A stretch of DNA of 64,000 bases from Nitrososphaeria archaeon (GCA_963752255.1 CAVVXT010000003.1:32001-96000); one strand, 5' to 3'; positions 1 to 64,000 are shown, counted from the first letter of the stretch. Numbers and translations are program-made. Notes: generated by a model not told the origin, from the sequence alone.

Positions 1-126
1 CGTTAGCAGAATAGAGAATTTAAAGATATCATGTAAGTTGCATAGATTGTTAAAAAACAAAATAGAAATGCTGGGCATCTTTGAGAAACCTTTAAGAGCC
101 TAATTACCATCATAACAAATGATTAA

Positions 127-738
127 ATGTTCTTTCGGCAAATAAAATACTTCAGCGACAACTTTTCTTATGTCATCGCAGACGAGGAAGTAAGAGAATC
201 AGTGGTCGTTGATCCAAGTTTTAACTTTGATGCCATAAAAAAGTTGCTTCAGGAATACAATTTAAAGGTCACATTTGTGATTAATACACACTACCATAGC
301 GACCATACAGCTGACAATAATAAATTTAAAACAGTATACACTGCAAAGATAGTCGCACATAAAATATCGCCTATTGAAAAAGATATCGGAGTCGAAGAGA
401 GTGATACCATAAAAGTTGGTAAAGACTCTATTAAGGTGATTCATACACCTGGTCATACGCCTGACAGCATATGTCTATTATGTAACACCAAATTACTTAC
501 AGGTGACACACTTTTTGTAGGAGAATGCGGTAGAACAGATCTGCCAGGAGGAAGCTCTAAAGACATGTACTTTAGTCTATTTAATAAACTAATGAAACTC
601 GACGATAATATTGAAGTATATCCTGGTCATGATTATGGAAGGTCTACGAGTTCAACGATTGGTAGTGAGAGAATTACAAACTATGTGCTTAAGAAAAGAT
701 CCCTTGAAGAATTCATAGAGTTTATGAGGCAACCTTAA
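127..738 (+). CDS. MBL-fold metallo-hydrolase (glyoxalase II/ETHE1-like)
   Basis: THYHSDH metal motif, TPGHT, TGDTLF, PGHDY. Confidence 0.9.
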   Translation: MFFRQIKYFSDNFSYVIADEEVRESVVVDPSFNFDAIKKLLQEYNLKVTFVINTHYHSDHTADNNKFKTVYTAKIVAHKISPIEKDIGVEESDTIKVGKDSIKVIHTPGHTPDSICLLCNTKLLTGDTLFVGECGRTDLPGGSSKDMYFSLFNKLMKLDDNIEVYPGHDYGRSTSSTIGSERITNYVLKKRSLEEFIEFMRQP

Positions 739-811
739 AATTCAAGATAGGTATAATCTATTGAAAAATCATCTGGTGTGATGAAGATTTAATTTAAAGT
801 TGATTTGTTCT

Positions 812-1696
812 TTAAATATATTCAAATATTTTGTTCTTAAGATCTTGGTAGGCTTCGGGTTTAAGTGGTAAAGATGGCTTCCGTGGGATACCTGCAGGCT
901 GACCTAGAATGTTTAAAGCTGCTTTTATAGAACTAATCTGATTGTACTTTTTGACCAGTAAATCTGTTAACAAAACTGCTTTTAACTGCAGTTTCTTAGC
1001 TTCCTCATGGTCTTTCTTGAGGAACGCCCTATAGATATCTGAGCAGAGCTTTGGTGCGACATTGGCGATGGCGACAATTCCACCAGATGCACCCATTTCT
1101 AGTGCGGGAAGTATCATATCTCCTGTGCCTGCGAAAATAGATACTCTATCGCCCACATGCGCTATGAGTTCTGAAATTCGCCCGATAAGTCCACTTGAAT
1201 CTTTTATTCCAATTATCTGGTTATATTCTTTTACAAGATTTCGTATGACGCTTATACTCATATTATAGTTTGTAAACTTTGGGACGTTATACAATATGAT
1301 GGGCATGTCAACTGCATCGAGCACTGCCTTAAAGTGGTTGAAAAGTTCATCATCATTTGGTATAAAGTAATATGGTGTAACAATTAGAGCGGCATCTGCG
1401 CCAGCATCCTTTGCATCTTTTGTAAGGGCAATCGTCTCACGAGTGCTGGCCGAGCCTGTACCCGCTATAACAGGTATTCGATTCTTCACTTCGTTAAGAA
1501 CGATTTCTAGTACTTTCCTTCTTTCTTCTCTAGTCATATACACCGCTTCACCGTTGCTTCCACATGACACCAGCCCATCGGATCCTGCATCTGTCCAATA
1601 TTGAACTAATTTTCGTAGAGCAGGTTCGTCAAGTTCTTCATCTTTTTTGAATGGCGTGATGTGTGGCGGTATTATACCAGAAATTTTTAGAACCAA
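812..1696 (-). CDS. DHDPS/NAL-family class I aldolase (DapA- or HOGA-like)
   Basis: GSNGE, TPYY, YNVP and GIKDS (Schiff-base Lys). GSNGE instead of GTTGE and no Arg after YNVP argue against canonical DapA. Confidence 0.85.
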   Translation of the reverse strand: MVLKISGIIPPHITPFKKDEELDEPALRKLVQYWTDAGSDGLVSCGSNGEAVYMTREERRKVLEIVLNEVKNRIPVIAGTGSASTRETIALTKDAKDAGADAALIVTPYYFIPNDDELFNHFKAVLDAVDMPIILYNVPKFTNYNMSISVIRNLVKEYNQIIGIKDSSGLIGRISELIAHVGDRVSIFAGTGDMILPALEMGASGGIVAIANVAPKLCSDIYRAFLKKDHEEAKKLQLKAVLLTDLLVKKYNQISSIKAALNILGQPAGIPRKPSLPLKPEAYQDLKNKIFEYI

Positions 1697-1833
1697 AATA
1701 AGTCGTTTAAACCAACTTACGACAATTTATAAATGTTGCTTTAAGAGGGAAAAAAGCTTATGCCACGTTATATATTTAATTTTAAGACTAAAAAATAGAA
1801 CTTTGGCAAGAAAAAAAATATTTTGTTTTCAAA

Positions 1834-1841
1834 TTTATATA
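1834..1841 (+). promoter_or_regulatory. TATA box upstream of the Lys-rich microgene
   Basis: TTTATATA about 30 nt upstream of ATG 1873. Confidence 0.45.
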
Positions 1842-1872
1842 TGTCGATTTTGTAGTATGACTGAAGGAAGAA

Positions 1873-1926
1873 ATGCCAGAAAAAAAGAAAGTTGCTAAAA
1901 AGAAAGTAGCCAAGAAGACTAAGTAG
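1873..1926 (+). CDS. 17-aa lysine-rich micropeptide MPEKKKVAKKKVAKKTK (not in ORF track)
   Basis: ATG 1873 to TAG 1926; purine-rich GAAGGAAG just upstream; TATA upstream; T-tract downstream; KKKVAK repeat uses different synonymous codons. Confidence 0.6.
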   Translation: MPEKKKVAKKKVAKKTK

Positions 1927-1951
1927 TTCTTCTGCATAGTATACTAACTTA

Positions 1952-1960
1952 TTTTTTTTT
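1952..1960 (+). terminator. Oligo-T archaeal terminator candidate
   Basis: T9 run about 25 nt after the micropeptide stop. Confidence 0.4.
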
Positions 1961-2046
1961 CAAGTTTAACTTAATTATAATTTTCGAAGGCTAAACGATA
2001 AACTTGTTAAAATATTTTTATCCATGCAGATGTTACTTACAAATAG

Positions 2047-2409
2047 TTGAGTGAACCTGATAAAGATTTTAAAGCATATGTTGTCGCATTGATCCTATCA
2101 AGAAAAACAGAGGTAGCGGTCCAAATTCTGAGTAATAAATATAGAGTTGACGTTCCAAATTTGGCGGTAGGTCATGTAAAGGGGAAAAAGAAGGCTGCCG
2201 GAGTATATGTAACAGCAAAGAAGTTGATATTGGTATCAAACGGTGAAAACCTGTGGGATCCATTTATTATCCTGCACGAATTTTACCATCATATAAGAAA
2301 TGAGGGTGGCAAACAACTAGGAAACGAAAAATTGGCTGATGCCTTTGCACGTGATTATATCAATGTTTTCAAGGAGCAGATATCACGCAAAACATTTTTT
2401 TCATCCTAG
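2047..2409 (+). CDS. Small HEXXH zincin-like protein
   Basis: ILHEFYHH plus downstream NEKLAD (possible third-ligand Glu). Confidence 0.7.
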   Translation: MSEPDKDFKAYVVALILSRKTEVAVQILSNKYRVDVPNLAVGHVKGKKKAAGVYVTAKKLILVSNGENLWDPFIILHEFYHHIRNEGGKQLGNEKLADAFARDYINVFKEQISRKTFFSS

Positions 2410-2464
2410 TTTAAGATCGCTGTCTTTTCTCTAACAAAATGCAATTCTTTCTGCTTTTCAATTT

Positions 2465-2878
2465 CTACTGAGTTTGAAAAATCTGTTTGCGATCGAATAA
2501 ATTGCCTTTTCCTATTCCGGGACATTCTTCATCGTAAATAATCAGGTATCTTTGGCCATCTGGGCCAGAAATTCTTATAGCAAAATTGTCAGCTTTAATA
2601 CCCAATTTTGTAAGATCGGATTCAAGCACCGACGAAAAAGGGTACATGCGACAGAGTTCAGGACGCTTTTCATAGATTGTGCATGAAATATGGTCTAAAA
2701 GGCAGCATACAAGTCCATTTTCTCTAAAAACTTTTCTTGTCGTTCGCCACTTTTTGTCTGCAAATTCTCTAAGCGTTTCCATCTCTATATCATTTAGTTG
2801 CACATCCAGATGACAGCATTTTGTGCACCTTTTGCACTTAAAACGAGTTGACAGGGTTACAAAGTTTAAATCTTGCAC
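2465..2878 (-). CDS. YkgJ-family CxxCxxCC Zn/Fe-chelating protein
   Basis: FKCKRCTKCC, CTIYEKRPELCRMYPF, CPGIG. Confidence 0.85.
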   Translation of the reverse strand: MQDLNFVTLSTRFKCKRCTKCCHLDVQLNDIEMETLREFADKKWRTTRKVFRENGLVCCLLDHISCTIYEKRPELCRMYPFSSVLESDLTKLGIKADNFAIRISGPDGQRYLIIYDEECPGIGKGNLFDRKQIFQTQ

Positions 2879-3042
2879 GGTGGATCTCTTAGACTAACTT
2901 ATTGGTAAAAGAAAAAGATATGCATTTTTCATTTAAAAAATGAGCACTTACAAAATTTCTAAAATACGCTTTTGGCTAATAGGAGCGCATCCCAAATTTT
3001 CACTTTATCTTTCTTTTATGTAATCGCTTATTAGACCACTTT

Positions 3043-4014
3043 GTGCAAGTCGTAGCGGTTGATAAAACATTGATTACCAAACGAGTAGCCTGCGTTGGAG
3101 TTGGGCTGATAGGTCATGGTTGGGCCACACTCTTTGCATGGAAAGGTTACGATGTAGCAATTTACGATATTAATGATGCCTCAACTAGGAAAGCACTGCA
3201 TGGAATAAAGCAAAATTTAATCCTTCTAAGTAAAGAAGATTTACTTGGAAAGGAATCGCTGGAAGCATGTTATAGGAGAGTAAAGGTTGCAAAAAGTTTA
3301 GATGTCGCTGTAAGTGATGCGCAGTATATTCAAGAATCGGTCTACGAAAAATATAAAATCAAAAAAGAAGTGTTCAAAATGGTAGATCGTTATGCACCAA
3401 AAGATGCGATAATTGCAAGCAGCTCATCGACTCTAAAAATGACTAACATACAGAAGTCTGCGAACAATCCGGAGAGATGCGTTCTAGTTCACCCGTGGAA
3501 TCCCACGTATCTCATGCCTTTAGTGGAGATCGTAAGTGGCAAGAAAACCTCTAAAGAAACTGTTAAGAACGCTAAGGAGTTTATGACCAAACTTGGTAAA
3601 GTAGCTATTGTGCAGAAGAAAGAGGTCAACGGTACAATAGGTAACCGTCTAGCGGCAGCACTTTGGAGGGAGGCTATAGATTTGGTCTATAAGGATGTTG
3701 CAGAACTTGAGGACATAGATAAAGCTGTTAATGCTGGACCTGGAATGCGATGGGCGATTATAGGACCACACCTTAGTTATCATCTTGGAGGTGGAAGTGG
3801 TGGAATAGAATATTATCTCCACCATATAGGACCAACAATGGCTTCCAGGTGGAGAACGCTTGCTAAGTGGACATCTATTCCTCCAGCTGCCGAAAAGAAA
3901 ATCATAGAAGGGATGAAGAGGACAAAGATATTGAAAGAGAAATCTATAGACGAGGTAATGGAATGGAGAGATAGAAGGTTAGCAATTCTTCTGAAGTCTT
4001 TGTATGATCAGTGA
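3043..4014 (+). CDS. 3-hydroxyacyl-CoA dehydrogenase family (L-carnitine/L-gulonate dehydrogenase-like)
   Basis: GVGLIG Rossmann motif, QESVYE, SSSS, HPWNP..LVE, GPGMRWA. Confidence 0.85.
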   Translation: MQVVAVDKTLITKRVACVGVGLIGHGWATLFAWKGYDVAIYDINDASTRKALHGIKQNLILLSKEDLLGKESLEACYRRVKVAKSLDVAVSDAQYIQESVYEKYKIKKEVFKMVDRYAPKDAIIASSSSTLKMTNIQKSANNPERCVLVHPWNPTYLMPLVEIVSGKKTSKETVKNAKEFMTKLGKVAIVQKKEVNGTIGNRLAAALWREAIDLVYKDVAELEDIDKAVNAGPGMRWAIIGPHLSYHLGGGSGGIEYYLHHIGPTMASRWRTLAKWTSIPPAAEKKIIEGMKRTKILKEKSIDEVMEWRDRRLAILLKSLYDQ

Positions 4015-4106
4015 CTTACATATTACAGGATTGATTTACTTTGTATATTGCTGCTTAAAAAATAATAATACTTATAAAGGGAGCTATAACGCTGTTATAG
4101 TGCCGT

Positions 4107-4583
4107 ATGTACTCTGAGAAATTGGAAAAAGCAGTGAAATATGGAGAAATCTTCAATATCGTTAAGATGGCTGTCGCCGAAAGGCTGGGCCTTCATCGGG
4201 CAGGGCTCTCCCTTGTTCTAATGGACCTTCCTCCGAACGTTCTAGGAATGCACCAGTTGGGTTCTAATAGCATAGTTATGGACAGTAAGATTCTGGATGC
4301 AGTTAATAGTGGATTAAGCAGCAAGATAGAACGTAACTCATATATCTTCGTCATACTTCTCCATGAATATCTTCACAGCTTTAACATATCTAGTGAACAA
4401 AAGGTAAGGGATCTTGTAATAGATGTCGTTGAATTCTCTTTTGGGAAAGGTCATCCTACTCATAATTTGGCTCGGAACCCTCTAAGCCTGTTCGGGAACA
4501 TCCCTATTACAATAAAGCGTTCTCCCAGCGAGCCGTCAATCATAAGAGATTTTGACAGAGAAAGTATGCCGTTTATAGGCTAG
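4107..4583 (+). CDS. Archaeal HEXXH hypothetical protein
   Basis: LLHEYLH with downstream Glu (SSEQ); TATA-like CTTATAAA about 30 nt upstream. Confidence 0.7.
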   Translation: MYSEKLEKAVKYGEIFNIVKMAVAERLGLHRAGLSLVLMDLPPNVLGMHQLGSNSIVMDSKILDAVNSGLSSKIERNSYIFVILLHEYLHSFNISSEQKVRDLVIDVVEFSFGKGHPTHNLARNPLSLFGNIPITIKRSPSEPSIIRDFDRESMPFIG

Positions 4584-4628
4584 TAAAGTCTTTAAAGAAT
4601 GCTAAATATCTGGGTTCGATGATTAGTA

Positions 4629-5624
4629 ATGAAATATGTTAGACTTGGGTGGTCGGGTCTAAAAGTCTCCCAGGTTACTTTAGGCTGCTGGCATTTTGGT
4701 AACTCTGAACCTTGGATGGTGGAAAAAGTTGAAGCGAAGAAGGTTGTTGACAGGGCCTTAGATCTTGGTATAAATTTTTTTGATACAGCTAACGTCTACT
4801 CGCTTGGAAGGTCCGAGGAGATTGTTGGAGAGTTGCTTAAAGATGTTAGGGAGGACGTTGTCGTCGCTACGAAGGTCTTTAATTTGATGGGGGATAAGCC
4901 TAATCAAGGAGGTCTTTCTCGTAAGCATATATTAGACCAGGTGAAAGAATCGCTTAACCGGCTTCAAACGGATTATATAGACCTCTACCAGACGCATAGG
5001 TGGGACTATGAAACATCAATTGATGAAACTCTTTCAACCCTGAACGATCTTGTTAGAAGTGGTTTAGTCCGATATATTGGGGGTTCTAGTATGTGGGCTT
5101 GGCAGTTTTCTAAGGCTTTGTATGCGAGTGAAATCAAGGGTTATGAGAAATTTACAAGCATGCAGGACAAGTGGAATCTGCTGTACAGGGAAGAGGAAAG
5201 GGAGATGGTGCCCCTATGCAAAGACCGGAACATAGGAATAATCCCATATAACCCGATAGCAGTCGGTCTTCTTGCAGGACGATTTATTAAAGATGGAAAA
5301 ATAATGTTGGAAAAAACTGATATGAAAAGACTGCAACCTGATAACAGGATCTCTTCATACTACTATAAACCGTATATCGAACCTCCAGAAAATGCTGGAA
5401 TAGTAAAAAGGGTTATAGAGGTGGCACAAAGTAAAGGCGTAAAACCTGCGCAGATAGCTCTTGCTTGGCTGTTTTACAGAGGGGCTACGGCTCCAATTAT
5501 TGGGACATCGAACCCTGAACATGTACAGGAAGCAGTGGATGCTATAGATATCACTCTTTCAAACGACGAAGTAAAATATTTAGAGGAACTATACAAACCT
5601 AAACAGATTTCGGGGCACAAGTAA
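4629..5624 (+). CDS. Aldo/keto reductase
   Basis: FDTANVY, VATK, DLYQTHRWD, PIIG. Confidence 0.95.
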   Translation: MKYVRLGWSGLKVSQVTLGCWHFGNSEPWMVEKVEAKKVVDRALDLGINFFDTANVYSLGRSEEIVGELLKDVREDVVVATKVFNLMGDKPNQGGLSRKHILDQVKESLNRLQTDYIDLYQTHRWDYETSIDETLSTLNDLVRSGLVRYIGGSSMWAWQFSKALYASEIKGYEKFTSMQDKWNLLYREEEREMVPLCKDRNIGIIPYNPIAVGLLAGRFIKDGKIMLEKTDMKRLQPDNRISSYYYKPYIEPPENAGIVKRVIEVAQSKGVKPAQIALAWLFYRGATAPIIGTSNPEHVQEAVDAIDITLSNDEVKYLEELYKPKQISGHK

Positions 5625-5919
5625 ATTTAAGGAATCCTCTGACAAATAATTAAACGGTTATAAGTAGAATCCTAATCGAATACCAATAATTAAACCATTC
5701 AAAACTGGGGAAGAGTAAGTTCCTTTGTTTATTTCTTAATTTGGAATACACTAGATTATGAAAATTCAGTTGTCATTATCTTCTAGGAATGATGCGATGT
5801 TCTTATATTCAGAGCATCCTTGTCGCAAAACCGTATCGGAAGAAGATATCAAAAGGATTTTTACAGAATAGCTCGCACGCATTCAGCAATAAAGGGGTAG
5901 AAAAGGGGAGCCGTTTTTG

Positions 5920-6285
5920 TCATTTTTTAAAGAATCCTAGAACTCCACCAATTATACCAAAGAACAAGCCAACAAATAATCCGCCGACAGTGTAGAAGAG
6001 GCCTAGGATGGAAAATACTATGACAATAATGCTGCCTATCATTTCTCTACCAGGCCTTTTTATCAGAAACGCTCCGACAATTACCATCATGGCCAATAAA
6101 AGTCCTATTATGACTGTTATTGTGACATCCCCGGATGTGAAGGGTAGAACCGACGTGTCGTTGGTGTTCTGAATTGAAGTGTAGGCAGGGAGCAGTAGTA
6201 AAGCGAAGAATGCATCGATAATTCCACCGATCAGTGAAAACATGAATCCATATCTAGCACTTTTAACTGGACCTGCCTCCATCAT
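5920..6285 (-). CDS. Small multi-pass membrane protein (DUF6114-like)
   Basis: About four hydrophobic helices; C-terminal GGLFVGLFFGIIGG. Confidence 0.7.
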   Translation of the reverse strand: MMEAGPVKSARYGFMFSLIGGIIDAFFALLLLPAYTSIQNTNDTSVLPFTSGDVTITVIIGLLLAMMVIVGAFLIKRPGREMIGSIIVIVFSILGLFYTVGGLFVGLFFGIIGGVLGFFKK

Positions 6286-6474
6286 TTTTTCTCTTTTGTC
6301 AATGTAATATAAAGTTGATTATAAGTCTTTTTTCCAGAGAATGGTCGAAGATCTTTTGACTTTTTCGAAGGAGATAGATAGAAACCTGCATACAGAGTTA
6401 AGATGATTCTAGAAACAATAATTATCGCCTACGAAATTAGAAATAAGGAAATAAATTATTATAGTAATAATTTA

Positions 6475-7791
6475 TTATTCATATCTTAAAGCCTTTATTG
6501 GCTCCATTCTTGATGCACGCCATGCTGGGTAGAGACCTGCAATGATGCTGACAGAGATTGCGATTATGAGTGAAATGAAAACGATTTCAGGGGTTATAAC
6601 CGGAGTATACGATAAACTTCCTGATGTGAATCCTCCGCCTCCTCCTCCTGCGAGTCCTCCTCCTCCTGCGAATCCTCCTCCTCCTGCGAATCCTCCTCCT
6701 CCACGAGCAGCTGCTGTAGTAGTAGCCGCTGCGCTTTGTCCAATACTTGAAGAACTCACTAATGAACTTAAAATAATGGGTATAATTGATGACACTCCTG
6801 CACCTAAAAGAATGCCAAAAATTCCGCCTAAAATGCCTATTATAGCAGATTCTGAGAGGAAGAGGCTTAATATATTTCTGTCTTTAAAACCTATAGCCTT
6901 CATTATACCTATTTCGTGAATCCGTTCATATACCGATACCAATTGAATATTCATTATTCCTACCCCTGCAACAATCAACGATATTGCAGCTATTGCACCA
7001 AGCAAAAGGCCAAGCAGAGATATTATCGAAGAAACAGAGCTTGAGATCGATGCTACTGAAATAATCGTAACGCCGCTTCCATAAATATCTGATAGCTGTG
7101 TTTGGACACTGCTTACATCATTTACATTATCAGCTTTGACTAATATTTCATTGTAATAATTTCTGTTCAATATACTCTCCATAGCGCTTATCGGAATGAA
7201 TATTGAAGTATCAGGAGAAATAAATGAACTTGAACCATACTGATCAAGCAAACCCACTACTATCATTGTTATGCTTCTGCTTGATGTCCCAACATTTTGT
7301 GTTAATATCAACGGTTGGCCAACGTAAGCAGTCTGCGAACCTCCAGTAGGAAACGTTAAACTATACCCCACTACAGCTACAGGAGCTGTAGTATCGGTGT
7401 ACACGCTTCCATCTCCGAGCTTTATACTGCCTAGAAGGGATTGAATGCTCTGGGAGTCTACACCTATCACCGATACGGTGGTCGGCGTCCCTGATTCGGT
7501 TAATGTAAATGAGGAAGTTATCATTGGTATAACAGTTTGAATATGTTGTAAGGTTTCTATGTTTGCGACAGTAGCTGCACTAAGTTGAGTTCTGCCTCCT
7601 ATAATAATTATCGATGTTGGGCCAAGGGATTCCAGCTCACCCGTAATACTCGCCTGTATTCCAGTCGTCTGCGAAACTAATGCTATGATTGCTGCAACTC
7701 CTATTACGACACTAAGGATAGTTATAGCAGCCCTTAATTTTCTTTCCCTAAGTCCTTTAAAACCGAGCCGAAGGACATCTGTTGCTCTCAT
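6475..7791 (-). CDS. MacB/FtsX-family ABC permease
   Basis: GIMNIQLVSVYERIHEIGIMKAIG; GLYPAWRASRMEPIKALRYE. Confidence 0.95.
   Translation of the reverse strand: MRATDVLRLGFKGLRERKLRAAITILSVVIGVAAIIALVSQTTGIQASITGELESLGPTSIIIIGGRTQLSAATVANIETLQHIQTVIPMITSSFTLTESGTPTTVSVIGVDSQSIQSLLGSIKLGDGSVYTDTTAPVAVVGYSLTFPTGGSQTAYVGQPLILTQNVGTSSRSITMIVVGLLDQYGSSSFISPDTSIFIPISAMESILNRNYYNEILVKADNVNDVSSVQTQLSDIYGSGVTIISVASISSSVSSIISLLGLLLGAIAAISLIVAGVGIMNIQLVSVYERIHEIGIMKAIGFKDRNILSLFLSESAIIGILGGIFGILLGAGVSSIIPIILSSLVSSSSIGQSAAATTTAAARGGGGFAGGGGFAGGGGLAGGGGGGFTSGSLSYTPVITPEIVFISLIIAISVSIIAGLYPAWRASRMEPIKALRYE
6628..6702. repeat. 18-bp in-frame tandem repeat (CCTCCTCCTCCTGCGAAT, about 3.6 copies) encoding GGGGFA repeats
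   Basis: Direct repeats read in the sequence. Confidence 0.85.
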
Positions 7792-9756
7792 TTACGGTTC
7801 CTCTCTCCTCCTCTTTCCTACCAAGTATCCAACTCCTAGCATTACAACTGCAATGACGATAAAAGGTGTTATAGAGTATAATAATCCTATACCTGTGCTT
7901 GTGTTACTTGAAGTACGTGTGGTCGTTATTGTAGAAGTCTGATTAGCAATGTTAACGTTAAGAGTTATTTTTGTCGATAAAGAATTTCTGAGGTTATCAA
8001 AATATGTTATTGTTACTGGCAACTGATACCTTCCAGGCTTTGTGGTGTTTGTTGTCTCGACGCTAATCGTAAAAGTTGTTGGGGTGTCAAGAGGCATGGT
8101 ACCTATAAAGACAGATGTAGAACCGAATACTCTAAAACCTTGAGGAAGCTGGGGTGTAGCAGTAACCGAAGCCGCGCTGATTGTGCCCACATTATTTATC
8201 GTAACAGTGGCTGAAAAAATCGAGCCAATTGTTGGAGCAGTTGGTAAAATAGTTGAAGAAACAACCTCCATGTCGACTAAACCCTGCGCAAGAATACCAA
8301 AATTCCTTACTACTTGGTTTAATATTCCATTTGAATCATAGTAATTAATCGAAATCTGCAATTGTGTTGAAGCAGTAGCTGTTGACGAAACATAGGCTTT
8401 TCCTGTTATTTGAGCGCTCTTTCCAGGTGCAAGTTCGTCTATCTGGAAGATGGACGGCTGAAGCCAAGTAAGCGAGCTACCTGCAAAAACGAATGTCATA
8501 GAAACACCATTTATTTGAGTTGTTCCCTCATTTGCGATGGTTATCGTGATGTTGTTCACTTCTCCTGACACTAGGGTCGTTGGCTGAACGTTCAACGTAA
8601 TAGGAGATATATTCGATGTTGTACTCAATAGGAAGCTTAGGGTTCTACTACCACTTCCAACAATCCCTGAAGGGTCGAGATAAGAGAAAGTGAATGAAAT
8701 CGAGGCTGCATTGGTAGCAGAAGGTGGAACATAAACCAAAGCAGAAATATTCTGGCTCCGATTAGGGTTCAGTGTTCCAATATTAATTACATCTGTGCTT
8801 AGAAGAGTTATAGGAGATTGAGCGCTTAGTTCAAGTGAAATGTTACTAACAACCGTTTGTCCATCGTTTTCAAAGGTAAAAGTGACTGGGGTCGTACTGC
8901 CAGGTGCTAGAATATTAGTGGAAGAAGATAGCTTCAAAATTGGAGTGCTGTAAGATTTGACTACAAATCCCAAGCTCGCACTCACAGTTTTGGAATTAGA
9001 ATATGCATCTTTGTAGATTGCCGTAAAAGAAAAAGTCATAGGCGTATTTCCTTCAGAAGGGGGAATATATACTGAAAGGTTCAATATTGTAGAAGAATGA
9101 GCATTTAGCGTAGGAATCAATGCAAATTGGTTCAACAAACTGGTCTGCGCAGGTACAACTGCAGAAATGGAAATATCCGACGCATTTCCGATCCCTGTGT
9201 TGTCCAATTGAATTTGGACGTCGTTTACTTGGTCTGGGATAAGGTAGACTTGCGATGTGTTGAAGCTAAGATTTACATCACCCCTCAATTGAATAGAGAA
9301 TGAGGTTGATTCTTCTGAGCCGATCATGATTGGAGGTGTTACCCATGACAAATTCATTGGAAAAGAGTGCCAGCCAAGAGAAACATTACTATCAATGTTC
9401 AACATAAAGTTGAGTTGAAAAACTGAACTGGGAGTGGCAGATACGTAATAAGCAACGGCACTATTACTACCGTTTGTATCTGTAAATCCACTGGGAAGAT
9501 TCAATGTCGCTTGTATATTTGATGCAGAACTAGGAACTATGGCATTACCGTAGTATTGTACGTTAAGCGTTAAGGGAACATTATTGTCACCAGGACCTGC
9601 CTGTACTGGAGAAGATGGTGTGCCCCAAAAGGCTGATTGCACAAAAAAAGCTAAAGTTGACGCTTCCGCGGTGTTGTTTGTGTATGTGCTTGTAACAATC
9701 GGCAATAAGAACAAGAACAGTACTAAGATTACTGTAATCAACATTCTTTTTTTCAT
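7792..9756 (-). CDS. COG1361 S-layer-domain/CARDB-like surface protein
   Basis: Signal peptide, repeated Ig-like modules (N.G..A..V; Y.D), Thr-rich linker, C-terminal TM with basic tail; lies between ABC ATPase and permease. Confidence 0.85.
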   Translation of the reverse strand: MKKRMLITVILVLFLFLLPIVTSTYTNNTAEASTLAFFVQSAFWGTPSSPVQAGPGDNNVPLTLNVQYYGNAIVPSSASNIQATLNLPSGFTDTNGSNSAVAYYVSATPSSVFQLNFMLNIDSNVSLGWHSFPMNLSWVTPPIMIGSEESTSFSIQLRGDVNLSFNTSQVYLIPDQVNDVQIQLDNTGIGNASDISISAVVPAQTSLLNQFALIPTLNAHSSTILNLSVYIPPSEGNTPMTFSFTAIYKDAYSNSKTVSASLGFVVKSYSTPILKLSSSTNILAPGSTTPVTFTFENDGQTVVSNISLELSAQSPITLLSTDVINIGTLNPNRSQNISALVYVPPSATNAASISFTFSYLDPSGIVGSGSRTLSFLLSTTSNISPITLNVQPTTLVSGEVNNITITIANEGTTQINGVSMTFVFAGSSLTWLQPSIFQIDELAPGKSAQITGKAYVSSTATASTQLQISINYYDSNGILNQVVRNFGILAQGLVDMEVVSSTILPTAPTIGSIFSATVTINNVGTISAASVTATPQLPQGFRVFGSTSVFIGTMPLDTPTTFTISVETTNTTKPGRYQLPVTITYFDNLRNSLSTKITLNVNIANQTSTITTTRTSSNTSTGIGLLYSITPFIVIAVVMLGVGYLVGKRRREEP

Positions 9757-10544
9757 GCTTGTAGCACCTCCTCTTTCTCTACTTTACCATCTCTTAGGTA
9801 GATGATTCTACTAGAATATTTTGTGATTTCCATATTATGGGTTACCATTACAATTGTCACATTCCTTTCAGTACTTATAGCCTTAAGAAGGGAAGCAACA
9901 ATTGCCGAGGTTTTAGAATCCAAATTGCCCGTGGGCTCATCAGCTAATATTAATGAAGGATCGTTCACAAGAGCTCTAGCTATAGCAACGCGTTGTTGCT
10001 CACCACCGCTAAGCTCTTTAGGTTTCTTATTCACCTTGTCCGCCATATTAAGTTGGCCAAGAAGAGTAACTGCCTTCTCTTTTCTTTTAGAACTTGGAAC
10101 GCCAAGTGAGATAAGAGGAAGCTCAATGTTTTCTCTTGCAGTTAAATATGGAACGAGATTATAAGTCTGAAAGATGAAGCCTAAAGATTTATTTCTAATT
10201 TTTGCTAACTGATTACCCTTCAAGTTTGAAGTGTTAATACCGTTGAGAAATACCTCCCCTTTTGTTGGTGTGTCCAATGTGCCGATCAAATCAAGAAGGG
10301 TTGTTTTTCCACTACCTGAAGGTCCGACAATTGAAACAAATTCTCCTCTCTTTACAGTGATTGAAACACCACTTAAAGCGGGGTATTCGACTGTTCCTAG
10401 TCGATAGACTTTCCAGAGATCATTAGTTCTAACAGTCTCATTCGTTTGTTCTCTATGATTCTTTGTACTTAGATCTTTATTTTCTGTATTAGTAACTGAA
10501 CCTTTATCATTATACGTTGCAAAAATAGTTTCACTGGTTGACAT
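9753..10544 (-). CDS. LolD/MacB-type ABC ATP-binding protein (start probably ATG 10544)
   Basis: [28 protein letters not shown]. Confidence 0.95.
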
Positions 10545-10693
10545 ATCAATGACGATAACACTGCGGGATAGAAATGAGTTATTTAAGTGTTTTTCAAAAT
10601 TAAGCCAAATTCTTTTCTGAAACAAAGTTAACAGAACTCTAGCAATAACCATTTTAAAATTTAATACCATATAGTGTTGAATATTATGTTAGT

Positions 10694-11407
10694 ATGCCGC
10701 AAGAAAAAAGAAATCAAGATGAATATCTGCCCAAAGAAATTACAAGTGAGGAAATGAAATTCATCGAAGAGAATGCAGAAAAAATGGGTTTTGATCGTAA
10801 GCTAATGATGGAAAACGCGGGTACAGGAACTTCTGATTTTATATCTACGAAGACAGATGTTCTGGGAAAGAGGGCACTTATTATTTGTGGCACTGGTAAC
10901 AATGGTGGAGACGGCTTCGTTACAGCCAGACATCTAGTAAATCTTGGTGCAAAACCTAAAATGGTATTGATCGGAAATCCATCTAACATAAGGACATATG
11001 AATCCCAAGCTAACTGGTCAATATTAACTCAGATGAAAGATGTTAAGATACTTACTATAGTTGATGTCTCTCAACTTTCAGACTTTACAGAAGAGCTGAA
11101 AAAATGCGATTTCATAGTTGACGCTATGCTAGGTACTGGAGTAAAAGGGGCCCTAAGAGATCCATTTCTATCGATAGTAGTTGCCATAAATAATTCAAAT
11201 AAGCTAGTATTTGCCGTTGACACTCCTACAGGATTGGACCCCTCAACAGGTGAAATATGTGGTGTAGCAGTGAAGGCGAATTACACTATAACGTTTCATA
11301 AGATGAAAAAAGGTTTTGGGCAAAGAAAAGAGTATATAGGCGAGGTTTTTGTTAGAGAGATCGGAATACCTCCTGAAGCTGAACTTGAATCATTTTTTTC
11401 ATGTTAA
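10694..11407 (+). CDS. nnrE: NAD(P)H-hydrate epimerase (YjeF N-domain)
   Basis: LMMENAG, GNNGGDG, VDAMLGTG, DTPTG, IGIP. Confidence 0.9.
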   Translation: MPQEKRNQDEYLPKEITSEEMKFIEENAEKMGFDRKLMMENAGTGTSDFISTKTDVLGKRALIICGTGNNGGDGFVTARHLVNLGAKPKMVLIGNPSNIRTYESQANWSILTQMKDVKILTIVDVSQLSDFTEELKKCDFIVDAMLGTGVKGALRDPFLSIVVAINNSNKLVFAVDTPTGLDPSTGEICGVAVKANYTITFHKMKKGFGQRKEYIGEVFVREIGIPPEAELESFFSC

Positions 11408-11585
11408 ATACACTCTAAGGAACAGGATTTCCAAACGTACAATTTTGGAAAAGAGCTACACAAATAGGTTATGTTCTCTAAACCTTCCGCTTTTAAGAGA
11501 TCAAACGTTTTACAAATTAAAATCTATGCAATTGACCTAAATAATTATATCTGGTTTGTCAAGTATGTATTGGACAGTGAATGCT

Positions 11586-12875
11586 ATGAGCGCAATAAAG
11601 GAAGTTCACGCAAGAGAAGTATTTGATTTGAAGAATCTGCCTGCAGTAGAAGTGGAAGTGCTACTTGATGATGGCAGCGAAGGCAAAGCAATTGCACCCT
11701 CAGGAACTTCAAGGGGAAGTAATGAATCATGTGATCTTAGGGATGGCGATGAGAAATACTTCAATGGTATGGGTGTTTCCAAAGCCATCTACAATGTGAA
11801 CACTCTTATTGCCAAGAAACTTAGAGGTGAGGATTCAACAGACCAGGAACATATAGATGATTTGATGATCGAGCTTGATGGAACAGAGGACAAATCCAAG
11901 CTAGGTGGAAATGCTATAATTGCTTCTTCGATAGCAAATGCCAAAGCGGCAGCTGAATCTTTAGGAGTTCCCCTTTTCGAGCATCTTGGTGCAGGGAAGG
12001 TTATTCCAATTGCTTGGTTCTTGGTCATGGTAGGCGGACCAATATATGCAGGAGAAAAAGTTAAAACTTCAGATATTCAAGAGTTTGCATATTATGATGT
12101 ACACTCAAAAAGCTTTAGAGAAGGGTACGAAACAACATTATATGTATACAGGAAATTACGTGAGCTATTAGAAAAAAAGAAAGGTTACGCTCTTCCAAGG
12201 CTTGGAGGCGGTTGGCTTGCTCCCGTATTCTCATCAAATGACGAGGCTTTATCTGTTGCAACCGATGCAATAGAAAAAGCAGGTTTCATGCCTGGAAAAG
12301 ATTTTGTTATATACATTGATGTTGCGGCAACGCACCTGTATAAAGGAGGTAAATATCATCTAAACGCAGACAATAGGAAACTCTCAAGCGAAGAGATGGT
12401 TAACTTTTTGGAGGACGTACGCCGCAAATATCCTGTCATCAGTATGGAGGACTGTCTTAGTGAAGAAGATTGGGAGGGATGGAAGCTCATAACGAAAAGG
12501 CTCGGCAAAAGGACGCAGTTGGTTGGTGATGATCTATTTACAACGAATCCGAAACGACTTAAGAAAGGTATAGAAATGGGTGTTGCAAACGCGATCATAA
12601 TTAAACCGAATCAGATAGGGACCCTATCAGAAACTATTCAAACTATAAAGATCGCGAAAGCTGCTGGATACGGTACAATGCCGTCCGCACGTTCGGGAGA
12701 AATAGGTGATCCATTCCTAAGTCATCTAATTGTAGGACAGAGTCTGGGTCAAGGTAAACTAGCCTGGTTCGACGGAGACGATCATATAAGATTCAATGAA
12801 TTACTTAGAATAGAAGAACAACTAGGAAGTAAAGGTAGATATATTGGTCGTAATGTTCTCTTAAGATTTCTTTAA
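11586..12875 (+). CDS. Enolase-family protein, divergent paralog (activity uncertain)
   Basis: LGGNAI, DIQEF, LVGDDLFTTN and IKPNQIG present, but GDEGG, NGGxH and SHRS motifs are altered. Confidence 0.85.
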   Translation: MSAIKEVHAREVFDLKNLPAVEVEVLLDDGSEGKAIAPSGTSRGSNESCDLRDGDEKYFNGMGVSKAIYNVNTLIAKKLRGEDSTDQEHIDDLMIELDGTEDKSKLGGNAIIASSIANAKAAAESLGVPLFEHLGAGKVIPIAWFLVMVGGPIYAGEKVKTSDIQEFAYYDVHSKSFREGYETTLYVYRKLRELLEKKKGYALPRLGGGWLAPVFSSNDEALSVATDAIEKAGFMPGKDFVIYIDVAATHLYKGGKYHLNADNRKLSSEEMVNFLEDVRRKYPVISMEDCLSEEDWEGWKLITKRLGKRTQLVGDDLFTTNPKRLKKGIEMGVANAIIIKPNQIGTLSETIQTIKIAKAAGYGTMPSARSGEIGDPFLSHLIVGQSLGQGKLAWFDGDDHIRFNELLRIEEQLGSKGRYIGRNVLLRFL

Positions 12876-12977
12876 AATTCTGAAGAAAGAGGTAGATTAT
12901 TTGATATGTCAATAAGTTATTTGATTTGCAAATAATAATGTTAAGATAGTTGTCAGACACAAAGATGGTAGTGGAAA

Positions 12978-13403
12978 ATGATTAAGCACGAAAGAAGGAG
13001 ACGCAAGAGCTATGTAGCTAAATTGAAGCTCGAATATGATACTGATAGTTATAAAAGGGAGGAATTTCCAATGACACAGTACACTCAGGCAGAACAGGCG
13101 CTTATTAGGGAACTTACAAAAAAAGGTGTGGAATATGTAACTCAGGTTCCTTTTGAAAGAAAAAACGAACAGACAATAAAAGGTGAACCAAAGCAGTATA
13201 TTGCAGATATTCTAATTAAGAATACGAAAATTATATTTGAAATAGAAGGCAGTAAATCCTCGAGTTCTGATAATCCGAAGAGAGATAGCTTCTTTAAAGA
13301 AAAGGGGTATCAGATCATCCATATTCCAAACGAATTAGCTATGAAATATCCCTCAACACTATCGGAATTAATAAAAGCCTTTACAAATAAAATCTCCATT
13401 TGA
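12978..13403 (+). CDS. DUF559/Vsr-like endonuclease (start possibly 13071)
   Basis: AEQAL..TQVPF..YIADI..IFEIEG..KRDSFF..GYQIIHI. Confidence 0.75.
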   Translation: MIKHERRRRKSYVAKLKLEYDTDSYKREEFPMTQYTQAEQALIRELTKKGVEYVTQVPFERKNEQTIKGEPKQYIADILIKNTKIIFEIEGSKSSSSDNPKRDSFFKEKGYQIIHIPNELAMKYPSTLSELIKAFTNKISI

Positions 13404-13423
13404 TTGTCTTTTTTGTTTTTTCA

Positions 13424-15157
13424 TTAATATGAGGGGACACCAGGAAAAACCTCTTTCTTGGTCCTGCGAACTAGCCCTATTGGAGCATATTCCCTTTTAT
13501 CAGTCACGACATCAACTATAGCAGGTTTTCCTGAGTCAAAGGCACCATTGATAGCTTCAGCTATTTCACTTGGTCTATCAACCCTTACCCCATAGCATCC
13601 AAAAGCTTCAGCGATTTTCGCATAGTTGAGTTCAGTGAAGTCTGCATGATTGATTTTAAAATCTCCTTTAAGCGCCCAATTTTCAAAGGGAGGTCTCGTC
13701 TGGCCAAGGCTTGAGTTGTTATTGACTAGAGCTACAAATGGAACATGCATGTCTTTGCATCTCTTAGCCGTCTCGAGTTCTGAAATGTTGTAGAGTATAC
13801 CGCCGTCTCCTATCAAATTTAGAACTCTCTGACCCTCTTTCGCTCCAAAAGAGACACCTATAGCTAAGGCAAAACTAGAACCCAATGTTCCGCCACATGG
13901 GATATAGGTCATTCCGGCTTTCTTTACCTTCATTAATCTTGTTGTCCAGCAAAGCATCTGACCTGTGTCGCTCACTACGATGTCTTCTGATTTGAGTGAT
14001 TTCTCAACCTCTTTTATCATGCGTTGAGGCTTAATTGGAATTTCTTCTGAAGCCATCATGAGACTAATTAAATTTTCATACCTTAGATACTCTTTAGCTA
14101 TTTCCTGTAGCCTTGCACTTTTTAAAACAGGCTTCCTAATCATTGTCCTCAAAGTTTCTAAAAGATCATTTAATACAACCTTGCAATCACCTATTAAAGC
14201 TACATCAGCTCTGTACTTTCTTCCAATAACAACCGGGTCGATGTCCAATTGTACGATTTTACATGAGTCAGGCTCCGGTGCAGTGAACTCTTCTGTAGTG
14301 TGACTGTCAGGTCTTATTGAAATAAAGAATACTAAGTCAGCTTCCCTAATTATTTGGTTAGTGACTTCCCTGCCGTAGACTCCCATAACACCAATTGAGA
14401 GAGGGTGCTCTTCTGGGAAACTGCCTTTTCCTTTATAGTTTGTTGCAACAGGTGCTGAAATTAATTCTGCAAGTTCTTTTACTTCATTGTAGGCGTCCGA
14501 AAGATGTACCCCTGAGCCACATATTATGACGGGTCTTTCAGCTGAAATTAAAAGTTTGGCGGCGTCATGCACCTTTCCGGGTTCGGCTCTAGGGCGGAAG
14601 GGTGGAACTTTAAAGAATGTTTTATCGCCGCGCACCTCTTGCATTTCTGCAACATCAGAAGCCATATCTAAATGCATGTTTACATGAGTTGGCCCTGGGC
14701 ATCCACTCACCGCGATCTGGATCGCAGCGCGCAGGTATTCTCCTATCCTGGATATATCAGTGACGTCCGCATTAAATTTACACGTGGCTTCGAAATATGG
14801 CATTTCAGGACAGTCTTGATACTGCCATAGATCTCTTAAAAGTGTTGGAACTGAGCCAGTAAAAGCAACTACTGGACTATGCGCATACATCGGTTCATAA
14901 AGCATGGAGGCAAGAATCGCAGCAGCAGCGCCATGTTGTGAATAACAGACAGAAGGTTTTCTTGTTACTCTTGAATAACCATCAGCCATATTACAGGCAG
15001 CCTTTTCGTTTCTACATAAAACCATTTTTGTCCCCTCTTTCTCAATAGACGACGAAATCAACATGCCGCCAGTAACATAAAAGAAGTGATCGATACCGCA
15101 TTCTTTGATGGCTTTGGCGACAGCTATCTCACCACTCAAATTTTTCCCCTTAATCAT
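13424..15157 (-). CDS. ThDP-dependent enzyme (acetolactate synthase-like family)
   Basis: RNE catalytic Glu; GDGG...NN ThDP motif; three-domain length. Confidence 0.9.
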   Translation of the reverse strand: MIKGKNLSGEIAVAKAIKECGIDHFFYVTGGMLISSSIEKEGTKMVLCRNEKAACNMADGYSRVTRKPSVCYSQHGAAAAILASMLYEPMYAHSPVVAFTGSVPTLLRDLWQYQDCPEMPYFEATCKFNADVTDISRIGEYLRAAIQIAVSGCPGPTHVNMHLDMASDVAEMQEVRGDKTFFKVPPFRPRAEPGKVHDAAKLLISAERPVIICGSGVHLSDAYNEVKELAELISAPVATNYKGKGSFPEEHPLSIGVMGVYGREVTNQIIREADLVFFISIRPDSHTTEEFTAPEPDSCKIVQLDIDPVVIGRKYRADVALIGDCKVVLNDLLETLRTMIRKPVLKSARLQEIAKEYLRYENLISLMMASEEIPIKPQRMIKEVEKSLKSEDIVVSDTGQMLCWTTRLMKVKKAGMTYIPCGGTLGSSFALAIGVSFGAKEGQRVLNLIGDGGILYNISELETAKRCKDMHVPFVALVNNNSSLGQTRPPFENWALKGDFKINHADFTELNYAKIAEAFGCYGVRVDRPSEIAEAINGAFDSGKPAIVDVVTDKREYAPIGLVRRTKKEVFPGVPSY

Positions 15158-15294
15158 CCAAACCAGTATATTACGCTATACATCTTTTAGTATTAAGTCT
15201 TATCCACTTTTTTAGAACGATTTTTTTCATTTGGTCAAGTAAACATGATAAAATACCACATCGCACATTATGCACTACGAAACTATTGCATTGA

Positions 15295-16149
15295 TCATCC
15301 CATATAAAGTCCTGCGCATACATTAATGTCTTGACCGGTGATCTTACTTGCTTCATCAGAAGCTAAGAAGAGTGCCATATATGCTACGTCGTCGTGGGAA
15401 ATAAGTGCTTCACTATAACCTTCCCCTGCTAGATACCTTCCTCCGAGCACTCCCCTCCTACGTTGTTCTTCGAGCTTTGTTCGAAATTCTTCAGCATTGA
15501 AAGATTTGCCTTGTAACTCGGCTAGATCTCTTGCCATCTCTAAATTTCGCTCTCCACCTGGTAAACCAGGGCAGATAGCATTAACCGTTATGTTGAATTT
15601 GCCTACTTCCACCGCTAACGTGCGTGTGAACCCTATTATCCCCATTTTTGATGTTGCATAGGGTGTTCTATGTGGTAGTGGATTTTTCCCTGTGATAGAA
15701 CTCATATTTATTATTCGACCACTCTTCCTTTCGATCATCTCTGGAAGCACTGCTTTGGTACATAAAAAGGTTCCATTAATGTTAACAGATAAGGTTCGAT
15801 TCCATTCCTCCAAAGTAACATTCCAACAGTCTTTTGTCGGACCAGTTATTCCGACATTATTAACCAAAATGTCTATCCTACCAAATTGTTTAATGGTTTC
15901 CTTCACCATATTGTTAACCTGATCTTCTTTTGAGACATCAACATTTAAACAGATAACCTTATGGTTGTTTGCCTTAATTTTTGACCCAACTCTATTCCAA
16001 AGGTCCTCGACAGGAATCATATCTGATATTGAAACCGCTGCACCTTCTTTTGAAAACAATTTTGCCATAGCTTCCCCGAACCCCCTGCCACATCCTGTTA
16101 TAATTGCCACCTTTCCGTCCAATCTTCCCATTAGATTCCCCAAGAACAT
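15295..16149 (-). CDS. SDR-family oxidoreductase (start possibly 16131)
   Basis: TGCGRGFG, LVNNVG, YATSK, ITGQDINV. Confidence 0.92.
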   Translation of the reverse strand: MFLGNLMGRLDGKVAIITGCGRGFGEAMAKLFSKEGAAVSISDMIPVEDLWNRVGSKIKANNHKVICLNVDVSKEDQVNNMVKETIKQFGRIDILVNNVGITGPTKDCWNVTLEEWNRTLSVNINGTFLCTKAVLPEMIERKSGRIINMSSITGKNPLPHRTPYATSKMGIIGFTRTLAVEVGKFNITVNAICPGLPGGERNLEMARDLAELQGKSFNAEEFRTKLEEQRRRGVLGGRYLAGEGYSEALISHDDVAYMALFLASDEASKITGQDINVCAGLYMG

Positions 16150-16240
16150 ACTATGATTAGAATTATAAATCTTGTCTATCTTTTATGTCTCTAGAATAGA
16201 TATGACATTGAAAAAAGATATTTTTCTTTCTTCAAAGCAG

Positions 16241-16921
16241 TTAAAGAGCCGGTGTGTCTTTGTTCAAACCAATTATTTGGATATCTATAGGTATCTTGTC
16301 TTGAATTGAGCTAAAATATTTATCCATAGTAAAAAATCTTTGGCAACCTAACTTTATTGAAATTAGAACGTGTATCAGGTCAGGAGCATTCAGCCCTTTG
16401 TACACAATCTTACTATCCGATTTACATTTGCTACATGATAATTGTTCATTGCATGATGAACAATAGTAGCCGTATACTCGAAAAGTACCAAATGATCCTA
16501 TGATTAAATCTAAACAATTTCGAAACATATCCTCTGAGTAAGACCGCCCAGGTTCTTCAAAGTAAAAATGTTTAGTGTCACGGCTCAGTTTATCGACAAT
16601 ATCACGAAAATATTCTTGGCTTTTCTCAGTAACTTGTTCCAAGAATTCTTTAGAATTAGCCATCTTAAAAAGCTGGTTTTTTGCCAATCCTTTTTCTTGC
16701 TCTCTGAAAGTTTCTTCGGTGACGATACTTCTTAAAGCATGTAGAGTTTCTGCTAGGACAAAGTTTGAGATTACGATTTTATATTTTCCTTCAATAGCAT
16801 TATTAAACAACTCCTCAACAGCTGCAAAATCTTCTTCTTTTAGGTTTCGCTTCTTACCTAACAAATATGTAATCAATATATTAGTGTCGACGTACACTTT
16901 TTCGAGATCGGGACTTTTCAT
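16241..16921 (-). CDS. PIN-domain (VapC-like) nuclease with inserted Zn ribbon
   Basis: VDTN, LAE, PDLIH and TMD acidic quartet; CSSC-x5-CSKC insert. Confidence 0.8.
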   Translation of the reverse strand: MKSPDLEKVYVDTNILITYLLGKKRNLKEEDFAAVEELFNNAIEGKYKIVISNFVLAETLHALRSIVTEETFREQEKGLAKNQLFKMANSKEFLEQVTEKSQEYFRDIVDKLSRDTKHFYFEEPGRSYSEDMFRNCLDLIIGSFGTFRVYGYYCSSCNEQLSCSKCKSDSKIVYKGLNAPDLIHVLISIKLGCQRFFTMDKYFSSIQDKIPIDIQIIGLNKDTPAL

Positions 16922-17340
16922 TCATTATCCCGTATTCTCCTTACTATCTCGACGACATCCATTTTCTCGCTAGTCACTCCTGATATTAACCCATCTAAAG
17001 ATGTAATTGTCCCAGAATCTTCTTCAAAGTTTGCAGGTAAACCGAGGAGTAATCGTAATTTGAGCCTTGAAAAATAATCCATGCTACTTAATGGATGAAG
17101 AAAGGTAAACATCTGTCTTTCAATCTCTGACTTCCTCTCTTCTAGTTCGACTATACGACTAGGAATCACTAATGTCATAAGTATGTCAGACAGTTCCTTA
17201 CTAAAGTTTGGAACTTTCTCAAAATTACCTATCTTGGAAATGACTTCCTGTATATCAAACATTTTCTGTTGAGTTAATTGTATTATTTTTAGAAGACATT
17301 TATTAAAATTTTCAGAATAATTGTATAAACTGCACATCAT
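16918..17340 (-). CDS. Hypothetical protein, putative antitoxin
   Basis: ATGA overlap with PIN gene; C-terminal DVVEIVRRIRD resembles archaeal VapB tails. Confidence 0.55.
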   Translation of the reverse strand: MMCSLYNYSENFNKCLLKIIQLTQQKMFDIQEVISKIGNFEKVPNFSKELSDILMTLVIPSRIVELEERKSEIERQMFTFLHPLSSMDYFSRLKLRLLLGLPANFEEDSGTITSLDGLISGVTSEKMDVVEIVRRIRDNE

Positions 17341-17341
17341 A

Positions 17342-17713
17342 TCACTCCTTGGGCCCCTCTTTCCATAGTTTGATTAGTTCTTCTGCATCCTTTGCTATTT
17401 CTTTCATCTGCTTACCTGTTGTAATTTTTTCATCTGGGGTCGCTTTATATGGATCTGTTTTATTCAAGGCAGATGCGCGGAAGATGATTTTTAAAAACAG
17501 CGCTAACATTTCAGGAGGCATTACTTGAACTATTTTCTCAACATTTGCTTTATCGCTCAAAAACTCCGTCATGTTAGTGATCGTAATATTAGCTTTCTTC
17601 TCAACCTCTCCCATTTTGATAAGATAGTCTCCCATGGAATCTATGACTAAAGAAAAAGCCTCCAAAAATTCCCTAAAACCTTCGCTTGCCTCAAATTTGT
17701 TGATTTCTGCCAT
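17342..17713 (-). CDS. Hypothetical helical protein, first gene of the PIN operon
   Basis: 123-aa ORF with SD-like GAAGGA; ends 1 nt from the next ORF. Confidence 0.7.
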   Translation of the reverse strand: MAEINKFEASEGFREFLEAFSLVIDSMGDYLIKMGEVEKKANITITNMTEFLSDKANVEKIVQVMPPEMLALFLKIIFRASALNKTDPYKATPDEKITTGKQMKEIAKDAEELIKLWKEGPKE

Positions 17714-18010
17714 ATCCTTCTTCTACTTAAATAAAGAATGTAAACAATATATAAATATTGTTCATACATAATTTTATTGGATAATGTCATTTCCGATTTA
17801 CAAAAAATCGTTGCAGAATCATAAAATAAAATTTACGCTTACGCGAAATCTTTTCATTTATCTAAATATTGTAGGAGTTATTAAACCCAAAGAACTATAA
17901 TTTCTTGGCTCTTCAACTTGAATGTGCTTCTTTTTATATATTATCGCGCCAATTTGGTGTTCTTGAAAAAAATTTTTTAAGATAGAGATCGACAACTCCG
18001 GTGACTCTAA

Positions 18011-18490
18011 TTGTTCGGCGTGACAATAATCAGGAATCCCAAGATAAGATTCAGAAATTTTACCGATTACTTCAAAGGGTTTGAAAAAGTTGAGGCTGTG
18101 AAAAAAATATTTGGTAACGACACAACAAAGGTCCTTGATAAATTAAAAGTTGAATTCTTCTCCTCAAGATTCTCATATATGGGTGTAAGTAATGAAGACG
18201 GGCATCTGATGGTAAGTACATACTATCTCAGTCACGGTAACGAGAGGGACATTTACCTAGATGTAATCCATGAACTAGTTCATGTTAGACAGTTTTTAGA
18301 AGGAAAAGAACTTTTCGACGACAGGTATGCATATGTTGATAGGCCAACAGAAATAGAAGCGTACAGCATTGCCGTCTTTGAAGCTAAAAGAATAGGATTG
18401 ACTAACATAGAAATTTTAGAATATCTTAAAACAGAGTGGATGAGTGAAAAAGATCTGTCAAAACTTTCTAATATTTTCAATCTTGCCTAA
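18011..18490 (+). CDS. Small HEXXH gluzincin-like protein
   Basis: IHELVHVRQ ... PTEIEAY. Confidence 0.75.
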   Translation: MFGVTIIRNPKIRFRNFTDYFKGFEKVEAVKKIFGNDTTKVLDKLKVEFFSSRFSYMGVSNEDGHLMVSTYYLSHGNERDIYLDVIHELVHVRQFLEGKELFDDRYAYVDRPTEIEAYSIAVFEAKRIGLTNIEILEYLKTEWMSEKDLSKLSNIFNLA

Positions 18491-18668
18491 AATAAAGTCA
18501 AATTAATTTACTGCAGACATACCTACGCATTCTGGTATAAATAAATCAAATTTCCAATTTAAAAATTGTTAAAATTACCTATATGTGTTATAACCTAAAG
18601 CTATCAAACAAAAGCCTTAAATGAATATACTTTAGACTATACGCGATAGAAATCAAGGTTGAGAAATT

Positions 18669-19163
18669 TTGTCAGAAAATGTTCAAGGAAATAGACAGCC
18701 AGTAAATGCGAAAATAGGAGAATTGACGCCAAATTCGAGAGCGGTAAATGTCACGGCAAAGGTGATATCAAAGAGTGAAGTCAGAGATATTGCATCAGGT
18801 AGGGATGGTGCCCCACACAGAGTGTGTGATGCGCTAATAGGCGATGAGACAGGAGTCGTATTTTTAACTCTTTGGGACGACAACATAGAAAAAGTGAATG
18901 TAGATGCGACAATAAGCATAGGAAATGGCTACGTCAACCTCTTTAAGGGAAACATGCGGTTAAACATCGGTAGACTTGGCACATTGGAACCTGCTAAAGA
19001 ACCTTTTGCAGGTGAAGTTAAAACCGATAATAATATGTCGGATAAAGTCTACGAACAAGAATACCGTCCCTATAGGGGAGGAGGCCGCGGTGGATACGGC
19101 GGCGGAGGAGGTTACGGCGGCAGAGGATACGGCGGCGGCGGTTACAGGCAAAGAAGATACTAA
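18669..19163 (+). CDS. ssb: Single-OB-fold ssDNA-binding protein with RGG tail
   Basis: IGDETG..LTLW, NGYV..FKG..RLNIGR; Gly/Arg/Tyr-rich C-terminal tail. Confidence 0.9.
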   Translation: MSENVQGNRQPVNAKIGELTPNSRAVNVTAKVISKSEVRDIASGRDGAPHRVCDALIGDETGVVFLTLWDDNIEKVNVDATISIGNGYVNLFKGNMRLNIGRLGTLEPAKEPFAGEVKTDNNMSDKVYEQEYRPYRGGGRGGYGGGGGYGGRGYGGGGYRQRRY

Positions 19164-19644
19164 TAATATCATCTTATTTTTCCCTATTTCTTTTTATGCT
19201 AATATTGCCATTTTAGCTTAAAGCTTAAGAAAAGTTTTTGTTACAATTAAATTGAAATTGCGAATGACTGGTTTAAACGCCATCTTTTATTAAGAGAAAT
19301 TTTACGATATTCATACTAGGCAAACGATATGTTTTCTATTCTACTTCCGCTATTTGTCTAAATAAATTTGGCACATCTTTCAGAGTCTTGGATTGAGGCT
19401 TCTTTAATGTTTCAATAATGAGTTTATCGGAGTTTCTTAAAGATTTTTAAGCACATGTCCATTTATTAAAGTCTTATTTTTTTAAAAGATTTTCAAGCGC
19501 CTTAGATTGAGCAAACCCCATTCCATCACTGTGCTCATAGCTAGCCAGAAGTTCAGGAGGTATTGTTGCGTAGGTAATAAGGCGTCTAAAGAGTGTCAAC
19601 TTTGGATTCTATGCTTTTCATATTTTATCTTTGGCACTTCCAGT

Positions 19645-20406
19645 TTATTGATTATGATATCCATTAAAGTTCCACTTTTCATTCTTATATTTTTCTACTA
19701 CTTTTTGGGCAAGGTTAATTTCAATTTTTTCAAGAGGGCTTTTCTCAAACTTCACATTTAATGCTCTTCCAAACCCTTTTATGAGGGCATCAATAACTTC
19801 TTCTTTAGTAACTTTTCGATTTAGCTCCCGCGAAATTGTTGTCACCCGGTCAAATATGGTATCTACACCATGCCTAGTCAACTTCCCTTTAGGCACTCTT
19901 AAAAGTTTACCTAACGTAAAAATATCGGTGTCATACAGGACTGTTCCATGTTGCAGAATAGCGTTTTTCCTTCTTATTTGCGCACTCCCTGATATCTTCC
20001 TACTATTTACAACGACGTCGTTGATTGGTTCAAATCTTGCTTGAAGCTTAAACTCTTTAAGCGCATATACTATACCGCTGCATATTTTCGCGAATGTCTC
20101 CTGTATGTCTAATGGCATGTCATCAATGCGGGCAACAATACTATATGTTATTTCACCTTTTTGATCGTGATATACAGCGCCACCTCCTGTAATTCTTCTC
20201 ACTACAGATATCATGTGTTTATCAGCAAATTCTCTATCAACTACCTCATCAATTTTTTGAGAATATCCGATAGTTATAGCACTTGGTGAGAAAACGTATA
20301 ATCTAAGAGTGTTTGGACTTTTTTCTTTCCCCTTTAGGTTTAAGATCGATTCATCAAGAGCCATGTTCTCCTCAGCAGTGCCTTCATTGACTATTAAGCG
20401 CCACAT
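19645..20406 (-). CDS. lplA: Lipoate-protein ligase A catalytic domain
   Basis: NMALDE, RRITGGGAVYHD, KISGSAQ, LQHGT. Confidence 0.92.
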   Translation of the reverse strand: MWRLIVNEGTAEENMALDESILNLKGKEKSPNTLRLYVFSPSAITIGYSQKIDEVVDREFADKHMISVVRRITGGGAVYHDQKGEITYSIVARIDDMPLDIQETFAKICSGIVYALKEFKLQARFEPINDVVVNSRKISGSAQIRRKNAILQHGTVLYDTDIFTLGKLLRVPKGKLTRHGVDTIFDRVTTISRELNRKVTKEEVIDALIKGFGRALNVKFEKSPLEKIEINLAQKVVEKYKNEKWNFNGYHNQ

Positions 20407-20477
20407 GTGGCAGATAGAAATACGATCATGTTTAAACCTTTTCAGCGTATAATCCCACTTTCTTGCATATACTCTTT

Positions 20478-20564
20478 GAAGTACTGGAAAAGGAGATTCC
20501 TAAGATTTCGGAAATAGAGAAGATAGTTAAAGGACCCAAACAAAGAAAGCAAGAGATTGACTAA
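20478..20564 (+). repeat. Dispersed 87-bp repeat, copy 1 (start-less coiled-coil C-terminal gene relic)
   Basis: Ungapped 70/87 nt match to 36159-36245 by manual alignment; reads EVLEKEIPKISEIEKIVK...*. Confidence 0.75.
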
Positions 20565-20575
20565 TCCATACTTTT

Positions 20576-20959
20576 TTATTCTTCTTTCTTATAAGAACCT
20601 TCTTTCAAAAACTTTGCTAGTTGAGTAAATATAGGATTATTTTCTAATTTCTTTAACTTTATATGGCGAGAGCCACCGCTTTCCACAATTACCTCTGGTT
20701 TATAATTTGGGTAAAGAGCAAACTCAACAGCAGCGTAATGTAATATTCCTTTCAACTTATCCTCTATGATTTCTGGAGTATCAGGAAAAGGAGAACTTGA
20801 TAATATAACACCATCTACCCAATTTAATTCGGGAATAGTATATCCTGAACCTCTTGATAAAACTGCTTGAATAACAGATGCAAAAAATTCTTCAGGTTTA
20901 TCTTCTATTATTTCGTGAATAACTAATTCCTTCCAATGTTGATAAGTTATTTTAAACAT
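20576..20959 (-). CDS. Hypothetical protein
   Basis: 127-aa ORF with globular composition and TATA-like upstream sequence. Confidence 0.75.
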   Translation of the reverse strand: MFKITYQHWKELVIHEIIEDKPEEFFASVIQAVLSRGSGYTIPELNWVDGVILSSSPFPDTPEIIEDKLKGILHYAAVEFALYPNYKPEVIVESGGSRHIKLKKLENNPIFTQLAKFLKEGSYKKEE

Positions 20960-21084
20960 ATTTTAAAAATTGTATAACCTTCTTATAAACTTTTATTATT
21001 AAATTTTCAGATAGTATGTTATTGACTACTTTCTATCTGAAAAAAAGTAAATCTATTTTTTATTTTAATGACGAATTTTGACTT

Positions 21085-21279
21085 TTATATGAGATTTAAC
21101 GTCTTTGCGCATGGTAGACAGTAATATTTTCTTGGACGGCTCTTTGGGACGATTGTTTCACCTATGTTGAAACTTCTTTGGCATTTGTAGCATTTTAGGC
21201 CATTTTCCTTTGCATAGTGGCGATGTGAAAGAAACGATATTTTTTTTGCTGTTAATTTGATCTTTTTAGTTCCTGTCAT
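21085..21279 (-). CDS. Small basic Zn-finger protein
   Basis: CYKC...CLPC; Lys-rich. Confidence 0.7.
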   Translation of the reverse strand: MTGTKKIKLTAKKISFLSHRHYAKENGLKCYKCQRSFNIGETIVPKSRPRKYYCLPCAKTLNLI

Positions 21280-21385
21280 TTAGCTCAGAGATTTCGTAGA
21301 GAATGCTTTATCGCTGTACTTATACTTATAATGATAGTGATATTTTTTTAGTTTTGCGGTTACATTTTCTTAAGTCTAACTTTAT

Positions 21386-21405
21386 GTTTTACGATTTCGT
21401 AAAAC
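21386..21405. promoter_or_regulatory. Inverted repeat GTTTTACGA-TT-TCGTAAAAC (putative operator)
   Basis: Perfect 9-bp arms; GATTTCGTA also occurs at 21290 and 21440. Confidence 0.4.
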
Positions 21406-22036
21406 GTTTTAATAGTGTTCTATTATACCAGATTTGATGGATTTCGTAGTAAATCTTTCATATATAGTCGCAATAAGCTCTTTAATTAGCGTTATCCTTC
21501 TCTATAAGTGGCTGGAAATAGGGAAATGGAACAAACCACTACCTAGTAAGAGAAAGAAGCAAATTTTGATAAATTTTGCAGATATTTTACTAATTCACGC
21601 TTTGGAAATGTGAGCTAATAGTTTTGAATGCAACGATAATAGTACAAAAAGAATCAGAAATACACACAAATAGACGAAAAACTGCCGATTTAGACATTAA
21701 TGAAAGCAAAATCAGACGCACACACAAACACACCTCTATTAGGGGCGGAGATGCCTATCAAATTTGGTTTACCGGATCAGTTACAGTAGCAGTGTTCTAT
21801 TCTAAAGACTGTCTTATAGCCTATCAGACTATTCTAAGATCTTATTAGACTAGACTGGATTTTATTCAAAATAGTCTATCTTGTGCGTAAGCTATCTCTA
21901 TCTATCTGTTTCTTGGAATGTATTGATATGGTTAATATATCTTAATGTCAATAATAGCTCTTAAGTTGTGAATTATGGAAGAATATTCTTCCAAAAGTTA
22001 AAAATAGGCGTCGATGGATGTCTTTATAGATGGTAT

Positions 22037-23080
22037 ATGGTTAGAATGGAAGAGGAACCATTAAAACGATTATCTACATCAATCTTTAAGGCTGCTGGTG
22101 CTTCAAACCAAGAAGCTAAAGTTGTTTCAGAAATTCTGGTGGCAACAAGTCTACACGGTGTAGACTCACATGGTGTTCGATCAATACCCATGTATATTAA
22201 TTGGATTAAGGAAGGTCGTTTAAAAACAAAAGCCAAAATTAGGGTGCTAAAAGAAACTGAAACAACAGCTATGCTCGATGATGGTGGCGGCTTTGGTTTC
22301 GTTGCAGGAAAGAAAGCTATGGAGATGGCTATATCGAAGGCCAAGAAATATAAAATGGGCTCTGTGGGTGTTAAAGGGCCAGGACATATTGGAGCTTTAT
22401 ATTATTATTCCATGATGGCTGTTAAAAAGAATCTGATAGGAATCACGCTATGTAGAGGTGGTGGTCACGGTGCGGCACCGTACGGAGCTGTTGAAGGTCG
22501 ATTAGGAATCAATCCTTTATGTGTAGCGATTCCATCGATGAATGAAAAACCCATAGTATTGGACATGGCCACTACGGTTGTTGCAATGGGGCACCTTGAT
22601 GTCATGTCTGTCCGCGGACAAAAAATACCTGACGGATGGCTTATTAAAAAAGATGGTACCTGGTCAAATGATCCGACCGCTTTCAGAGATGGTGAAGCCG
22701 CGCCTGTGGATTTTGGATTCCCATATAGCGAATATAAAGGGTACGGTCTTAGCGTTATAGTAGAGGCACTAGCGGGGGGGATAGGTTCTGGATGCAGCCT
22801 TGATGAAAAAGGTTTCGGTCATGTATTCACCGCGATTGATCCAGCGGGTTACTGTCAAATAGGAGAATTCAAAAAACGTATAGACTCGATGATCAGGCAC
22901 ATAAAGTCTGCAGAAAAAAGACCTGGTTTTAAAGATATACTTTTACCGGGCGAACCTGAATGGAATGAAGAGGAACGCAGAAAGAAAGAGGGAATACTTG
23001 TTGATGACATCTTTTGGGCTGATATAGTGAAAGTAGCAAAGGAGCTTAATGTCGACGTGGAAAGAGTGATAAAAGGATAG
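22037..23080 (+). CDS. Ldh_2 family (malate/L-lactate/L-sulfolactate dehydrogenase-like)
   Basis: GVDSHG, GHIG, LGINP, LDMAT, YKGYGL, LPGE. Confidence 0.92.
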   Translation: MVRMEEEPLKRLSTSIFKAAGASNQEAKVVSEILVATSLHGVDSHGVRSIPMYINWIKEGRLKTKAKIRVLKETETTAMLDDGGGFGFVAGKKAMEMAISKAKKYKMGSVGVKGPGHIGALYYYSMMAVKKNLIGITLCRGGGHGAAPYGAVEGRLGINPLCVAIPSMNEKPIVLDMATTVVAMGHLDVMSVRGQKIPDGWLIKKDGTWSNDPTAFRDGEAAPVDFGFPYSEYKGYGLSVIVEALAGGIGSGCSLDEKGFGHVFTAIDPAGYCQIGEFKKRIDSMIRHIKSAEKRPGFKDILLPGEPEWNEEERRKKEGILVDDIFWADIVKVAKELNVDVERVIKG

Positions 23081-23145
23081 ATTGTAAATAATACTATACT
23101 ATTTTTAGCCTATATACTTGAATTGTCTTATATTTAGAAGGATGC

Positions 23146-25215
23146 TTATTCGAACTTTAAATTTCTCAGCGTCAGAGAGTTTGTTACTACTGTAACAGAG
23201 CTGAGGCCCATTGCTAAACCTGCCAGTATTGGATTAAGAAAACCCAGTGCTGCAACCGGAATCAGGACGATATTGTATATAAAAGCCCAGAAGAGATTCT
23301 GTCTTATCTTTGACATCGTCTTTCTACTAAGTTGTATTGCGTGGGGTACATCACGAAGATCATCTTTTATTAAGATGATTCCACCTGTCTCTATCGCAAC
23401 ATCTGTTCCGCTTCCGATCGCTATTCCGATATCTGCTTCCGCAAGTGCTGGAGCGTCATTTATTCCATCACCAACCATGGCAACTACTTTCCCCTCTTTC
23501 CTTAACTCTCTTATAACATTCGCTTTATCCTTTGGAAGCACTTCAGGAATAACTTTCTCTATTCCTAATCTTTTTGCAATTGCGTCTGCAGTTCTTTTAT
23601 TGTCACCTGTGAGCATAATTACTTCCAATCCCTTATCTTTGAGCATCTTAATTGCTTGTTCAGCTTCTTTCTTTAATACATCTGAAAAACCTATTACTCC
23701 GATAATTTGCCTACCTGATGAAACGATCATTGCGGTTTTACCGTTGCTTTCCAGATCGTTAAGCCTCTCTTCCATTGGACCTAATTCAATGTTCATCTGT
23801 TCAAACAGTTTCTTGTTTCCTAAAACAATTTCTTTGCCTTCGACTTCTGCCCTTATTCCAAGACCCGGTAAAGCTTCAAAACCATATACATCAGCAAACT
23901 TAATGCCTTCTTCCTTAGCTTTTCTGACTAATGCCTCTCCTAAAGGATGCTCTGAATTGGATTCAACGGAAGCTGAAAGGAAAAGAATTTCTCCAGGAGT
24001 GTACGTAGCTATTGAGACGATATCTGTTACTTCAAGTTTTCCTTCAGTAAGCGTCCCCGTTTTATCAAAAACAACAGTTTTCAGCTTGTAAGCATTCTCA
24101 AGGTATTCTCCTCCCTTTATCAATATTCCCTGTTCTGCACCTTTTCCGGTACCTACGACTATCGCGGCCGGAGTTGCGAGGCCCAGCGCACAGGGGCAGG
24201 CGATAACTAGTACGGCTATTAATGTAGAAAAAGAGAATGCGAATGACCTACCGAGCAGCAGATACCATCCCAAAAAAGAAATCAAAGCTACGCTAACAAC
24301 TAATGGTACAAAATATGATGCTACAACGTTAACTAACCTTTCTATTGGCGCCCGTGCTATCTGCGCTTCTTCAACAAGCTTTACTATCTGAGCTAGTGTC
24401 GTATAGGTACCTATCTTTGTTGCTTTAACCCTTAAAACACCAGTTTTGTTTATTGTTGCACCTATCACTTGGTCGCCTTTCTTCTTCTCAATCGGAACAC
24501 TTTCTCCTGTTATCATTTTTTCATCTACAGAAGAATAACCTTCAAGCACAACACCGTCCGTTGGAATCCTTTCTCCAGGTTTGATTATCATAACGTTCCC
24601 GACTTCAATATTTTCAACTGGTACATCCATCTCACTTCCATCTTTGGATATATGTGCCATCCTAGGCTGTAGATCCATAAGTTTTCTAACGGCGTCTGAC
24701 GCTTTTCCTTTTACAATATATTCAAAGTACTTTCCAGTCAAAATAAAGGCAATTATTAGAGTTGAGGCATCATAATAAGTTGCTTCAGGAAACTTTGGTA
24801 AAGGCAGATAGACTTGGAAGGTCACTAAGGCACTGTAAAAATATGCTGCGGAGGTTCCTGTAGCAATCAGAGTATCCATGTTTGCTGATCTTGCTCTTAG
24901 TGAATGATAAAACCCTCTATAGAACCTCCCACCGGCGATAAATTGCACAGGTGTCGCAAGTATGAATTGGATTAAATTACTTAAGTTTGTGTTTAAAAAT
25001 GATGTATAGCTTAATATGAATATCGGTACACCAAGAGAGAAGGATAAAATTACGAGAAACTTCATGTTCCTCATTTCTTTTTCAGGCTGAAGGAAGGTAT
25101 TCATGCAAGTTTGGCTGCAAAAATAATATGCTGTTCCTCTGACCGTGACCTTTAATGCGTTTTCGTTTTCTTCAACATACATTCCACATACTGGATCCTT
25201 CGCCATCTGGTTCAT
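23146..25215 (-). CDS. copA: Cu(I)-translocating P1B ATPase with N-terminal YHS/TRASH domain
   Basis: DPVCGM..YFCS..C, TGES, CPC, DKTGT, HP, GDGIND, YN and MxxSS. Confidence 0.95.
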   Translation of the reverse strand: MNQMAKDPVCGMYVEENENALKVTVRGTAYYFCSQTCMNTFLQPEKEMRNMKFLVILSFSLGVPIFILSYTSFLNTNLSNLIQFILATPVQFIAGGRFYRGFYHSLRARSANMDTLIATGTSAAYFYSALVTFQVYLPLPKFPEATYYDASTLIIAFILTGKYFEYIVKGKASDAVRKLMDLQPRMAHISKDGSEMDVPVENIEVGNVMIIKPGERIPTDGVVLEGYSSVDEKMITGESVPIEKKKGDQVIGATINKTGVLRVKATKIGTYTTLAQIVKLVEEAQIARAPIERLVNVVASYFVPLVVSVALISFLGWYLLLGRSFAFSFSTLIAVLVIACPCALGLATPAAIVVGTGKGAEQGILIKGGEYLENAYKLKTVVFDKTGTLTEGKLEVTDIVSIATYTPGEILFLSASVESNSEHPLGEALVRKAKEEGIKFADVYGFEALPGLGIRAEVEGKEIVLGNKKLFEQMNIELGPMEERLNDLESNGKTAMIVSSGRQIIGVIGFSDVLKKEAEQAIKMLKDKGLEVIMLTGDNKRTADAIAKRLGIEKVIPEVLPKDKANVIRELRKEGKVVAMVGDGINDAPALAEADIGIAIGSGTDVAIETGGIILIKDDLRDVPHAIQLSRKTMSKIRQNLFWAFIYNIVLIPVAALGFLNPILAGLAMGLSSVTVVTNSLTLRNLKFE

Positions 25216-25404
25216 TGTTTAGGTTTCTCTTTATAAAAGGCTTTATTAGCATCTTTATCTCGTTATAAAAGATACTTATTAAAAGGATGCAACGACTGAA
25301 GCCTGAAGTAAAGTTTTTTCTTTAAGGTAACAATATTCTGTGGACATCAATAATAACAAATATTTTTAAAAAGCATCATTCTACCCTTAATCCGTGATAA
25401 AATA

Positions 25405-27339
25405 TTGTCTGAAACATCGTTACCATTTCATATGAAGTTCGAACCCGGAAAGATCAGAAACGAAGAGTGGGAGAGATCGATTAAGGATCCCGAAAAGTAC
25501 TGGGATGAAAAAGCACGATCCCTTGACTGGTTCAAGACTTGGGACAAAGTTCTTGACGATTCTAATAAACCATTTTACAAATGGTTTGTCAACGGTAAGA
25601 TCAACGCAAGCTATAATTGTTTGGATAGGCATGTAAACTCAGAAAAAAAGAACAAGGCTGCATATATATGGGAAGGGGAAAACGGAGAAGTTAGAACCAT
25701 AACTTATAATCAACTATATCACGAAGTGAACAGGTTTGCTAAAGTATTACAGGACTTCGGTATAAAGAAGGGTGATAGAATTGCATTGTATCTTCCAATG
25801 ATTCCCGAGCTTCCAGTAGCCATGCTTGCGGCCGCAAGACTAGGTGCCCCACATGTTGTGATCTTCTCTGGTTTCAGTGCGGATGCTCTAGCCGACAGAA
25901 TCAACAACGCAGGAGCAAAGGTGCTCGTTACAGCAGACGGCAGCCTTAGAAGAGGAAAGGTGGTTGAATTAAAGAAAATTGCAGATCAAGCTCTTGAAAA
26001 AAGTCCAACAGTCGAAAAAATGGTGGTTGTAAAATATGCTGGACAGCAGGTTAACATGAGAGAAGGAAGAGACTTCTGGTACACCGATGTGGTTAACAAC
26101 GTAGAGCCCAATATATTCGTAAGTCCTGAACAACTAGAATCAAGTGATCCTCTATTCTTACTTTACACTTCTGGGACAACTGGTAAACCTAAGGGTGTTC
26201 AGCACGGTACTGGAGGATACCTCGTTTGGATCTACTGGACGCTTAAGTGGGCTTTCAATCCTAAAGACACTGATATCTGGTGGTGTACGGCCGACATTGG
26301 CTGGATTACAGGGCACAGTTACGTCGTGTATGCGCCTTTGATGATTGGGGCAACTACATACATGTTTGACGGGGCTCCTGACTATCCTCAACCTGATAGA
26401 TGGTGGAGTACAGTAGAAAAACAAGGTATTACTATACTCTATACGTCCCCTACTGTGGTTAGAATGTTTATGAAATTCGGAGATGAATGGGTGATGAAGC
26501 ATGATGTAACAAGTCTACGCATTCTTGGAACCGTCGGTGAACCAATTAACCCAGAAGCTTGGCTCTGGTACTACAGAGTTCTAGGAAAAGAGAAACTACC
26601 TATTATAGACACATGGTGGCAGACAGAAACCGGAGGTTTCATGATATCGCCTGCGATAGGAATAGAACTCGTGCCTCTTAAGCCAGGTTCGGCAACATTC
26701 CCGTTACCAGGAATTTTAGCTGAAGTGTACAATGATGACGGCCAGCAAGCTCCGACAGGAGAAAGAGGCTACTTGGTAATTAAAACTCCTTGGCCTGGAA
26801 TGTTGCAGACTCTTTGGCAGGACCCCGAAAGATATAAAATGGTCTACTTTGGACGATTTGGGGGAATATATTATTCAAGTGACTACGCTATAAAAGATCC
26901 TGAAGGATACATCTGGTTCTTAGGAAGAGCTGACGAGGTTCTGAAAGTCGCCGGGCACAGGATAGGGACTGTAGAAATAGAAAGCGCGTTAGTGTCTCAT
27001 CCATCTATTGCGGAGGCGGCGGTCATAGGAAGGTCTGACGAAATAAAAGGCGAGGTACCAGTCGCATTTGTCGTGCTTAGGAAAGACTTCACTGCATCAG
27101 ACAGTCTTAAGGCAGAAGTTTTAAAACACGTCAGGACAACCATAGGCCCGATAGCAGTACCAGCTGACATAATCTTCGTCAATAAACTGCCTAAAACTAG
27201 GAGTGGAAAGATAATGAGGCGTCTTCTAAAATCTATTGTAGGTGGAGCTACGTTAGGTGATATATCTACACTTGAAGACGGAGCCTCCGTCGAGGAAGTC
27301 AAGAAGGCTATAGAAGAAATGGGAAGCCATATAGGGTAA
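25405..27339 (+). CDS. acs: Acetyl-CoA synthetase (AMP-forming)
   Basis: YTSGTTGKPKG, GWITGHSY, DTWWQTET, PKTRSGKIMRR. Confidence 0.97.
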   Translation: MSETSLPFHMKFEPGKIRNEEWERSIKDPEKYWDEKARSLDWFKTWDKVLDDSNKPFYKWFVNGKINASYNCLDRHVNSEKKNKAAYIWEGENGEVRTITYNQLYHEVNRFAKVLQDFGIKKGDRIALYLPMIPELPVAMLAAARLGAPHVVIFSGFSADALADRINNAGAKVLVTADGSLRRGKVVELKKIADQALEKSPTVEKMVVVKYAGQQVNMREGRDFWYTDVVNNVEPNIFVSPEQLESSDPLFLLYTSGTTGKPKGVQHGTGGYLVWIYWTLKWAFNPKDTDIWWCTADIGWITGHSYVVYAPLMIGATTYMFDGAPDYPQPDRWWSTVEKQGITILYTSPTVVRMFMKFGDEWVMKHDVTSLRILGTVGEPINPEAWLWYYRVLGKEKLPIIDTWWQTETGGFMISPAIGIELVPLKPGSATFPLPGILAEVYNDDGQQAPTGERGYLVIKTPWPGMLQTLWQDPERYKMVYFGRFGGIYYSSDYAIKDPEGYIWFLGRADEVLKVAGHRIGTVEIESALVSHPSIAEAAVIGRSDEIKGEVPVAFVVLRKDFTASDSLKAEVLKHVRTTIGPIAVPADIIFVNKLPKTRSGKIMRRLLKSIVGGATLGDISTLEDGASVEEVKKAIEEMGSHIG

Positions 27340-27465
27340 ACCCCTATTTCTTTTTACTACTCTTCATTTCAATTCCTTTTTAGGCAATTATTAATGATTA
27401 TAGAAAATAATTCCATCTTAGCTACTTCATTTTGTTTGAATCCTACTCTATTTTTTTGCTATTCC

Positions 27466-27798
27466 ATGGTAGACTTCATCAGACGAAAGAAAGATGATGT
27501 GTTCAAGCTGTTACTCGATATAGAGAGAAAAGGCAAATTAGCTGAGGCCATGACCTATGGTTCTCAGGTTCTACCTTTTGTTTATGGACAAGATTTACTC
27601 CAGAAACTTGAGGGTGCTTTGGATTCGGAACCTAAAAATGTTGCAGACATCCTTTCTACTAATGCAAAGGAACTTTACGAAATTAATGGTCGGAAATTCA
27701 AAGAACTTCTTTACAGACTTCTAGATCATAAAAATGAAGATGTTCGCATGTTTGCTGCCAAGGCAATAAAAGAAACTGCTGATACCCTTAGGCCATGA
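27466..27798 (+). CDS. Hypothetical helical protein with HEAT-like C-terminus
   Basis: ORF from MVDFIRR; LLDHKNEDVRMFAAKAI. Confidence 0.6.
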   Translation: MVDFIRRKKDDVFKLLLDIERKGKLAEAMTYGSQVLPFVYGQDLLQKLEGALDSEPKNVADILSTNAKELYEINGRKFKELLYRLLDHKNEDVRMFAAKAIKETADTLRP

Positions 27799-27962
27799 AT
27801 GACATGACTGTGAAGATCGGGAAGTTAATGAGAGAAGATCCGGAGGAGGTCGCTAAGACGATTATGATCACGACCCCTGGGCCCGAAAGCGGATAGGTAT
27901 AAACCACCTTTACAAATTAGGTAATCTTTTCAGAATTTGGACGTTTTTTGACGTTTCATGAT

Positions 27963-27987
27963 TCTGGCGTATAGTTTATACGCCGGA
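27963..27987. repeat. Hairpin GGCGTATA-GTT-TATACGCC
   Basis: 8-bp perfect stem, extendable to 11 bp with one G-T pair. Confidence 0.6.
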
Positions 27988-28001
27988 TTTGTTTCATGAC
28001 C

Positions 28002-28019
28002 GATATCAAGCTTGATATC
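28002..28019. repeat. Perfect 18-bp palindrome GATATCAAGCTTGATATC
   Basis: Self-complementary sequence read directly. Confidence 0.8.
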
Positions 28020-28238
28020 TGAGAATTTATAGGTTTAGGGTAAAGTTAGGGTGTCGACGAGGAGAGCCAAGGAGGTACTTAGGTTAGATCCTTTTTTTTT
28101 CAAACGTGTATCCTCTAATGTTCCCTTTGTCTATTTTGATGTATGTTGGTATGGCGATGTATTCTTCTTTGAGATGTCTGCTTATGATCTTGGCTGTCGT
28201 GTGCGCTCCGATTTTCTTGTAGGATTCACGCAGCTCCG

Positions 28239-28412
28239 CTATGTGTTTTTCTTTTTTATCATTATTTTCTTTTTTGTCATCCTTTTTCCGCAGCACGTCA
28301 TCGGTTCACAGACTGGGCACGATTCTTCGGTGCACCCTTTGGTCACAGTTACTTCGATGTTGCATTTAGGATCACTACAGACATAAACGTCGCCTTTCTT
28401 ATAAGCTACCAT
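28239..28412 (-). CDS. Cys-rich desulforedoxin/metallothionein-like miniprotein
   Basis: GDVYVCSDPKC..V....C....CPVC....CCGKRM; 7 Cys. Confidence 0.75.
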   Translation of the reverse strand: MVAYKKGDVYVCSDPKCNIEVTVTKGCTEESCPVCEPMTCCGKRMTKKKIMIKKKNT

Positions 28413-28533
28413 AGCATACAATTTTAATTTGGTTAATTATAAAGCTTTCCTTGTCACAAACAATTGATTATAATAAGATATTATACAAAGCTATGCTTAA
28501 ATAGGCTTTATCCCTACATTTTATTGTGATTCT

Positions 28534-29064
28534 ATGATAGAAATAGATGAGCTGGTTCCAGATTTCACCGCAGACACAACAAAGGGAAGGCTGTCCATAT
28601 CTGATTTCAGACACAGATGGGTCATTCTCTTTGCCTATCCAGCTGATTTCACCCCCATTTGCGAAGCAGATATCTTAGGTTTCGCGAAGCAGAAGAGGAA
28701 ATTTGACAAACTGGAGGTCCAATTCATAGGATGGAGTGTCGACTCAATTGAAACGCACAACAGATGGCTCAAGGATATAAAGGAAAAGACCGGGATGGAC
28801 GTTGAGTACCCATTGATCGCTGATTTAGGGGGAAAAATAGCAAAATCCTACGGTATACTTCACAAGACAAGGGGAATTCTCTACAGAGGACTTTTTGTAA
28901 TCGACCCCGATGGTGTCTTAAAGTTTGCTGCAACTTATCCTTTGGAGGTCGGAAGAAGCACAAAGGAAGTTGAAAGAATAATTAAGGTTTTACAGAGGGC
29001 AAGGGAACTTGGCAATCTAACTGAGTTGGAAAGAGCAAAAGAATTAAGCAAATATAACGAATAA
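28534..29064 (+). CDS. 1-Cys peroxiredoxin (AhpC/Prx6-like)
   Basis: YPADFTPIC, YPLIAD, R.LFVIDP, GRS; single Cys. Confidence 0.92.
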   Translation: MIEIDELVPDFTADTTKGRLSISDFRHRWVILFAYPADFTPICEADILGFAKQKRKFDKLEVQFIGWSVDSIETHNRWLKDIKEKTGMDVEYPLIADLGGKIAKSYGILHKTRGILYRGLFVIDPDGVLKFAATYPLEVGRSTKEVERIIKVLQRARELGNLTELERAKELSKYNE

Positions 29065-29268
29065 AAACGGATGTATTGCTTAATTAAATTTACATCAACG
29101 GTGCAGTTATATCAATCATTCTTTTTCCTTGGATCAGTCTTTTAGTAAAAACTTTGGGAATGTGTCTAAGTATATAATAATAGCTTTAAACAATCTCCAG
29201 GGAAGGACTGAAGATTGAACTCAAATCAATATCGTTAAAACTGAATCGAGGTCAAAATATGCACATGT

Positions 29269-30117
29269 TTATTTGATATTATTCCAACTTATTATTATTC
29301 TCTGAGTTCTCTTTGCTAGAAGGGTTATTGCGAGGATGGCTAAACCGGTAAGTACGATTGTTCCACCAGGAGCAGCATCTAGTCCGATTGAGATAAGCAA
29401 TCCTAATGTTACGGATACGAGTCCTATTATCGGGGAAAGAATGACCGTTTGTCTGAAGGATTTTGCAACTTGAATGCTCGTTAGAGCCGGTAACACTAGA
29501 AGTGCTGAAATCAATAATACTCCGACAACTGGTATTGATACGACTACAATAATGCCTGCAAGCACACTGATCATGTAATCAAAGAACCACGTCTTAATTC
29601 CCGAGGCTCTGGCCTGGGTCTCATCAAAGGTCACATAGCACAATTCCTTAAAGAACAAGTAAATCAATCCAAGGGAAACAATAAGTACAAAAAGTGCTGT
29701 TAAGATTTGTTCAATATTTACTAGGAGGACGCTTCCAAAAAGTAGACTCTCAATGTTGATCCCAAAGCCGCGGGCGATACTTAACAATACTATTCCTGAA
29801 GCTAAACCTAGTTCAAGAAATACAGCGACAGCCGCATCCCCAGAAATCTTTGTGGACCGAATTGCCTTTGTGATTCCAAGAGAGCCTAGTACCACTACGA
29901 CTCCCGCCACCCAAAACGGTACAATACCGAGGAAGTAGCCTAACGCCAGTCCACCGAATGCGGTATGTGAGAGTCCATCGCCTATCAGTGAGATTCTCTT
30001 TAGAACTATGAAGATGCTGAGCACAGAGCTAAGAATCGCTATTATTACGCTTATTATGAAGGCTCTTTGTATGAAACCAGCTGAGAGCAAAGATAAGAAT
30101 GTATCAAGGATGGTCAT
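29269..30117 (-). CDS. znuB: Zn/Mn-type metal ABC permease
   Basis: GDGLSH, LFGS, VGVLLISALLVLP; hydrophobic. Confidence 0.9.
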   Translation of the reverse strand: MTILDTFLSLLSAGFIQRAFIISVIIAILSSVLSIFIVLKRISLIGDGLSHTAFGGLALGYFLGIVPFWVAGVVVVLGSLGITKAIRSTKISGDAAVAVFLELGLASGIVLLSIARGFGINIESLLFGSVLLVNIEQILTALFVLIVSLGLIYLFFKELCYVTFDETQARASGIKTWFFDYMISVLAGIIVVVSIPVVGVLLISALLVLPALTSIQVAKSFRQTVILSPIIGLVSVTLGLLISIGLDAAPGGTIVLTGLAILAITLLAKRTQRIIISWNNIK

Positions 30118-30862
30118 GTAAAAGTCCTTCTTTAAGCCAATTCGAAAACAAAGAACGCCCCTCAACGTCCGTAATTTCTCCGCAAAAGAATTGTGACTTA
30201 TTTATACATACTACTCTTGTGGCAAGTTTCGTTACAATTCCAATTTCATGTGAAGCAAGTATGATAGTTGTGCCGAGCTGACGATCTAGCTTTCCAATAA
30301 TGTTATAGAATTCTCTCTTAGAATCTAAATCTACGCCACTAGTCGGTTCATCTAGTATGAGCAGTTTAGGGTCGCCCACAAGCGCTTTCGCTAGGAAAAC
30401 CCGTTGAGACTGCCCCCCTGAAAGCTGCCCAATCTTTCGTTCTTTTAAATCGTGTATGCCGATGAGATTCAATAATTCTTCAACTTTTTCATAATCTTTT
30501 CTTCCAAATCTTCGGAAAAGACCGACTTTAGGGATTCTTCCTAGAAGAACAGTTTCATAGACGGTTGAAGGGAAGTTGGCATCTTCTACCTGCGCTCTTT
30601 GAGGAACAAAACCTACTTTCCTCAAATTCTTCTCCGAAATTGGCTCCCCAAACAACTTCACAGTTCCAACATTTGGCTTAATCAGGCCAAGAATAACTTT
30701 AAGAAGAGTAGATTTTCCCGAACCATTCGGCCCGATCAGTCCGATTAGGTCCTTCTCAAAAACTTCAAGCGTAATTCCTTCTAAAGCTGTTACTCCACTA
30801 GGATACTGTACACTCACGTTTTGCAGCTCGACCACGGGTGTTTTCTTAACTGCATCCGACAT
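30104..30862 (-). CDS. znuC: Zn/Mn-type metal ABC ATPase
   Basis: GPNGSGKS, FVPQ, LSGGQ, LDEPT. Confidence 0.9.
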   Translation of the reverse strand: MSDAVKKTPVVELQNVSVQYPSGVTALEGITLEVFEKDLIGLIGPNGSGKSTLLKVILGLIKPNVGTVKLFGEPISEKNLRKVGFVPQRAQVEDANFPSTVYETVLLGRIPKVGLFRRFGRKDYEKVEELLNLIGIHDLKERKIGQLSGGQSQRVFLAKALVGDPKLLILDEPTSGVDLDSKREFYNIIGKLDRQLGTTIILASHEIGIVTKLATRVVCINKSQFFCGEITDVEGRSLFSNWLKEGLLHDHP

Positions 30863-31787
30863 TATAAAGCACCATACTGAAAGTCTGTATATTATCCTGC
30901 ATCATTGTTATATATGTTTTACCCGCACTTTGATCAGATTGAGTCAAACCTTCTATGGGATCCATAAGAACCAGTTTAGCATTTGTCTGAGCAGCGATTG
31001 ACTGGGAAATCGCAGGATTTTCCAGCGATTCATATCCTACATAGCAGAGATGATATTGGTGAATCGAATTGATCACATTTTGGATATCGCTCGGAGTTGG
31101 TTCCTCTTCAAACGGACCTGCGATAGGTATCTGAATTAAACCGTATTGATTTGCGAAATAAGCAAAGGCTTCGTGGAAGGTTACAAAGTAATGGGTCTTC
31201 GCGTTCGAAGTAATGTTAACCATTTCAGAGTTCAGATAATCGAGTTTTGCTTCGTATAGTTGTGCATTTTTAGTGAAATACTGTTGATCAGCTGGATCTG
31301 CTTTGATTAAACCTTGAAGGATGTTGTTCACCTCTTGTTTAGCAAGAACAGGGTCAAGCCAAATATGAGGGTCCACTGTTCTACCGTTTCTCTGAAATTG
31401 AGGAGGCACCTGAAGAAGCGGAATACCTTCGCTACAATTTACTAGAAGCAATTTGGGGTTATTTGCAGCGCTCACTACTTGGGAAATCCATGGTTCCAGA
31501 CCCGCACCATTGTATATCAATACGTTAGCCTTTTCCACCTGAAGTATTGAAGACGGTGTAGGTTCAAACGAATGCACGTCTTCGGTCGCGGGAACAAGTA
31601 TTGAGGCGTTGATTTTGTCTCCTCCAACGTTTTGAGCAAAGTCATAAATTGGATAGAATGTCGAAATCACCTCCAAAGTTGAACTTGAACTTTGCGGGGC
31701 ATTGGACGAAAACAAGCCAAATAAAGCTCCAACTAGAATAAGAATGAGAATGCAGACCGCAAGGATGAGGTAAGCCTTTTTCTGCAT
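30846..31787 (-). CDS. znuA: Zn/Mn-type (cluster A-I) metal-binding protein
   Basis: N-terminal TM; DVHSFEP, DPHIWLDP, FHEAF, YES ligands. Confidence 0.9.
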   Translation of the reverse strand: MQKKAYLILAVCILILILVGALFGLFSSNAPQSSSSTLEVISTFYPIYDFAQNVGGDKINASILVPATEDVHSFEPTPSSILQVEKANVLIYNGAGLEPWISQVVSAANNPKLLLVNCSEGIPLLQVPPQFQRNGRTVDPHIWLDPVLAKQEVNNILQGLIKADPADQQYFTKNAQLYEAKLDYLNSEMVNITSNAKTHYFVTFHEAFAYFANQYGLIQIPIAGPFEEEPTPSDIQNVINSIHQYHLCYVGYESLENPAISQSIAAQTNAKLVLMDPIEGLTQSDQSAGKTYITMMQDNIQTFSMVLYNVGCS

Positions 31788-31894
31788 ACGTTTAAGGGGA
31801 GGTCTGGTTAAGTTTATTAACTTTTTCATTTTTTTTAATAATTCCTTTTTATTAGGATAATATAATATATATTAATGAATATTGAGGTTATGAT

Positions 31895-32296
31895 ATGAGC
31901 ATAATAAGCGTTTCATTACCTAAAGAACTGCTTAAAGAACTAGACTCCATACTTGGTGAAGAACGGAATGCGACAAGGTCCAAGGTGCTTAGACAGGCTC
32001 TTCGAATGTATATTTCTGAATATAAAGAACTCGACAAGATTAAAGGGGATACGGTTGCAACGATAACCGTTCTATATGAAAAGATAGAAAAAAATGCAGA
32101 ATTATTCCGACTGCAACATGAATTTAGTGATATGATCACAGCATACCTGCATTCGCATTTAACAGAGATGAGCTGCCTTGAGGTTATGGTTATAAAAGGC
32201 TCCTCTACGCGTTTAAAGAGTCTTGTAGACGGTCTCAAAGCGAATAAACGCGTGAAAAAGATAAAAATTTCTATAATGACAACAGGCGAATGTTAG
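31895..32296 (+). CDS. nikR: NikR-family ribbon-helix-helix metal-responsive regulator
   Basis: ISVSLP..LD...RS RHH domain; QHEF..HSHL....CLEV His3Cys site. Confidence 0.85.
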   Translation: MSIISVSLPKELLKELDSILGEERNATRSKVLRQALRMYISEYKELDKIKGDTVATITVLYEKIEKNAELFRLQHEFSDMITAYLHSHLTEMSCLEVMVIKGSSTRLKSLVDGLKANKRVKKIKISIMTTGEC

Positions 32297-32339
32297 GTAT
32301 GCTTAATTAAATTCAAGTTCACAACCATTAAGGGAGAAA

Positions 32340-32627
32340 GTGGAAGATGAGCTTCACCTGCCTTCCGATTCAAACATCTGCCTGAACTGTATCTTTTTTA
32401 AGAAGGATTCAAGGTTCTGCACAAAGGGAGAGCTTGAGTCTTACCGAGCTTTTACAAAGATGGGTTGTCAATTCCACTCCCAAGGATCGTATATGATCCG
32501 CATCAGTCGACGATTCTACGATAAAACCGTTAAAGCAAGGAGAGAGCAATATCTTATAACGAAAACAGTTTCAATGTTTAAAGCTCAAAATATAGTTAAA
32601 ATTTTGCAAGACGGTAAAGAAGGGTAA
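32340..32627 (+). CDS. Hypothetical Cys-containing protein
   Basis: CLNC..C..C.FH; SD-like GGGAGA before GTG. Confidence 0.55.
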   Translation: MEDELHLPSDSNICLNCIFFKKDSRFCTKGELESYRAFTKMGCQFHSQGSYMIRISRRFYDKTVKARREQYLITKTVSMFKAQNIVKILQDGKEG

Positions 32628-32969
32628 TTTCTTATATAGATAGCAGTGGGTAAATGTTCAAAAGATGGAAGGAAATGGGGTTAACCTCAAAATGCGTTAA
32701 GCAAAATGCTATCACAGTCAACATTCTTTCTAGCTATTAACCTACACCAAATCTTATAGAGATTAAATTTTCAGATCTTGAGATTTAATATCCTCTATTT
32801 TTTATTTCTTATAGCTTTTTTCATTTTATTTAGGTCGGCGAGCGTACGATTTATAAAAAATTCTGAAAAATCCGAAAAGTTTAAACTATCTCGAGTTCAA
32901 TTTAATTTTTTGATGGCTGAAGACGCTGGAAGGACTTTAGTTAGCACGGCAAAAAAGGATTGATCCAAG

Positions 32970-33140
32970 ATGAAGAGAATGGTCGAACCAAGAAAAAACT
33001 ACCTGCAAAGATTTAACCGTCTGCTTGCAGTGCCGACGTTGGTTTTGTTCATAATCTTAACTATATCAGGATATGGCATAACTAACCTGAATACGGTAAC
33101 TAATTGTGCTGATGCAGTACATGGTGGTGTGAGAAGTTGA
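32970..33140 (+). pseudogene. 56-aa membrane ORF, probable truncated DUF4405/cytochrome-b-like subunit (not in ORF track)
   Basis: MKRMVEPRKNYLQRFNRLLAVPTLVLFIILTISGYGITN...; TTGA overlap with the next gene. Confidence 0.4.
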
Positions 33141-34424
33141 AGAATTGCAAAGCGATTGTCTTCGCAGGTTTTATAGTGATGTCTCCCCTGTTAACCTTCA
33201 TGCCAACAATGAAGCAGGCTGATGCCCAGACAGACATTGTATTACGAATTTACGGTGCCGTAAACAACCCTTTGAACCTCACGTACGATCAGCTGCTTTC
33301 TTTTCCCATGGTTTCAGAGGTGGCAAGGCTAAAGTGTGTTGCAGGATATCCTGACGTCACATACAACTGGACTGGAATACCGCTTTTTTATCTATTGACC
33401 TTAGCTCAGATTAAGCCTGACGCCGACAAGGTCGTAGCGATAAGTGGTTTAGACGGCTTTTCTTCGGACCTCCCTGTCGAATACGCTTTGGAACCTACGA
33501 CGATACTGGCGCTAGAAGCAAATGGAACGAACTTGCCCACGATACCGGACAGCCAAACCGGGCTCAATAGGCTAGTTGTCCCAGGAATGTATGGCTTCAA
33601 ATGGGTCAGTGGGGTCGACGAGATAAATGTAACGACGAATAATGTTCTAGGACTCTATGAGAGCAAGGGCTACTCCGATGAAGCCTTTGTGCCTAACTAT
33701 GGGCCCATATATGCGTTGGCTCCCCCGCTGCAAACGTTCAATGTAACTTACTCAAACAGAACGTTCGAAGTTGATTCATTCACAAATGCTTCAATGACAA
33801 ACGTCGTCTTTGACCCTTCCCAGAAAAAAATGAACGTGAACATGACCGTTTTTCAATGGAACATCGAGTTTTGTGGACTTCATATTAGAGCAAGGCTTTT
33901 TAAAAGGACCATACAACGTCACGATAGACGAAAAACCAACAAGCGCGATTGAAGCTGACACAAACGGGACTTCATACCTCTACATAACTCTTGCCGAAGG
34001 CTTTCACACTGTAAGCATATCAGGTATAGTGTTATTGTATCCTGAAATAACACTGTACTACCAGGCATCAACATATGTTGGAAAGAGCGTAACATTTGAT
34101 GCAAGCAAATCTGTAGACATAGGAAAAATAGTCTCTTACGGTTGGAGCTTCGGCGACGGCTCAATCACAAACGGAACCACAGCGGCAGTGGTGTCGCATT
34201 CTTATGAAAAACAAGGAACGTACCAAGTGGAACTCGAAGTAACAAACAATGAAGGTCTAAGTAGTTTCAAGACGGTTACGATAACCGTTACAGTCCCGCC
34301 TGGGAACATTTTCTTCATCCTCATAGTCATTTTAGCGGCCATTCTAATATTAATCATCTTGATATTAGCCTATCTTCTAGTGACCAGAAGAAAGGACACA
34401 ATAGGCCGCAAATTAGCTCAATAG
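33137..34424 (+). CDS. Secreted sulfite-oxidase/MsrP-family Moco domain + PKD domain + C-terminal TM anchor (one gene split by +1 T at 33849-33853)
   Basis: Signal peptide; RLKCVAG Mo-Cys; WTGIPL; RLVVPGMYGFKWV. Removing one T joins it to VDFILEQG...; PKD motifs FDASKS..YGWSFGDG..HSY...GTYQV; TM plus RRK. Confidence 0.8.
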
Positions 34425-35182
34425 TTAAGAATTTGCCGATTTTACCTAACTTTTTGCTATTTAACCTATTTAGTAGTCAATATAGTGGTAATAGTAATAA
34501 TAATAATTTGTACAATTTATGATAATAATAATTAATAATAATAATTTAAACTTTTTATCATTTACCACTTTTCCCATGCTAAAATGGATGTTTTTCGGGC
34601 TATTTTGCTGGTTTAAACCCTTATTTGGTCTAGACCAAATATCGTAAGTAGAACACACATTTATAATTTAGAGAGCAAAATTAAGGAAATCAATGGATGA
34701 TCCATTGTTACAAGTTATTTTTTATACCAAATATTTTCTCCTAAATCTATTTTATACAAATAAAGAAGATATGTTCGGAATTGAAGACTAAAACCATATT
34801 TTTTAACCTTTAGACGGCTGCTTGCACGCCAAGAACTTTTTAAATTTTGGAGAGGAAGCTTTTAATATTTTTTAGTAAAAGGTATTCCTAAATGTAACAT
34901 GCTTTAAGAGACAGAATAATTGAATTGCTTTTCTCCAGAATTGTCTATCCATTATTATTCTTGATCAGACATAAAAAGATATAGATCAAACATAAGTATA
35001 TGTAGACAAAGATATAATGTTGGTAGCACGATAAATAGGAAGCTTTGCCCTTAAGTTTTTACTACTTGAGCAGCAATATATCTTTGAAGTAAGATGAGGA
35101 AGGTAAACGTACACCCGCAATAGATAAAATAGTTTATTTGCTCTGCAATTTTTGTTAAGATACTTTATATAGATTGCTGAAG

Positions 35183-35446
35183 TTAAGTTCTCATCCACTC
35201 TAACCCCAGGCTTCTTTCATCAATGATCATCATTGTTAATGTCGACTTGACATTTTCTATCTTTCTTATTTTTCCTGTTATAATTTCATCAAGCTTCTCA
35301 ATTGTGTCTGCTTGAACCCTTGCAGCGATATCATAGGCGCCATAAACTGCGAAAGCTTCAACAACACCTTCAATCTTCCTAATCGCCTTTAGTACATCCA
35401 CCTCAGAACTCATTTCCACATTTATTAAAACAAGGGCCCCTGCCAT
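35183..35446 (-). CDS. Stand-alone Lrp/AsnC ligand-binding (RAM) domain protein
   Basis: ALVLIN..VYGAYDI..IRKIENVKSTLTM. Confidence 0.9.
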   Translation of the reverse strand: MAGALVLINVEMSSEVDVLKAIRKIEGVVEAFAVYGAYDIAARVQADTIEKLDEIITGKIRKIENVKSTLTMMIIDERSLGLEWMRT

Positions 35447-35589
35447 TTCTATTTCACAGTCATAATACGATATGCGCTTCAGTATTTATCTTTTTGGTAA
35501 TCCATGTTTTTCAACACAAAGGAAAAGGTCAAGAATCGCAGAAATTATCGGAAAGTTCAAAAATGAAGAAATCGATAAAATCAATCTTG

Positions 35590-36093
35590 TTATTTCTTAA
35601 TGTATAGAAATAAATTGTTTACGTATTTCTCGTATTGCCATCCTTCGATCTCCCACCAATATGAAACTACCCTTGCTCCTGCCTTGAGTTCGCCTTCTAA
35701 CTTCTTCCCAATGTTATTATTGATTCTACCCTTATATTGGAATATGAATACTACGGTGGCGTCGCTTAAGTTGGCTTTAAAGAAGTTTCCAAGTATTATT
35801 TTGGCTTTTCTTGCATTCAGTTTACTTATGAAGTATTTGATTGGCTCTATTTCTATCCCCGTCACGTTGTCGCATATTTTGGATGCTTCAGCTAGTATGT
35901 GCCCAAACCCAGAACCAAGATCGTAAAAGACATCGTCCTTCTTTAATTCACATAGTTCTAAGGCTTGTTTTACTGTCTTAGAAGGTGCAGGGGTCCATAA
36001 TGACCCACCATGAACCCAGGGCCACACGAACCATAGAAAAAGAAAGATAATTAGCACGATAGCGTATATAATGGTAACAATTTCAGATATCAA
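35590..36093 (-). CDS. Membrane-anchored class I SAM methyltransferase (FAM173/aKMT-like)
   Basis: N-terminal TM, WTPAP, YDLGSGFG, GIEI, ATVVF, GARVVS. Confidence 0.85.
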   Translation of the reverse strand: MISEIVTIIYAIVLIIFLFLWFVWPWVHGGSLWTPAPSKTVKQALELCELKKDDVFYDLGSGFGHILAEASKICDNVTGIEIEPIKYFISKLNARKAKIILGNFFKANLSDATVVFIFQYKGRINNNIGKKLEGELKAGARVVSYWWEIEGWQYEKYVNNLFLYIKK

Positions 36094-36158
36094 TCTCTTT
36101 CACCTTATCCATTTATAATACCTATATAGGATTAAGAATTAGTCTAAGAAATAGGGTT

Positions 36159-36245
36159 GAAGTGTTAGAAAAGGAGATTTCTAAGGTTTCAGAAATAGAG
36201 AAAATAGTTAAAGAACTTCAACAGAAAAGGCTAGGGATTAACTAA
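36159..36245 (+). repeat. Dispersed 87-bp repeat, copy 2
   Basis: Matches 20478-20564; reads (ISLRNRV)EVLEKEISKVSEIEKIVKELQQKRLGIN*. Confidence 0.75.
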
Positions 36246-36303
36246 CTAAAAAATCCTATGAGTTATAATATATCAAAAAAAATATTGGGAAGGTGTGTCT
36301 TGG

Positions 36304-36570
36304 TTATTCTACGAGTTTTCTGGCTTCTTCAGCTGGTACTGCGACGAGTGTCTCAGTTGTGATGTGTCCTCCGCTTGCCATCGCGACTTTCATAGCTGCT
36401 TTTTCATTAGGCGCTTCAATTATGTTGACTGCGTCGTATCTGCCTAGTGTATAATATATTCCAAGAAACTTCACTCCTTCTTTCTTTACTTTTTCAATAA
36501 GCTTCTTGTTTTCAGCAATCATTTCCTTTGTTGGCTTCTGCCTCCACTTAATTAAACTGATAAAGATCAT
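36304..36570 (-). CDS. GYD-domain protein
   Basis: YYTLGRYD..IIEAPN...TETL. Confidence 0.9.
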   Translation of the reverse strand: MIFISLIKWRQKPTKEMIAENKKLIEKVKKEGVKFLGIYYTLGRYDAVNIIEAPNEKAAMKVAMASGGHITTETLVAVPAEEARKLVE

Positions 36571-36697
36571 TTTATCACTTAAGTGTTAGAAAGAGCCTTC
36601 TTCCTTATAAGAGTATTTAACCTTCACAAATAGCCACACTCTATCTTATTTTTTAATGTCATATAGGTTTGACATATATTTTTTCTATCGCAAAAGG

Positions 36698-36979
36698 CTA
36701 GTGATGAACTGGCAATGTTGAATCTTGAACAAATATTTCATTAGCAAAATAGGTATGATAAGGTTCTACTTGAATATTATAAACATCTTCAAGTTCACAT
36801 TCTTCTATTTTTGCAATTCGTTTAAGGTAATCCTTTACACTTTCTGTTTGAACCTGATAATCTACTTTTAATTCACCTGCTTTTATCCAAAGTATTCTTT
36901 GCCTTCTTGAATAATCATCTTTTACTATACCATAAACTGGGTGCTCTTTTGTCAATAGACTCAACAAAATTTTAAACAT
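36698..36979 (-). CDS. Hypothetical protein
   Basis: 93-aa ORF starting 25 nt after the HD gene, same strand. Confidence 0.55.
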   Translation of the reverse strand: MFKILLSLLTKEHPVYGIVKDDYSRRQRILWIKAGELKVDYQVQTESVKDYLKRIAKIEECELEDVYNIQVEPYHTYFANEIFVQDSTLPVHH

Positions 36980-37004
36980 ACGTTAATCTAACATCTGATC
37001 AGTA

Positions 37005-37640
37005 CTAAATGCTATAATTTAGTTCGTTATAGAGTTCTTCTAGGAAAACTAACATAAAGTTATGCCTTTTTTCCCCTATTTCTTTCGCGGCTTTTGTATT
37101 AAGGCTGTCCTTAACTTTTAGAAGTTTCTCTTTAAAGTGTGTGGTAGTGGATTTGACCTTAAATGGGTTATAATCTTCAACCTTTTCAAACGGGTTATAA
37201 ATTGGTGCTCCTCTTGCACCACCGTAGGCAAATGCTCTCGCCACCCCTATCGCACCGAGTGAATCCAATCTATCGGCGTCCTGAAGTATTTTTGCTTCTA
37301 GACTCCCTGGTTGAAGCTTTTTACTGTATCTGTGATATCTTATGGACTCTACAACTTTATCGATTTTATCAGAATAAAATCCTATGCCTTTTAGGAATAT
37401 GCTAGCCATATTTGCGCCTGTTTCAGCATGGTCAACCCCCTCATTTATCTCATGTGAAATTCCAATATCGTGGAGAAATGCCGCGGCTTCTATTACATCC
37501 ATGTCTGCCCCTTCAATTTTTCCTATGTATGCAGCTATTTTGAACACCCTCTCAACATGATACCAATCGTGTCCGGTTGAATCTGCTATGCATAAAGATT
37601 TTGCATATTCAATGATTTTTTCTTCAAGAGTTTTATCCAT
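37005..37640 (-). CDS. HD-domain phosphohydrolase (YedJ/YpgQ-like)
   Basis: GHDWYHVERV, LHDI, QDADRLD.LGAIG..RAF, HFKEKL. Confidence 0.92.
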   Translation of the reverse strand: MDKTLEEKIIEYAKSLCIADSTGHDWYHVERVFKIAAYIGKIEGADMDVIEAAAFLHDIGISHEINEGVDHAETGANMASIFLKGIGFYSDKIDKVVESIRYHRYSKKLQPGSLEAKILQDADRLDSLGAIGVARAFAYGGARGAPIYNPFEKVEDYNPFKVKSTTTHFKEKLLKVKDSLNTKAAKEIGEKRHNFMLVFLEELYNELNYSI

Positions 37641-37777
37641 CGCGATTGTTGCAACATGTCAAATATTATAATTTATTGATGATCGCGTAAAGTTATCGAT
37701 TTTTATTGTGATGCTATAATTCTGTTTTGCAGCATTAACTTTTTATATCATTACCTGACGCCTATTCTTGAGGGCTA

Positions 37778-38059
37778 ATGGTTTCAGTGAAAGTATTGTT
37801 TTTCGCAGTCTTTAGAGAGAAATATGGCTTAAAAGAGACAAATCTCGAGTTTGATGGTACATTGGAAGGTTTTTTAACGGCATTAGCTCTTAAGGTTAAC
37901 AAAGCAATTGTCGAAGACATCTTTGACTCTGGGACTAAACAAATCAGAAGCAACTTGATTATAATGATAAACGGAAGAAATGTGAGGGATATAAAAGGAG
38001 AAATAAAGTTTAATGACAACGATGTTGTAGCAATTTTTCCTCCGATCGGTGGAGGCTAG
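37778..38059 (+). CDS. Ubiquitin-like SAMP/MoaD sulfur carrier
   Basis: VKVLFFA..RE, INGRN, FPPIGGG C-terminus. Confidence 0.92.
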   Translation: MVSVKVLFFAVFREKYGLKETNLEFDGTLEGFLTALALKVNKAIVEDIFDSGTKQIRSNLIIMINGRNVRDIKGEIKFNDNDVVAIFPPIGGG

Positions 38060-38223
38060 CTCAAAGTTGTATTTTATATTTCTATTTTTTTCTTATCTTA
38101 ACGTTTTTTTACACGTTGTTAGTTTTACTAGGTTAATTTAAAGCCTTAATATATCTATAATTAAGGTTTATTCGAGGGGAATGATGCAGGGACTTCTTTT
38201 ATTATTGTGGAGGTAGATTTAGA

Positions 38224-39869
38224 TTGTGGAAGATATTGTCCACGTTTTCCACTATCCTATCTAACTTATCCAAAAAGAAGGTCTTGCGCTCTTCTTTCGG
38301 TTTCTTCTCCGTTGCCTTCTTTCTTTTTTTTGTGATCATTCCGTCAATTTATGTAGTGACCTACGTCCCATTAAATTGGCATGCTATAAGCCTAACGATA
38401 TTCTCTAATCCTGAAAATACAAAGGAGGTTATTGACAGTTTGGAGGTTAGCATTGTTCTTGCCTTACTTGTTGCCTCAATTGACATCATAATAGGTATTC
38501 CTCTTGCTTTTTACCTTGTAAGAGGGAAGGGACGGGTTCCACAAATAATGAATACAATAATAGAGATTCCAATTATAACGCCGACATCAGCTTTGGGTCT
38601 CTCCGTTGCTCTATTCTGGCCCGCTATAGCTGAAGGTTCCATCTCCCCTTTTATAATACTGATGTTGTTACACATTGCGTTTACTATTCCATATATGGTA
38701 AGAAGTGTCTCCGCAGCGTTAACTGACTTTGATATCTCATATGAGATGGCTTCAAAAACATTGGGTGCCCGTTCATTTACAGCGATAAGAACCATTACTC
38801 TACCTCTTGTAAAAGCTGGGATTTTGACTGGAACTATCCTTTCAATAGCTAGAAGTCTTAGTGAGACTGGCGCTACAACTATAGCGTTGACTATAATCAA
38901 TGCCTTAGGAAAGGTAAACACAGCACCTACATTGATATATATTTGGCGATCGCTTTCAGTCAATGATCCTGCATATCTCTATGCAGGTGCTTTTGTCAGT
39001 CTTTTATTAATTCTATTGTCATTTGTGCTGTTTTTTAGCGTTAAATTCTTCATTAGAAGATTCAAGCTTCCGTTGACTAAAGTGTACCTTCCTTTAGAGA
39101 CAGAATTAAGTAAGAAGAAATGGGGTAACTCGAAAAATATCATTACATGCATATTTTTTGTACTAATAGCATTCATTCCGGCTATCTATTCAATGTTCTA
39201 TGGATTAGGAAACATTGGAATACTGGCTGAAAAGTTTACATTAATAGGTGACAGCATATTGTACTCTTTAATAGTTGCTTCAATAGTAACGATCATCGAC
39301 TTACTATTAAGCATTCCTCTCGCTCTCTTTTTACTAGAGGTAATAGTAGGTTAAAAAATATAGTGGACTATTTAGTCGAGATCCCCATAGTATTCCCGAC
39401 GATTGCTGTTGGAATATCTCTGAACCTATTCTGGGTAGGCCTTGTTTCAAAGTCAACAGGTTTTAATTTTAGTGCCCTTGTGCTAATAATTTTTGCCCAT
39501 GTTGCAATAACATTTTCCTTTACAGTTAGAACTGTCGCCGATGCGATGAATACATTAGATCAAAGCGTTGAAGAGGCGGCTAAGACGTTGGGGGCGACAC
39601 CTTTTAGCACTTTCTTTAAAGTCGTTTTCCCCCAGATAAAATCTTCCATATTCGCTGGTGCGATATTTGCTTTTACAAGAAGTCTTGACGAAACCGGTGC
39701 TACACTGGCTGTTGCCCCTGGAGCGATAACCGCTTCTGTATTAATAGTGAACCTTGTTAACCAGAATATGTTAGCTGAGGCAGGTGCAGCGGCTTTAATG
39801 CTAACTACTATATCTTACATTATTCTTTTAATTATTAGGAAAGCAGGTGGAAAACATGGTCAAAGTTGA
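38224..39869 (+). CDS. Fused double ABC permease of ModB/CysTW type (split by a 1-nt deletion in T-run 39328-39332)
   Basis: Two EAA loops and RSL.ETGAT motifs; adding one T gives SIPLALFFTRGNSRLKNIVDYLVEIP. Confidence 0.85.
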
Positions 39870-40956
39870 ACTGTCTAAGATATCAAAGGCATTCAACGAT
39901 AACCAGGTGCTTGACAATATTAGGTTGACAATAGAAGATGGGGAATACTTCTGTCTAATAGGTCCATCTAGTGCAGGAAAAACCACAACCTTGAAGATTA
40001 TAGCAGGATTACATGTTCCTGATAGTGGCAAGGTTCTCTTTGATGGTAGGGATGTAACAAACATCGAAGCATGGGAACGTGGAGCCGTAATGATGTTCCA
40101 GAATCCAACACTCTTCACCAACATGAAGGTGCTTGAAAATATCCTCTTTCCTATGAGAGAGAAGGGAATGAACTATGTTAATTCCCTAAAGGTAGCAGAG
40201 GAGCTGCTAAGAAAGATACACATGGAAGACCGTGCCGATGCTTTTCCAAACGAGTTAAGTGGTGGAATGCAACAAAGAGTGGCTTTGGCAAGAGCCATGG
40301 CTTCTGGAACGAAGCTGCTATTACTTGATGAACCCTTGGGAGCTTTAGATGCAAGGCTGAGACTCGAACTAAGAGACGAACTTAGACAGTTTGCAAAGGA
40401 GAACGGTTTAACAGTCATACATGTGACTCAGGACCAAGATGAAGCTATGGCTGTAGCGGATAGAATTGCCCTGATAAAAGATGGAAAAATAACTCAAGTT
40501 GCTAAACCGTCTGAAATATATCTTCACCCATCTTCACCATTTGTGATGAATTTTATAGAGGGAACGAATTTTCTTGACGCTTATGTTGAAGATAAGAAGG
40601 ACAGCATCATGGATTTGGTTATTGAGAATACTTATCATAGGGTGAAGGCATATGGAAATTTTATGGTCGGAGAACGAGTTCTTGTCAGCCTTAGACCATC
40701 CGCGATTAAAATAATAAAGAGAAAAGGTGGTCAGCTTTTTACTCAAGTTCTACACAAAACTGTTATGGGTTCCTATGTAGTTGTGGATACAGCTCTCTTT
40801 GGCCCTAATAAGCCATTAACTGTAGAAACATCATTTAAGGAGGCAATGAAGTACGAAGAAAACGATGTTGTTTCTTTAAATATTGACATAGCGGACCTAA
40901 AAGTCTTCCGTTATCCTTTACTCGGTTTCATGAAGGAGGTTGAAGTATCGATTTGA
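39856..40956 (+). CDS. ABC ATP-binding protein (PotA/CysA type, TOBE domain)
   Basis: GPSSAGKT, LSGGMQQR, LDEP; H-loop is TQD. Confidence 0.92.
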   Translation: MVKVELSKISKAFNDNQVLDNIRLTIEDGEYFCLIGPSSAGKTTTLKIIAGLHVPDSGKVLFDGRDVTNIEAWERGAVMMFQNPTLFTNMKVLENILFPMREKGMNYVNSLKVAEELLRKIHMEDRADAFPNELSGGMQQRVALARAMASGTKLLLLDEPLGALDARLRLELRDELRQFAKENGLTVIHVTQDQDEAMAVADRIALIKDGKITQVAKPSEIYLHPSSPFVMNFIEGTNFLDAYVEDKKDSIMDLVIENTYHRVKAYGNFMVGERVLVSLRPSAIKIIKRKGGQLFTQVLHKTVMGSYVVVDTALFGPNKPLTVETSFKEAMKYEENDVVSLNIDIADLKVFRYPLLGFMKEVEVSI

Positions 40957-42039
40957 AGTTAAAAGTTGATGGCGTTACGAAAACGTTCGGAAAAATTGTT
41001 GCAGTAAATGATGTAAACCTTGATGTAAATGATGGAGAATATGTTGCAATTGTTGGCCCATCTGGTTGTGGAAAGAGCACCCTTTTGAAAATAGTAATGG
41101 GGATAATACATCAGGACAGAGGTAAAATAATAGTTGATGACAAAGACGTCAGCGATTTACCTCCGGAGAATCGAAATTTAGGTTTTGTTTTCCAAAACAT
41201 ACTTCTTTTCCCCAATATGACGGCATATCAGAACATCGCCTACAGCCCCATTGTTAAAGATTTTAATCCACTGCTGAGGAAACAGTTTGTAGAAGAAATG
41301 TTTGTATTTGGAAAAATAGATGCTTGGCGAGACTATCTTCCCGCTCAAATAAGCAGTAGGGGGATTCAGCAAAAAATCTCACTTGTCAGAGCTCTCGCAA
41401 CAGGTGCGAAGCTGTTGTTGCTTGATGAACCTTTATCTTCTCTGGACGCAAGAGTAAGAATTTCGCTCAGGTTAGAGGTCAGGAAAATTGTCAAACAACT
41501 GGGAATCACGGCAATTTATGTTACCCATGATCAGGAAGAAGCTATGGCAATAGCGGATAGAATAGTTGTAATGAAAAAGGGGTCCGTAGTTGAGATAGGA
41601 ACACCAGAAGAGGTATATATGCGGCCTAAAAACATTTTTACTGCCTTTTTTTTGGGGAAAGGTAACTTTATCCCGGCTAAGATCATCAGCCGGAAATATA
41701 AGTCAAGTATCGTAGCATCAGAGAAAATGGCTTTTGAAAGTGAATCCCATCTCAATCTAGGCGAAGAATGTTGTCGTATTCTTTAGACCAGAGAACGTTA
41801 TATTTGAAAGGAGAGGTTATAATGATTACACTGGAAAGATAGTTGAAAAGAGGTTTATTGGACGACATGTTGACTATATTATAGAGTCTAATGGTGTTAA
41901 AGTAAATTCACGATTACTTAGGATAGATGACCCATCGATGGAAGTTAACGATGTGATAGATTTCCACATAGAAAAAGAGGATATTATAGTCTACAAGTTT
42001 CCTGAGGAGGGACTAGATGCAGCTTTTAAGCTGGAATAG
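40953..42039 (+). CDS. Second ABC ATP-binding protein (split by +1 nt near 41764; real stop 42039)
   Basis: GPSGCGKS, LDEP, THD. Removing one A gives GENVVVFFRPE... through to KFPEEGLDAAFKLE*, paralleling the first ATPase's C-terminus. Confidence 0.85.
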
Positions 42040-42252
42040 GAAGTTTGATAACAAATTTCATTATTTAAAAAATTTAATAAAAATGATATTTCAGCACAGT
42101 TAAGTGTTGTTTAAATCTTCAGTTTTAAGAAACAATTAGTCTTAAATTTAGTCGACTTAATACTAACAAAACTTTTATCTATATAATTTTAAACATTTTT
42201 TTGACAATCAAATAAGTTTATATAATAAATATGAAATATCAGTTAACATTGT

Positions 42253-42924
42253 ATGAGCGAAAGACTGCTTGATTGGCTTGCAAAGCGAAGGGAAATAAAT
42301 GTTGTAAAGATGATTCAGGATCATCTTAGTCTCTGTACGGAATGTGCCGAAGAAATTGCAAATGCAACTAAAAAGATGATTTTAGGGGACAGGGAAGGAG
42401 CAATGCTCAACATTCTTAGGTTAAATTCTAAAGAAAAAGAAGCAGACGTGTTAAGGGGTACGATAATGAATGAACTTTCAAAGGGTGAATTTTCTCCAAA
42501 TCAGAGAGACGATCTGATGCACCTTATTAAAAGAGTTGACATGGTCGCAGATTATGCACGCAGTGCTGGACGCAGCCTCACTCTACTGTCTATGGACAGG
42601 TATCCTGATAAGGTGAAAGAAATTTCTATAATATTTGTGGAAAAAACATTGGAAAATGTAGCTACGCTACGGAAGAGCGTGCAAAGCCTAACTGTTAATG
42701 TCACAGACGCAATGAAATTTGGTGATCAAGTTGAAAGAATAGAAGAGGAAGTTGATGAACTGCATGCCACCGCAAGAGGAATAATCAAAGATCTTCCCTC
42801 ATCAGTCATTACGACAGGAGAATTTATTGTTCTCTCTGAATTCTTTAACGCATTAGAGATGGTTAACGATTCATGCGAAGATTCGGTAGATTATTTGAGA
42901 CTAATTGTTGTGAAGTTGAAATAA
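42253..42924 (+). CDS. DUF47/PhoU-like phosphate transport regulator
   Basis: EKEAD..R, REDL-like QRDDL..D..AD, EEEVD, E...D..ED repeats. Confidence 0.88.
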   Translation: MSERLLDWLAKRREINVVKMIQDHLSLCTECAEEIANATKKMILGDREGAMLNILRLNSKEKEADVLRGTIMNELSKGEFSPNQRDDLMHLIKRVDMVADYARSAGRSLTLLSMDRYPDKVKEISIIFVEKTLENVATLRKSVQSLTVNVTDAMKFGDQVERIEEEVDELHATARGIIKDLPSSVITTGEFIVLSEFFNALEMVNDSCEDSVDYLRLIVVKLK

Positions 42925-43012
42925 ATCATTAACAAATTAGCAAAATATGATTCTGCTCAGAGATTAATGGTAATACCTGCCTAAGAGTCTGTCTTATGGT
43001 CACCTTCATTAT

Positions 43013-43153
43013 AAACCTTCGAAATCAGTTAAACTCATGCTCACAGCAGTCAAAAGCTTTCTCATAGAAAATAATGTTGAACTTTCAGATAGATTCTTGA
43101 AAAAACTAGGTAAGAGAGTGAAGGGATCAAGGACTCTAACTGAATGTGGATAA
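43013..43153 (+). pseudogene. Probable fragment of an archaeal tyrosine recombinase/integrase
   Basis: KPSKSVKLMLTAVKSFLIENNVELSDRFLKKLGKRVKGSRTLTE resembles the core-binding/linker segment of archaeal integrases (recalled similarity, not searched). Confidence 0.5.
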
Positions 43154-43353
43154 GCGGAATTTAAATTAGGGATATTGCAGTTTGAGGGTGTTGAATCATA
43201 ATGTCTATATTTTATTTGCAGTTGTGGTGACAGTTCATGGGGATATTATGTTATGTCAAACTGTTGACCTAGTTACAGACAAGACGCAAACTTGATAGTA
43301 AAAAGAGTTTTAAACTGCCAAGATTTAGTGACTAGAAATGATTAAGGTATGCA

Positions 43354-44523
43354 ATGTTTGGAAGAGTTTTCAAGATAAAAGTGTGCTTAAAGACGTATCA
43401 TTTAAATTCGCTCGAGGTGAAATCATACTTGAATGAAGTAATTGATAGTTTTAAATCTTTGGACAATCTGCGTCTTGTTGATAAGTTATATCTGTTCGGT
43501 AAAACATCACGCTTGGGCATGGATGAAGAAAGCGCTGGGCTTCTTAGTGCAATAAAAAAATTCGGTTCTATATCTTTAGCTTCAAGATATGTCGGAAAAG
43601 ATTATCGCACAGCGTGGACCAAGATAGACGAATTAGAAAAAAGCTTTGGTTTTAAAGTAATAGATAGAACCTTTGGTGGCTTGGGAGGTGGCAGCGCTAA
43701 ACTAACCTTGAAAGGAGAGATATTACTTCAGAAGTATTTGCTGGCGATGAAAAAAATGGGAAATTTTCTAGATTCGATTAGCAAAATCAGACCTGATTTG
43801 AGTTTGATGGGAAGTCACTGTAACGCTTTGGAAATTCTAGTTGGTATGATGGAGTCTGAAATAAAAAATTTTTTTGTCGAATACATCAATGTTGGTTCAG
43901 AAAATGGCGTCAAATTAGTCATTGCAGGTATTGCGGATATTTCTGGAGTACACTTATTTGATAAGATCAGTGGTGAATATAATAAATTTCTTCTAAAAGA
44001 CCCCAAATTTGGAAGGAAGATTGCTTTAATAAGAGGTTATTCAAGAATACAGGGCATTATTTTGGGTGAAGGCAATCCAAAAAACATTAACTCTCTAGAG
44101 GATGTCCTTAGGAGAGATGTTGTCTTTATTAATAGGAACGCTGGATCCGGTACAAGGATACTATTTGATACTTTAATGAATAAAATAGCTTTAGGAAGAG
44201 GTACAAGTTATAGGAAAATCTCTGAAGGAATTCGAGGATACGATAACGAAGTCAGATCCCACTTTGAGGTGGGTGCTGCAGTTAAGTATGGTAAGGCAGA
44301 CATGGGCATAGGCATCAAATCAGTCTCGAAACTTCTAAAACTTGACTTTATACCAATTCAGAGTGAAAGATTCGATTTTGTGCTTTTAAAGGATAAGGTT
44401 GACGGAGATAACATAAAAAAATTCTTACAGATGCTTTCCTCGAAAGCTTTTAGAGAGGAAATATGTGAGATGGACCTAGGAATCGAATTTGACGACCTGG
44501 TAGGGAAAATTATTTCAAGTTAG
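43354..44523 (+). CDS. ModE-type HTH fused to PBP (molybdate-binding-like) domain; start may be about 43429
   Basis: GSISLAS...YRTAW..I...GG.GGGSAKLT; GSHC, VGS..G, GVHL, NRNAGSGTR, ADMGIGI. Confidence 0.88.
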   Translation: MFGRVFKIKVCLKTYHLNSLEVKSYLNEVIDSFKSLDNLRLVDKLYLFGKTSRLGMDEESAGLLSAIKKFGSISLASRYVGKDYRTAWTKIDELEKSFGFKVIDRTFGGLGGGSAKLTLKGEILLQKYLLAMKKMGNFLDSISKIRPDLSLMGSHCNALEILVGMMESEIKNFFVEYINVGSENGVKLVIAGIADISGVHLFDKISGEYNKFLLKDPKFGRKIALIRGYSRIQGIILGEGNPKNINSLEDVLRRDVVFINRNAGSGTRILFDTLMNKIALGRGTSYRKISEGIRGYDNEVRSHFEVGAAVKYGKADMGIGIKSVSKLLKLDFIPIQSERFDFVLLKDKVDGDNIKKFLQMLSSKAFREEICEMDLGIEFDDLVGKIISS

Positions 44524-44908
44524 AATCTTGGGATTTTTGACCTGTATCATCTTCCTTTTTAGCTTCCTCAGTAAATCTCTTAATGACTATTTCCTGTAAT
44601 TTTTGGAAATACAATCTTGTAGCAAATGGCATTTCGGTGAGATGTGCGTCTATCGCCTGCATAAAATAAGTAACAGCACGCTTCGATATATCGACCTTGA
44701 ATTTCATAGGAAAAACAGGGTCTTGCTCAATTATTATTGTATCCCTCAATTCCTGCGTTGGGCACAACGCCTTTGTTTCATCTTCTACAACATTGTACCA
44801 CGATTCCAGAATTTCGGGATTTAACCCTTCCTTCGATTCTTCTATTTCCTCTAGTATTTTCGTCAAGTCTCCTAAACTAAAGGGATCAAACGACATTCTT
44901 CCATCCAA
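44510..44908 (-). CDS. Hypothetical acidic protein
   Basis: 132-aa ORF; no recognisable motif. Confidence 0.7.
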   Translation of the reverse strand: MDGRMSFDPFSLGDLTKILEEIEESKEGLNPEILESWYNVVEDETKALCPTQELRDTIIIEQDPVFPMKFKVDISKRAVTYFMQAIDAHLTEMPFATRLYFQKLQEIVIKRFTEEAKKEDDTGQKSQDSNLK

Positions 44909-45088
44909 ACTTAAAATACATTTCCAGTAAATAACTATTTCTTGAAGTCTTGATATAATTTTATTATGAAGAAGTGTTTGAGAGATTAATTAAAGGTAAA
45001 ATAGGATCCAGCCGCATAAACACTCAATCCAGATTACGCACGGTGTTCTCCGATTATTTTTATGTGGAACTGCATTTTCTAAAAGAAA

Positions 45089-46303
45089 CTAGAGAATATA
45101 TGGTGCAACTATCATGAAACCAATAAGAAATACCAGCAGTATGCTGACCGAATAGACGATAATGTTCACCTTCTTTTCACCTATTCTTTTTCCTAGAACT
45201 TTTTTTAAGCCAAGTTTAAAGACGTACCCCCCATCCAATGGGTAGAGTGGGAGAGCGTTGAATATAGCTAAACTAAAGTCTATGAGCCAAATCCAGTATA
45301 GAAGGTTAGCTAAAACAAAGTAGTTATTTCCTAGAAAGGTGTTTGAGACGTAGTAGGAATGAAGTTGATCTGAGAACGGTATCAATGTAGCTACATTTGG
45401 TAGAGTTGGTATTACTAAATATAATGCTAAGTCCCTATAGGAAAAGTGTGTTATTGTTGAAAGGTAGTTGGCGGTAACCTGTTTAAGAGAAAGATCAGCT
45501 ATTCCAATAAATCCTTCACTGCTGTTTGAAGGGTTCTCTGCAAGAGTAATTGTGTAATTGAAGTTCGTGCTGTTTCTTAATACTGTTAAAGTAAGGTTAT
45601 TACCTGGTTTATAGATAGGATTTAGCACTCTTTGGAAGTCATCTTGAGTAACTACCTTTACACCATTAACTGCTAAGAGAATGTCTCCAGGCTTTACTCC
45701 TACTTTATATGCTGGTCCATCTGTAGACAACTGCGTTATTAGAAGGCCATTGGCGACAGGTGTCAAAGATGAGACGATCAGAAGTATGAAAAAAAGTGCG
45801 ATCACAGCTGTGATTATATTTGTTCCGGTTCCCGCTGAAATCGTCTTTGCAAAGTTCTTGAAGCTTTTTTTTCCAAGCTCTTCATCGTCTAGTTCGACAA
45901 AGGCGGCGATAGGCAAGACTATTAAGAACGCTAGTCCGACAAATTTAACTGGGACACCTGAAACCTTTGCCTGAATTCCATGAGCAAATTCGTGGACGAT
46001 CATTGCTACGAAAAGTGCTATCCAGCCATAAACAATCGGAAAATAAGGGTTTAATCCAGGCCAGGGAAGATTGATTGCTGGACCAATTTGTCTTATTACA
46101 ACGCTGACGTTTGGATTTGTTAGAGTAAGATATATGCTAGACAAAACAAAATAGACCGTAACAGCTGCTAATATCGGCAGCAAGAATATGAACACCCAGC
46201 CGCTTTTCTTTGCTACAGCTGTTTTAGCAGCTTTATCGAAGAAAGCTACCCCCCTATCCGTTTTTATTGTCAGAATCGGAAAGCTGAAATCTTTTTTAAT
46301 CAA
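45089..46303 (-). CDS. Site-2 (M50) intramembrane metalloprotease with PDZ domain
   Basis: HEFAH, AFVE, GPA...GVKPGD PDZ, NALPLYPLDGG. Confidence 0.95.
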   Translation of the reverse strand: MIKKDFSFPILTIKTDRGVAFFDKAAKTAVAKKSGWVFIFLLPILAAVTVYFVLSSIYLTLTNPNVSVVIRQIGPAINLPWPGLNPYFPIVYGWIALFVAMIVHEFAHGIQAKVSGVPVKFVGLAFLIVLPIAAFVELDDEELGKKSFKNFAKTISAGTGTNIITAVIALFFILLIVSSLTPVANGLLITQLSTDGPAYKVGVKPGDILLAVNGVKVVTQDDFQRVLNPIYKPGNNLTLTVLRNSTNFNYTITLAENPSNSSEGFIGIADLSLKQVTANYLSTITHFSYRDLALYLVIPTLPNVATLIPFSDQLHSYYVSNTFLGNNYFVLANLLYWIWLIDFSLAIFNALPLYPLDGGYVFKLGLKKVLGKRIGEKKVNIIVYSVSILLVFLIGFMIVAPYIL

Positions 46304-46406
46304 CCTTTTTTCAACATCAAAGGTTATAAGTGTTCGATATATGTCCTTTTATAAGGCACATGATATTCTTATCGCCTTGTTTCTTCCCTTTTTTTCTCTT
46401 ATGACA

Positions 46407-46419
46407 AACTATAAATAGG
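46407..46419 (+). promoter_or_regulatory. TATA element AACTATAAATAGG, copy 1
   Basis: Identical 13-mer at 47425; ends 29 nt before the start codon. Confidence 0.7.
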
Positions 46420-46447
46420 CTGTCTTAATTTTAAAAAATAGATTTTT

Positions 46448-47422
46448 TTGTCTATACTAATAACAGGTGGGTCTGGTTTTATTGGTTCATACACTATTTT
46501 GGAGTTAATGAATGAAAGGAAAGCCGAAAAAATTGTTATTTACGATCTTGCCCCTCCTAGCTTTATATCTATTCTTGATCGCGTAGGTAAAGAGGTGATC
46601 TACGTTGATGGCAACATTCTCGACTTTGGAAGGCTGCTTGAAACAATTAAAAAATATGATATAAAGGGAATAATTCACACATCCCTTTTAGGCAATTTCA
46701 AGTCCATGAAAGAAAATCCCATGAACTGTATAGCAACTAATTTCAATGGCACTCTAAATGTTTTAGAATTAGCTCGAATAAACAATTTGAAGGTTGTCTA
46801 TACAAGTTCAGGGGCAGTATATGGAGAAACGATGAAGCCCGCTAAGGAAAATTTTCCGATAAGACCTGGCGATATGTACGGAATGATAAAAGCTACATGT
46901 GAACTCCTAGGCGAACAATACGCTAAAGCATATGGTTTAGATTACGTAGCCGTAAGACTTTATTTTGTCTACGGTCAGGATCGATTGTACATTTCTAGAC
47001 CCTTCAAAGAATTACTTGATCCTCCAATTACACCCACGGATGTACTTACGGCGTTCGTACAAAAAAGTGTAAGAGGTGAAGTATTAAAATTTAAAAAAGG
47101 TGGCGATCTAGACCTAGATTTTACTTATGTTAAAGATGCAGCTCATGGAGTTTTGTTGGCTTACTTCACTAAAAAACCACCTCATAGAGTTTACAATATC
47201 TCATCCGGTGAAGCTCACAGTCTTAAGGAAATAGCACAAATCATTAACAGATGTTCTGGCAGCAAATTTGTGGAGATAGGGCCAGGAACTGTAGAAGGTT
47301 GGCCTCCTAGGCCAAAGTTTTTGGATAACACTTTGGCGAGAAATGAATTGGGCTACATTCCGCAGTTTGATATTGATAAGGGTCTTATTGAATTTTATCG
47401 GATGGTTAAGGGTCATCCATAA
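46448..47422 (+). CDS. NAD-dependent epimerase/dehydratase, paralog 1
   Basis: TGGSGFIG, TSSGAVYG, YGMIK, DFTYVKD. Confidence 0.93.
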   Translation: MSILITGGSGFIGSYTILELMNERKAEKIVIYDLAPPSFISILDRVGKEVIYVDGNILDFGRLLETIKKYDIKGIIHTSLLGNFKSMKENPMNCIATNFNGTLNVLELARINNLKVVYTSSGAVYGETMKPAKENFPIRPGDMYGMIKATCELLGEQYAKAYGLDYVAVRLYFVYGQDRLYISRPFKELLDPPITPTDVLTAFVQKSVRGEVLKFKKGGDLDLDFTYVKDAAHGVLLAYFTKKPPHRVYNISSGEAHSLKEIAQIINRCSGSKFVEIGPGTVEGWPPRPKFLDNTLARNELGYIPQFDIDKGLIEFYRMVKGHP

Positions 47423-47424
47423 AT

Positions 47425-47437
47425 AACTATAAATAGG
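47425..47437 (+). promoter_or_regulatory. TATA element AACTATAAATAGG, copy 2
   Basis: Identical to 46407-46419; ends 30 nt before the start codon. Confidence 0.7.
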
Positions 47438-47466
47438 ATAATTAATCAAGAGGTAAAGAAGACATT

Positions 47467-48444
47467 TTGGTAATGCTTATAACGGGAGGTTCGGGTCTCG
47501 TAGGTTCCCATATCATTATGGAATTGTTGGAAGAAAAAAAAGCAGAAAAGGTAGTTATATACGACATCGCAACTCCGAGGAATAGTTTTGTAATCAAACA
47601 TCTTGGTAAAGAGATTATATATGTTGATGGAAACGTTCTAGATCCGGGTAGACTATTTGAGACAGTAAAGAAATATAATGTGGACGGCATTATCCATACG
47701 ACTGGTTTTATTAACTACAAATATATCGTCTCTAACCCGATGACCAGCATACAAACGAATGTTATGGGCACACTGAATGTTTTAGAGCTAGCTCGTATAA
47801 ACGATCTAAAAATAGTTTTCACGAGCTCAGGCGCCGTATATGGTAAAGTTAAGAACTATGCAACTGAAAAAATGTCAGTTAAACCAACCGACATATATGG
47901 GGTCACAAAATCAGCTGGAGAAATGTTGGGGGAACAGTATTCTAGAACATATGGAATAGACTTCATCGCAGTCAGGCTCTATTTTATATACGGTTATGGG
48001 CAATCACTTAATGTCGAATCTCTGGAGCAAGCGTTAAGTCCACCAGTACACCCCCTAAACATACTGTACCTCTTTATGCTAAAGAGTGTGAAGAAAGAAT
48101 TGTTGAGAATAGAAAAAGGTGGTGATTCAAAATTAGATTTTACATATGTAAAGGACGCTGCCCATGGTGTGCTCTTATCTTATTACGCTAAAAAGCCTCA
48201 ACATAAAATATACAACATCTCATCCGGACAAGCGTATTCTCTCAAAGAGATCGCAGAAATTATTAACCAGCACACTGGCAGAAAGTGTATTCAGATAGGT
48301 TCTGGGATTATTGAAGGTTGGCCCCAAAGAGCGCAATATCTAGATAATACATTGGCAAAAAGAGAGATAGGTTATAGTCCAAGGTATGGCATTAAAGGTG
48401 GGTTAACCGAATTCTACGACCTGATTAAAAAAGATAGGATATAA
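47467..48444 (+). CDS. NAD-dependent epimerase/dehydratase, paralog 2
   Basis: TGGSGLVG, TSSGAVYG, YGVTK, DFTYVKD; collinear with paralog 1. Confidence 0.93.
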   Translation: MVMLITGGSGLVGSHIIMELLEEKKAEKVVIYDIATPRNSFVIKHLGKEIIYVDGNVLDPGRLFETVKKYNVDGIIHTTGFINYKYIVSNPMTSIQTNVMGTLNVLELARINDLKIVFTSSGAVYGKVKNYATEKMSVKPTDIYGVTKSAGEMLGEQYSRTYGIDFIAVRLYFIYGYGQSLNVESLEQALSPPVHPLNILYLFMLKSVKKELLRIEKGGDSKLDFTYVKDAAHGVLLSYYAKKPQHKIYNISSGQAYSLKEIAEIINQHTGRKCIQIGSGIIEGWPQRAQYLDNTLAKREIGYSPRYGIKGGLTEFYDLIKKDRI

Positions 48445-48536
48445 AGGCTTTATTAAACTATTTTAAGATAACTGGTCAGCAAAACTTTAATAAACAATAA
48501 CAGCTTCTTTTTTGTGTATTAAATTAAATTTTAAAG

Positions 48537-50261
48537 ATGATTGATATGAAAAATTTTGATGTCGCAAAGATCTTGAGAGAAATTGCTTTTTTCCTAGAGA
48601 TGAATGATGTTCAATTTAAACCTAGGGCGTACGAAAAAGCTGCGAGGTCGGTAGAAGCACTAGAAGATGATGTAGAAGAAATATATCAGAAGGGCGGGAT
48701 TAAAGCGCTAATGGAAATTCCTGGTGTAGGTCAAAATATAGCTAAGAAGATTGAAGAACTCGTTAAAACCGGAAAGCTCGAATACTATGAAGAATTAAAG
48801 AAAGAGACTCCAGTAGATCTAGAAAGCTTCACGGGTATTGAGGGGCTTGGACCAAAAACAATCAAGGTACTCTGGCAAAAGTTGAAAGTTAAAAATATAG
48901 ATGATTTAGAGAAGGCTGCACTTGCTCACAGAATACGCTCACTTCCAGGATTTCAAGAAAAATCCGAGCAGAAAATTCTAAAAGGTATTGAATTCGCAAA
49001 AAAAAACAAAGGCAGGCATATGCTTGGATATGTTCTTCCGATAATACATAAAATAGAAAACCGACTAAGTTCACTTCCAGAAATCAAAATAGCATTAGTT
49101 GCAGGCTCTATAAGAAGGATGAAAGAAACCGTTGGTGACGCTGATTTCCTAGTTATATCTGATAATTCAAAAAAAGTAATGGACTTCTTCGTTTCTATGC
49201 CTGAGGTTGAAGACGTCTTAGTCAAAGGTGAAACAAAAACTTCCGTTAGACTGAAAATTGGCATGGATGCAGATATTAGAGTTCTGCAAGAACAAAGCTT
49301 TGGTGCAGCTCTACAATATTTTACTGGAAACAAAGATCATAATATCGCTCTAAGAAGTAGAGCGCAGGACAGGGGGTGGAAGCTCAGCGAATATGGTTTA
49401 TTTCAAGGCGACAAACAGATAGCTGGTAAAACGGAGGAAGATGTTTATGATAGATTGGGTCTACAATGGATTCCTCCAGAACTGAGAGAAAACAATGGAG
49501 AAATAGAAGCTGCCGCGGTAAACAGACTACCAAAATTGATCGATTACGGAGATCTTAGGGGAGATCTCCAGGTTCACTCGAACTGGACCGACGGAACCAA
49601 TTCAATAAAAGAAATGGCTTTGTATGCAAAGAAAATTGGTTTAGAATATATTGTAATATCTGATCACTCTAAATCTCTAGCCATGACTGGGGGTTTAGAT
49701 GAGAATATGATATTAAAGCAGGCAAGCGAAATAGATGAATTGAACGAACAACTTTCTGGAATAAGAATTTTAAAGGGTGTCGAATTGAATATCTTAAAGG
49801 ACGGTCGTTTGGATATATCCGACAAAATTCTCGAAACTTTAGATGTAGTAGGCGCGTCTATTCATTCTCATTTTAACTTAAGTAAGGAAGAGATGACAGA
49901 AAGGGTTTTAAAGGCTATAGCAAACAATAACGTAGATATATTTTATCATCCAACTGAAAGACTGATTCAAAGGAGAGAGCCAATTCAGTTGGATCTAGAA
50001 AAAATAATCGAAGCTTCAAAGGATAATGGAACAATTTTAGACATAGATTCTTTTCCAGATAGGTTGGATCTAAAAGACGAACATATAAGGAAGGCGGTTA
50101 AGGCTGGAGCAAAACTTGGAATAAGTTCTGATTCTCATAACGTACGCCATCTTCATTTTCTTGAACTAGGTGTTGCTCAGGGTAGAAGGGGATGGGCAAC
50201 AGCCAAAGACATAGTTAATACTAGGAAATTACAAGAATTTTTGAGAATGGTGAAATCTTAA
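48537..50261 (+). CDS. polX: DNA polymerase X with PHP domain
   Basis: HhH motifs (IPGVG, IEGLG), GSIRR, GDAD, DIR, YFTG; PHP QVHS..DG, SDH, SDSH. Confidence 0.95.
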   Translation: MIDMKNFDVAKILREIAFFLEMNDVQFKPRAYEKAARSVEALEDDVEEIYQKGGIKALMEIPGVGQNIAKKIEELVKTGKLEYYEELKKETPVDLESFTGIEGLGPKTIKVLWQKLKVKNIDDLEKAALAHRIRSLPGFQEKSEQKILKGIEFAKKNKGRHMLGYVLPIIHKIENRLSSLPEIKIALVAGSIRRMKETVGDADFLVISDNSKKVMDFFVSMPEVEDVLVKGETKTSVRLKIGMDADIRVLQEQSFGAALQYFTGNKDHNIALRSRAQDRGWKLSEYGLFQGDKQIAGKTEEDVYDRLGLQWIPPELRENNGEIEAAAVNRLPKLIDYGDLRGDLQVHSNWTDGTNSIKEMALYAKKIGLEYIVISDHSKSLAMTGGLDENMILKQASEIDELNEQLSGIRILKGVELNILKDGRLDISDKILETLDVVGASIHSHFNLSKEEMTERVLKAIANNNVDIFYHPTERLIQRREPIQLDLEKIIEASKDNGTILDIDSFPDRLDLKDEHIRKAVKAGAKLGISSDSHNVRHLHFLELGVAQGRRGWATAKDIVNTRKLQEFLRMVKS

Positions 50262-50507
50262 AGATGGCCTCTCTTATTTATAGTTAGAGTTCATTCAAGT
50301 ACTTTATATGACTACTTTAAAAAAATAACCAGGTCGCCTGATATAGGGTTTTCCAGAGGAAACATTGAAGAAAGAGTCGTATTCATCAAACTGAGATTAG
50401 TTAAAAAGTAGTGTAGGAAGATTTCTTCTTAGGTTGCAAACGTTCACACAAATTAAATGGTGTGATTTCTTAAAAGATTAAAATATACATTTGACACCTG
50501 CTTTGTT

Positions 50508-51536
50508 ATGTCTATTCGTGTTGCTGTATACGGCCTTGGTCCTATAGGTATCCTAATAGCTAAAGAAACCCTAAAGAAAAAGGATTTGAATCTTGTTGCA
50601 GCGTTTGACATTGACCCCTTGAAAATTGGCAAAGATTTAGGAGACATCCTTGGAATAGATGAGAAAATAGGAATATACGTTGATGATGATGCTAACGCGT
50701 TGCAGACTCTAAAGAACAGCGGCGTAAAGGTAGTTTTACATTCGACCTCAACCTACTTAGATAAAAATTATGCCCAGATCGTCAAATGTATTGAAGCAGG
50801 TGCAGATGTTATTTCAACTTCTGAAACGCTTTCAAACCCGTGGTTTCGCTACCCAGAGCTTGCGACACTTCTTGACGAGCTAGCTAAAAAATATTGTACT
50901 TCTATAATCGGAACTGGAATCAACCCTGGGTTCATCTTTGATACTCTTCCCATAGTCATGACTTCTGTGTGCACCGTAGTCAACAGCATTCACGTCACAA
51001 GGTCTCTTGACGCTTCAAAAAGAAGATATTCATTCCAAAAGAAATATGGTTTAGGTTTAAAAGTTGACGACTTCAAAGATAAAATAGAAAAAGGAGAATT
51101 AACAGCTCACACAGGTTATAGTGAATCGATCAATTTGATAGCTAACGCGTTAGGTGTCAACCTAGATAAAATCATTGAAGGACAAGAACCCCTGATCGCT
51201 AAGAAGGATATGAAGACACAATTTTTCAATATCAGAGAAGGTCAAGTTTCCGGTATACACGGTTTTGGAGTTGGATTCCTGAAGGGAGGGGAATTTATCA
51301 AAATCGAACTTTCTGCTGAAGTAGACGGGATTGAATTTGAAGAAGTTACAATTGAAGGTACTCCACCTATAAAATGGAGGAGCTCTGGAATCTCTGGTGA
51401 TATCGCCACGGCAGCCATGGTAATAAACATGATTCCAAAGATACTCACTTCAAAACCTGGCTTACGCCGTATGTGCGATATTCCGTACCCATCTGCCTTT
51501 TTGAGTTTGGAAAATTCAATTAGAGAAGAGGGTTGA
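50508..51536 (+). CDS. 2,4-diaminopentanoate dehydrogenase/native amine dehydrogenase-like (DapB-related)
   Basis: GLGPIG, GKDLG, STSE, GTGINPGF.FD, GDIATAA..IN. Confidence 0.85.
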   Translation: MSIRVAVYGLGPIGILIAKETLKKKDLNLVAAFDIDPLKIGKDLGDILGIDEKIGIYVDDDANALQTLKNSGVKVVLHSTSTYLDKNYAQIVKCIEAGADVISTSETLSNPWFRYPELATLLDELAKKYCTSIIGTGINPGFIFDTLPIVMTSVCTVVNSIHVTRSLDASKRRYSFQKKYGLGLKVDDFKDKIEKGELTAHTGYSESINLIANALGVNLDKIIEGQEPLIAKKDMKTQFFNIREGQVSGIHGFGVGFLKGGEFIKIELSAEVDGIEFEEVTIEGTPPIKWRSSGISGDIATAAMVINMIPKILTSKPGLRRMCDIPYPSAFLSLENSIREEG

Positions 51537-52843
51537 CCTGCTTGAACTACATTAGCAAAACAGCCCTATCAAGGAATCTATTCGAAAAGGCAAAAAAATA
51601 TATTCCTGGTGGATCAACTTATGCAATTAGATACTTCGAACCCTATCCTTTCTACGTTAAAAGAGCGCTGGGGAGTAGAATTTGGGATGTCGACGATAAC
51701 GAATACATAGACTTTTGGACTGTTCATTTCGCAGCGATTTTTGGACACGGTTATGCACCTGTCATGTCGGCTGTCAAGGAACAACTTGATTTAGGTGCTC
51801 ACTTTGGATGGTGCAATGAATGGGAAGTGAAATGGGCTGAAAAAGTATGTGGCTGGTTCAAAGCTGACAAAGTAAAACCAGCTAACAGCGGTACAGAATC
51901 CAACATGTACGCTATTAGGCTAGCAAGAGCTTACACGGGAAAGAAGAAGGTTGGTAAGATGGAAGGAGGATGGCATGGGGGATTCGATGGACTAAATAGA
52001 GCTGTTAATTACCCTTACAACCTACCTTCCAATCTGAATCCAACTTCAACAGAAGACATAATACCTCTACCTTTTAACGATCTTGACGGTTTAATCAAGA
52101 AGGTTTCCCAAGAGGAATTGGCTTGCATAACAGTTGAACCGATGTTAGGTTCAGCTGGAGCTATTCCTGCTAAAAAAGAGTTTCTCAAGGGTTTAAGAGA
52201 ATTATGTGATAAAAAGAACATCGTACTCATTTTTGACGAAGTTATTACAGGATTCCGTCATCCAGGTGGGCTCCAACAGCACTTTGGCGTAAAACCCGAT
52301 TTGACAACAATGGGTAAGACAGTAGGTGGGCAATATTTTGCTGGAGCCGGAGGCATCTGTGGACGATCAGAAATAATGGATTTGCTTGACCAAACTCGAA
52401 GGAAGGATTTTTGGGATCGTCCAGCTCATGGAGGAACATATGTTGGTAACGCGGTAACAATGAGAGCAGGATATGTCACGATATCGGAGCTTGAAAGACA
52501 AAGAGACCAAGTATACAAACATATAGATTCACTAGGCGAATATGGTAGAAAAAGATTCACCGAAATCATGGAAGAAAACAGATTTGAAGCTTACATCACC
52601 GGTATATGCTCGATGTTTGGGCTTCATTTTACGAAAGAAATTCCAATAAACGGTGAAACAGCAGAAAAGACAAAGGATAGAAAATTATGTAGCGATCTAT
52701 TTGCCTATTTGATACAAAATGGTATCGCATATCTGACGCCGAAATCACCACATTTTGCTGTTTCAAACGCTCATAAAAAAGAAGATTTAGATTATTTATC
52801 GACTAAAGTTGAAGAATTCATAAAAAGCAAGAAGGAGCGGTAA
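51533..52843 (+). CDS. Class III PLP aminotransferase (GSA-aminomutase-like)
   Basis: DVDDNEYID, NSGTE, GGWHG, FDEVITGFR, MGK, HGGTY.GN. Confidence 0.9.
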   Translation: MTCLNYISKTALSRNLFEKAKKYIPGGSTYAIRYFEPYPFYVKRALGSRIWDVDDNEYIDFWTVHFAAIFGHGYAPVMSAVKEQLDLGAHFGWCNEWEVKWAEKVCGWFKADKVKPANSGTESNMYAIRLARAYTGKKKVGKMEGGWHGGFDGLNRAVNYPYNLPSNLNPTSTEDIIPLPFNDLDGLIKKVSQEELACITVEPMLGSAGAIPAKKEFLKGLRELCDKKNIVLIFDEVITGFRHPGGLQQHFGVKPDLTTMGKTVGGQYFAGAGGICGRSEIMDLLDQTRRKDFWDRPAHGGTYVGNAVTMRAGYVTISELERQRDQVYKHIDSLGEYGRKRFTEIMEENRFEAYITGICSMFGLHFTKEIPINGETAEKTKDRKLCSDLFAYLIQNGIAYLTPKSPHFAVSNAHKKEDLDYLSTKVEEFIKSKKER

Positions 52844-52943
52844 AGGATGCTGCAAGATTTCTGCTCTACTTCTAAATGATTCACTGTACTTTCAAGTTTA
52901 CAATAGGAAATATTATATACCAAGATGAGATTTTGAAATATAT

Positions 52944-53583
52944 TTGTCAGAAGTTGGAGAACAGATTATAAAAGCTATAAAAGAACTTGTAGAACAAAAA
53001 ATATTGTTCGCTAAGGGTGGGAACCTGAGTGCGAGATATGATAATGACCAAGTGATTGTAACCTCGTCTGGAAAAGACTACTCTACAGTCAAAGCAGATG
53101 ACCTGGTCATAACAGATTATGAGGGTAAGATAGTTAAAGGCGAAAAGAAACCTTCTTCAGAACTGCCGCTGCACTTAGCAATATACAAACGTAGGCCAGA
53201 TGTCCAATCAATTATACATACACACGCAATATGGCCTTACATTCTTTCGGTATGCCATCGCAATCTACCTGCCGTCTCAGATGAATTTACGATCCTATTA
53301 GGTGGCGAAGATAAAAGTCTCAGAATACAAATTCCCTGGAACAAAAAACTTGGGAGATAGTGTGGCAGATGTCTTAGGTATGAATAACGCTGCCTTGATA
53401 GCAAACCACGGCTGCGTGACAGTTGGTAGAAGTGTAGAAGAAGCATTAGAGAATATGGTGGTCTTGGCAAATTTCTCAAAGATTTATGTGCTCGGAAGCA
53501 TCTTCGGCAAAGTCTACCCACTGCCTGATTGGGCGATTGAAAAGGAAAAAGAACTCTATAAAAAAATGTTCGGTCAGAAATAG
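52944..53583 (+). CDS. Class II (FucA-type) Zn aldolase (split by +1 nt near 53308)
   Basis: GGNLS, SG, KPSSE..LH, IIHTH, ANHG. Removing one A gives LLGGEIKVSEYKFPGT. Confidence 0.9.
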
Positions 53584-53870
53584 ACCTTCCCTATCCCTTT
53601 TTATGTATCCACTCTTATTGTTTCCTTCATTTGTCAATACAATCTTCTAACATCGAGAGTAAACTGATTGCCGCATCCAAAATTCAAAAAAAGAATTCAA
53701 AGATGTGTAAATGTCTGGTAAGTAAATCCTTTGGAAGTTTCGTAATATTAAATGTTCTATCAAATTGTTCGCTAGATAAGATCTTATCGTTTCAATCACT
53801 GAGCAAGATTTTGTTATTAAGAAAGGGTTAACAACAAGAATTTTTTAAAAAGCTCTTCTTTAGACGATCT

Positions 53871-55319
53871 TCAAAGAATTTCAGCTAAAGATTTGATAAC
53901 GGCCTTGTATTCTTCAGCAAGCTTATCGTAGACTGCTTTTTTCTCAAGGTTTGGCTTAAATTTTGCCTTGAACTTCACCGATTCGCGTACTAATTGGTTT
54001 AAGTCACATCCTTTAGTTCCCCATACTGCTAAAATAGCTGATCCAAGAGCGGAATCCGGTTCTTCAACGGCTTTTGTCTCTTTTCCTGTAGCGTCGGCTA
54101 TTATCTGCATTAAAAGTGTATTCTTAGAAGCGCCACCACAAATTCTTAAATCATAAAAGTTTGTTTCAGTTACTTCTTCAACTGCCGAAAGCATTGTTCT
54201 CAAGGTTATAGTACTGCCCTCTAAAAGGCTTCTAAATATGTGTCCAGGAGTCATGTTTTTTTCGTTCATACCTATCAAGAAACCTTTAACGTTAGGATAA
54301 GTCTTCGGTACTCTTACACCAAACCATTCTGTGCAGGCCATCAGGTTATCCGACCCTGCAGGAACATTTTTTGCTAATTCCGTTAACTTATCCAGATTTG
54401 TTTTCAGAAGCCTACTCATCGAATCAAATGCTGCTGAGCCTGCGTTAGTGAATCCGCCTGCGAGATACGTGTTGTTAACATAAGTTTTATAATAAAATCT
54501 TCCATTTTCGTCAGGTATAATTTTATCAACGATCGCATGAAGTGTTAAAGACGTTCCAATAGTAACGTTAACCTGGCCAACATTTAAGGAACCTGAGGTT
54601 ACATCACCTGCACTCGCGTCTGTAATTCCATTTACGATGGGTGTGCCTTTAGGTAAACCCAACTCGGATGACTCTTCACTTGTATAGCCGACTATTGAGC
54701 CTATCTGTTTAACTTCCGGCATAATTTCTATCGGTATTTCCACATCTTGGTAAATATCCTTCAAATATCCCTCCCCTTGTAGTAAGGCATGCGCTTTACC
54801 CGCAGTATTTGAAGACGTCGCAGCTATTCCAGAAAGTTTATAGACTATGTAGTCGCTTTCATGTAGTACTTTGTATGTTTTGCTAAACCCATCAAAATTA
54901 TCCTTTAGCCAAATAAGCTTAGGTATAACAAGCTGAGGAAGTAGAGGCAAGAACTTTTCAAAATCTACGGCCGCCTGGCTTCTTAGTCTCAGCTGTTCCA
55001 CCCCATTTTTTCCTCGACTATCATTGTACATTATTAGATTATATAATTCATTTCCGTCTTTGTCGATTAAACCTATTGTTCCACTTGTCGCGTCAACACA
55101 AAGGCCGGAAACTTGATTCAATAACTTTAACTGAGTTAGAGCTTCCTTAGTTCTTTCCCATATCGCTTTCCCACTTCTTTCTGAAAACCCTTCTCTAGGT
55201 TGAATCAATAGGTCATACACGGGTACACTAGACTTCTCAAACACTTCTCCTTTTCTCGATATTATAGTAGCTTTTATATTCTTTGTACCAATGTCCAATC
55301 CAAGATAGAGTTCGGACAT
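53871..55319 (-). CDS. FGGY-family sugar kinase (xylulo/ribulokinase-like)
   Basis: GLDIGT, VDATSGT, MYNDSR, KLIWL, TD, TIGTS, GGAS, ALGSA. Confidence 0.92.
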   Translation of the reverse strand: MSELYLGLDIGTKNIKATIISRKGEVFEKSSVPVYDLLIQPREGFSERSGKAIWERTKEALTQLKLLNQVSGLCVDATSGTIGLIDKDGNELYNLIMYNDSRGKNGVEQLRLRSQAAVDFEKFLPLLPQLVIPKLIWLKDNFDGFSKTYKVLHESDYIVYKLSGIAATSSNTAGKAHALLQGEGYLKDIYQDVEIPIEIMPEVKQIGSIVGYTSEESSELGLPKGTPIVNGITDASAGDVTSGSLNVGQVNVTIGTSLTLHAIVDKIIPDENGRFYYKTYVNNTYLAGGFTNAGSAAFDSMSRLLKTNLDKLTELAKNVPAGSDNLMACTEWFGVRVPKTYPNVKGFLIGMNEKNMTPGHIFRSLLEGSTITLRTMLSAVEEVTETNFYDLRICGGASKNTLLMQIIADATGKETKAVEEPDSALGSAILAVWGTKGCDLNQLVRESVKFKAKFKPNLEKKAVYDKLAEEYKAVIKSLAEIL

Positions 55320-55439
55320 TAAAGAAGCACCTTAAAAAAAGGAGTTTACGACCATATTTAAGCTTTATAGGAGGCTCTGTGTGAATAAAGAAAATAAAAA
55401 TATATATAAGGATAGAACAAGCTTTCTTGGCGTATTTCG
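55320..55439. promoter_or_regulatory. Divergent promoter region between kinase and RubisCO
   Basis: A-rich BRE plus TATATATAA at 55401-55409 (+); TTAAATA at 55355-55361 and SD-like AAGGTG on the - strand. Confidence 0.6.
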
Positions 55440-56735
55440 ATGTCTGAAGAGAATTTGAATGTTTTTACAGCGGTCACCGAGGAAGTCGACCCTGAAAAGA
55501 ATATTGTTGCGACCTATTACGTTGAAGGAAGAGACATTTCAATCGATGAGGCAGGCGTGAAGATTGCTGCTGAAGAATCTATTGGTACATGGACACAAGT
55601 TTCAACTGCAACAGAATGGATCATTAAGAATCTTCCAGCAAAAGTATTTGAACACAAGATAGAGGATAAAAACACAGGAATAATAAAGATAGCTTACCCA
55701 AATATCTTGTTTGATTTTGAGACCGGAGGTATACCTAATATGCTGAGCATCGTTGCAGGCAACCTTTTTGGTTCAGGTTCACTTCAAAACGTTAGACTCG
55801 TAGATCTTCAACTTCCCAAGGAAGCCACGCTATCTTTTAAAGGTCCGAAATTCGGAATCGAAAATATTAGAAAGATCGTAGGCACCGTCGAAAGCAGAAG
55901 ACCACATCTTGGAACGATTATCAAACCTAAGGTAGGCCTTAGTCCAAAAGAAACAGCTAAGGTGGCATACGAAGCCGCAATAGGAGGAGTGGACTTTATC
56001 AAGGACGATGAAACGTTAACGAATCAAAAGTTCTGTCCACTGGCTGATAGAGTAAGCAATGTTATGGAGGCGCTTGATAAAGTTAAGTCTGAGACAGGTA
56101 GAACTATTCTCTACTCTCCTGATATAACCACAGAGACTTATAGAATGCGTGATCTGGCTCAGGTTGCGCTGGATCATGGAGCCAATGCTCTTATGGTAGA
56201 CTTCCTACCATCCGGTTTCTCAGCTGTAAGACTGCTTGCTGAGGATCCTTCTATAAAAGTGCCTATACACGTGCACAGATGTATGCATGCTGCGATGACT
56301 AGAAATCCTAAACATGGCATCACCATGATGGTGCTTGCGAAGCTTGTGCGTTTAGCTGGAGGCGATCAACTACACACCGGAACTGTTGCCGGAAAGATGG
56401 GTGGAAAAGAGAAAAAGGTCGAGGAACTAATTGCAATGAACAATTTCTTGAAAGGGAAATTCTATGGTTTGAAGACGACGTTCCCTGTTGCTTCAGGGGG
56501 GGTTCATCCATCCGTTGTTCCGATAAACGTTCTCACACTTGGTAAAGATATTGTGATCCAAGCAGGAGGAGGAATTCATGGCCATCCAAATGGCACTAGG
56601 GCAGGCGCAGTTGCAATGAGGGATGCTATAGATGCAGTGATGAAGGGTATTCCTCTAGAAGAATACGCGAAAGATCACAAGGAACTAGACGTAGCTATAC
56701 AGCATTGGGGAATGAAGTACGTCACAGAAGAATAG
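55440..56735 (+). CDS. rbcL: Form III ribulose-1,5-bisphosphate carboxylase
   Basis: All key motifs: AAE..GTW, GNLFG, IKPK, KDDE, HVHR, LHTGT, GKM (loop-6 Lys), SGG, GGG. Confidence 0.92.
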   Translation: MSEENLNVFTAVTEEVDPEKNIVATYYVEGRDISIDEAGVKIAAEESIGTWTQVSTATEWIIKNLPAKVFEHKIEDKNTGIIKIAYPNILFDFETGGIPNMLSIVAGNLFGSGSLQNVRLVDLQLPKEATLSFKGPKFGIENIRKIVGTVESRRPHLGTIIKPKVGLSPKETAKVAYEAAIGGVDFIKDDETLTNQKFCPLADRVSNVMEALDKVKSETGRTILYSPDITTETYRMRDLAQVALDHGANALMVDFLPSGFSAVRLLAEDPSIKVPIHVHRCMHAAMTRNPKHGITMMVLAKLVRLAGGDQLHTGTVAGKMGGKEKKVEELIAMNNFLKGKFYGLKTTFPVASGGVHPSVVPINVLTLGKDIVIQAGGGIHGHPNGTRAGAVAMRDAIDAVMKGIPLEEYAKDHKELDVAIQHWGMKYVTEE

Positions 56736-56785
56736 AATATCCTATCATTTTCAAAACCTTATAAATAATCAAACTTACTAATTGA

Positions 56786-57850
56786 GTGATACTAATGGCA
56801 GACTATTTCGGTAAGATCAATTCAAATGAACTTTACAATTTCTGTGTTGACATCTTTTTGAAGGCTGGTGTTCCAAAAGAAACCGCAGAAATTGTTTCTG
56901 AACACTTGGTCACAGCCAATCTAAGAGGTGTTGATTCGCATGGCGCCTTTGTAAGGATTCCCCACTACCTAACAGCTCTACGTGAGGGGATAATTAATCC
57001 CAGACCTTCAATCAGATCCGTCAAAGACACACCAAGTGTTGCATTAATAGATGGAGACAAAGGTTTTGGACCTGTAGTAGCCATGAAGGCGACGGAAATG
57101 GCTATTAGCAAAGCTAAGAGCTCTGGCATCTGTTTTGTTGGTACAAAGAACATGAGCCACGTAGGGATGTTGGCACGATATTCTCTTAAAATTGTCGAAA
57201 AAATGATGATCGGAATGGCTGCTACAAATTCGCCCCCATTAGTAGTTCCATGGGGTGGAACCAAACCTGTCCTTGGAACAAACCCTTTTACCATCGGTTT
57301 TCCAATAGACGATAAATCTTCGATAATTGTTGATATGGCTACAAGCACTGTTGCTGCAGGAAAGATAGCTGTATTCGCCTCTAAAGGAGAAAAAATTCCT
57401 GAGGGATGGGCTCTCGATAAATACGGTAACCCTACAACAGATCCTAGAGTTTTTTTGGATAAAGGTATTCTCCTCCCATTCGGAGGGTACAAAGGTTATG
57501 GGCTGTCTCTTAGTGTAGAACTTTTTGCCGGACTGCTAACAGGATCACCTTTTAGTTCACATATACAAAGGGGCTGGGCAACACAAGGGGGTTTCGTTGT
57601 TCAAGCGATAAACATAGATTCCTTCAGAGAGTACGCTGACTATAAAAAAGATATTCTGGAGCTGGTTCAGACGATTAAGTCAACCCCACCTGCAGAAGGA
57701 TTCAAAGAAGTCCTATTACCCGGAGAACCTGAACAAAGAGAATATGAGAGGAGGAAAAAAGAGGGTGTGCCTGTCTACAAAGATTCCTGGGAAAACATTG
57801 CAAAAGTGTCGAAGGATATGCAGATCAACCTTCCGAACCTCATAAAATAG
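56786..57850 (+). CDS. Ldh_2 family dehydrogenase
   Basis: GVDSHG, SHVG, GTNP, DMAT, GGYKGYGL, LPGE. Confidence 0.93.
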   Translation: MILMADYFGKINSNELYNFCVDIFLKAGVPKETAEIVSEHLVTANLRGVDSHGAFVRIPHYLTALREGIINPRPSIRSVKDTPSVALIDGDKGFGPVVAMKATEMAISKAKSSGICFVGTKNMSHVGMLARYSLKIVEKMMIGMAATNSPPLVVPWGGTKPVLGTNPFTIGFPIDDKSSIIVDMATSTVAAGKIAVFASKGEKIPEGWALDKYGNPTTDPRVFLDKGILLPFGGYKGYGLSLSVELFAGLLTGSPFSSHIQRGWATQGGFVVQAINIDSFREYADYKKDILELVQTIKSTPPAEGFKEVLLPGEPEQREYERRKKEGVPVYKDSWENIAKVSKDMQINLPNLIK

Positions 57851-57923
57851 GAATCCTGTCTAGTTTCTTTCAATATCAAATCTAAACTTTAAATAAATAT
57901 CGTATATAAGAAAAGCGATAGGT

Positions 57924-58730
57924 TTGAGGAAGAATAAATTAAGGGAGCTTATAAGAGAGGGTAAGCCTACAATCGGCACCAGAATACTCAGCTCTTGGCC
58001 CGGAATAGTTGAAATAATAGGTCAAACGGGAGTAATAGACTACTTCGAATTCATAGCCGAATATGCGCCTTGGACTCTGAACGATTTAGAAAACCTTGCT
58101 AGGGCAAGCGAATTATACGATATCAGTTCTATGATAAAACTTGACGCAATACCAAGAAGTTATATAGCTGCAAAAGCTTTGCAATCAGGTATCCAGAATT
58201 TTCTCTTTTCAGATATTAGGACAGTCAACGATGCAGAAGAGGCTGTAAAGTCTGTAAGATTAGAACCTAAGGGAATCATGGGGGTAGGTAACTTTAGGGT
58301 AGGTGGATATCTGTTTACAAACTGTACTGTCGCAGACTACAGAAAAGCGGCTGATGATTCAGTAATCGCATTTATGATAGAGAAAAAAAGTGCTGGAGAC
58401 CACTTAGAAGAAATCTTATCGGTTAAAGGATTAGATATGGTTCAATTTGGTCCGTGGGATTATGGCTTAAGCATGGGGCTATCCGGTGCACCTGGCACAC
58501 CATGGGCTTTAAATGAACCAAAAGTCAAAGAAGCTGAACTAAGAACAATACGGACTGCATTAAAGCTGGGCCTACGTCCTAGGGTAGAAATAGGTGATGT
58601 GAAAGATATAGAAAAGTACCTTGAACTCGGTGTCAAAGATTTTAGCCTGGGGACTGACATAAGAATATTGTTTGGTTTCTGGAAAGAGAATGGAGCTGAA
58701 TTAAAGAAGATTTTAAACAAAATGAAATAA
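57924..58730 (+). CDS. HpcH/HpaI-family metal-dependent aldolase (divergent)
   Basis: NKLRELI..GK..IG, AEY, MIEK, FGPWDY, GTD. Confidence 0.85.
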   Translation: MRKNKLRELIREGKPTIGTRILSSWPGIVEIIGQTGVIDYFEFIAEYAPWTLNDLENLARASELYDISSMIKLDAIPRSYIAAKALQSGIQNFLFSDIRTVNDAEEAVKSVRLEPKGIMGVGNFRVGGYLFTNCTVADYRKAADDSVIAFMIEKKSAGDHLEEILSVKGLDMVQFGPWDYGLSMGLSGAPGTPWALNEPKVKEAELRTIRTALKLGLRPRVEIGDVKDIEKYLELGVKDFSLGTDIRILFGFWKENGAELKKILNKMK

Positions 58731-59037
58731 TTAATTAAACTTTATTTCCATCTGATTGTTCCACGTGACCCAGAGAAAGTTAAGGGCTTAGCAGGTTATC
58801 AAACGGAAGTTTGTAAACTGGCGTCGTAAATTGCTTTAAAGTGAACTACAGTTAGCTATGTGATAGATTTGCCAAATGTTTATTTTATGCCACTGTGCTG
58901 ATCGAAAGACGAAAACAAAATCTTAATAGAACTTCCTCAGAATTAGGACGTAGATTTAATTCTGATGAAATTTATTCTAAACGCTCACTTTGCGTAACTA
59001 AAGGCATCTGATTTCTTTCTCTAAAACATTTTTGAGA

Positions 59038-61449
59038 TTAGCTCTCACTTTTCTTTCCTCCTTCTAAAAGGAATTGTGGGAATTTCGATAGCTTATTAGC
59101 CATCTCACTGAGACGTTTATCCACTTTATAGTTTACAGTTTCTTCTTCAAATGTTCCATCCTTTTCCCTTTCGCCAGCTCTGACACCTGTAAGGATTTCT
59201 ATTCCCTCGTCGATTGTTTTAACTGAATAGATGCGGAATTTTCTATCTTTGACAGCGTCAACTATTTCCTCCTTCAACATTAGGTTTTGAACGTTGCTTT
59301 CAGGTATCATCACACCCTGTTTTCCTGTGAAACCTTTAGCTTTGCAGACTTCAAAGAATCCCTCTATTTTTTCGTTGACTCCACCTATAGCCTGAACTTG
59401 ACCTTTCTGGTTAACTGATCCGGTAACGGCAATATTCTGTCTGATTGGCAACTCTGAGAGGGCAGATAGGATTGAATATAGTTCAGTACTTGAAGCGCTA
59501 TCGCCTTCTACTCCTTCATAATTCTGTTCAAAGACGAGTCGGGTAGACAAACTAAGCGGCTTATCTATAGCATATTTTCCGTTTAGGTAACCAGCTAAAA
59601 TAAGGACGCCTTTTGTATGGATGGGGCCTCCCATGCTGGCTTCCCTTTCAATGTCAACAACCCCTTCCCGACCTAAACCTACAGAAGCCGTCACTCTTGA
59701 TGGAATACCGAAATCGAAATCGCCGAGACTTATCACGGAAAGACCATTAACCTGTCCAACAGTCTCTGCTTCTGTATCGATAAGTAGTACATCTCTTTTG
59801 ATCATCTCCTGTATCTTCTCCTGGATAAGTTTTGAACGGTAGATCTTTTCTTCAATTGCCTTTTTAACGTGAATTCCGGTTATAAAATCCGAATTTTCCT
59901 GTGCCGCGTAAAAGTTTGATTCACGTATAACATCGGCAACTTCAGCAAACCTTGTGGAAAGTTTTTGCTGATCTTCAGCAAGTCTTGAACTATATTCGAT
60001 CAATTTGGCTAGACCTGTTCCGTCAAGATGTTTTAAATTTTCTTTCTCGCAGATTGTGCAGACAAAAGCTGCATATTGCTGCATGTTTTCTTCTGTCCTA
60101 TCCATGGTTGAGTCGAAATCTGCTTTAACTTTAAAGAGCTCATTAAAATCCATATCCAAGGTATATAACTGTTGATAGATGTATGGGTCACCGATTAGAA
60201 TAACTTTAACATTTAGAGGGATCGGTTGAGGTTTCAGGCTCTTGGTTGTGAAGAAACCATAACTCTCCTCAACCTCCTCTATAGCGATTTGTCCATTTTT
60301 GAGGGCTCTTTTCAACCCATCGTATGAGAATGGGTTTATAAGCAGCTCTTCAACTGGAATAATCAGATATCCGCCATTAGCCTTATGCAGTGATCCAGAT
60401 CGAACCATAGTGAAATCTGTAGTTAAATACCCGAATTGGGCTTCTTTCTCTATTCTTCCGAAAAGGTGTGGGTGAGTCGGGTTGCTCTCGAGAATCACCG
60501 GTGCACCCTTAAGCCCACCGTTATCTACCACTACATTTACTTCGTACTTTTTTAATGTTGGTTCTCTCATCCAGGGAAATTGTTGTTGAGCCGGGGCGCT
60601 TGGCTCTTTAATAAAATTTTCTAGGTTCTCTAAGATATCATTCTGAAGTGCTTCAAGATATGCCATGATATCACTATATTCTTTGTATTTTTCCTTAAGA
60701 TCAGCAATCAGGTGGCCTATAGCGTAGAGTGCTACTTCCTTATTCAGCTTGTTTATCTCCTCTATGACTTTACCTTCAAGGTCTCTAAGCTGTATGAAAG
60801 CATTCCTTAGATCCGAATTTAGTTTTTCTCTTTTTTTATCAATTTCATCTCTAGCTTGTGGGCTTAGAGAAAGGAACTCTTTATCAGTTAAAGCTTTCCC
60901 TTTAATAACAGGTATTATTAACAAACCTGCAGGGCTGCTTTGGAGGATAAAGCCTTCTTCCTGGGCTTTTCTGTTGATTTCAGAAAAAAGATCGTCTCTT
61001 TCCTTTTCGATCGCCTGTATTGTGTTTTCTCTTTTTGTTATATAGTCTTCGCTTTTAAAAGCTTTAGGGAGAACTCTTTTAGTTTGGCTAATGAAATCCG
61101 AAACATCTTTTTGGAAAATTTTTCCTTTTCCTGGTTGAAGTTTTATTGCTTTTGGTTCATATTGATTGGAAAAGCTGTTCACATAGCACCAGTCAAATGG
61201 AATCGGTTCAGTTTTAGCTATGTCCTCTAGGAAACTCTTAACAGTTGTCGTCCTACCTGTTCCATGAAGGCCAGCAACATAGATGTTAAACCCACGATCT
61301 TTAATTCCGAGCCCAAATTTGAGAGCTCTGACAGCCCTTTCTTGGCCAATAATTTCTCTAAGTGGCGTTAACCCCTCTGTAGTCTTACAACTCATTATAC
61401 TAGGGTCACAAATCCTTCTTAATTTTTCGACTGATAACTCATTTATCAT
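59038..61449 (-). CDS. lonC: LonC-type protease (AAA_32 + Lon protease domain, no TM)
   Basis: IIGQERA, GTGRTT, HKANGGYL, GQVNGL, EGDSAS (Ser), GGVNEK (Lys). Confidence 0.92.
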   Translation of the reverse strand: MINELSVEKLRRICDPSIMSCKTTEGLTPLREIIGQERAVRALKFGLGIKDRGFNIYVAGLHGTGRTTTVKSFLEDIAKTEPIPFDWCYVNSFSNQYEPKAIKLQPGKGKIFQKDVSDFISQTKRVLPKAFKSEDYITKRENTIQAIEKERDDLFSEINRKAQEEGFILQSSPAGLLIIPVIKGKALTDKEFLSLSPQARDEIDKKREKLNSDLRNAFIQLRDLEGKVIEEINKLNKEVALYAIGHLIADLKEKYKEYSDIMAYLEALQNDILENLENFIKEPSAPAQQQFPWMREPTLKKYEVNVVVDNGGLKGAPVILESNPTHPHLFGRIEKEAQFGYLTTDFTMVRSGSLHKANGGYLIIPVEELLINPFSYDGLKRALKNGQIAIEEVEESYGFFTTKSLKPQPIPLNVKVILIGDPYIYQQLYTLDMDFNELFKVKADFDSTMDRTEENMQQYAAFVCTICEKENLKHLDGTGLAKLIEYSSRLAEDQQKLSTRFAEVADVIRESNFYAAQENSDFITGIHVKKAIEEKIYRSKLIQEKIQEMIKRDVLLIDTEAETVGQVNGLSVISLGDFDFGIPSRVTASVGLGREGVVDIEREASMGGPIHTKGVLILAGYLNGKYAIDKPLSLSTRLVFEQNYEGVEGDSASSTELYSILSALSELPIRQNIAVTGSVNQKGQVQAIGGVNEKIEGFFEVCKAKGFTGKQGVMIPESNVQNLMLKEEIVDAVKDRKFRIYSVKTIDEGIEILTGVRAGEREKDGTFEEETVNYKVDKRLSEMANKLSKFPQFLLEGGKKSES

Positions 61450-62063
61450 TTAAAAAATTCACCTTTTTACATCCAACATAGATTTTTGTCAGAAATATAT
61501 ATCTTTAACTGAATAAATTTTTTTTAATAATAGGCAAGTTATTTTATTTTTTTTATTTGTTTAAAGGTGATAAATAGAAAGAAATCAATTTTCTTATCTT
61601 TTTCATATTTATAAAGTAAAAAGACGTTTCAAATCTAACTTTAACTTTTCTCTCAATTAACACCAATACCCTCAGAATGTCCTGTTAAATTGGAGTGTTC
61701 CATTGACAATTATTAAAATATAAACATTTAGTTTTTTTGAACAAATAGTTAGTTGACTGTTATTTTTTTAATTAATTATTTGTGTCTTTTTTATACCTTA
61801 TGTTCAAAATTTGCTGTCTGCACTTGCTATAAATGCTGGATCAAGCTTACCGTATTCGATTCCCCAATTAATTAAGGTGGAAACCCTGTTATAGTAACTT
61901 CAAGCTCAGGCAGACAGGTGGTTTAAACCCTCTTTAAACCCTTAACCTGCACTATTTTGCAGTTTACACCCTGGTGCCGAGGCCTTAAACTGGTTAAGGT
62001 AATACCAATAATCGAGCTGGCTTAGTTATTTGGATCTGTTATTTTTTCAGAATTGCTTTAATA

Positions 62064-62553
62064 TTAACCAGCGAAAGAAGCTGGTCTAAGAATCCAACTG
62101 AATGACTTCGTCACATGATCTATAGTCAGAAGTCCAAATTTAAGTTCTTTTAAAACATTAAGAAGTTCATCATCAAGATTGGAAACCTTGATTTCAGTCA
62201 TTAGATCATTAGGTAATGCGAGAACTGGTCCCAACCCACCATGATGAAAGTCTAAGTCTTCTATTTTTTCCTATCGCATTTAAAGACATTAATAGTTGAA
62301 AAGCTGCATGAGGGATGTCTTCTATTGAAATCTTACATTCTATTATATAACATCGGTCGTAAGAACCATACCAGTTCTCCTTGTTTTTAATATCTCCAGT
62401 AAATGAAGAAGATGATTGCACTATGAATATATCTGGTTTTGTAAAGGAGTTCAACCAATTGCCGATAGGATATACTTTGGAGTTGGCTAGCAAATTCAAA
62501 AGCACTTTTTTAGTTGTTTCTACAAAAACTTGATGTGCCTTTTTTCTAGACAT
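62064..62553 (-). CDS. PD-(D/E)XK nuclease-like protein (split by +1 nt in run 62264-62269)
   Basis: KPDI...IIECK...AAFQL. After removing one base it continues IEDLDFHHGGLGPVLALP...LKELKFGLLTID...* at 62064. Confidence 0.65.
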
Positions 62554-63025
62554 AAGAGATATCACCAAAATTCCCTAAGAATTTTTCGATTATGGGGATA
62601 AGAAGGTTATTACTTGATGAAGTTGGGAAATATATCGTTGAATCGTTTCTTATGACAAGAGTATCAAACCAAACATCTCTAGTAGAACGAAGAAATAATT
62701 CCCAACCGCCCCTAAGCATCATCAAATCTTGAACTTTACCTTTGATTAGTAGAAGTACAAACACGGGAGAAGTCCCTAATAATGATTTCAATTTTTGTCT
62801 TTGACTTAGAATAATATGAACGAAACTTCGATCTCTATCACTAGTTGGTCTTTTTTCTATTAAGATGAATCCAGTATTATAAGGTAATTTATAGAATTTT
62901 ACAACCTTCCTTTTTCCCCAAATCATCATTTCTTTCTGCTCCAAGGAAGCCATCCTTTCTTCTAATTCGGGTTTAAGCAAATCTTCGATCGTGTTATAAT
63001 CTAAACCCTTTCTAAAAAAAGCCAA
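62546..63025 (-). CDS. Hypothetical protein coupled to the nuclease gene
   Basis: 159-aa ORF with TTG start; overlaps the nuclease start. Confidence 0.65.
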   Translation of the reverse strand: MAFFRKGLDYNTIEDLLKPELEERMASLEQKEMMIWGKRKVVKFYKLPYNTGFILIEKRPTSDRDRSFVHIILSQRQKLKSLLGTSPVFVLLLIKGKVQDLMMLRGGWELFLRSTRDVWFDTLVIRNDSTIYFPTSSSNNLLIPIIEKFLGNFGDISYV

Positions 63026-63510
63026 AATATATCAAAATCAGTATTTAGAAAGGTTGTATATAATTTAAATGGCAGTAAAAAAAAGTTTTACTTAGAAAGC
63101 GGTAGAGAACAACTGTTATTGTGAACAAAAAAAAAGAGGTTCCTTTGTAATCTCAACTTTTTTCTAATTGTTAAATCATAACAACTTTTGCCTTTCATTA
63201 ACGTCGTGGACAAATTAAGGCACGCTATCCGTTCCTAAAGCTTCTAAGAGGACAAATTTTAAAACTTTTAAAGGTTGGATAGATTTTTAGTTTTGGCTCA
63301 ATCAAAAAAAATCGGAAACGCTAACGCTAAACATTCTGCATGATGGCTCTGTCCGATCCCCCTGTGCAATATCGAACCTCAACACGCTCTCATGCAGGAC
63401 GCATTTAAGTTGAGCCAATAGGAAATAGTTAGTGTTAGCATTTTGTTTTAAAACGTGTTGAGCCAAACCAAATTTAAAATTATTTTTTTGCTCAATCAGT
63501 TTTAATTTTT

Positions 63511-63717
63511 GGAAAGCTGTCCGATAGGGAACTAGAGCTTCTGATTCTGGCTTCAATAAGTGAGCAGAACAAGACAGTAAACGCTCTATTTGCTGATCAG
63601 AAGGCTCAGTTTAAGCAGGTGTGTGGGAACCAGGATGCTATACAAAGGAACATACAGACTACTTTGAACGAGATAAAGAATCTAAAATCAGATTTATATC
63701 GAAAGGGCGTTATTTAG
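63511..63717 (+). CDS. Putative 68-codon coiled-coil ORF lacking an in-frame start (not in ORF track)
   Basis: GKLSDRELELLILASISEQNKTVNALFADQKAQFKQVCGNQDAIQRNIQTTLNEIKNLKSDLYRKGVI*; out-of-frame TTG at 63509. Confidence 0.4.
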   Translation, partial: GKLSDRELELLILASISEQNKTVNALFADQKAQFKQVCGNQDAIQRNIQTTLNEIKNLKSDLYRKGVI

Positions 63718-64000
63718 GATATAACCCAAACTGGTTATGTGTCCCTTACGTTTACCATATTAGTAAATGGCTCCCTAGCCCGGTAGCCAGACTCGTTTCA
63801 TCGCAAAAAAATCGTATGTTTTTGCACTATTTTTTTTAGGTAAATTTGGCCTTGAAACAGCCTTAAAAAATGTTTACCAATTCAGGAAATAGCTCACCCA
63901 GTGATATTAAAGTATCCTAAAATCCCCTTTTGCCCCGTATCGATAACAGGAAGTATGCTATCTCACAGATAAGCACGACTACGCATCCAACTCCGATAAT

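Follow-up and report, generated by a model that had tools for sequence, protein, structure and literature searches.

The window that we analysed, a 64,000-nucleotide stretch of DNA from a Nitrososphaeria archaeon, was subjected to ORF calling and family matching, which placed a RubisCO large-chain gene next to, and divergent from, a gene for an FGGY-family kinase (Table 1). The families and positions of the kinase, the RubisCO, the Ldh_2 dehydrogenase and the HpcH aldolase agree with those of a first-pass annotation made from the sequence alone, as does the distance between the start codons of kinase and RubisCO, described there as a divergent region common to both genes. Within this spacer, a candidate TATA-like element, ATATATAA, is placed some 40 nt ahead of the RubisCO start and is conserved in genomes G001 and G004, and a second candidate A/T box faces the kinase. 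Also as annotated, AMP phosphorylase, R15P isomerase and phosphoribulokinase (PRK) are absent from the window. Two further genes of the locus recur elsewhere: the class III aminotransferase is kept beside the kinase-RubisCO module in G001, G004, G005, L056/L127 and L050, and the diaminopentanoate-dehydrogenase-like gene lies beside it in G001, G004 and G005 and at most 8 kb from the kinase in L050. The latter gene accompanies the module in the family of the window, with a looser association in a Brockarchaeota locus.

Table 1. Features of the kinase-RubisCO locus, with positions counted from the first letter of the window.
Feature	Position	Strand	Evidence
2,4-diaminopentanoate-dehydrogenase-like oxidoreductase	50508..51536	+	PF19328 141 bits; NF040740 284 bits, below its cut-off of 400
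Class III (GSA-aminomutase-like) aminotransferase	51533..52843	+	PF00202 179 bits
FucA-type class II aldolase-family gene, interrupted in assembly	52944..53583	+	two ORFs covering PF00596 positions 1-120 and 122-183
FGGY-family kinase, distinct uncharacterised clade	53871..55319	-	PF00370 102.1 bits; PF02782 72.9 bits; no equivalog cut-off reached
AT-rich divergent spacer, 120 bp, between kinase and RubisCO start codons	55320..55439	.	one TATA-like box facing each gene
Form III-type RubisCO large subunit (divergent 'clade A')	55440..56735	+	PF00016 266.9 bits; PF02788 95.9 bits
Ldh_2-family dehydrogenase (malate / L-lactate / sulfolactate type), 3' of RubisCO	56786..57850	+	PF02615 403 bits
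HpcH/HpaI-family aldolase	57924..58730	+	PF03328 48.6 bits; TIGR02311 84 bits, below its cut-off of 368.8

Judged by its sequence, the RubisCO probably works as a form III carboxylase. All carboxylase motifs looked for, namely, the E60/T65 block, N123, KPK, KDDE, HxHR..H, H..GK, SGG and GGG..GHP, are present in the enzyme of the window and in 26 of 26 members of its clade A; in what we take to be the spinach numbering, these correspond to E60, T65, N123, K175, K177, K201, D203, E204, H294, R295, H327, K334, S379, G381, G403 and G404. None of these 26 sequences shows the residue loss of form IV RubisCO-like proteins (RLPs), a loss that does occur in RLPs adjoining other FGGY genes (L119, the second homologue in L047, and L159/L166). 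Thus, the complete residue set, already recognized by the first-pass annotation, rules out that the RubisCO of the window is a form IV RLP. Its assignment to form III is upheld by the nearest solved structures, both of this form (2cwx, 3e-101; 1geh, 2.6e-91), but the NCBIfam form III equivalog TIGR03326 was matched with 445.3 bits, short of the cut-off of 497.45, and clade A stands farther from solved structures of this form, at 3e-101, than does RubisCO from relatives lacking the kinase, at 6e-147.

The kinase belongs to a clade with 39-100% identity among its members, the next sequences falling to 29%, which is monophyletic with respect to its paralogues (branch 1.19, SH-aLRT 100). The nearest solved structures match at only 1e-28, and the cut-offs of the functional families were all missed. 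XylB (TIGR01312) scored best, with 225.5 bits against a cut-off of 380.25; lower scores were obtained for the D-ribulokinase-type model TIGR01315 (84.6 against 408.7), FucK (66.9 against 470.9) and RhaB (46.3 against 527.95). The resemblance to D-ribulose-kinase-like members that had been suggested for this protein was not borne out by these scores. Invariant residues specific to the clade, including R48, H261 and K278, are missing from 15 paralogues, and the substrate motif reads DATS where paralogues have T/S-x-Q-R.

Among 29 species genomes with an orthologue of this kinase, 16 have a RubisCO in the fetched flanks of the kinase gene, with three layouts: divergent in eight, convergent in five, and co-directional, with a gap of less than 75 bp, in three. 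These loci belong to Bathyarchaeia and to Njord- and Hod-type Asgard archaea, and a RubisCO-type neighbour was also found in 15 of 56 metagenome kinase loci. All-against-all clustering of 347 flank ORFs yielded no family besides RubisCO common to more than five loci. In the other 13 genomes RubisCO lies outside the fetched flanks, which in several cases comprise 10 kb on both sides, and no Jord/Frey-type or Brock-type kinase locus has an adjacent RubisCO. A PF00016 match is nevertheless present in 29 of 29 kinase-bearing genomes. Of 61 relatives of the window genome, 27 have RubisCO and only four the kinase orthologue, all four being RubisCO-positive; in genus g2, the single kinase-bearing genome is the one with RubisCO; and in the tree, kinase-bearing genomes account for 24 of 26 clade-A RubisCOs. 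A fused kinase-RubisCO protein was searched for and none was found, which is weak evidence against the reading proposed below. Since the conservation of the pairing goes well beyond that expected from common descent or chance, a functional tie between kinase and RubisCO, as first annotated, is supported, the two genes forming a conserved module whose description we did not find in the literature. Its recurrence in distant archaea suggests an as yet unknown route by which sugars feed RubisCO, beside the known one of nucleotide salvage.

The AMP route, whose complete presence the first-pass annotation had itself regarded as speaking against its proposal, was found outside the window, with its isomerase gene split in this assembly. 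The AMP phosphorylase gene, at C3:106529-108025, follows rbcL some 18 kb downstream and exceeds the TIGR03327 cut-off of 535 (650.9 bits), and an R15P isomerase match at C12:202101-203011 is in two pieces (202.8 and 189.8 bits) with a stop or frameshift between them, its orthologue in a genome of the same genus being intact (401 bits). A second R15P isomerase paralogue, with 228 bits, is under the cut-off of 314. Across the kinase genomes, AMP phosphorylase exceeds the cut-off in 25 of 29 and R15P isomerase in 23 of 29; neither was seen in any kinase locus of the two sets (0 of 30; 0 of 56), and in Asgard genomes the two adjoin each other, away from the kinase. There was no PRK (PF00485) match in G000 and, across the 29 kinase genomes, only partial matches of at most 23.8 bits, none of them convincing. 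For PfkB-type R1P kinases, the best equivalog scores in G000 were 111.9 of 330 bits (NF053626) and 96.1 of 500 bits (NF041134), and none of the 61 relatives was over the cut-off, the Thermococcales model being narrow.

Starting from the gene content, residues, conserved pairing and phyletic nesting observed, we infer the substrate of the kinase, the regiochemistry of its reaction and the direction of flux. We propose, at even odds, that the kinase phosphorylates a pentose monophosphate to the bisphosphate used by RubisCO. The product would be RuBP directly, or else R15P, and RubisCO would convert RuBP and CO2 into two molecules of 3-phosphoglycerate (3-PGA), so that sugars would have an entry of their own into the RubisCO shunt, alongside the AMP phosphorylase / R15P isomerase route of the same genomes. 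In Hod-type loci, the operon runs on into a PGDH-like dehydrogenase, which could consume 3-PGA. Three substrates may be considered. First, RuBP might be made straight from Ru5P, whose availability in the cell is indicated by an HPS-like gene in the window genome (185.9 bits); that the FGGY clade is a non-homologous PRK, phosphorylating Ru5P at C1, is in itself an unlikely option. Second, R1P might be converted into ribose-1,5-bisphosphate, to be taken up by the R15P isomerase of the genome, which we regard as equally unlikely; Sato et al. (2022, PMC9700705) state that R1P kinases may be among the archaeal sugar kinases not yet identified. Third, and a little less likely still, RuBP might come straight from Ru1P: a Ru1P 5-kinase is possible, with support no better than that for a Ru5P 1-kinase, an R1P kinase or a plain pentulose kinase.

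The last of these is the alternative that survives best, doubtful but far from negligible. An ordinary pentulose kinase would phosphorylate free D-xylulose or D-ribulose at C5, with no new chemistry, and RubisCO would be reached only via the known steps from Ru5P through R5P, PRPP, AMP and R15P to RuBP, the two genes being neighbours because both serve pentose breakdown. XylB, the best-scoring family, is a free-sugar kinase, and we know of no FGGY enzyme that acts on a phosphorylated sugar, the known substrates all being unphosphorylated. Sugar-use genes are common around the kinase, namely, GH42 glycosidases, ABC permeases, a PTS-EIIA protein and second FGGY paralogues; and because AMP phosphorylase and R15P isomerase are encoded in most kinase genomes, their RubisCO needs no new supplier. 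In addition, the partners of the kinase in one derived subclade are a homologue of class II aldolases and an RLP without R295, H327, K334 and S379. Since the kinase of this subclade still has the clade-specific residues, its product is hardly RuBP for carboxylation, and the product of the kinase need not be tied to RuBP. However, the XylB cut-off was missed widely and the DATS motif departs from that of the paralogues, a tight module in three layouts across phyla would be unexpected with four or five unlinked steps between the enzymes, and the kinase was found only in RubisCO-bearing genomes (29 of 29).

A more specific route had been put forward in the first-pass annotation, as a special case of the Ru1P option: a PRK-independent, C2-assimilating path in which glycolaldehyde released by the HpcH enzyme would be joined with DHAP by the class II aldolase, the resulting Ru1P being phosphorylated at C5 by the FGGY kinase to feed RubisCO. 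This route draws support from a FucA-type enzyme that makes Ru1P from DHAP and glycolaldehyde, as reported in PMC9700705. The aldolase gene lies beside the pair in G000, G001 and G008/L126, and farther off in L057. In the window, the annotated FucA-type aldolase is there as a family member, but not as a single ORF: relative to the intact orthologues of G001 and G008, one extra base (G) at about 53308-53310 splits it into frames of 138 and 93 aa. As the contigs of three of three public runs covering the site (X1, X2 and X3, from two studies) have an intact gene without this base, the break probably reflects an error of the assembly or a change private to the strain. The intact orthologues reach no NCBIfam cut-off, be it FucA (138-154 of 264 bits), Ru1P aldolase (131-158 of 300), L-Ru5P epimerase (AraD, 137-140 of 251) or MtnB (84-85 of 137), the top match of the G008 protein being the haloarchaeal Ru1P aldolase, at 158 bits. 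Against this route, close orthologues (at least 70% identity) occur in 3 of 29 kinase genomes, all of the window's own family, with 28-38% identity elsewhere; the G004 orthologue is on another contig, away from the module, and no Asgard RubisCO-linked locus has the aldolase. Linkage of Ldh_2 to RubisCO (G001, G005 and L126), and likewise that of HpcH, is restricted to this family. Pairs of a kinase and a class II aldolase, such as FucK/FucA, are moreover classic breakdown pairs, and genes of the AMP route are encoded in the genome. As originally stated, the glycolaldehyde route was not supported, and we consider it improbable.

That kinase and RubisCO lack any functional link, RubisCO acting only in AMP/nucleoside salvage and the kinase being its neighbour by descent or chance, fits the presence of AMP phosphorylase and R15P isomerase and the default reading of the field, which routinely interprets form III RubisCO of uncultured archaea as nucleotide salvage, but is very improbable given an adjacency in three gene orders and several phylum-level lineages, a chance of about 1% per lineage that, in a genome of 2 Mb, a single-copy gene falls no more than 10 kb from a particular other gene, and the nesting of the kinase inside RubisCO-positive genomes.

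The proposed pentose monophosphate kinase can be compared with known systems. First, the archaeal AMP (pentose bisphosphate) pathway has the same RubisCO type and expected end reaction, and its AMP phosphorylase and, split in this assembly, an R15P isomerase are in the genome; however, the conserved neighbour here is an FGGY protein and not a PfkB-type R1P kinase, of which no equivalog was found in the genomes searched, and no kinase locus examined contains genes of the AMP route. Second, the PRK-RubisCO pairs of methanogens, which are of form III-a and belong to the reductive hexulose-phosphate pathway, also have the kinase gene adjoining a form III RubisCO gene, and the HPS-like gene adds to the likeness; the kinase described here is not PRK-homologous, though, and its Ru5P 1-kinase activity is hypothetical. 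Third, FucK/FucA and RhaB/RhaD each combine an FGGY ketose 1-kinase with a class II aldolase, and the same two families are adjacent in the family of the window and in the RLP-linked subclade, but the FucK and RhaB scores are low, and it is RubisCO rather than the aldolase that is conserved widely as the partner of the kinase. Fourth, the haloarchaeal non-carboxylating pentose bisphosphate pathway, as described by Sato et al. (2022, PMC9700705), leads without RubisCO from RuBP to Ru1P and then to DHAP and glycolaldehyde. A homologue of its FucA-type Ru1P aldolase lies by the module in the family of the window, and a HAD hydrolase in other Bathyarchaeia; yet RubisCO is present and intact here, and the haloarchaeal equivalog cut-offs were all missed.

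A dedicated sugar-family kinase kept by RubisCO in Bathyarchaeia and Asgard archaea points to a second substrate supply line. If it were a Ru5P 1-kinase, Bathyarchaeia and several Asgard lineages would have a complete kinase-RubisCO pair without PRK and, with their hexulose-phosphate synthase, either a CO2-fixing shunt from pentose to 3-PGA or a cycle of the reductive hexulose-phosphate type. Should RuBP be the product of the kinase, this would be a new reaction type for the FGGY family, abundant sediment and peat archaea could drive RubisCO independently of PRK, and genome-based carbon-flux inferences for these archaea would change.

Seven genes, recognized by ORF calls and family profile searches, span 50.5-58.7 kb of the window and are listed in the table below. 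The rest of the window holds unrelated genes, and we see no link between the kinase-RubisCO module and those at 38-50 kb, namely, ABC transporter parts, two epimerases, PolX and an M50 peptidase. The start codons of the FGGY kinase and the RubisCO face in opposite directions across 120 bp, and this spacer holds one A/T-rich TATA-like box towards each gene. Among public sequencing runs, none of RNA is listed as containing the stretch.

Coordinates of the module, of split genes and of related loci (G000, genome of the window; C, contigs of G000; L, contigs around kinase or RubisCO homologs; block, 50.5-58.7 kb of the window)
Feature	Location	Strand	Remarks
2,4-Diaminopentanoate-dehydrogenase-like gene	block
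Class III aminotransferase	block
Class II (FucA-type) aldolase	block, 52944-53583		split at 53308-53310
FGGY kinase	block, 53871-55319	minus
Kinase-RubisCO spacer	55320-55439
RubisCO large subunit	block, 55440-56735	plus
Ldh_2 dehydrogenase	block, 56786-57850
HpcH-family aldolase	block, 57924-58730
R15P isomerase, G000	C12:202101-203011		split
HPS-like gene, G000	C12:199666-200286
PfkB kinase, G000	C19:419236-420091		split
Second RubisCO homolog, G000	C10:171174-171983 region (L006 1474-2728)		split
Second RubisCO homolog, G001	L122:1994-3226
ORF in kinase slot, G005	L120:7870-8646
Hod-type operon	L047:8680-14725
Hod-type operon	L051:8653-12423
YkrW-type RLP and FGGY paralog	L119:1904-3226		G036, Bathyarchaeia relative
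YkrW-type RLP and FGGY paralog	L047:4212-5531 with L047:5626-7194		Hod-type genome

Among 5.8 billion proteins, the kinase has 40 relatives at 39-100% identity, the next match falling to 29%. By source name, these belong to Bathyarchaeia (for which the labels Nitrososphaeria and Thermoprotei are used as well) and to Brock-, Hod-, Jord-, Frey- and Njord-type archaea. In a tree that sets 63 clade members against 15 paralogs, the clade sits on a branch of 1.19 (SH-aLRT 100), and the invariant residues R48, D76/T78/S79, Y98, E154, N230/T233/D239, H261 and Y276/Y277/K278 are its own when compared with the paralogs. The kinase scores below every curated subfamily cut-off, the best being XylB with 225.5 of 380.25 bits; the likeness to D-ribulokinase-type members suggested in the first-pass annotation did not hold up, since that model gives 84.6 bits. 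The nearest solved structures reach 1e-28 at best, Protein Atlas matched generic FGGY and xylulose-kinase clusters only, and a search for longer or fused forms found none, which is weak evidence. By its sequence, the kinase thus belongs to a separate clade within the FGGY family.

With each prokaryotic species represented by a single genome, a scan yielded 29 kinase ortholog loci; one bacterial match, with 28% identity, was set aside. The linkage with RubisCO proved to be conserved, as a RubisCO gene lies within the fetched flanks of 16 of these loci in three layouts, namely, divergent (8), convergent (5) and co-directional (3, with RubisCO immediately preceding the kinase). The 16 loci come from Bathyarchaeia as well as from Njord- and Hod-type Asgard archaea. 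Among the other 13 loci, at least four end within ~1 kb of the kinase, some have 10 kb on both sides and yet no RubisCO, and none of the Jord/Frey-type and Brock-type loci has RubisCO next to the kinase. When 347 flank ORFs from 27 scan loci plus the window (locus L030 left out) were clustered, RubisCO was found in 16 of 28 loci and every other family in at most five. Although these deep lineages are related and do not count as independent cases, the occurrence of three gene orders among them would hardly be expected unless linkage is under selection. Of 56 metagenome contigs with the kinase, some duplicating the genomes, 15 have a RubisCO-type neighbor, four a RubisCO-like protein (RLP) and one a fragment. 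At the genome level, a RubisCO-family gene accompanies the kinase in all 29 cases, that of G080 being a partial bona fide-scoring match at a contig edge, accompanied by a weaker match and nothing else. RubisCO occurs in 27 of the window's 61 relatives and the kinase ortholog in four; in genus g2, the sole genome with the kinase is the sole genome with RubisCO.

Profile searches detected both RubisCO domains in the window protein, whose closest solved structures are of form III (2cwx, 3e-101; 1geh, 2.6e-91), versus ~1e-65 for form I and ~1e-59 for RLPs. It scores 445.3 bits, below the NCBIfam form III equivalog cut-off of 497.45. Its carboxylase motifs (spinach residue numbering) are complete. 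A quick IQ-TREE run with 51 RubisCO-family sequences placed it in a clade of 26 sequences (clade A), all of which keep all motifs. A long branch divides it from clade B, to which the RubisCOs of those relatives of the window that lack the kinase belong and which is far nearer to solved form III enzymes (6hun, 6e-147). Because the motifs are complete, form III structures are closest and the protein falls in clade A, it is, as far as can be judged from sequence, a true RubisCO, from a lineage that diverges within form III, and not an RLP, in agreement with the first-pass annotation, which had excluded form IV. Kinase genomes provide 24 of the 26 clade-A sequences, and the two clade-A genomes without the kinase are 76% and 79% complete. 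In one of the two, G005, the sole member of the window's family with a clade-A RubisCO and no kinase, a 258-aa ORF without NCBIfam match fills the kinase slot, between aminotransferase and RubisCO, where the window has aldolase and kinase. Njord-type kinases pair with clade-B RubisCO in the quick tree, and the kinase is thus tied to RubisCO as such, not to clade A alone.

Form III RubisCO in uncultured archaea is usually read as serving nucleotide salvage. The genome of the window (2.1 Mb, 19 contigs, 94.7% complete) encodes an AMP phosphorylase (650.9 bits, over the cut-off) on the same contig, ~18 kb downstream of rbcL and 10.5 kb beyond the window end. Its R15P isomerase lies on another contig in two pieces (203 and 190 bits), the same-genus ortholog being intact at 401 bits, and a second e2b2 paralog scores 228 bits. 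A complete AMP pathway, which the first-pass annotation had named as evidence against its own route, is therefore probably present, its completeness being subject to the break of the isomerase in the assembly. Profile searches of the genome found no phosphoribulokinase (PRK); two MTAP-type nucleoside phosphorylases and six PfkB kinases, none matching any R1P-kinase equivalog, are also encoded, as is an HPS-like protein (185.9 bits, cut-off 200), whose gene and that of the R15P isomerase are ~1.8 kb apart. The R1P-kinase equivalog exceeds its cut-off in none of the 61 relatives, and the blank weighs little because the model matches none of 14 control genomes. Across the 29 kinase genomes, the cut-off is exceeded by AMP phosphorylase in 25 and by R15P isomerase in 23; three genomes have no AMP phosphorylase match, all have an e2b2 match, and PRK has no convincing match. 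Both AMP-route genes are absent from every kinase locus examined, and in Hod- and Njord-type genomes they adjoin each other elsewhere. A second, divergent RubisCO homolog in the window's genome, with 43-47% identity to the first, scores 308 bits with the form III model. Its KPK motif is replaced by KPN and its SGG motif by SAAN; it adjoins a DMT-type transporter and looks like an RLP-like paralog.

Several genes of this assembly are split by frameshift or stop, namely, R15P isomerase, the second RubisCO homolog, a PfkB gene and the aldolase, the latter into overlapping frames of 138 and 93 aa. Alignment with the intact G001 and G008 orthologs places one extra G near 53310 in the aldolase, and contigs from three public runs of two studies (X1, X2 and X3; 99% likeness) all lack one base at 53308. 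Since several genes are split, these runs lack the extra base, and the same-genus orthologs of the three genes compared (aldolase, R15P isomerase and second RubisCO homolog) are intact, the breaks are probably indel errors of assembly, the read check covering the aldolase break alone. One X1 contig bridges 52927 and 53806, omitting 878 bp with the aldolase gene; with a shorter side of only 27 letters, it may be a variant without aldolase or an artefact.

The other neighbors proposed as parts of the module did not follow the pair. Close aldolase orthologs (at least 70% identity) are confined to G001, G004 and G008, on another contig in G004, and class II aldolase homologs in the remaining kinase genomes have 28-38% identity; Ldh_2 and HpcH accompany RubisCO within the window's family only. 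Hod-type loci begin with RubisCO and the kinase, followed by a PGDH-like 2-hydroxyacid dehydrogenase (333.5 bits, cut-off 454), an Ldh_1 dehydrogenase and an aminotransferase (the last two, the aminotransferase of class I/II, following in L047), an operon that may take 3-PGA towards serine. Njord-type loci have a PTS-EIIA protein before the kinase and citrate synthase before RubisCO. The kinase locus of one Bathyarchaeia group includes a GH42 glycosidase, a second FGGY paralog, a DeoC-type aldolase and a HAD hydrolase that weakly resembles phosphoglycolate phosphatase, and ABC permeases occur in three kinase loci (one Bathyarchaeia, two Hod-type). These neighbors, none of them general, suggest that sugars are used upstream of the pair and 3-PGA downstream of it.

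Pairs of a kinase with a RubisCO-superfamily protein recur. A derived kinase subclade, found on metagenome contigs only, adjoins a class II aldolase homolog and an RLP that keeps the Lys/Asp/Glu core and lacks R295, H327, K334 and S379. In its layout, this three-gene module (L159, L160, L162 and L166; kinase identity 38%) resembles methionine salvage, which has a kinase step, an MtnB-like step and an MtnW-like step. In at least this subclade the kinase product, judging by the RLP, can hardly be RuBP meant for carboxylation, which lowers our confidence in RuBP as the common product of the clade. Separately, YkrW-type RLPs (2zvi, 3.6e-75) directly adjoin FGGY paralogs with 25-27% identity to the window kinase, a second kinase-RLP pairing.

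We give about even chances to the kinase supplying RubisCO from a sugar-derived pentose phosphate, because the RubisCO is a true one and the only general partner of the kinase clade, the kinase is nested in RubisCO-positive genomes, PRK is lacking and the AMP route is present. Three versions of this supply can be envisaged. First, a Ru5P 1-kinase would convert Ru5P to RuBP, which is unlikely taken singly; Ru5P is available, there is no PRK, and the module would be self-sufficient. Second, an R1P kinase would phosphorylate R1P and feed R15P isomerase, again an improbable reading on its own, in keeping with the e2b2 matches that every kinase genome has, the lack of a known R1P kinase, and the three genomes missing an AMP phosphorylase match; Sato et al. 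(2022; PMC9700705) consider that R1P kinases may be hidden among the archaeal sugar kinases still without assignment. Third, a Ru1P 5-kinase would convert Ru1P to RuBP, a quite unlikely version that fits the aldolase neighbors and XylB-like regiochemistry.

The main rival is a plain pentulose kinase, a tentative possibility given that xylulokinase is the best family score, below its cut-off as noted, and that the product would reach RubisCO via known steps. The full route of the first-pass annotation, from DHAP and glycolaldehyde through Ru1P to RuBP, is a special case of the Ru1P version and adds nothing to its chances; with aldolase neighbors in the window's family only, it is very unlikely. 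That kinase and RubisCO have no functional link, the AMP route alone accounting for RubisCO, is scarcely credible beside their conserved pairing.

Searches of openly accessible literature text found no published account in which an FGGY kinase is tied to form III RubisCO. The supply of RubisCO by this kinase remains our preferred reading, and a new enzyme activity within a known type of pathway is a realistic prospect.
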